A DNA stretch of 32,000 bases from assembly GCA_001192655.1 (NCBI GenBank), contig BBVC01000019.1, positions 1-32,000 of the forward strand, given 5' to 3'. Below the pieces are notes generated by a model. The model did no database searches, was not told the DNA's origin, and saw only the letters and a program-made list of their open reading frames with translations. A program made the position numbers and the translations under genes. This DNA is from Caedimonas varicaedens. Lineage in GTDB: Bacteria; Pseudomonadota; Alphaproteobacteria; Caedimonadales; Caedimonadaceae. Shown one piece after another: positions 1-32,000 of the stretch. Position 1 is the first letter of the stretch. Each line of letters begins with the position of its first letter.

Positions 1-2340
<2,340 letters not shown>

Positions 2341-3010
2341 ATTTAAGGCAATATGTCTTACGGTTGCTAAATTTTGGGTTGAATGACCGTTACTATCTTC
2401 CCTAAAGCTTGCGTCTAAAGACCAATGTAACTTAATCTCGATAGCCCAGTGTTTTCTTGCGGCTCTCACAAAGCTATCAATACCTTCATCTAAGCTGCTA
2501 ATAAAAAGCGTTTTGATTTTTCTACCTGATTATTTGTTGTTCTGATCACTTCTAGCATTCCAATGCTTTCATTCTAGGCGTGGATCTCTTGCTGAGATGA
2601 GGGTGTACAGACGAGTTTCTATACGACCATGATCATGAACTTTCTCGACCTTCCGCTTGTATAGAGACTTGCCTGATTTTCTTTCAAAGACAAAACATAA
2701 TCAGCCTTCTGTTCAATGATTTGTTGGGAATCTCTTTCTGACATCCCATCGCATCAATGGTGACAATCGTGTGGCGAATATCCAGTATCTTCGATAATCT
2801 TGGAATTGCTTCTATTTCATTGGATTTCTCCTGATTTTTAACTTGTCCAAGCATCAAGCGGTTACCAGCAGCCCAAGCGCTGATAAAGTGTAAGTTTTTG
2901 ATTTTTAAGTTTATTCCCCGATCCTCTGAGGGTCTTACCATCAATGGCAATAACGTCATTGTTTGTATCGATGGATAAAGAGCCAATCCAGGCATAAATT
3001 ACCAAGCTTT
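2341..3010 (-). pseudogene. ISAs1-family (H-repeat-associated type) transposase remnant, multiply frameshifted and truncated at its C-terminal end by the IS21 insertion
   Basis: Minus-strand frames give family-typical strings: ..VIAIDGKTLRGS.., ..LGQVKNQEKSNEIEAIP..TIDAMGCQKEI.., ..DHGRIETR.., ..ARKHWAIEIKLHWSLDASFREDSN..NLATVRHIALN. They lie in different frames with stops. The last readable codons abut the IS21 end at 2340/2341. Confidence 0.7.
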
Positions 3011-3088
3011 TCAAAGTGAGCGATGGTGGCTGTTTTAAAGTGGTTTTGCAAGGTTTTCAGTGAAATTGTACTCCCAAAGACAGCAGCA

Positions 3089-3472
3089 GAAATTGTTCAA
3101 ATTGATGAATTGTGGCATTTTGTGAATGTAAAAAAATCCCTTATGGATTGATGGGGTATTGTTTCATGCTCTGGGATAGGTCTTGGTGATCGTGACGATG
3201 TCAGCCTATGCGATTTCATAAACGATGAATGGGGTGGGTTTTTCTGCATTTTACCTGAGAACAGACATTTTTGGGGAAAAGATTTAACCTTCCCCATTGA
3301 AGGAACCAATAGCGATATTCGCCATAGATTGGCTCGTTTGAAGAGAAAAACAAAGGCTTCTTCAAGAAGCTTGGACATGGTGAATAGGTCTTTATTGCTC
3401 TTTCACTATTTTCAGGATAATCCTGAAAACCTTGAAGAGTGGATAACAGGATTTCTAGCGTTCTTTAGTTAG
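3089..3472 (+). pseudogene. IS1-family transposase (InsB-like) C-terminal fragment, frameshifted
   Basis: Plus-strand translation gives ..EIVQIDELWHFVNVKK..(stop/frame change)..GLGDRDD...NRHFWGKDLTFPIEGTNSDIRHRLARLKRKTKASSRSLDM.. This matches the IS1 InsB pattern (DExW..V, GDR, IE..N..R..LARL.RK). There is no intact ORF. Confidence 0.6.
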
Positions 3473-3487
3473 ATGTCTCAAAAATAT

Positions 3488-4144
3488 TTAGGGTTTCAGT
3501 AATTTTACAAAAGCATCAAGGTCGACCTGACGGGATCTTTTCAGGCGTTCTGCTGTCAGGATAGAGTGGACATGGTGAACGGTTGTGTCAAGATCATCAT
3601 TAATCAGGACGTAATCGTATTCTGCCCAATGACTCATTTCGTTTCTGGCCTTCGCCATTCTTTTCTGTACAATATTTTTGGTGTCTTGCGCTCGTGATTG
3701 AAGTCTTCTCTCAAGTTCCTGCCACGACGGGGGCAGGATAAAAATGGTCACTAAATCTCCTCGCGCTGATTGACTGAGAGATTGGGTTCCTTGCCAGTCA
3801 ATGTCAAAAAGAATATCGTTCCCTTGAGAAAGGGTTTCTTCAACCGGTTGACGGGGGGTTCCATAAAAATGATCAAAAACCCGCGCATATTCTAGAAAAG
3901 AACCCCCATCGCAATGTCTTTTAAATTCTTCGTCTGAGACGAAAAAATAGTCTTTTCCTTCTGTTTCACCTGGACGCTGGGGGCGAGTTGTCATGGAAAT
4001 AGAAAGACGCAAATCAGGGTTAAGTTCCAGAAGCCTGCGCGAAATGGATGTCTTTCCAGCGCCTGAAGGAGAGGAAAGAACAAGCATAAGTCCGCGACGC
4101 TTAATGTGAACTGAATCATTTATCATAGAATAAAGAGCTACCAT
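3488..4144 (-). CDS. gmk: guanylate kinase
   Basis: P-loop SSPSGAGKTS and TTRPQRPGE..GKDYFFVS motif; size ~210 aa. The start is uncertain (4144 or 4126). Confidence 0.9.
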   Translation of the reverse strand: MVALYSMINDSVHIKRRGLMLVLSSPSGAGKTSISRRLLELNPDLRLSISMTTRPQRPGETEGKDYFFVSDEEFKRHCDGGSFLEYARVFDHFYGTPRQPVEETLSQGNDILFDIDWQGTQSLSQSARGDLVTIFILPPSWQELERRLQSRAQDTKNIVQKRMAKARNEMSHWAEYDYVLINDDLDTTVHHVHSILTAERLKRSRQVDLDAFVKLLKP

Positions 4145-4466
4145 ATTCTTACATCAGACTCAAGAATAGTCTGATTCTTGCTTTTCGATGTATTGTTGAA
4201 TGAATTCATCGCTGATATGCCCGAATTAAGGAGAGCAAGACTGTTTTTTTGGTAAAGTTCAGATCAAGGGTTTGGAAGAAGAGTTGAAGACGCTATTGTA
4301 AATAAGCAAAGAGGGAAAGAGCCAAAGGAAAACAGCGAAGCTGATAGAAATGACCCTATTTTTTAAGTACAGCATCATTATCTGAGATAAGAAGAAAGAC
4401 TTCTGAATTTTGGGGCTTGGCATTTTCATGGGAGAGGGGTATTCAGATAAGATAGTTTTAATTATT

Positions 4467-5327
4467 ATGAGCAAGGGATGGATGCTGGTGATTCAAGATT
4501 TTTTCAAATTTCCTAAAATATATAGTGCCTGTGTACTTTCTCTCACCTTATTTTTGGGCGCCTGTTCAACCAGCGATGATGAGAAATTTGACGAACGGCC
4601 GGTAGGTGAGCTCTATAACAAGGGCATGGCTGAGCTCAAAGACAAGCAGTATGAAAGAGCCGCAAAAATTTTTGATGAAGTCGAACGGCAACATCCCTAT
4701 TCGGAATGGGCAACGCAAGCTCAACTTATGACGGCCTATGCCCACTATCAAAATCAGAAGTATGAAAAATCTTTAGTAGCTGTTGACTCATTTATCAATC
4801 TGCATCCTGCTCACCCTGAAATTGCTTACGCTTATTACTTACAGGGTTTATGCTATTATGAGCAATTATCGCCTGTTGAACGAGATCAAAAAGTGACAGA
4901 GCTGGCCTATGAATCCTTCGAAGAATTGGTTAACCGTTTCCCGCGCACAGATTATGCAAAAGACGCAAAATATAAAATCGTCTTGCTGCGTGATATGATG
5001 GCGGCCAAGGAAATGGATGTAGGTCGCTACTATCAAGAGCGTAAAGGGTATATTGGGGCAATGAATCGTTTCCGTTCCATTATTAAAAAATATCAAAATA
5101 CAAGCCATACTCCTGAAGCGCTTCATCGTCTGGTTGAGGTTTATCTTGCGCTGGGATTGAAGGAAGAAGCCCGTACGACCGCAGCGGTTCTGGGGCACAA
5201 CTATCCTGATAATCCCTGGTATGCGGAGACTTACCTCTTGATGAAGGGACAGGATTTCCGATCCGAAGAATACCGTCAGGGAGAAAGCTGGCTGGATAAA
5301 ATCTGGAAAGCAAAACCAAAGGCCTAG
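4467..5327 (+). CDS. bamD: outer membrane protein assembly factor BamD (YfiO/ComL family lipoprotein)
   Basis: Lipobox LFLGAC followed by TPR-like helical repeats typical of BamD (..YNKGMAELKDKQYERAAKIFDEV..PYSEWATQAQL..AYAYYLQGLCYY..). The start could be 4428, 4467 or 4482. Confidence 0.8.
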   Translation: MSKGWMLVIQDFFKFPKIYSACVLSLTLFLGACSTSDDEKFDERPVGELYNKGMAELKDKQYERAAKIFDEVERQHPYSEWATQAQLMTAYAHYQNQKYEKSLVAVDSFINLHPAHPEIAYAYYLQGLCYYEQLSPVERDQKVTELAYESFEELVNRFPRTDYAKDAKYKIVLLRDMMAAKEMDVGRYYQERKGYIGAMNRFRSIIKKYQNTSHTPEALHRLVEVYLALGLKEEARTTAAVLGHNYPDNPWYAETYLLMKGQDFRSEEYRQGESWLDKIWKAKPKA

Positions 5328-5330
5328 GAA

Positions 5331-7007
5331 ATGCTTCGAGCGCTGTCGATTCGAAATGTATTGCTGATCGACCAACTCGATGTGATCTTCACTCAAGGGC
5401 TTGGTGTTCTGACCGGTGAAACAGGCGCTGGCAAGTCTATTCTTCTGGACGCGATGGGATTGGCTTTGGGAGAAAGGGCTTCTCCCCAACTGATCCGTAC
5501 GGGAGAAACGCAGGCAACCGTTACAGCGCAATTTGAGCTTCCTGCCCATAGTCCGGTTTATGAAATTCTTCAAGATTTGGGATTGTTTATAGAAGGACAA
5601 GAACTTCTTCTGAGACGAATCTTGAACGTAGAAAGTGGGTCGCGGGCGTTTGTGAACGATCAACCGGTAAGTCTTGCGCTTTTAAGAAAGCTGGGTGAAA
5701 CTCTTGTCGAAATACATGGTCAATTTGATCAACTGCTTAATCCTTTAACACATCGTCGTTACCTTGATCATTTTGGACGTCTTATGCCTGATCTTGAGAA
5801 AGTGCGGGATGCTTTCACAATTCTTGAAAATGCACGGCGCACGCTTGAACAAGCTCAATCGGATCTTTCCAACAAGCAAATACGTGAAGCGTTTTTGAAA
5901 CAGGCGTTACAGGAGCTGGAAGAAGCTGCACCTAAAGAAGGAGAGGAAGAACGTCTTCTCAAGGAAAGAATTTATCTTCAGCATCATGCTAAAATTACGG
6001 AAGCAGCACAAAACGCTTATAGTCTTTTAGGGGGAGATAAAGGGGTAGAAGCTGTGTTAGGAAATGCCCATCGTGCTTTGGAAAGAGTCTCTGATGCGGC
6101 GGAGGATATTTTTGTTGATGCCTTGACAGCGCTTGATCGGGCTTCTATTGAAACACAGGAAGTTCTTTCTATTCTTTTGACAATGCTTCGTCGGTCTGGT
6201 GGAGAAGCTTCACGTACCTTCGAGGTTATTGAGGACAGGCTTCACATCCTGCGAGGTCTGGCGCGAAAGCATTTGTGCACTGTTGATAATCTTGCTCTGT
6301 TTCAGGAAAAATTTCGGGAAGAGCAGGAACATCTGATGCAGGGAAGCGATTATCTTAGGACTCTTGAGCAAGAGCTTGAAAAAGCAAAGATGCTTTATCT
6401 TCAGGAAGCTGCTTCTCTCAGTGAAAAACGCCAAAAAGTAGCACGCTCTTTGGAAGAGGCGCTTAAAAAAGAGTTTATTCCTCTTAAATTGGAAAAAGCA
6501 TCTCTTCATGTCCAGTGTATAAAATTGCCTGAGAATGCCTGGAGCGCTGAAGGGTTCGACCGCCTTGAGTTTCAAATACAAACAAATCCAGGGATGCCTT
6601 TTGGTTCTTTCTCAAAGATTGCTTCGGGGGGAGAGCGCGCCCGCCTCATGCTTGCCTTGAAAGTCATTCTGGCGCAAGAAAGTGGCGTGTCTCTGCTCAT
6701 TTTTGACGAGATTGATACTGGCGTCAGCGGGTCTGTTTCCTTTGCTATTGGTGAGCGGTTATCGCGTCTGGGAAAACATTTGCAATTATTGGCTGTGACG
6801 CATTCGCCACAAGTGGCTGCTTACGCTGATTGTCATTGGTATGTCTCCAAGCAAACCCAGGAAGGGAAAACCACGACACAGGTTCTTAAACTTGATGAAG
6901 TAGGCAGAGAGGAAGAAATGGCTCGTATGTTGGCGGGAGAATCTGTTACGCCTGAAGCCAGAGCTGCGGCGCGTCGTCTTTTGGAAGCCGGTAAAGCTGT
7001 GGCGTAA
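5331..7007 (+). CDS. recN: DNA repair protein RecN
   Basis: N-terminal Walker A GETGAGKS, a long coiled-coil middle, C-terminal signature SGGERARL and Walker B LLIFDEIDTGVSG; 558 aa. Confidence 0.92.
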   Translation: MLRALSIRNVLLIDQLDVIFTQGLGVLTGETGAGKSILLDAMGLALGERASPQLIRTGETQATVTAQFELPAHSPVYEILQDLGLFIEGQELLLRRILNVESGSRAFVNDQPVSLALLRKLGETLVEIHGQFDQLLNPLTHRRYLDHFGRLMPDLEKVRDAFTILENARRTLEQAQSDLSNKQIREAFLKQALQELEEAAPKEGEEERLLKERIYLQHHAKITEAAQNAYSLLGGDKGVEAVLGNAHRALERVSDAAEDIFVDALTALDRASIETQEVLSILLTMLRRSGGEASRTFEVIEDRLHILRGLARKHLCTVDNLALFQEKFREEQEHLMQGSDYLRTLEQELEKAKMLYLQEAASLSEKRQKVARSLEEALKKEFIPLKLEKASLHVQCIKLPENAWSAEGFDRLEFQIQTNPGMPFGSFSKIASGGERARLMLALKVILAQESGVSLLIFDEIDTGVSGSVSFAIGERLSRLGKHLQLLAVTHSPQVAAYADCHWYVSKQTQEGKTTTQVLKLDEVGREEEMARMLAGESVTPEARAAARRLLEAGKAVA

Positions 7008-7010
7008 AGT

Positions 7011-7625
7011 TTATTTAATTATTTCCTCATTGAATTTTTCTTTTAGATAAGAAAAGTAATAAATCCTTCCTTCTTCAAAAGCATTTTTTTGTTTTTTAAA
7101 TCCCTTTTTTACAGAAACAGATTGCTGATTATGCCAACCTACATTCAGGATTTCGGGACCTTCTTCCAAAAGTTTGGCAGATGTTTTGAGAGTTGGACGA
7201 ACAATGGCAATATGTCCTGGTTTATCGCTTCGTGGGCTGATCATGCAGACAAGCGTAAAATATTTCTTGTTAGCGTTATCTTGTGCTTGAAGAGGAGAGA
7301 CTTTTTTCCATCCATAGCTTGTTCCTTTTTCAAGAAGCCATCGGCATTGGGTCGATGCCAGGAAATAGCGTTTATAAATAGGCGGTGCTGGTAAATAGAT
7401 GCTTAATTTTCTTGCAACATGAGCAACAAACAGGGAGCAATAGGTAATATTTTTAATAGAGTGTTTTTTTTCCTGATGTTCTCCTGAATAGATATTGCAG
7501 TCCTTTCCTCGTACCCACTTTGAGTGAATATTAAAGGAGTCAAGAAAATAGTTATAGGATATTTTGCCAAAAGCTGGGGAGGAAACACCTGTGATCACTA
7601 ATATCAAAAAAAGGATAGATGCCAT
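7011..7625 (-). CDS. hypothetical secreted protein, possible papain-fold (NlpC/P60- or CHAP-like) Cys/His hydrolase
   Basis: Start placed at MASILFLILVITGVSSPAFG (signal-peptide-like, GGGAG upstream). It has a candidate nucleophile context NITYCSLFVAHVA and a downstream ..GWKKVSPLQAQDNANKKYF..KPGHIAIVRP.. string reminiscent of amidase-type Cys-His enzymes. The family was not verified. Confidence 0.35.
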   Translation of the reverse strand: MASILFLILVITGVSSPAFGKISYNYFLDSFNIHSKWVRGKDCNIYSGEHQEKKHSIKNITYCSLFVAHVARKLSIYLPAPPIYKRYFLASTQCRWLLEKGTSYGWKKVSPLQAQDNANKKYFTLVCMISPRSDKPGHIAIVRPTLKTSAKLLEEGPEILNVGWHNQQSVSVKKGFKKQKNAFEEGRIYYFSYLKEKFNEEIIK

Positions 7626-7736
7626 TTCTAAAACTCCCAATAACAGAGAAATCCAAAATCCCATGAAGAATAAGTGGGGAATGCGTAAGAATTTCCTTGT
7701 TTTCTACGCTTTTGGAATTTTTTTTGTATGAATGTA

Positions 7737-8644
7737 TAGCTAAAAACCTTTAAAATGGTTATATTATGGATAATTTTTAAGAGGATTATTCCATGACCTA
7801 TTCATTAGATTTTAGACTTCGTGTTTTATCTGTAAAAAAGAAGAAAAATTTGAGTTTTGCTGAAACGGCGGATCTCTTTGGTGTTGGAGTGACCAGTCTT
7901 GTCAGATGGGTCAAGAAGCCTGAGCCTCAGACACATCGTCATAAACCAGCCACTAAGCTTAATATGGATGCCCTTAAAGAAGATATACAGCTTTATCCTG
8001 ATGCTTATCAGTACGAGAGAGCAGAACGTCTTGGTGTGAGCTCTATGGGGATATGGCACGCTTTAAAACGCTTGAATGTGACCTATAAAAAAAAAACGAC
8101 TCAAACATCCCAAGGCCGATCCAGAAAAGTCGTGCTACTTTTTGTCAAGAGCTGAAAGCTTATGAAGAAGCAGGGCATCCTATCATTTCTCTTGATGAAT
8201 CTGGATTTGCACACCATATGCCACGCACTCATGGTTATTCTCCAAAAGGAAAGAGATGTGAGGGGATTCATGATTGGGGAGCAAAGGGACGAACGAATGT
8301 CATCGGCGCCTTATTCCAAGGTCTGCTATTGACCGTGAGCTTGTTCTGCTTCTCGATTAATACCGAGGTGTTTACACAATAGATCATTGACGATTTACTT
8401 CCGAAACTGCCTCCTGAAAGCGTCCTTATTTTGGATAATGCCACCTTTCATAAGGGAAAAGCGATGCAAAAAGCAATTGCTGAGGCAGGGCATATCGTGC
8501 TGTATCTGCCTCCTTATTCTCCAGACTTTAATCCCATCGAGCATAAATGGGCACAAGCAAAAGCAATTAGACGCAAAAAAAGGTGTTCTATCGAGCAATT
8601 ATTTCAGGATAATAAAATATGACCGTTTTATATGTTGTTAGCTA
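7737..8644 (+). mobile_element. IS630/Tc1-mariner family insertion sequence with intact terminal inverted repeats and a TA target duplication
   Basis: IRL TAGCTAAAAACCTTTAAAATGGTTATATT (7737-) vs the reverse complement of the right end, TAGCTAACAACATATAAAACGGTCATATT (8644 downwards): 24 of 29 positions match. TA flanks both sides (7735-7736 and 8645-8646). Confidence 0.8.
7793..8622 (+). pseudogene. IS630-family DDE transposase, inactivated by frameshifts and an in-frame TAG
   Basis: The HTH N-terminus (ORF 7793..8155) ends after the A10 run at 8087-8096. The continuation ..LKHPKADPEK / ..ATFCQELKAYEEAGHPIISLDESGF.. lies in two other frames. TAG at about 8381 replaces the expected Trp (..FTQ*IIDDLLP..). 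The C-terminal part ..LILDNATFHKG...PPYSPDFNPIEHKW.. carries the D,D,E residues. Confidence 0.8.
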
Positions 8645-8828
8645 TAACTTATATTTATCAATCGATACACCTCCGCTCTCTTGCATTTCGGTCTAAAATC
8701 TGTTAGATAATTACCATGATAAAAAGTAAATATGCCTCTAATCCCTGCTTCCTTTATAAGCGACCGCGTTCGTAATTCTGACTTTTTATTCACTGAATTT
8801 TTTATGATTGACTCAGGAGATTGAGAGA

Positions 8829-9164
8829 ATGCCTATTACTTATGCTGATTTTTCGCGCGTTGATTTGCGTTCAGGGATTGTTGTGAAAGTCGAGCCTTTT
8901 CCGCGGGCTAAAAAACCTGCTTACAAGGTTTGGGTAGATTTCGGAGATGATATTGGCATCAAACAAACGTCCGCCCAAATTACAAAGCATTATACAGTGG
9001 AAGAACTTCCGGGACGTCTTGTGGTCGGGTGCGTCAATTTAGAGCCGCGCAATATCGCTGGCTTTATGTCAGAATTTCTTCTTGTAGGCTTTGCAGATGC
9101 GGAAGGGGCGGTTTGTCTGCTGACGGTTGACCCTGCTGTGCCCAAAGGACAGAAGCTATTTTGA
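8829..9164 (+). CDS. csaA: tRNA-binding domain protein, CsaA-like chaperone
   Basis: ..DFSRVDLRSGIVVKVEPFPRAKKPAYKVWVDFGDDIGIKQTSAQIT..Y..EEL.GRLVVGCVNLEPRNIAGFMSEFLLVG is the CsaA/Trbp111-type OB-fold pattern. The ATG at 8829 has AGGAG upstream; the listed TTG at 8808 is less likely. Confidence 0.75.
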   Translation: MPITYADFSRVDLRSGIVVKVEPFPRAKKPAYKVWVDFGDDIGIKQTSAQITKHYTVEELPGRLVVGCVNLEPRNIAGFMSEFLLVGFADAEGAVCLLTVDPAVPKGQKLF

Positions 9165-9228
9165 TACTTTTCTATTTCTATAGGGTGAATGTGAGGTTCA
9201 GTCTCCTGCGAGAGGGGGCTGAACACGC

Positions 9229-10110
9229 TTATCCATTTTTTTCTTCATATGTCCATGCCGAAGGATCAGAAAATAAAGCCTGCAATAATTTGTGATGCCA
9301 TTCGTGACCGGGATTATGGGCCGTGTAAGCGGCCTGAAGAGGGGCACCCGCAAGATAGAGATCACCGACGGCATCCAGGATTTTATGACGTACATATTCA
9401 TCATCAAAGCGCAAACCGTCCGGATTCATGACTTTCCCATTATCAATGACAACAGTATTCTCCAGAGAAGCTCCTAAAGACAGCCCCTTATCATAAAGCT
9501 TCTGCGCGTCTTCATAAAAACCAAAAGATCGGGCAGAGGCAATATCCTTTTTAAAGGCATCCAGTCCTCCTGAAAAATAACCTATGTATTTCCCCATCCC
9601 CTGTCTGCCACCAAAATCGAAAGACACGTGTGCTGAGAACGCCTCGGCAGGAGAGAGTTGTACGAATCGTCCCTCTGTCCCTTCAAGACGTATATCTTTC
9701 AGGACGCGCAGGAAAGGTCGAGGCGCGGATTGCTCCACCAGCCCAGCGGCTTCTATCATATGAATAAAAGGAAGAGAACTCCCATCCATAAAAGGTATTT
9801 CTGGTCCTTGCAGCCTAACCAATGCGTTATCAACGCCACATACTGCCAAGGCTGCCATAAGATGTTCAATGGTGGCAACTGTGGCGCCTTGATTGTTTCC
9901 TAATTGGGTACACATGAATGTATTCACGACACTGGAAAAGCGGGCGTGGATTTTTGGCTTGCCCTCCAAATCGCTTCGCTCAAAAACAATACCATGTCCT
10001 TGAGGTGCAGGCTCCAGCGTCATTTCCGAAGATTGTCCTGAGTGCAGCCCTACGCCGCGGCATTGAAAAGGTTGACGAAAAGTTTGTTGAAAAGGTGAAG
10101 AATGATTCAT
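9229..10110 (-). CDS. lpxC: UDP-3-O-acyl-N-acetylglucosamine deacetylase
   Basis: ..GVGLHSG.., ..TIEHLMAAL.., ..RFDDEYVRHKILDAVGDLYLAG.. are LpxC hallmarks; 293 aa. Confidence 0.92.
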   Translation of the reverse strand: MNHSSPFQQTFRQPFQCRGVGLHSGQSSEMTLEPAPQGHGIVFERSDLEGKPKIHARFSSVVNTFMCTQLGNNQGATVATIEHLMAALAVCGVDNALVRLQGPEIPFMDGSSLPFIHMIEAAGLVEQSAPRPFLRVLKDIRLEGTEGRFVQLSPAEAFSAHVSFDFGGRQGMGKYIGYFSGGLDAFKKDIASARSFGFYEDAQKLYDKGLSLGASLENTVVIDNGKVMNPDGLRFDDEYVRHKILDAVGDLYLAGAPLQAAYTAHNPGHEWHHKLLQALFSDPSAWTYEEKNG

Positions 10111-10190
10111 TATGATGTCCCAAAATACAGTAATTATAATTAATCAAAACTTTATCGTGTATTCAATAGCTTTTTTATTTCGAAATATTT

Positions 10191-11417
10191 CTAGGAGTGA
10201 GAAGTGAAAGACTGGGAATACTTTCTGGCTTCTTCCAGGCATTGGGTTGCGTCAGGAGCAAAATGTTGTTTGACCCACCAGGTTTCTACATGTTTAAGAA
10301 TTTTTCCAAATAGAGGACCCGGGGCAATCCCCAGAGTTTTTAAATCTTCTCCTGATAGTGGAAAAACGGGTTTTTCCCAAGAGAGTGGGAGTTGCTCAAG
10401 CAAGATGCGGTTATAACCCTGTGCGACTTGAAGTAAAAGAACGTCGCGGGTTGTTTCCAGTCCATGCTCATAAAGCAGCTCTCTACTGTCCATACAAAGG
10501 TGTCCCGCCAATTTTACCAGACTTTCCAATTCCTTCTTTTCTTTATGAGAGAATTTCAGTTCTTTTGAAAGAATATGAAGAGCCTTTTCATTATCTTTCA
10601 AAATAACTGCCAGACGAGGGAGAGCTTTGGGCATGATGTGAAATTCCTGCTCAAGCTTTATCAACTTTTCTAATTGTTTTATATCCGGTGAAGGCGCCCC
10701 CTGCATAGCATGAAACCAAACTCCGGTTTCTTCCATTTTTTGAAGGGCATATAAGGGCAAAGGAGCCTTTAAAAGCTTTAGAATTTCTGTGTGTATTCGC
10801 TCTGCTGAAAGGTTTTTGATTTTCGCTGCGTATTTTTTACAGGACTCAAGAGCTTCTGCATCAGTTTCTCCTTGTCCATAGGACGCATAAAAACGAAAAT
10901 AACGCAGAATTCTGAGATAATCTTCCTGGATGCGTTCACTTGCATCTCCAATAAAGCGGACTCGCCCTTTTTGAAGATCTTCCTCACCCCCCCACGGATC
11001 GTATAGCTCTCCCTTGATAGAGAGATATAGGGCGTTGAATGTAAAATCTCGCCGTTTGGCATCTTCTTTCCAGTCATCCGTAAAACTAACCTTAGCGTGT
11101 CGCCCATCTGTTTCAATATCATGGCGCAGTGTGGTGATCTCATAATGATATGATCCTGTAACGGCCAGGACAGAACCATGTTCCAAACCCAGCGGGACTG
11201 TTTTAATATTAGCTTTTTGGAGTTGGTAAATAACATCTGAAGGTTTGAGTGTCGTCGCAATATCCAGATCTGTTACAGGTCTGCGCAATAACGTATCCCG
11301 CACACAGCCTCCGACGAAACGAACTGTGCGAGACGCATCTGTCAGGGCGGAAAGCACTGCCCTGGTTTCCAAACTTTCAAGCCATGGGGGCAGGGCAATA
11401 ACCCTTTTTTTTTCCAT
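10191..11417 (-). CDS. cca: CCA tRNA nucleotidyltransferase / poly(A) polymerase family protein
   Basis: GGCVRDTLL..DLDIAT nucleotidyltransferase motif and RRDFTFNAL motif; 408 aa. The start codon lies 2 nt after the pntB stop. Confidence 0.85.
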   Translation of the reverse strand: MEKKRVIALPPWLESLETRAVLSALTDASRTVRFVGGCVRDTLLRRPVTDLDIATTLKPSDVIYQLQKANIKTVPLGLEHGSVLAVTGSYHYEITTLRHDIETDGRHAKVSFTDDWKEDAKRRDFTFNALYLSIKGELYDPWGGEEDLQKGRVRFIGDASERIQEDYLRILRYFRFYASYGQGETDAEALESCKKYAAKIKNLSAERIHTEILKLLKAPLPLYALQKMEETGVWFHAMQGAPSPDIKQLEKLIKLEQEFHIMPKALPRLAVILKDNEKALHILSKELKFSHKEKKELESLVKLAGHLCMDSRELLYEHGLETTRDVLLLQVAQGYNRILLEQLPLSWEKPVFPLSGEDLKTLGIAPGPLFGKILKHVETWWVKQHFAPDATQCLEEARKYSQSFTSHS

Positions 11418-11419
11418 GC

Positions 11420-12814
11420 TTACTCTATTGCCTTAACAACTTCTTCACATACTTTTTTAGCGTCTCCAAACAACATCATCGTATTATCCCGATAGAAGAG
11501 TTCATTATCTACGCCAGAATAACCTGCTGCCATGGAGCGTTTCACGAATAAAACAGTTTTTGCCCGCTCGACATCCAAAATCGGCATTCCATAGATAGGA
11601 CTGGTGGGGTCTGTCTTGGCCAGCGGGTTTGTTACATCGTTGGCGCCGATGACAAAAGCGACATCTGTCATGGGAAAATCGCGATTGATTTCCTCAAGCT
11701 CCAGCACATCATCGTAGGGTACATTGGCTTCAGCCAAAAGAACATTCATATGACCTGGCATACGCCCAGCAACGGGATGAATGGCATAGCGCACCTGAAC
11801 ACCCTTATGTTTTAAAAGATCGGCCATTTCCCGAAGAGCGTGCTGTGCCTGTGCAACAGCCATCCCATAGCCAGGGACAATAATCACAGATTTGGCATTT
11901 GCCATAATAAAAGCTGCGTCTTCTGCACTTCCTGATTTCACAGGTCGTTGCTCGGTAGAGATGCTATTGGCTGAAGAGGCTGACTCTGCGCCAAATCCGC
12001 CAAGAATAACGTTCACAATTGATCGGTTCATGCCCTTGCACATGATATAACTCAGGATAGCGCCAGAGGCTCCCACAAGCGCACCGGTGATGATCAGCAA
12101 ATGGTTATTGAGTGTAAATCCAATGCCAGCCGCAGCCCAACCTGAATAGGAATTGAGCATCGAGACCACGACGGGCATATCTGCTCCCCCGATGGGCAAG
12201 ATAAGCAAAAATCCTAGAACAAAAGAAAGGATCACAATAAGAAAGAATAAAAAAGCTGATTGAGTCGTGACAAATAAAAATCCTGCCAGAATCAGGATCA
12301 CAGCAAGAAGGGCATTCAGTAAATGCTGTAAGGGGAAAATAAGAGGTTTACCGCTGACCAGACCCTGGAGCTTGGCAAAAGCAACCACTGATCCTGTAAA
12401 GGTAATGGCGCCAATGGCAACGCCCAGACACATTTCAACAAGACTCCCCATGTGGATATGTCCGTCATAGCCGATACCAAAAGCATCGGGATGGCTAAAG
12501 GCTGCTGCGGCAACGAATACAGCAGCCAATCCTACCAGACTGTGAAAGGCTGCGACCAATTGAGGCAAGGCTGTCATTTGGATGCGTTTTGCCGTGACTG
12601 TGCCAATGACACCTCCAATGGCAATTCCTATGATCATTAGGGAATAACTTATGACGCCTGAGGAAGCTGCTGTGGCACCTATTGCCAGTGCCATGCCGGC
12701 CATTCCGTAAAAATTGCCAGCCCGTGCTGATTTGGGAGAAGAGAGACCCTTCAGTGCCAAAATAAAGCATACGGAAGCAACGAGATAACAAAGAGCAAGA
12801 ATATTCGGATTCAC
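11420..12814 (-). CDS. pntB: NAD(P) transhydrogenase subunit beta
   Basis: Polytopic N-terminal membrane domain plus the C-terminal NADP(H)-binding domain (..[13 protein letters not shown].., ..[20 protein letters not shown]..); 464 aa. Confidence 0.93.
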
Positions 12815-12835
12815 GGAGGAATTCTCCTTCTTTAC

Positions 12836-13252
12836 TTATGGTTTTTTGGAAAACATTTGCAGCATGCGCTGGGTGACGATAAAGCCACCAAAAATATTAA
12901 TAGAGGCTAAAATTACAGCCAGGAACCCCATGATTTTTGCTAAACAAAAACCTTGAAGACCTGAGGCGAGAAGAGCGCCTACAATAATAACGCTGGAAAT
13001 CGCATTCGTCACAGCCATCAAAGGTGAGTGCAAAGCTGGTGTGACGCGCCATACCACATAATATCCCACAAAGACGGCAAGAATAAAAACAGTCAGCCCC
13101 ATAATAAAAGGGGACGATCCCCCCTGGGCAGCTGTTTCGGCTGCGTGCTGTGCCATGATCGCATTTTGTTGAAGTTCACCTAGGTTTTGGACAAGCTCAG
13201 CCGCTTTTTGAGTAAGTTCAGCTGCTTTCTCAGAAATCGCATCAAATGACAT
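12836..13252 (-). CDS. pntAB: NAD(P) transhydrogenase subunit alpha part 2 (membrane part)
   Basis: Start at MSFDAISEK (ATG 13252, AAGGAG upstream), followed by transmembrane helices (..[32 protein letters not shown]..). Split-alpha arrangement as in other alphaproteobacteria. The longer listed ORF start (13333) overlaps pntAA and is rejected. Confidence 0.85.
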
Positions 13253-13262
13253 GAAAATCTCC

Positions 13263-14408
13263 TTATTTCGAAGCAAATTGAGGATGAATAATTTTTCCCT
13301 TTTGTGTGATGGCGGTTGCCTTGATAATGTCATCTTCCAGATTAATATTTAATTTCTTCTGTTCCTTATCCCACAACAAGTTCAGGAAATTAAAAATGTT
13401 GCGCGCGTAAAGAGCGCTTGCATCGCGTGCAATTCTTGAAGGCAAATTCGCATATCCACAAATTTTTACGCCATGTTTCTCTGTTACTTGTGCCAAAGCA
13501 GAACCTTCGACATTTCCGCCTGCTTCAACAGCCATATCAACGATGACAGAGCCTTCTTTCATATCCCGAACCATGGAGTCCGTAACAAGGCGTGGTGCTG
13601 GTTTTCCGGGAATCAGGGCTGTTGTGATAACAATGTCGCTTTTCTGAACAGCTTCATGAATTTTTTCTGCTTGGCGCTTTTGGTAATCAGCGCTCATTTC
13701 TTTTGCATATCCACCTGTTCCTTCACCTTTTTCTTCGCTTTCTACAGAAATGAAAGTCGCTCCCAGGCTCTCGACCTGTTCCTTTGCGGCTGCCCTGACA
13801 TCAAAGGCAGAAACGATAGCACCCAAGCGGCGTGCCGTGGCAATGGCTTGTAAGCCCGCAACGCCGGCGCCTAAAATCAATATGCGGGCAGGCGGCACAG
13901 TGCCTGCGGCTGTCATCATCATAGGGAAAACTCGTCCAAACAAGTTAGAAGCCTCGATAACGGCGCGATAGCCTGACAGGTTACTTTGTGAAGACAAGAC
14001 ATCCATACTTTGTGCACGCGTGATACGAGGCGCCAGTTCCAGCGAAAAAGCGGTGATTTTTCGTGAAGCGTAATTTTTAAATTGTTCGGGTGTATTGTAA
14101 GGCGCTAACATCGCGATCATGGTTACTTCCTGGGGAAGAAGTGAAACCTCATCTATTCCTTCTTCTTTTGAAGACAGGGGGCGCTGAACTTTCAGAACGA
14201 TATCCGCTTTTTGAACCGCGGCAGCAAAGTCTTTTGCAAGAGTTGCTCCTGCATTTTTATAGTCTTCATCCCGAATGGCCGAAGCGATACCCGCGCCTTT
14301 TTCAACAATTACCTCAAGTCCCAAGGCGATCATTTTTTTTACTGTTTCCACAGAAGCGGCGACGCGCATCTCATAAGGGCTGCGTTCTTTTACGATGGCT
14401 ACTTTCAT
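13263..14408 (-). CDS. pntAA: NAD(P) transhydrogenase subunit alpha part 1 (soluble NAD(H)-binding dI)
   Basis: Alanine dehydrogenase/PNT fold with Rossmann motif [23 protein letters not shown] at 14408 (MKVAIVKE) preferred over the TTG at 14420. Confidence 0.9.
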
Positions 14409-14592
14409 TTTATCCTTCAATCACTATTGCTTGAATATTTCCCATTTCTAACACAGCTTTGAAAGAATCGTAAGACCTTCATGGAAAACTTTTTAATGGT
14501 TTTAAAAAAATACACTTTACATTCTTATAAGAATCAATAAAGATTTAATAAAATTATAATAAAAATGGCTTAATAAGGGGAGACTTTAATAG

Positions 14593-16548
14593 ATGAATGA
14601 TTTCAATGATAAAAATTTCATGTGTCGTGCATTGAATACAACAATTCTTGCTTCTGCTTTTCTTTTGATTTCTGCTTGTAGTGAAAATCAGATGGGCAGT
14701 AATACGGAGAACAACTCTACGCATAGTAAATCGATCAAACAGATTGTTGCTGAGCATAAAGATAAAAATACCAAAAAAGGAGAGATCGCCCAGGGTGTTG
14801 ATTTTATGCTGGCGGGGAATTATGACGAAGCAGGTACTAAATTCAACCATATTCTAACATCAGACCCCACTAATGGGACAGTGCATCTTCTGAATGCGAT
14901 CAATTATCAACTGAAAGCAAAAGGAGGGGATATAGGACAGCTTGATATTGCGGAAGCGGGTTTGGTTCAAGCACTTAAGTTCAACCCTACGGATGCTCTG
15001 GCTTCGCTTCAATTGGGACGCGTCAAGAAATCAAAGAAGGAATATCAAAAAGCCCAGGAAGAATTCGCCAATACGCTCTTGCTTGACCCAGATAATAAAC
15101 AGGCTATTTACGAATTGGCCACCACATCCTACCTTATGGGTGACCTCAAAACAGCGCGTGTTGCCATTGAGCGCTATTTAAAAGCTCATCCTGACAAGCC
15201 TGAAGGATTGCAATCGGCTGCTATTATTCGCGCAGCTTGTGGTGATTCTGTTGCGGCGAAAAACGCCCTGGTTAAATTAAAATCCATTAAAGACCAAGAT
15301 TTTCGTGCAAAAGAAGCCCAACGACGCGTTCTGGATTGGAAGAAACTTTATGATGAGGGTCTGATCACCCTGGCTCAGGCCGCGCCGTCAACTCCCCCTG
15401 ATGTAATATCAACAGCTCCCGAACTTGTCGCACCAGCTGCTGATGCTGCCGCAGCTCCGCCCGCCGCACCTCCTGCAGCACCTGTTGCTGGTCCTGGTGC
15501 CAAACCCACGATGGTGGTGATTGATGCCCTTGTGATGCGAAGCAGTGAAGCAGGCACGACCAGTAAGGGAAATAATATCCTTGAAAATTTTGCTGTGACT
15601 TTAGCGCCTGGAACTCATTTGAAAGCGAGAGCAAAAGGGTCTGGAAACGGCCCAACTAATTTTGAGAATGTTAATGTCTTCCCAACTAACGCTGCTGCTG
15701 GAGTCAATATTGCCAGTACTATTGCAGGAGGAAGCCAAAACCCCTTTTCTATATCTCGACTTTTTGTGCAAGGTGTGACTTTTGGAAGCGTTCAGTACAG
15801 TCTTAATATTGCCAATACAGATAAGCTGACAATTCAGGTCATGGATCGTCCGTCGGTGACAACGATTTTGGGACAAAAAGGAGAATTTTTCTCAGGAACA
15901 GAGTATATTTTGGGTCTTGCTGGGCAATTTGGCGGAAGTATTACGCGAACTCCCGTGGGTATTGAGCTTGTCGTAACGCCGACAGCCTATGATCCTGAAA
16001 CTGATACAGTGACTTTAGATATTCGTATGTATGGAAGTTTGCAAAACCAGGATAACCCACCTGCTGACGTGACGAAAACTTTTGCTCAATTCAGTGTATC
16101 GCGCGTTTATACAACCGTTAACATGAAAATGGGTGAAACCATTATGCTAGGGGGAATTCAAACACGCACAGACCAACAGGATAAGACTGGTTTTCCTGGA
16201 CTTCAGGATATTCCAGGAGTTCAATATCTTTTCTCCAATGAATCTACATCCAGTGAACGCAAAGTTGTCACATTCCTGATTACGCCTCGTATGGCTGCAG
16301 ATGCGAAGAAACTGACCCAGATTCATTTGGCGAAAGACAATACAAAAGATCGCCCTATTTTATCAGAACTTGAGCTGAGGCACAAAGACTGGTTTGTGGC
16401 GCCTATGCCCAATTGGGTTACGCATTACAGAATGATGGATGGTCTTTATCGGGATTTCCGTACAGGAGATGTTCCGCCTATAGATTGGGATCAAACAGAT
16501 AGTTTGGAAGAGCAACTGGAAAGCTTGCGTACATTCTTCTATTATTAA
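14593..16548 (+). CDS. lipoprotein with an N-terminal TPR module, a Pro/Ala linker and a C-terminal secretin (type II/III secretion system family) channel domain
   Basis: Lipobox LLISAC (Cys29). TPR-like repeats at residues ~65-255. Linker at residues 261-305 (AQAAPSTPP...AAPPAAPPAAPVAGPGAKP). Secretin core from ..MVVIDALVMRSSE.. to the hallmark GETIMLGGIQ...KTGFPGLQDIPGVQYLFSN...KVVTFLITPRM (about residue 567). An 84-aa tail ends in FFYY. RBS AGGGGAG lies upstream of the ATG. Confidence 0.8.
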   Translation: MNDFNDKNFMCRALNTTILASAFLLISACSENQMGSNTENNSTHSKSIKQIVAEHKDKNTKKGEIAQGVDFMLAGNYDEAGTKFNHILTSDPTNGTVHLLNAINYQLKAKGGDIGQLDIAEAGLVQALKFNPTDALASLQLGRVKKSKKEYQKAQEEFANTLLLDPDNKQAIYELATTSYLMGDLKTARVAIERYLKAHPDKPEGLQSAAIIRAACGDSVAAKNALVKLKSIKDQDFRAKEAQRRVLDWKKLYDEGLITLAQAAPSTPPDVISTAPELVAPAADAAAAPPAAPPAAPVAGPGAKPTMVVIDALVMRSSEAGTTSKGNNILENFAVTLAPGTHLKARAKGSGNGPTNFENVNVFPTNAAAGVNIASTIAGGSQNPFSISRLFVQGVTFGSVQYSLNIANTDKLTIQVMDRPSVTTILGQKGEFFSGTEYILGLAGQFGGSITRTPVGIELVVTPTAYDPETDTVTLDIRMYGSLQNQDNPPADVTKTFAQFSVSRVYTTVNMKMGETIMLGGIQTRTDQQDKTGFPGLQDIPGVQYLFSNESTSSERKVVTFLITPRMAADAKKLTQIHLAKDNTKDRPILSELELRHKDWFVAPMPNWVTHYRMMDGLYRDFRTGDVPPIDWDQTDSLEEQLESLRTFFYY

Positions 16549-16590
16549 GAAAGAAAAAGGCCCGGACTTAATTATTTAAATCTACAAATT

Positions 16591-16630
16591 AAAAAAGCCT
16601 CTCATATTTAAAGTATGAGGGGCTTTTTTA
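16591..16630. terminator. bidirectional intrinsic terminator between convergent genes
   Basis: 10-bp stem GCCTCTCATA (16597-16606) / TATGAGGGGC (16614-16623) with one G.U pair and a 7-nt loop, flanked by A6 (16591-16596) and T6 (16624-16629). Confidence 0.8.
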
Positions 16631-16644
16631 TGATTCTTATACGT

Positions 16645-17685
16645 TTATTTCTTGATACTGATATCTGACAGGCTTGCGTTGGCCACACGCCATAGCTCAC
16701 TTGTAAGATCAGTATTTGCAATAAATTCATAGGGAACCTTGAAGAAGCCTCTTTGTCCGTGAAGCGCTACTCCCCACTCAGTCCCCCAGGAATTAGCGAC
16801 CCAAAAATGTCCGCTGTATCCACCGGTTGTATCATGGTCATCATGCCCGAGAATGGCAACGGCATGACCCCCGAGAATTTCCTCTTTATTCGTATTAGGC
16901 ATAGGAACGTATCCTGTGTTTGCAACAACATCTGATTCAAACGAATCATAAACTGTAAAGCCCATTAAGACAGGATATCCTTGAGACAGGGAAAGCTTGA
17001 CTGTGTTAATATCTCCAGGCTTGATTTCTTCTGTACCAATGTTGCTTGCATCCTTGTTATATTTTGCATGAGCATCGGCAATTACAGGAGGATGCTGGGT
17101 AAACTTGCTGATATCATATTTCCAATCCCCCTCATCAGGAGCACCATAATTATGAAGCACCCAAACAGCGTCTGCGATGCTGGCTCCAGAGTCCTGATTG
17201 ATATAGTTGTGGCTTGAATCGCTCATATGCTTGCGCTCGTAATAATAGTGATAGAGCCTTGAAAGCGTTTGCACCTGAGCTTTTATAGCGCTAACACTCA
17301 AGGCGTGTTCTACTTTAAGCAATTCCAGCGTTTTGATGACACGTACGCATTGAGCTGAACTGTTTGACGTGCAAGACCCCAACTCTCCCTGATCAACGAT
17401 CACAGCATAAGGCGTCATATCTGAAGAAGTAGGAACCTTGGCATGTAATTGAAGGGGAGATAAAGCTTTTTTACCTTGTTCTCGTCGCTCATCATGAATG
17501 TCATTAACAGTTCTTAAAAGTTCTTTCATATGGGGCGTTGAGGGAAGTAAACCAAAGGCATGTTTTGGTTTTACGACATTATGGTGTTCAATTTCTTCGA
17601 TAGGAGTGTGGTGTGAAGCAAATAGAGGCACAGTTAAACAGGTAGTTAAAATAAGTGAGTATTTGAATTGTTTAAGGCAAGTCAT
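16645..17685 (-). CDS. secreted papain-like cysteine protease (peptidase family C1-like)
   Basis: Signal peptide MTCLKQFKYSLILTTCLTVPLFA. Catalytic contexts in canonical order: DQGELGSCTSNS (Gln/Cys), GGHAVAILGHD (His), VANSWGTEWG (Asn-Ser-Trp-Gly). Confidence 0.8.
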   Translation of the reverse strand: MTCLKQFKYSLILTTCLTVPLFASHHTPIEEIEHHNVVKPKHAFGLLPSTPHMKELLRTVNDIHDERREQGKKALSPLQLHAKVPTSSDMTPYAVIVDQGELGSCTSNSSAQCVRVIKTLELLKVEHALSVSAIKAQVQTLSRLYHYYYERKHMSDSSHNYINQDSGASIADAVWVLHNYGAPDEGDWKYDISKFTQHPPVIADAHAKYNKDASNIGTEEIKPGDINTVKLSLSQGYPVLMGFTVYDSFESDVVANTGYVPMPNTNKEEILGGHAVAILGHDDHDTTGGYSGHFWVANSWGTEWGVALHGQRGFFKVPYEFIANTDLTSELWRVANASLSDISIKK

Positions 17686-18004
17686 CCTTTAATCTCCTTG
17701 TTGATGATAGTTCCAGGGAATTGGAACCTTTCAAATCATGTTCCTAGTAGTATTAAAAGATGGTAAATTATTTGCTAAATAAATATTAATTAGAATTAAG
17801 CGTATAATATAAAATATTTTTATTATTGAAATATTTTTCTTTATTTAATTATTTTTAATTTAAACAAATAGTTATAACTTATATTATTAAATAAGATTAT
17901 GAAAAAATAGCATTAAAGAAGATTTTTTTATTTTAAATTTTTAGATGAGAACTTATACTTGTTTCAAGTCTTGCCATCTTTCCCATGAATAGCGGTTTAT
18001 TGAC

Positions 18005-18830
18005 GCGATCATGGCCAACAAGACCAATACCTAGCAAGCCTTTCCAATTTATCATTCCAACCTTTCTCTAAGGTCGCCGCAACTAATTGGTTGGCAGGAT
18101 TCACTTCTTCATAACGCCTCTGAGCAAGTTGCACTTCATACTCTGCCCTCTTTCAAGAGCCACTGTTGATTCATGTCCATTTTACGGCGTTCCAGTTCTT
18201 TCCAGGCTTCTTGTGCAATTTCTAATTGGGCAGGAACCATCACCTCTAAAATCCTCTTTGTAATAGCGGCATCAAGAGGAGCACCTTTCATCCACATACA
18301 AAGCTTGTTTACACCTGTTTTCCTGAGTTTCCAATTACATATATAACCTGAGTTTCCAATTAAGAAGAGTGAGTGCCTACTTTGAGCTTCCTGTACCCTA
18401 ACAGACATACGATTCCCGCACTCCCTACACATAAGAAGACTTTGAAGAAGGGCTGACCACCCCCTTCGCGCATAGCCTCTGATACCAGAGTGTGTCCTCC
18501 CTTGTTAATATTGTTTGCTAATATCTGCAACTGGTGTCTTTTCGGATAAAAATCGAGCATAAATTCAGAGAAATTAAGGTCTTTAAAATTATGTCTGAAA
18601 CTTACAGGAATTTTGGAAGGAAACATCATCCACGCTTCAACAACTTTTGTGTACAATACTTTCAAACCTCATTGGAGTCTTGAGTTTTTGCCTGTTGAAC
18701 GCTGCGATCATGCTTTTTTGATCCTTGGACTATATTCATAGGGATAATCCTCTGTAAAGCTGCCAGGTTTGCTGGATTGAAGTATAGTGAACCTGTACAT
18801 ATTCTACCCAGAGCTTGTCATTAAAAAATA
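18005..18830 (-). pseudogene. large serine recombinase remnant; C-terminal recombinase/zinc-ribbon/coiled-coil part only, frameshifted, catalytic N-terminal domain absent
   Basis: Minus-strand fragments in several frames: ..FTILQSSKPGSF.., ..LLMCRECGNRMSVRVQ...GYICN.. (zinc beta-ribbon), ..PLDAAITKRILEVMVPAQLEIAQEAWKELERR.., ..QLAQRRYEEVNPANQLVAATLEKGWNDKLERL... These strings are typical of large serine recombinases. There is no intact ORF and no resolvase catalytic domain before ccmD. Confidence 0.65.
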
Positions 18831-18875
18831 AATCACCTATAACTTGCAAGTCTTCTATCTTGAGTTTGGTATAAC

Positions 18876-19013
18876 ATGACTTCAGAGACTTATGAATTTT
18901 ATATTATTGGCGCTTATGGCGTGGCAGGATTTATTTTTTTAGGGATCTTTTTTTATTCGTGGGCACAACTCAGGCTTGCCCGTCGAAAGTATAAACAACT
19001 CACTACAAAATGA
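18876..19013 (+). CDS. ccmD: heme exporter protein CcmD (45 aa, below the ORF-track size cut-off)
   Basis: Hand translation: MTSETYEFYIIGAYGVAGFIFLGIFFYSWAQLRLARRKYKQLTTK. It has a single TM helix followed by a basic tail, as in CcmD. The TGA stop overlaps the ccmE ATG (ATGA at 19010-19013). Confidence 0.75.
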   Translation: MTSETYEFYIIGAYGVAGFIFLGIFFYSWAQLRLARRKYKQLTTK

Positions 19014-19483
19014 CGCCTCAAAAAAAACATCGACTTACTTTCTTGCTTTATTCGTTTCTGTCTCTTTCTCTCGCAGTTGTTCTTCTGCTTTTTGCTTTAA
19101 AAGACAATCTCATGTATTTTTATACTCCTTCAGAAGTTGTGCCTCTCCATTCTTTTTATGATAAGAAAATACGTTTGGGGGGGATGGTGAAAAAAGATTC
19201 TATCAGGCAAGATACGGGTATACAGGATACCTTTTTTACTGTTTGCGATGAGAAGAGTGAAATTAAAATTCATTATAAAGGAGTATTACCCGATCTTTTT
19301 CGGGAAGGACAAGGTGTGGTCACGGAAGGAAAGCTTACATCTGCAAATATTTTTGAGGCTCAGAAGGTTCTGGCAAAGCATGATGAAAATTATATGCCGC
19401 CAGAGGTTGCAAAATCTCTTAATAAGCCTCATAAAGAACTGGCAAGCCAAAGTCTTGAAAGACCCAACCCCAACAGTAGATAA
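19010..19483 (+). CDS. ccmE: cytochrome c-type biogenesis heme chaperone CcmE
   Basis: N-terminal membrane anchor, ..YFYTPSEV.., OB-fold, and the heme-binding His motif LAKHDENYMPPEV. Confidence 0.92.
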   Translation: MTPQKKHRLTFLLYSFLSLSLAVVLLLFALKDNLMYFYTPSEVVPLHSFYDKKIRLGGMVKKDSIRQDTGIQDTFFTVCDEKSEIKIHYKGVLPDLFREGQGVVTEGKLTSANIFEAQKVLAKHDENYMPPEVAKSLNKPHKELASQSLERPNPNSR

Positions 19484-19492
19484 ATTATAAAA

Positions 19493-21772
19493 ATGGCTGA
19501 GTTTGGTGAAAGCGCTCTTATCTCGTTGATTTTTATCTCAGCCTTTCAAATTTTTATACCTCTCATTTTTTATAAAGCTATGCCTGAAACCATTTTGCGC
19601 CTAGCCCAGACAACGCAATATTTTCAGTTTTTCCTTATCATTCTTGCATTTTCAACGCTCATTTATTCTTATGTTGTGACAGACTTGGGAATCTTTAATG
19701 TGGCCATGAATACTCATCATGAAGCACCCCTGCTTTACAAAATCACAGGAGTCTGGGGGAATCATGAAGGGTCAATGCTTTTGTGGCTTTGTATCCTGAT
19801 TTTTTACGGTAGTGCGGTGGCGTCTGTTTCTTCCTGCCCTTTTTCGCTCAAGATAAAAGTTTTAAGTGTGCAGGGTTTGCTCTCCTGCGCGTTTACTCTT
19901 TTCGTCTTCTATACGTCTAATCCTTTTCTGAAAGCGCCTGTTTTTTTATCAAGTGGGCGAGATCTGAATCCTATTTTACAGGATCCTGCTCTTGCTTTTC
20001 ACCCGCCCACACTTTATTTGGGCTTTGTGGGATTCTCTATTGTTTATAGTTTTGCTTTAGCTTCTCTTTTAGAGAAAAAACCTGATTTTCAATGGGTACA
20101 ATGGGTGCGTCCCTGGGCTTTGATGGCGTGGAGTTTCCTCAGTCTGGGCATTACGATGGGCAGCTGGTGGGCGTATTATGAACTGGGATGGGGTGGCTGG
20201 TGGTTTTGGGATCCTGTGGAAAATGCATCTCTGATGCCCTGGCTTGTGGGAACGGCGTTGATCCATGCTCTGGCTGTTGCCCAAAAAAGACATCTCTTGG
20301 TAAGGTGGTCTTATTTTTTGTGCATTCTGTCTTTCCTTTTAAGTTTGATCGGAACTTTTCTTGTACGGTCTGGCTCTCTGTCGTCGGTTCATACTTTTGC
20401 CAGTGATCCTGCTCGAGGCACCTTTCTGCTTGTCATATTGGCGGGATCTTTTCTGTTATCCATGAGCATCCTTGCTGTTCGTTTTAAAAAAATTTCGATT
20501 TATAAAAAACTCACCCCTCTTATATCCCGTGAAAATGGAATTCTTTTTAATAATCATTTTCTGTTGACTCTTGCTTTTACAGTTCTTTTGGGAACGCTTT
20601 ATCCTCTTCTCATTGAAGCGATAACAGGCGAGTCTATTACAGTGGGCGCTCCTTATTTTAAGGCAACATTTGTTCCTCTTGCTCTTCCTCTATTGGGGCT
20701 TATGGGGTTGAGTCTATGGATGACGTGGGGGAAGGGGGGAACATTGCAAAAAATAAGTCCCCATCTATGGTTTCCTCTTGTCATGACTTTGGGAGCAGGG
20801 ATAGGGCTACTTCTTTTTTACCACCATCATAATTGGCACTCTATTTTGATGACTGCAGCAGGAGTTTGGATTCTTGTGTCGACACTTGGTGCATTTATTC
20901 AAAAGCGTTCCCAAAATCCATTTTCCATGCTTCTTGCCCATGGGGGGCTGGCGATTGCCATTCTGGGAATGGGGATAGATACCCTGGGAACGCAGGAAAA
21001 GCTTGTGGCACTCAGGCAGGGAGAATCCATAGAGTTCCAGGGTTACAAAATTGAACTACAATCCGTTCAGCGTCATAAATTCCCCAACTATGAGGCTGAG
21101 CGTGCAACAATCTCGCTGAAAAAAAAAGGAAGAACATCTATTCTGTTTCCTGAGAAGAGGTTCTATAGAGCGCATCAAACCCTGACAACGGAAACGGCCT
21201 TGCATCATTTCTGGTTCTCTAACCTTTATTTTGCCTTGGGCCCTCTTTTGACAGGAGATCGATGGACATTGCGTGTCTATTACCACCCTCTGGTCGAGCT
21301 TATTTGGTTGGGGGGAATTTTATTAGCTACAGGGGGATTTCTGGGGCTTATTCCTAGGCAGATTTTCAGAAGAAAAATGCGTAAAAAGGGACTCTCTCTT
21401 ATTTTATTCCTGTTTTTGGGGAGAGTATTTCCTGCTGAAGCTGTAGAAATCGGTGAGCGTCTTTTAAATCCCGTGCTAGAACAACGCGCCCGTATCCTTT
21501 CTAGCGAGATTAAATGTCCTGTTTGTGCGGGGCAGTCTATCGAAGATTCTCAAGCTCCCTTGGCACGAAAGCTGAGGCGATCGATTCGTGAATCCCTGCT
21601 TGAAAACAAGACAGATGAGGAAATTCGGCAGAAGCTGATTCATCTTTATGGCGAAAATGTTCTGTTTAAGCCTGTATTTGATTTCAAAAATTCTCTTTTA
21701 TGGATTCTTCCGTTTCTCATTGGTTTGGGCAGTGTTGGATTGACTCTGTGGCGCTTTTACAGGAAAAAATGA
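19493..21772 (+). CDS. ccmF: cytochrome c heme lyase subunit CcmF continuing in frame into a CcmH (CycL) domain (759 aa)
   Basis: CcmF: WWD motif WGGWWFWDPVENASLMPWL and many TM helices (residues 1-628). From Met629 (ATG 21377) it reads MRKKGLSLILFLFLGRVFPAEA...IKCPVCAGQSIEDSQAPLARKLRRSIRE...LYGENVLFKP plus a C-terminal TM. This is a CcmH with its CxxC motif. No stop codon separates the two. Confidence 0.85.
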   Translation: MAEFGESALISLIFISAFQIFIPLIFYKAMPETILRLAQTTQYFQFFLIILAFSTLIYSYVVTDLGIFNVAMNTHHEAPLLYKITGVWGNHEGSMLLWLCILIFYGSAVASVSSCPFSLKIKVLSVQGLLSCAFTLFVFYTSNPFLKAPVFLSSGRDLNPILQDPALAFHPPTLYLGFVGFSIVYSFALASLLEKKPDFQWVQWVRPWALMAWSFLSLGITMGSWWAYYELGWGGWWFWDPVENASLMPWLVGTALIHALAVAQKRHLLVRWSYFLCILSFLLSLIGTFLVRSGSLSSVHTFASDPARGTFLLVILAGSFLLSMSILAVRFKKISIYKKLTPLISRENGILFNNHFLLTLAFTVLLGTLYPLLIEAITGESITVGAPYFKATFVPLALPLLGLMGLSLWMTWGKGGTLQKISPHLWFPLVMTLGAGIGLLLFYHHHNWHSILMTAAGVWILVSTLGAFIQKRSQNPFSMLLAHGGLAIAILGMGIDTLGTQEKLVALRQGESIEFQGYKIELQSVQRHKFPNYEAERATISLKKKGRTSILFPEKRFYRAHQTLTTETALHHFWFSNLYFALGPLLTGDRWTLRVYYHPLVELIWLGGILLATGGFLGLIPRQIFRRKMRKKGLSLILFLFLGRVFPAEAVEIGERLLNPVLEQRARILSSEIKCPVCAGQSIEDSQAPLARKLRRSIRESLLENKTDEEIRQKLIHLYGENVLFKPVFDFKNSLLWILPFLIGLGSVGLTLWRFYRKK

Positions 21773-21826
21773 TATAACAACAAGCGGCATAACAAATCGC
21801 CACCTGTTATACAACCTAATGAAGTC

Positions 21827-22537
21827 TTATTGAGAAAGTGACAGAGTATATAAATTCCTTGGATTTCCGAATTCTGTTTCTGCTAGATATTGAGGTTCAT
21901 TAAAATATTTCTTCAGAAGCTTATTCACTGGTTGATTATTTAGCATGGCTGTTGCGTGAAGAGCTTTAATTGGTTGTTCTCCGATAGCGAAATTCTCTTT
22001 TTGAAGAAAAGGAATATAATCCTTAATCATGATTTCAGTAATTATGGTTGCATATTTTTTACCAGAATATTCCGGTTTTCCAAACCCGACTAATCCTAAA
22101 ATACCTTCTTTGTTAATATCCCAGTTTGTGTGAGGAGTAAAAAGGCCAACAACACCAACGACTTCTTCATTTATGCTAACGACGAACCGCATATTATAAA
22201 AAAGTGTATTTTTTGCAAGTGATTCGCGCCAGCAGTGTTCATAAGCGCTTAATTCTTTTTCAACAGTCTGTCTAGTTTTTGTTTTTCCATCTCCTACCCA
22301 TTGCATTACTGCTTTATTTTCATAAATGGGCATCAATACATCCAGGTTTTCCTTCCGAACAGGTTTTAATACAAGTGGATCATGGTGAATGATAATATCA
22401 GAAATATCTTTGGAGAAATTAATATAGGTAAGGGGGGTAGGTAACTCTTCATCTGTCGTCAAATCCGTTGCGTGTAGCGGTGAAATTATTAACAAGGTTA
22501 AAAGAGTTAACGATAATAAATCTAAAGTTCTTTTCAT
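21827..22537 (-). CDS. signal-peptide-bearing GNAT-like (RimJ/RimL-type) N-acetyltransferase family protein
   Basis: Start at MKRTLDLLSLTLLTLLIISPLHA (ATG 22537, AGGAG upstream); the listed 22744 start is rejected. GNAT-like strings: ..PIYENKAVMQWVGDG.., ..FVVSINEEVVGVVGLF.., ..GFGKPEYSGKKYATIITEIMIKDY.., ..LHATAMLNNQPVNKLLKKYF... The fold assignment was not verified. Confidence 0.5.
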   Translation of the reverse strand: MKRTLDLLSLTLLTLLIISPLHATDLTTDEELPTPLTYINFSKDISDIIIHHDPLVLKPVRKENLDVLMPIYENKAVMQWVGDGKTKTRQTVEKELSAYEHCWRESLAKNTLFYNMRFVVSINEEVVGVVGLFTPHTNWDINKEGILGLVGFGKPEYSGKKYATIITEIMIKDYIPFLQKENFAIGEQPIKALHATAMLNNQPVNKLLKKYFNEPQYLAETEFGNPRNLYTLSLSQ

Positions 22538-22784
22538 AAAATAACTCCTATTTTTTTGATGGCTGTTTTTTTTAATTTTTAGAGGAAATGAATAGTAATA
22601 TTCACTAATAAAAACAAGACACTCTTGAATTAGAGTAGCAAGAATTAGTCTTGTAGACAAGCTAGGTGATGAGGATCCAAAAAAATAATGCTTGAACGTA
22701 CAAAAATTTGGAAGGAAAAGGATAGGCTGTACACTGAAAATCATGTTATAGTGACTGCTTATAATTCATAAGCTGTGTGCCAAT

Positions 22785-23435
22785 ATGACCTTTCATCGTG
22801 TTAAGATAGCACCGTCCATTCTTTCCTGTGATTTTGCGAGACTGGGAGCAGAAATAGAAGCCGTTACCCAGGCGGGTGCGGATATGATTCATATTGATGT
22901 AATGGACGGCCATTTTGTGCCTAATTTGACACTGGGACCTGATATTATTAAAGCGATCAGACCTTACTCTTCTCTTCCTTTCGATGTTCATTTGATGGTC
23001 AGTCCTGCTGATCTTCTGATCGATCGTTTTATTGAGGTAGGCGCTGATATCCTGACCATTCATCCCGAAGCCAATCCTCATATGCACCGCACCTTGCAAA
23101 AAATTCGCTATCATCGCAAAAAAGCAGGTATCGCTCTCAATCCAGCAACACCTCTTGATGTGCTTGATTATATCCTGGAAGATGTAGATCTTATTCTTGT
23201 GATGACTGTGAATCCAGGCTTTGGGGGGCAGACTTTCATTCCTTCGCAACTTGAGAAAATCAGGGCTGTGCGAGAAATCATCGGAATGCGTTCTATTGAA
23301 TTGGCTGTGGACGGGGGAATCTCAGCCGAAACAGGGGCTCAGGCGAGAGCCGCAGGGGCAACAGTGCTGGTTGCAGGCACAGCAATCTTCAAAAATCCTG
23401 ATTATGCGCAAGGTATCAAAAGCTTGCGTTCATAA
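22785..23435 (+). CDS. rpe: ribulose-phosphate 3-epimerase
   Basis: ..IAPSILSCDF.., HIDVMDGHFVPN, ..MTVNPGFGGQ.F.. motifs; 216 aa. Confidence 0.93.
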   Translation: MTFHRVKIAPSILSCDFARLGAEIEAVTQAGADMIHIDVMDGHFVPNLTLGPDIIKAIRPYSSLPFDVHLMVSPADLLIDRFIEVGADILTIHPEANPHMHRTLQKIRYHRKKAGIALNPATPLDVLDYILEDVDLILVMTVNPGFGGQTFIPSQLEKIRAVREIIGMRSIELAVDGGISAETGAQARAAGATVLVAGTAIFKNPDYAQGIKSLRS

Positions 23436-23547
23436 AATTATATCCCTGCAAGCTGTATACGCGACAACAAACAGGTTTTTTCAATTTGGAGAGAAGTGTA
23501 TACTCAGCCAGATTAAATATTTTTAATAACGACTGAAGTATCTATTG

Positions 23548-24606
23548 ATGACATCCCTGGATCATTCAATTTTGACAGAAATCAAGGGAAGGGTGGGGCT
23601 TGTCACGCTTCATCGACCTTCTGCATTGAATGCATTAAATGTAGAGATGATTTCTCATCTTTCACGGACGCTTGATCTATGGCGTGATGATTCGAATGTT
23701 TCTTGCGTTGTTCTTCAAGGTACTGGTGAGCGGGCATTTTGCGCAGGCGGTGATTTGCGCAGCGTGTACGAAGCCAAACAACGAGATGACACAGAAGCTT
23801 TGTCCTTTCTCTTTCGGGAAGAATATCGGCTCAATTATAAAATTCATATGTTCCCAAAACCCTATATTTCCTTTCTGCACGGTTATACCATGGGGGGCGG
23901 GCTGGGCATTTCTGTTCATGGTTCTCATCGTATTGTGTGCGAGGGTTCCTGTTTAGCAATGCCTGAAGTGACGATCGGCTACTTCCCTGATGTGGGCGCC
24001 GGTTATTTTCTTAATCAATGTCCCGGATTTTTGGGTATGTATCTGGCGTTGACAGGAATTTATATATCTGCAGAAGATGCTCTTTATGCAAGGTTAGCAA
24101 CTCACTATGTCCGCAAGGAAAATTATCAGGAACTGTTCCAGGATTTTTGCCATCGCTCTCCTGCAACTTCTTATGAGGTGGAAGAAATCCTGGGAAGATT
24201 TCAAGAGCCGGTGCCTGTTTCTTCTCTGAAAGAACGAAGAGGAGAGATTGATCGTCTTTTTGGAAAAGAGCAATTTGACGATATTTTGCGGACTCTTGAG
24301 CAGGAAAAATCAGAATTTTCAGACGAATGCCTGAAGACCCTCTCTACAAAATCTCCTTCCAGCCTGAAAGTGACTTTTGAGCTTCTTAAAAGAATGCGGG
24401 GGAAGTCTCTTAGGGAAGCTCTGCATTATGATTTTTTGCTGGCGCAAAAATTTGGCAAACATCCAGATTTTTTTGAAGGTATTCGCGCTGCGATCATTGA
24501 TAAGGATCAGAATCCCCAGTGGCAACCCAAAACCCTTGATGAGGTGACTCAAAACGTTGTAGAAGAATATTTCGTTGCCCATTCAGATCAGAAACTATTT
24601 GATTAA
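23548..24606 (+). CDS. enoyl-CoA hydratase/isomerase superfamily protein, 3-hydroxyisobutyryl-CoA hydrolase-like
   Basis: Crotonase motifs ..ERAFCAGGDLR.., ..GYTMGGGLGIS.., ..PEVTIGYFPDVG.. and the long C-terminal extension typical of the hydrolase (ECH_2) subgroup. Confidence 0.8.
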   Translation: MTSLDHSILTEIKGRVGLVTLHRPSALNALNVEMISHLSRTLDLWRDDSNVSCVVLQGTGERAFCAGGDLRSVYEAKQRDDTEALSFLFREEYRLNYKIHMFPKPYISFLHGYTMGGGLGISVHGSHRIVCEGSCLAMPEVTIGYFPDVGAGYFLNQCPGFLGMYLALTGIYISAEDALYARLATHYVRKENYQELFQDFCHRSPATSYEVEEILGRFQEPVPVSSLKERRGEIDRLFGKEQFDDILRTLEQEKSEFSDECLKTLSTKSPSSLKVTFELLKRMRGKSLREALHYDFLLAQKFGKHPDFFEGIRAAIIDKDQNPQWQPKTLDEVTQNVVEEYFVAHSDQKLFD

Positions 24607-24612
24607 TTACTC

Positions 24613-27600
24613 ATGCAAATGCTTATTCCTATTCTGTCGGTGATTCCCGGGCGTCAAACGCTTTATGGTGTGACGGACAGCTTTGATGCTTTTGTTCTGG
24701 CAGCGTTGGCGGAACAAAATCCAGGGCGTCCTGTTTTGCATGTTTGTCGTCACGAAGCTCGTCTTTCTTTGTTGTCTCAAGAGCTTGAATTTTTGGCTCC
24801 CGGGGTTGAAGTTTTGGTTTTTCCTGCGTGGGATTGCTTGCCTTATGATCGTATTTCTCCGAAAAAAGATATTGTTGGCAAGCGTGTGGAAACGCTGGTT
24901 CGTTTGCTGCAACCTCAAACAGCGCCGCGTATTCTTCTGGTCAGTGCCGCAAGTTTTTTTCAGCGGGTATCGCCGCGAAGACTTTATCAGGGGGTGTCTC
25001 TTACTATCAGAAAAGGAGAGAAAATTACGCAAAAAACGCTGGAAGATTATTTTCTTTCTCATGGATTCAACTCTGTTATGACGGTGAGGGAGCCCAGCGA
25101 ATTTTCTTTTCGTGGCGGGATCGTCGATTTTTTCCCGGCGGCTCATGCTTTGCCTTATCGACTTGACCTTTTTGGCGAAGAAGTCGATGAACTTAAAACC
25201 TTTGACCCCCTGACACAACTTAGCCAAACTCCAGTCGATGAAGTCTCATTGGCGCCTGCAAATGAAGTTTTGATTCATGAGGGAACCATAATTCATTTTC
25301 GACAATCCTACCGGCAGTATTTTGGTACAGCAGGAGACCAGGACCCCCTTTATCAGGCGATCAGCGCAGGAAGAAGTTATCCAGGGGTCGAACATTGGCT
25401 GCCTCTCTTTTATGATTCCCTTGAAACGCTTTTGGACTATCTTCACAATCCACTTGTCTGTTTTGATCAACGCGCGCTGGATGCCGCCAAGACGCGTTTA
25501 GAGCAAGTGCAGGAATACTACGATGCCCGCACAAAATTTAAGGAAGCAGAGAAGGGAAAATCAGGTCTTCCCTATCATCCCCTTCCATCTCAGCTTCTTT
25601 ATCCTTCCATGACAGAAATGGACCAGAAGCTTGAATCCATGACAGTTTTCCATTTTTCACCCTTTGCTCCTCCTTCAGGGCAAGAGATTGACTTGACGGC
25701 GCGCGCTATTCCGGATTTTTCCGCTTCTCGTCATCGTCAGGAAATTAATCTTTTTGACCATCTGCAAGAGCGTATTTTGGCAGCCCAACAAAAGCAAAAG
25801 AAAGTTGTTCTTGCTTGTTTTAGCTCAGGTTCAGGAGATCGTTTTTCCAAAGTTTTAAAAGAACGTGATTTAACTGCTCGATGGCTTGCGCACTTTAGTG
25901 ACATCAGGGATCTTCTTTGTCATCAGGTTGGGCTGATTCAACTTCCTCTGGAATATGGATTTGAGACACCTGTTCTTTTGTTAATGACAGAACAGGATAT
26001 TTTGGGAGAGCGTCAGACACGTCCTGCCAAAAGGCAGCGTCGTTCAGATCTTTTCATCGGTGAGGTTTCTTCTCTGAATGAAGGCGATTATGTGGTGCAT
26101 CAGGAGCATGGCATAGGACAATTCAAAGGACTCTTGACGCTGACTGTGGGCGAAATTCCTCATGATTGTGTTGTCTTGATGTATGAAGGGGGCGACAAGC
26201 TTTTTGTTCCTGTAGAAAACTTGGACATTTTATCTCGTTATGGCGGGGAGTCCAGCTTTGTGACTTTGGACAAACTGGGAAGCAGTGCCTGGCAGAATCG
26301 AAAAGCCAAAATAAAAAAACGGCTTTTGGAAATTGCTCAACACCTGATTGCGCTGGCGGCAGAACGCCAAGTTCGTGTTGCAGAAATCTTTCATCGCAAT
26401 GAAAGTCTGTATCAGGAATTTTCAGCCCGCTTCCCCTATAATGAAACGGAAGATCAAGCGCGTGTTATCGAAGAAACTCTGGATGATCTTGCTATAGGAA
26501 AGCCAATGGATCGTCTGGTATGTGGTGACGTAGGTTTTGGTAAAACAGAAGTCGCGATGCGTGCTGCTTTTGTTGTCGCTTCTGCAGGCAAACAGGTTGC
26601 TCTGATTGTGCCTACGACTCTTCTCTGTCGCCAGCATTTTCGTAATTTCCAGGAACGTTTTCAAGGATTAGGGTTGCATATCGCGCAGCTTTCACGTTTG
26701 GTCTCAGCTAAAGACGCAAAGCACATCAAAGAAGATATAAGCAAGGGTGCCGTGGATATTGTTGTGGGCACCCATAGCCTTTTAAGCGCATCCTTACACT
26801 TCAAAAATTTGGGCTTGGTGATTGTTGATGAAGAACAACACTTTGGCGTTAAACAGAAGGAACGTTTGAAGGAACTACAAAAAGATGTCCACCTTTTGAC
26901 ATTAAGCGCGACCCCTATTCCCAGGACGTTGCAAATGGCATTGTCGGGCGTCAGGGATCTTTCTCTGATTACGACGCCGCCTATTGATCGCCTGGCGGTC
27001 AGAACCTTTGTGATGCCTTTTGACGCTGTGGTGGTGCGTGAAGCAATTTTGCGCGAGATTTACAGGGGGGGACAGGTATTTTATGTTAGTCCCCGCATTG
27101 AAGACCTTGAAGAGCTGACAGAACGCTTGAAATCTCTTGTCCCGGAAGCCCGTACGGTTATTGCTCATGGTCAGCAATCCGCGACTGTCCTTGAGAAAGT
27201 GATGAACGATTTTTATGATAAAAAGTATGAGATTCTTCTTTCTACAAACATTATTGAGTCTGGTTTAGATATGCCTTCAGTGAATACAATGATTATCCAT
27301 CGGGCTGACCTTTTCGGTCTTGCCCAGCTTTATCAGTTGAGAGGGCGAGTGGGGCGCGCCAAAGTCCGTGGTTATGCCTATCTTATTTTACCTGAACATA
27401 ACGTTATTTCTGCGACGGCGCAAAAACGTCTTGAGGTGATGCAAACTCTGGATACGTTGGGCGCGGGATTTCAGCTGGCCAGCCATGATATGGATATTCG
27501 GGGAGCGGGAAATCTTCTGGGGGAAGAGCAATCGGGGCATATTCGGGAAGTGGGTGTTGAACTTTATCAGCAAATGTTGGAAGAAGCGATCCATGAAGTC

Positions 27601-28092
27601 CAGCAAGGTCATGAAAATCCAGCGCCTGTTTCCTGGTCTCCCCAGCTTAACCTGGGCTTGCCTGTGATGATTCCTGAGACTTATGTTCCTGATCTTGCCG
27701 TTCGTCTTCATCTTTACAGGCGACTTTCAACAGTAGAAACTGAAGAAGAAATTCATAGTTTAGAACGGGAACTTATGGATCGATTTGGTACATTGCCTGA
27801 TGAAGTGGGTAATCTTTTAAAAATATTGGCGCTTAAGCAACTTTGTCGGAAAGCAGGCATTGAGAAACTGGATGCTGGCGAAAAAGGATGTGTTTTATCC
27901 TTTTCTAATCAGAGTTTTTCCAATCCTCTGGCTTTAGTCGCTTATATTAATCAGCATCAGGGGACGATTCGATTTCGCCCTGATCAAAAGCTTGTTTTCC
28001 TGAAAGTGTGGAAAACTCCCTCTCTCAAGGTGGAAGGGGTTAAAAAGATTTTGCAGGAGTTAATTTCTCTTGCAGATAGCAGAGAAATATAA
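24613..28092 (+). CDS. mfd: transcription-repair coupling factor
   Basis: 1159 aa. RNAP-interacting CarD-like region (GDYVVHQEHGIGQFKG), SF2 helicase motifs GDVGFGKTEVA and VDEEQHFG, ..SATPIPRTL.., ..QLRGRVGR.., and the TRG/C-terminal domain. Confidence 0.95.
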   Translation: MQMLIPILSVIPGRQTLYGVTDSFDAFVLAALAEQNPGRPVLHVCRHEARLSLLSQELEFLAPGVEVLVFPAWDCLPYDRISPKKDIVGKRVETLVRLLQPQTAPRILLVSAASFFQRVSPRRLYQGVSLTIRKGEKITQKTLEDYFLSHGFNSVMTVREPSEFSFRGGIVDFFPAAHALPYRLDLFGEEVDELKTFDPLTQLSQTPVDEVSLAPANEVLIHEGTIIHFRQSYRQYFGTAGDQDPLYQAISAGRSYPGVEHWLPLFYDSLETLLDYLHNPLVCFDQRALDAAKTRLEQVQEYYDARTKFKEAEKGKSGLPYHPLPSQLLYPSMTEMDQKLESMTVFHFSPFAPPSGQEIDLTARAIPDFSASRHRQEINLFDHLQERILAAQQKQKKVVLACFSSGSGDRFSKVLKERDLTARWLAHFSDIRDLLCHQVGLIQLPLEYGFETPVLLLMTEQDILGERQTRPAKRQRRSDLFIGEVSSLNEGDYVVHQEHGIGQFKGLLTLTVGEIPHDCVVLMYEGGDKLFVPVENLDILSRYGGESSFVTLDKLGSSAWQNRKAKIKKRLLEIAQHLIALAAERQVRVAEIFHRNESLYQEFSARFPYNETEDQARVIEETLDDLAIGKPMDRLVCGDVGFGKTEVAMRAAFVVASAGKQVALIVPTTLLCRQHFRNFQERFQGLGLHIAQLSRLVSAKDAKHIKEDISKGAVDIVVGTHSLLSASLHFKNLGLVIVDEEQHFGVKQKERLKELQKDVHLLTLSATPIPRTLQMALSGVRDLSLITTPPIDRLAVRTFVMPFDAVVVREAILREIYRGGQVFYVSPRIEDLEELTERLKSLVPEARTVIAHGQQSATVLEKVMNDFYDKKYEILLSTNIIESGLDMPSVNTMIIHRADLFGLAQLYQLRGRVGRAKVRGYAYLILPEHNVISATAQKRLEVMQTLDTLGAGFQLASHDMDIRGAGNLLGEEQSGHIREVGVELYQQMLEEAIHEVQQGHENPAPVSWSPQLNLGLPVMIPETYVPDLAVRLHLYRRLSTVETEEEIHSLERELMDRFGTLPDEVGNLLKILALKQLCRKAGIEKLDAGEKGCVLSFSNQSFSNPLALVAYINQHQGTIRFRPDQKLVFLKVWKTPSLKVEGVKKILQELISLADSREI

Positions 28093-28098
28093 GGCAGA

Positions 28099-28638
28099 AT
28101 GAATTCTTCTTCAAAAATTTTGATGGGTTTTATTATGGGCGCTTGTGGTATTCGCGGGGGGATGCGATTCAAGTCTTATGGGGAATCCCCCAAAGATCTT
28201 AAATCCTATAAGGTATTTCAGGATCAAACAGGTTGTCAGCAGCTTAAAATAATTCAGATATTGCCGTATAAAGAGAATATCATTACGCTTTACCTGGAAG
28301 GGATTACCACAAGAAGTCAAGCAGAAGCGCTTAGGGGAATGTCCCTTTATATTGATCATACTCAGCTTAAAAAGCTTTCAAAAGATGAATTTTATTATCA
28401 TGATTTGGAAGGGTTGATTGTCCGGAATGAAGAAAACTGCGTTATTGGACAGGTAAAAACAGTTGTGAGCTATGGCGCTGATTCTATGTTGGGTGTTTGT
28501 CTTTTAGAAGATCCCTCTTCAGAGATCCTGATTCCTTTTCGGAAAGAATTTGTAAAAGCAGTTAATCAACAGGAAAAATATATTATCCTTGATACAGATT
28601 ATGTGCAGGCATTTCTTGACTTAAAAGGGCAATCTTAA
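28099..28638 (+). CDS. rimM: 16S rRNA processing protein RimM
   Basis: Size, the ..GACGIRGGMRFKSY.. N-terminal barrel motif, the PRC-barrel C-terminus, and its position directly upstream of trmD. Confidence 0.85.
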   Translation: MNSSSKILMGFIMGACGIRGGMRFKSYGESPKDLKSYKVFQDQTGCQQLKIIQILPYKENIITLYLEGITTRSQAEALRGMSLYIDHTQLKKLSKDEFYYHDLEGLIVRNEENCVIGQVKTVVSYGADSMLGVCLLEDPSSEILIPFRKEFVKAVNQQEKYIILDTDYVQAFLDLKGQS

Positions 28639-29348
28639 TGACTTTTGCAATTAAAATTTTTACATTGTACCCTGAAATTTTTCCAGGCCCTCTTCAATAC
28701 TCGCTTGTCGGGCGGGCGCTTCAGGAAAAAAAATGGTCTCTTGAGACTGTCAATATTCGTGATTTTGCTTTTGATCGGCATAAAACCGTTGATGATACAG
28801 CCTGCGGAGGAGGCCCTGGGATGGTGATGCGTGCTGATGTTATCGACCGTGCTTTAAAATTTCATTATCCAGTGTTTTCAAAATCCTTGATCTATTTGTC
28901 GCCGCGTGGCATACCATTGACACAGGAATATGTAAAAAAGCTTGCGCAAAGACCCTCTGTGGGGTTACTGTGTGGTCGATTCGAAGGGGTTGACCAACGC
29001 GTTCTTGATGCGTGGGAATTTGAAGAAGTGAGCATAGGTGATTTCATCCTTACGGGGGGCGAATTGCCTGCTATGGCTTTGATTGATGCGTGCGTACGGG
29101 TTCTGCCAGGTGTTATAGGCTCGGCTGAATCTCTGGAGGAAGAAAGCTTTTCTCAAGGGCTTTTGGAATATCCCCAGTATACGCGGCCCCGTGTGTGGGA
29201 AGGGCGTGAAGTTCCTGACATATTGCTTCAGGGGCACCACGAACAAATACGTCGTTGGCGTCAGGCGCAAGCTGAAGAGATTACGCGCGTTCGCAGACCC
29301 GATTTGTGGAAAAAGTATTGTGATACGCGAGACAAAGAGAAAGGATAA
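28638..29348 (+). CDS. trmD: tRNA (guanine37-N1)-methyltransferase
   Basis: ..[13 protein letters not shown].., ..[11 protein letters not shown].., ..[20 protein letters not shown].. (SPOUT knot). The start overlaps the rimM stop. Confidence 0.93.
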
Positions 29349-29353
29349 AGAGA

Positions 29354-29779
29354 ATGAACATTCTTCAACAATTTGAGCAGGAACAAGTGACCAAGCTTGC
29401 GGCGAATAATCCTGTTCCCCAATTTTCAGCAGGCGATACATTACGTATCCACGTAAAGGTGGTTGAAGGAGAGCGAGAGAGGACACAGGCTTATGAAGGA
29501 TTCTGTATTGCGAGAAAAAATGCAGGAATTAATTCTTCCGTAACTGTCAGAAAGCTTTCCTTTGGAGAAGGTGTGGAGCGCGTATTTCCATTATATTCTC
29601 CCAATATTCGTATTGAAGTGGTGCGGTATGGTGACGTGCGACGGGCAAAGCTTTATTATTTACGCGCTCGTACGGGCAAGGCTGCGCGTATTACCGAGAA
29701 GAATACATATGTGCGTAATTTGAATAAGAAAAATCAGGAGATTATCACTTCTGAAGAATCTGTTTCTGAGGATATATAG
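29354..29779 (+). CDS. rplS: 50S ribosomal protein L19
   Basis: ..[60 protein letters not shown].. is the L19 pattern. Confidence 0.93.
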
Positions 29780-29797
29780 TTCTGTTGTGACGTAAAG

Positions 29798-29817
29798 AAG
29801 GGGTTTGTTCCCCTTTT
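29798..29817 (+). terminator. putative intrinsic terminator after rplS
   Basis: AAGGGG (29798-29803) / CCCCTT (29810-29815) stem with a TTTGTT loop, running into a T tract. The stem is short, so confidence is modest. Confidence 0.45.
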
Positions 29818-29879
29818 AACGCCCGTTTTGTATTCATTTTGTGCCAGAAATATGCACTGAAAAGTGGTATATTTTTTTT

Positions 29880-30941
29880 ATGCCTGATTCTAAAGAGGAG
29901 ACAACATTGGGCGTTCAAACCAAATCTGTTTCAGCGAGTTCTGCCTCTCGTTCCTCTGTCACGAAAGAACAGCTTTTAGAGTATTACCATAAAATGCTTC
30001 TTATCCGCCGTTTTGAGGAAAAAGCGGGGCAACTTTACGGGATGGGGTTGATCGCTGGTTTTTGCCATCTTTATATTGGACAAGAAGCTGTTGTTGTTGG
30101 CATACAGTCTGTCCTTTCATCAAAAGACACCGTTATTACAGCCTATCGCGACCATGGTCATATGCTTGCTTGCAACATGGATCCACGCGGTGTGATGGCC
30201 GAGCTTACAGGTCGTATTGGGGGGTATTCCAAAGGTAAGGGTGGGTCGATGCACATGTTCTCGCGGGAAAAGAATTTTTTTGGAGGGCATGGTATTGTGG
30301 GTGCTCAGGTTCCCTTGGGAGCAGGGCTGGCCTTTGCTCATAAATATCGTGCTGATGGGGGGCTTTGCGTTACTTATATGGGAGATGGTGCTGTTAACCA
30401 GGGACAGGTGTATGAGACCTTTAATATGGCCGCTCTTTGGAAGCTTCCCATAATTTTTATCATTGAAAATAATGGGTATGCCATGGGAACGTCCGTTCAA
30501 CGACATGCAGCGGGAGAGCATCTTTATGAACGTGGTATGGCCTATGGTATCCCTGGACGAGAAGCCGATGGAATGGATATTCTTGCGGCACATACAGCAG
30601 CGCTTGCGGCGGTAGATTATGTTCGGGCAGGAAATGGCCCCATTATTCTCGAGATGAAGACATATCGCTATCGAGGGCATTCCATGTCTGATCCTGCCAA
30701 GTATCGTAGCAAGGAAGAAGTTGAGAATATGCGTGAGAATGCTGATCCTGTTATGCACGCGCGATTGAAGCTTGAAAAGGAGTTTAGTGTTACTGAGGAA
30801 GATTTCAAAACAATCGATAAGGAAATTAAAAAAATTATTACAGAAGCAGCAGAGTTTGCACAAATAAGTCCCGAACCTGATCCTTCTGAGCTTTATACCG
30901 ATATTCTCATTGAAAATGAGAGAAATTCTACTTCAGATTAA
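29880..30941 (+). CDS. pdhA: pyruvate dehydrogenase E1 component subunit alpha
   Basis: TPP-binding GDGAVNQGQ...IENNGYAMGT and ..YRYRGHSMSDP.. motifs. ATG at 29880 (MPDSKEE) preferred over the GTG at 29841. Confidence 0.9.
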   Translation: MPDSKEETTLGVQTKSVSASSASRSSVTKEQLLEYYHKMLLIRRFEEKAGQLYGMGLIAGFCHLYIGQEAVVVGIQSVLSSKDTVITAYRDHGHMLACNMDPRGVMAELTGRIGGYSKGKGGSMHMFSREKNFFGGHGIVGAQVPLGAGLAFAHKYRADGGLCVTYMGDGAVNQGQVYETFNMAALWKLPIIFIIENNGYAMGTSVQRHAAGEHLYERGMAYGIPGREADGMDILAAHTAALAAVDYVRAGNGPIILEMKTYRYRGHSMSDPAKYRSKEEVENMRENADPVMHARLKLEKEFSVTEEDFKTIDKEIKKIITEAAEFAQISPEPDPSELYTDILIENERNSTSD

Positions 30942-30953
30942 GAAGAGGAATCT

Positions 30954-31958
30954 ATGACAGAAACAATCATAAATAGTCCTATGATTACTGTACGCGAAGC
31001 TTTACGTGACGGGATGGCTGAGGAAATGCGACGTGATACAAATGTATTTTTGTTGGGAGAAGAAGTCGCCGAATATCAGGGTGCTTATAAGGTAAGTCAG
31101 GGATTATTGGATGAATTTGGCGCTGGGCGTATTGTTGATTCTCCTATTACCGAGCATGGTTTTGCTGGTTTGGGCGTTGGTGCCGCTTTTGCTGGACTTC
31201 GCCCCATTATTGAGTTCATGACGTTTAACTTTGGAATGCAGGCGATGGATCAAATCATCAATAGCGCTGCAAAAACTCTTTATATGTCTGGGGGGCAAAT
31301 GGGATGTCCTATTGTTTTTCGCGGTCCCAATGGTGCCGCCAAGCGCGTTGCTGCTCAACATTCGCAATGTTTTGCCAGCTGGTTTGCCCATTGTCCTGGT
31401 TTAAAAGTTATTTCGCCCTATGATGCCAGCGATGCAAAAGGTCTTTTAAAATCGGCTATTCGTGATCCTAATCCCGTGATCTTTTTGGAAAATGAAATGT
31501 TATATGGTGTGTCTTTTCCAACTCCTCTGGACGAGGATCATCTGGTTCCTATTGGTCAGGCAAAAATCGTGCGGGAAGGGACAGATGTAACAATTACGGC
31601 ATTTTCCCTGATGGTCAAAGTTGCTCTTGACGCAGCTGAAAAGCTTGCACAACAGGGCATTCAGGCAGAAGTCATTGATCTTCGTACACTTCGTCCTCTG
31701 GACACGCCATCAATTTTGCGATCAATCATGAAGACAAACCGTTTGGTCTCTCTGGAAGAAGGATGGCCTTTTGCAGGAATTGGCGCTGAAATTTCGGCAC
31801 TGATGATGGAGCAGGCTTTTGATTATCTGGACGCACCTATCATGCGGGTAACGGGTGCTGATGTTCCGATGCCTTATGCCGATAACCTTGTGAACTTGAC
31901 TCTTCCCCAAGTAGAGCAGGTAGTTGATGTGGTGCGGCAAGTATGTTATCGACATTAG
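30954..31958 (+). CDS. pdhB: pyruvate dehydrogenase E1 component subunit beta
   Basis: ..[16 protein letters not shown]...[20 protein letters not shown].. and the transketolase C-terminal-like domain. It follows pdhA by 12 nt. Confidence 0.92.
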
Positions 31959-32000
31959 AATGAATATAATTTTAATTAAATAATGCGGGGATAGAATTCA

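What the first reader, a model, noticed from the sequence alone, without database searches (positions are those of the whole stretch)
14593..16548. Stand-alone lipoprotein fusing a TPR (pilotin-like) module to a secretin channel, with no secretion or pilus machinery nearby
Read directly from the ORF, the architecture is as follows. A lipobox LLISA|C (Cys29) comes first. Residues ~65-255 form about 190 aa of TPR-like helical repeats (AGNYDEAGTKFNHILTSDPTN; YQKAQEEFANTLLLDPDN; LKTARVAIERYLKAHPD). Residues 261-305 are a Pro/Ala linker. A secretin core follows with the hallmark GETIMLGGIQ..GFPGLQDIPGVQYLFSN..VVTFLITPRM. The last 84 residues end in FFYY. I see no N0/N1-type periplasmic ring domains of the kind GspD, PilQ and InvG use to dock to an inner-membrane platform. 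No pilin, ATPase, platform or prepilin peptidase gene occurs anywhere in the 32 kb. The flanks are pntAA and a secreted protease. Known TPR lipoproteins (PilF/PilW for PilQ, TadD for RcpA) act in trans as pilotins, and liposecretins such as HxcQ or BfpB pilot themselves through their lipid anchor. A covalent TPR-secretin lipoprotein encoded as an orphan would therefore be a self-contained, self-piloting outer-membrane gate of unknown substrate. This is the best candidate for an undescribed system in the window.
Basis: partly seen in the sequence, partly recalled or inferred. Interest (0 to 1): 0.72.

Follow-up and report, generated by a model that had tools for sequence, protein, structure and literature searches.

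The report
TPR-fused lipoprotein secretin lacking N-domains
This gene of the Paramecium endosymbiont Caedimonas varicaedens encodes a real outer-membrane secretin channel whose usual periplasmic docking domains are replaced by a lipid-anchored TPR module; it belongs to a large uncharacterised family and most likely serves a stripped-down type II secretion/pilus-like machine encoded elsewhere in the genome.

Summary
ORF 14593-16548 (+) encodes a 651-aa protein with these parts: a lipobox (Cys29), about 6 TPRs (res 48-255), a Pro/Ala linker, a secretin core (res 306-567; PF00263, 91 bits) and a conserved 84-aa C-terminal helical domain. There are no N0-N3 domains. The window is from Caedimonas varicaedens (Holosporales).

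The "self-contained orphan" reading is only partly supported. A published COG table for this genome lists GspE/F/G/O (but no GspC/L/M) and a full Tad set. On a related 291-kb contig the GspE-GspF-pseudopilin locus has no secretin, and the TPR-secretin lies about 190 kb away. In another relative two prepilin genes sit 0.6 kb from it. So the protein is most likely the displaced, unconventional secretin of a minimal type-IV-filament machine, with a built-in pilotin.

The protein also defines a large undescribed family: at least 345 clusters at 50% identity, mostly lipoproteins ending in F-L-Y-Y. No locus has a T2SSE or T2SSF gene within 10 kb, and only one has prepilin genes. Of the 59 members outside the Holosporales-like clade, 47 lie beside one of two neighbour types. 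One is giant Sec-signal lectin proteins. The other is a binding-protein/pentapeptide-repeat operon. An autonomous, cargo-dedicated secretin therefore remains possible.

Verdict: new variant of a known kind; interest 0.6.

The parts
14421..14592 (+). AT-rich intergenic region shared with divergent pntAA. It holds the presumed promoter and a GGGGAG ribosome-binding site about 10 nt before the ATG.
   Evidence: Sequence read directly. The consensus scan found no strong sigma-70 site on the + strand here, so the promoter is inferred only.
14593..14679 (+). Lipoprotein signal peptide, residues 1-29, with lipobox LLISA|C. Cys29 is the predicted lipidated N-terminus of the mature protein, and residue +2 is Ser.
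   Evidence: Cys29 invariant in 26 orthologues; >=90% in 58 members; lipobox in most full-length family representatives. Lipidation itself is not tested.
14734..15357 (+). TPR module, residues 48-255: 13 helices, about 6 repeats.
   Evidence: Pfam TPR_19/17/2/14 score above their cut-offs. AF2 pLDDT is above 90. TPR_2 is found in 50 of 58 family members.
15358..15507 (+). Pro/Ala-rich flexible linker, residues 256-305.
   Evidence: pLDDT is about 42 and no secondary structure is predicted. Length and sequence vary across the alignment.
15508..16293 (+). Secretin core, residues 306-567. It starts at the canonical V-x-I-D-A-x-V-x-x-V motif and includes GETIMLGG...GFPGLQDIPGVQYLFS...FLITPR.
   Evidence: PF00263 at 91.2 bits. 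hhalign to a GspD-type profile: 99.3%, E 2.5e-20, residues 302-567. Foldseek hits to T2SS, T3SS, T4P, Tad and phage secretins at E 1e-15 to 1e-11. PDB sequence hits are best to GspD/PulD.
15625..15750 (+). Lineage-variable, disordered insertion inside the first barrel hairpins, residues ~345-386. It is probably a surface or lip loop.
   Evidence: This is the gappiest block of alignment A1. pLDDT is below 50 for residues 349-381. It is unmatched in hhalign. The location in the assembled channel is inferred.
16294..16548 (+). Family-specific C-terminal helical domain, residues 568-651, ending FFYY, plus the stop codon. It occupies the position of the S-domain of T2SS secretins but has no detected homology to it.
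   Evidence: Invariant W600, N607, Y619, R620, R623, D626, W632 and F648. The profile match runs to the last position in nearly all of the 150 best representatives. Helices 568-626 and 638-650. No Pfam hit.
16590..16630 (.). Bidirectional intrinsic-terminator-like hairpin (19-pair stem) between the secretin gene and the convergent C1-peptidase gene.

Best explanation
The gene encodes the outer-membrane secretin of the reduced type-IV-filament machine of Caedimonas varicaedens (type II secretion or pseudopilus type). That machine is encoded elsewhere in the genome.

Shown: the architecture.
- A lipoprotein signal peptide.
- A TPR module of about 6 repeats.
- A flexible Pro/Ala linker of about 45 residues.
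- A complete secretin core with no N0-N3 domains.
- A conserved C-terminal helical domain.

Inferred: the mechanism.
1. The protein is exported by Sec, lipidated at Cys29 and carried by Lol to the inner leaflet of the outer membrane. Ser at +2 fits the E. coli sorting rule.
2. The lipidated TPR acts as a built-in pilotin. PilF, PilW, Tgl and TadD do this in trans, and the lipid anchors of HxcQ and BfpB do it in cis. It is then expected to sit at the rim of a 12-15-mer double-barrel ring, with the linker giving the needed slack. The C-terminal helices would staple neighbouring subunits or the TPR, in the place of an S-domain.
3. There is no periplasmic N-domain vestibule, and the genome has no GspC. 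Coupling to the inner-membrane GspE/GspF/GspL-like platform and its ~230-aa pseudopilins would therefore be loose, or mediated by other small proteins.
4. The likely cargo is Sec-exported folded proteins, that is, host-directed effectors. No cargo was identified.
For: - The architecture and the absence of N-domains are shown.
- The secretin core is closest to T2SS GspD. NCBIfam gives GspD 63.7 bits, above PilQ, MshL and SctC. The best PDB sequence hits are PulD/GspD at E~1e-15, against RcpA 2e-11 and PilQ 1e-9.
- The window protein is GAO97814.1 of C. varicaedens.
- The published COG table for that assembly lists COG2804 GspE, COG1459 PulF, COG2165 PulG, COG1989 PulO and COG1450 secretin. It does not list GspC, L, M, J, K or PilT.
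- JGI names members of this protein's own cluster 'general secretion pathway protein D'.
- On contig Ga0370205_000031 the operon GspE(MshEN+T2SSE)-GspF-496aa-184aa-158aa plus two prepilin-type genes has no secretin within 10 kb. The same contig carries TPR-secretin P0050 about 190 kb away.
- In L024 the orthologous prepilin pair lies 0.6 kb downstream of the TPR-secretin.
- Type-IV-filament genes are scattered in these genomes.
Against: - No type-IV-filament gene lies near the TPR-secretin in the window or in about 24 of 25 Holosporales-like loci.
- I could not read the C. varicaedens genome. I therefore cannot show that COG1450 in the table is this protein, or that no conventional GspD exists.
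- Every characterised secretin that works with an inner-membrane platform uses N0-type domains to dock to it, and these are absent here.
- In the wider family the gene never lies within 10 kb of a T2SSE or T2SSF gene (96 loci; prepilin genes only in L024). Outside the Holosporales-like clade, 47 of 59 members instead have other conserved partners. This argues that the family does not need such machinery.
- The L024 adjacency is a single case.
Confidence: 0.5

Rival explanations
1. An autonomous, cargo-dedicated secretin. The TPR-liposecretin would be the whole outer-membrane translocon of a two- or three-gene system that works without any type-IV-filament, T3SS or phage inner-membrane partner. 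The periplasmic TPR would capture Sec-delivered cargo, as the TPR of Slam/T11SS or two-partner systems does, and the secretin gate would open for it. In Holosporales the cargo genes would simply have drifted away.
For: - The family has at least 345 clusters at E<=1e-30, all of about 600-720 aa with the same C-terminal domain.
- In 96 loci (about 1.26 Mb) there is no GspE/PilB or CpaF Walker motif, and no tblastn hit to GspE or GspF.
- 18 of the 59 members outside the Holosporales-like clade lie within two genes of giant Sec-signal lectin proteins: Jacalin, Ricin-B/DM9, tectonin, FG-GAP/UnbV. In the adjacent same-strand cases the gaps are -4 to about 200 nt.
- 29 more lie in an SBP-secretin-PPR operon with 4-nt overlaps.
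- Context type tracks the secretin phylogeny.
- No member has N0-N3 domains.
- L007 and L009, in the Holosporales-like clade, have two paralogous Sec-signal 600-690-aa proteins just downstream.
Against: - No secretin is known to gate without an energised partner.
- Adjacency to cargo does not exclude use of a T2SS encoded elsewhere.
- None of the 21 counted Holosporales-like loci (window included) has either recurrent neighbour type.
- The Holosporales-specific links to prepilins and to a secretin-less GspE/F locus point the other way.
Confidence: 0.25
2. An exopolymer export channel. On this reading it is a secretin-based analogue of the TPR-plus-porin exporters BcsC, PgaA, PelB and AlgK/AlgE, or of the PilQ/GspD 'slime nozzles'. 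The neighbouring lectins would be matrix proteins.
For: - The order of TPR then outer-membrane channel mirrors BcsC and PgaA, and NCBI even names the protein BcsC.
- Weak NCBIfam hits to BcsC, PgaA and PrsT TPRs.
- GGDEF and cNMP signalling genes recur beside family members.
- Secretins have been shown to be needed for slime secretion, and a pentapeptide-repeat protein co-purifies with PilQ nozzles (PMC12475490). A periplasmic pentapeptide-repeat gene follows the secretin in about 23 loci.
Against: - No glycosyltransferase, synthase, Wzx/Wzy or OPX cluster recurs among neighbours in 96 loci.
- The BcsC model scores 34.6 bits against a cut-off of 858.
- Nothing polysaccharide-related lies in the window.
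Confidence: 0.08
3. A Tad (Flp) pilus component: a fusion of the TadD pilotin with an RcpA/CpaC-type secretin, serving the Tad system of the genome.
For: - JGI labels several cluster members 'Flp pilus assembly protein TadD'.
- The genome has a Tad gene set.
- The RcpA-TadD complex (8ODN) shows a TPR lipoprotein decorating a secretin, and RcpA is among the PDB hits.
Against: - The COG table lists a separate CpaC secretin (COG4964) in the same genome.
- The similarity to RcpA is weaker than to GspD.
- There is no PF13629 N-domain.
- No cpa/tad gene lies near any family member; no CpaF-type Walker motif was found in 96 loci.
Confidence: 0.07
4. A decaying relic with no current function in this reduced endosymbiont genome.
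For: The genome carries IS elements and rearrangement scars close by.
Against: The 651-codon frame is intact, with its own ribosome-binding site and terminator. Orthologues at 40-97% identity keep about 100 invariant positions, including the lipobox Cys and the secretin motifs. One frameshifted copy (L008) shows what decay looks like.
Confidence: 0.03

Closest known systems
T2SS secretin GspD/PulD/XcpQ
   Same: The secretin core is homologous (hhalign 99.3%). It gives the best sequence and fold matches among solved secretins, and the G-E-T-x-x-L-G-G...D-I-P...L-F...I-T-P-R motif block is canonical. The genome reportedly has GspE/F/G/O.
   Different: There are no N0, N1, N2 or N3 domains, so no GspC-binding surface. 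There is no recognisable S-domain. The protein is lipidated and carries a TPR module. It is not encoded in a gsp operon. TIGR02517 scores 63.7 bits against a cut-off of 351.
Liposecretins (HxcQ of P. aeruginosa, BfpB, TcpC, MshL, R64 PilN)
   Same: An N-terminal lipobox on the secretin itself, which in HxcQ and BfpB replaces a separate pilotin (established knowledge).
   Different: Those proteins keep N0/N3-type periplasmic domains, have no TPR, and are encoded inside their system's operon. MshL and PilN models score far below their cut-offs (50 vs 250; 18 vs 288).
TPR lipoprotein pilotins PilF/PilW/Tgl (T4aP) and TadD (Tad; RcpA-TadD structure 8ODN)
   Same: An outer-membrane lipoprotein with about 6 TPRs associated with a secretin. 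PilW is the best-scoring TPR family in NCBIfam (51 bits).
   Different: In the known systems the pilotin is a separate polypeptide acting in trans. Here it is covalently joined to the secretin by a flexible linker. PilW's cut-off (154 bits) is not reached, and TPR similarity is generic.
TPR-plus-channel single-chain exporters: BcsC/PgaA/PelB (polysaccharide) and Slam/T11SS (protein)
   Same: The domain logic matches: a periplasmic TPR followed by an outer-membrane pore in one chain. As with Slam, many family members are encoded next to a likely cargo. There is a weak TPR_Slam hit (E 8e-4).
   Different: The pore here is a multimeric secretin, not a monomeric 14-18-strand beta-barrel. There is no homology beyond the TPRs.
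PilQ nozzle with pentapeptide-repeat protein NIES39_A07680 (Arthrospira; PMC12475490)
   Same: At family level, a periplasmic pentapeptide-repeat protein is encoded immediately after the secretin in about 23 loci. This echoes the co-purifying PilQ/pentapeptide-repeat pair.
   Different: No pentapeptide-repeat gene lies near the window's gene or near any Holosporales-like member. The cyanobacterial PilQ has N-domains and belongs to a T4P system.

Membership tests
Secretin superfamily (Pfam PF00263) | Secretin domain scoring above the gathering cut-off, with the conserved C-terminal motif block | tested here: met
   91.2 bits against 27.5. 58 of 58 family members hit. hhalign 99.3%. Fold matches to all secretin classes.
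Secretin superfamily (Pfam PF00263) | Assembles into a 12-15-mer gated double beta-barrel in the outer membrane | not testable with these tools
   Only monomer prediction was available.
T2SS secretin GspD (TIGR02517) | Whole-protein score at or above the equivalog cut-off | tested here: not met
   63.7 bits against 351.35. Only model positions 337-599 are matched.
T2SS secretin GspD (TIGR02517) | N0-N1-N2-N3 periplasmic domains (Secretin_N, PF03958) that dock GspC | tested here: not met
   No PF03958 hit at E<=1. Template columns 1-330 are unmatched. The model shows only TPR helices and a linker before the barrel.
T2SS secretin GspD (TIGR02517) | Encoded with, or at least co-occurring with, gspE/F/G in a genome that has no other T2SS secretin | tested here: inconclusive
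   It is not in an operon. Co-occurrence is reported in the COG table of PMC11724238. A related contig has a secretin-less GspE/F locus. The C. varicaedens genome itself could not be scanned.
T4aP secretin PilQ (TIGR02515) | Score at or above cut-off; AMIN/N0/N1 domains | tested here: not met
   55.4 bits against 284.35. No N-domain hits.
Tad secretin RcpA/CpaC | N-terminal PF13629 (T2SS-T3SS_pil_N) domain plus a secretin, encoded in a tad/cpa locus | tested here: not met
   No PF13629 hit. No CpaF-type motif in 96 loci. A separate CpaC COG is listed for the genome.
MSHA secretin MshL (TIGR02519) | Score at or above cut-off | tested here: not met
   50.3 bits against 250.2, over residues 453-566 only.
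Liposecretin (self-piloting lipoprotein secretin) | Lipobox with conserved Cys at the end of a signal peptide on the secretin polypeptide | tested here: met
   LLISA|C with Cys29 invariant or at least 90% conserved. A lipobox is present in most full-length representatives.
Liposecretin (self-piloting lipoprotein secretin) | Acylation and Lol-dependent, pilotin-independent outer-membrane targeting | not testable with these tools
   This needs globomycin or palmitate labelling and a Cys29 mutant.
TPR pilotin PilW/PilF (TIGR02521) | Score at or above cut-off; a separate lipoprotein acting on its cognate secretin | tested here: not met
   51 bits against 154. Here the TPR is fused to the secretin. 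The resemblance is functional, not a family membership.
Cellulose synthase subunit BcsC (the name in GenBank for GAO97814.1) | NF008520 score at or above cut-off; a C-terminal 16-strand porin; a bcs operon | tested here: not met
   34.6 bits against 858, on the TPRs only. The C-terminus is a secretin. There are no bcs genes in the window. The database name is a misannotation.

The most novel reading that the evidence does not exclude
TPR-liposecretins may be the channel of an unrecognised secretion route. In this route a secretin works without any type-IV-filament, T3SS or phage inner-membrane partner. The lipid-anchored TPR would both pilot the ring and receive Sec-delivered cargo. The cargo would be the giant lectin-type proteins encoded next door in free-living bacteria, or effectors encoded elsewhere in Holosporales endosymbionts. 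In one clade the system would be assisted by a periplasmic binding protein and a pentapeptide-repeat ring.
Probability: 0.25. Interest if true: 0.85.

Novelty: new variant of a known kind. Interest (0 to 1): 0.6.

Why it matters
All characterised secretins (T2SS, T4P, Tad, T3SS, filamentous phage) use N-terminal ring domains to dock to an inner-membrane machine, and many need a separate pilotin. This family discards the docking domains and fuses a pilotin-like TPR lipoprotein to the bare channel. It is widespread (at least 345 clusters at 50% identity), yet it is annotated inconsistently as BcsC, GspD, TadD, PilF or 'TPR protein'.

If it serves the minimal GspE/F/pseudopilin sets of Holosporales, two things follow. 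It shows how far a type II-like system can be reduced. It also names the missing outer-membrane component for the secretion of endosymbiont effectors into protist hosts.

If the family instead works on its own beside its lectin cargo, it would be a new kind of secretion system. It would also be a direct test of whether a secretin gate can open without a piston.

Tried and rejected
Searches that led nowhere or hit limits
- The genome-contig scan with the single protein found nothing. I therefore could not scan the C. varicaedens or Paracaedimonas genomes for gsp/pil/tad genes directly.
- Literature searches for Holosporales plus secretin/T2SS, 'orphan secretin', 'liposecretin', 'TPR-secretin' and secretin plus tectonin found no description of this family. 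George et al. 2020 is not held.
- Extending the window with the look-up of encoding contigs showed only more housekeeping genes on the right. The left-hand look-up had no record.

Ideas considered and rejected
- The C1 peptidase neighbour as a conserved cargo: rejected. It is replaced by an LD-carboxypeptidase plus the ATP synthase operon in the 78% and 68% relatives.
- A BcsC identity: rejected on score and on the nature of the C-terminal domain.
- Fold search could not assign the core to one secretin class. T2SS, T3SS, T4P, Tad and phage secretins all match at E 1e-15 to 1e-11.
- My first prepilin regex, which required Gly at -1, missed the L024 pilins. A relaxed pattern found them, and only them.

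Left as speculation
- The GspE(MshEN)-GspF-496-184-158 operon may be a reduced MSHA-type system, with this protein as a fused MshN-MshL. This rests on my recollection of the msh operon order and was not tested.
Full report
**1. What is in the sequence**

ORF 14593-16548 on the + strand encodes 651 aa. A GGGGAG ribosome-binding site precedes the ATG. A 19-pair hairpin at 16590-16630 separates the gene from the convergent downstream gene. With pntAA divergent upstream, it looks like a monocistronic unit.

Pfam gives Secretin PF00263 at 91.2 bits (cut-off 27.5) for residues 413-567. Several TPR families score above their cut-offs between residues ~115 and 233. No Secretin_N, PF13629 or BON hit appears even at E<=1. 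NCBIfam equivalogs for GspD, PilQ, MshL, SctC, PilW and BcsC all match only partially and far below cut-off.

A first AlphaFold2 model, built from 26 orthologues, was mediocre (pLDDT 60). A second, built from 58 diverse family members, reached pLDDT 77. Its parts are:

| Residues | Feature | pLDDT |
|---|---|---|
| 48-254 | 13 TPR helices | above 90 |
| 262-290 | disordered linker | about 42 |
| 307-567 | long beta-hairpins of a secretin barrel | mostly 80-95 |
| 349-381 | disordered insertion within the barrel region | below 50 |
| 568-650 | C-terminal helices | 45-86 |

Profile-profile comparison with a GspD-type alignment gives 99.3% probability and E 2.5e-20. It aligns residues 302-567 with the secretin core, starting at the canonical V-x-I-x-A-x-V-x-E-V motif. 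The template's N0-N3 columns have no counterpart. Foldseek matches secretins of T2SS, T3SS, T4P, Tad and phage f1 about equally well. By sequence the best solved relatives are T2SS PulD/GspD.

**2. Where it comes from**

The exact protein is GAO97814.1 of Caedimonas varicaedens (Holosporales), the R-body-bearing killer symbiont of Paramecium. It is deposited as 'cellulose synthase subunit BcsC'. JGI calls members of the same 90% cluster GspD, TadD or PilF. The conflicting names show that the protein is uncharacterised.

The other ORFs scanned in the window are housekeeping genes plus IS fragments. They include bamD, recN, lpxC, cca, pntAA/AB/B, ccmE/F, mfd, rimM, trmD, rplS and pdhA/B. No pilus or secretion gene is among them.

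**3. Orthologues and their context**

Twenty-six full-length orthologues of 40-97% identity all keep the TPR-plus-secretin architecture, Cys29 and about 100 invariant positions. The ones that carry names come from Caedimonas, Ca. Paracaedimonas acanthamoebae and Holosporales MAGs.

In these loci the neighbours are housekeeping genes that differ between lineages. Examples are ssb-gyrA-coaD upstream in the Paracaedimonas group, pntAA upstream in the Caedimonas group, and murI/ldcA in L001. The C1 papain-like protease beside the window's gene is not conserved. The 78%-identical relative keeps the whole upstream synteny but has ldcA and the ATP synthase operon downstream.

**4. Is there machinery elsewhere?**

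I could not scan the genome directly, so three indirect lines bear on this.

(a) The COG table of Castelli et al. 2025 (PMC11724238) for this very assembly.
- It lists GspE/PilB, PulF, PulG, PulO and COG1450 secretin.
- It lists a full Tad set: Flp, CpaA, CpaB, CpaC, CpaE, CpaF, TadB, TadG, TadD.
- GspC, L, M, J, K and PilT are absent from the lists held.

(b) Locus L024, from the sister group of the core clade. Two prepilin-type (N_methyl) genes lie 0.6 kb downstream of the TPR-secretin.

(c) The orthologues of that prepilin pair.
- On JGI contig Ga0370205_000031 (291 kb) the pair sits beside an operon GspE (MshEN+T2SSE, 571 aa) - GspF (401 aa) - a 496-aa bitopic protein - 184 aa - 158 aa.
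- No secretin lies within 10 kb, by HMM search of all six frames.
- The same contig carries a TPR-secretin (P0050) about 190 kb away, in the ssb-gyrA-coaD synteny.
- In other alphaproteobacterial contigs the prepilin pair is itself an orphan among housekeeping genes.

Type-IV-filament genes are thus scattered in these genomes, so an orphan position carries little weight. A secretin-less GspE/F/pseudopilin set does exist in at least one close relative.

**5. The wider family**

A profile of the secretin core plus C-terminal domain, searched exhaustively against 1.84 billion representatives, finds 345 clusters at E<=1e-30. In the 150 best, the match almost always runs to the last profile position. 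The proteins are about 600-720 aa, with about 300 residues before the core. Most full-length ones have a lipobox and end in F-L-Y-Y-like residues. Of 58 sampled, 58 have Secretin and 50 have TPR_2.

I fetched 79 metagenome loci and several genome loci. The results were:
- Across 96 loci, ±10 kb, there is no GspE/PilB or CpaF Walker-A motif.
- There is no tblastn match to GspE or GspF.
- Apart from L024, there are no prepilin-like N-termini.

Instead, of the 59 unique members outside the Holosporales-like clade, 47 have one of two kinds of neighbour within two genes.

- Type (i), 29 loci. A tightly coupled operon of a TAXI/NMT1_3-type periplasmic binding protein, the secretin, and a periplasmic pentapeptide-repeat protein. 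Nearby are cNMP-binding SulP and Na/sulfate transporters, a Cache-HAMP cyclase, cNMP-GGDEF, YHYH and Cache-MFS genes.
- Type (ii), 16 loci, plus 2 with both types. Giant Sec-signal proteins with Jacalin, Ricin-B, DM9, tectonin or FG-GAP/UnbV domains. In the adjacent same-strand cases the gaps are about -70 to about 200 nt, often 30 nt or less.

An NJ tree shows that context type follows the secretin phylogeny. The Holosporales-like clade is a separate branch in which none of the 21 counted loci has either neighbour type.

One published precedent links a pentapeptide-repeat protein physically to a secretin: Arthrospira PilQ nozzles (PMC12475490). I found no paper describing this family. That absence is limited to the open-access library and to exact terms.

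**6. Interpretation**

For the window's gene I favour, at about 0.5, the displaced but unconventional secretin of the minimal type II/pseudopilus-like machine of Caedimonas. The lipidated TPR would be a built-in pilotin, and the C-terminal helical domain would replace the S-domain.
- Shown: the domain architecture, its conservation, the absence of N-domains, the closest similarity to GspD, and a secretin-less GspE/F locus in a relative.
- Inferred: lipidation and Lol sorting, the cis-pilotin role, ring stoichiometry, coupling to the inner-membrane platform, and protein cargo.

The main rival (0.25) is an autonomous, cargo-dedicated secretin. It rests on the family-wide lack of type-IV-filament neighbours, the universal loss of docking domains, and the recurrent cargo-like neighbours. 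It is weakened by the lack of any precedent for an unpowered secretin gate, and by the Holosporales-specific links to pseudopilins.

The minor rivals are:
- an exopolymer channel (0.08; no synthase genes anywhere nearby);
- a TadD-RcpA fusion (0.07; the genome lists its own CpaC);
- a relic (0.03; strong conservation).

**7. Novelty and verdict**

The secretin and the TPR are known modules, and liposecretins and TPR pilotins are known concepts. As far as I could find, three things are undescribed:
- their covalent fusion on a channel that has lost all N-domains;
- the family-specific C-terminal domain;
- the family's size and its non-pilus genomic contexts.

I rate it a new variant of a known kind, with interest 0.6. 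The GenBank name BcsC is a misannotation (34.6 bits against a cut-off of 858).

Noticed in passing
window 421-1928 and 7793-8155: An IS21-type IstB ATPase (286 aa) with a truncated integrase-core ORF, and an IS630-type transposase HTH fragment (120 aa). These are mobile-element debris in a reduced endosymbiont genome.
   Followed up: partly
window 16645-17685 (-): A Sec-signal C1 papain-like cysteine protease (Pfam 28.4 bits), convergent with the secretin gene. It is a candidate secreted effector. It is not a conserved neighbour: the 78% and 68% relatives have LD-carboxypeptidase and the ATP synthase operon there.
   Followed up: yes
window ~17700-19000: A low-GC stretch (0.35) holding only short fragmentary ORFs without Pfam hits. 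It lies exactly where synteny with the 78%-identical relative breaks, so it is probably a rearrangement or insertion scar.
   Followed up: partly
window 19493-21772 (+): CcmF carries a C-terminal CcmH domain (residues 643-758) in one 759-aa ORF. This is a CcmF-CcmH fusion.
   Followed up: no
L031, L039, L041, L045, L075, L076, L084 and about 20 more loci: A conserved operon of a TAXI/NMT1_3 binding protein, the TPR-liposecretin and a periplasmic pentapeptide-repeat protein, often with 4-nt overlaps. Around it are cNMP-binding SulP/STAS and Na/sulfate transporters, a Cache-HAMP nucleotide cyclase, cNMP-GGDEF, YHYH and Cache-MFS genes. It is an unexplained signalling/transport-secretin gene cluster.
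   Followed up: partly
L011, L013, L015, L016, L036, L058, L063, L073, L083, L090, L092, L093: Giant Sec-signal proteins (0.5-2.3 kaa) with Jacalin, Ricin-B, DM9, tectonin or FG-GAP/UnbV domains are encoded directly beside family members. L011 is Janthinobacterium sp. 17J80-10 CP035311.
   Followed up: partly
L099 10001-16784 (JGI Ga0370205_000031): A minimal type-IV-filament locus: GspE with an MshEN domain, GspF, a 496-aa bitopic protein, 184-aa and 158-aa proteins, and two divergent ~235-aa prepilin-type genes. It has no secretin. The gene order recalls mshE-G-I-J-K (my recollection, untested). An F-box-like protein is encoded 3 kb away.
   Followed up: partly
L005 4393-5682, L024 7169-8497, and the left end of the P0003 locus: A BepA-like M48 peptidase with TPRs lies within 1.5-10 kb of the TPR-secretin in three lineages of the Holosporales-like clade. 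This may be chance or a link to outer-membrane protein quality control.
   Followed up: no
L006 6189-9693; L007 12181-16352 and L009: Sec-signal proteins lie next to the TPR-secretin in Holosporales-like MAGs. In L006 they are F-box-like/LRR (BspA-type) proteins. In L007 and L009 they are two paralogous 600-690-aa proteins without Pfam hits. They are possible effectors or cargo.
   Followed up: partly
L008 10001-11962; L095: L008, binned as 'Janthinobacterium lividum' but with Holosporales-like synteny, carries the secretin split into 236-aa and 437-aa ORFs. This is a frameshift or assembly error, and probably a mis-binned contig. L095 carries a tandem duplication of the SBP-secretin-PPR unit.
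   Followed up: no
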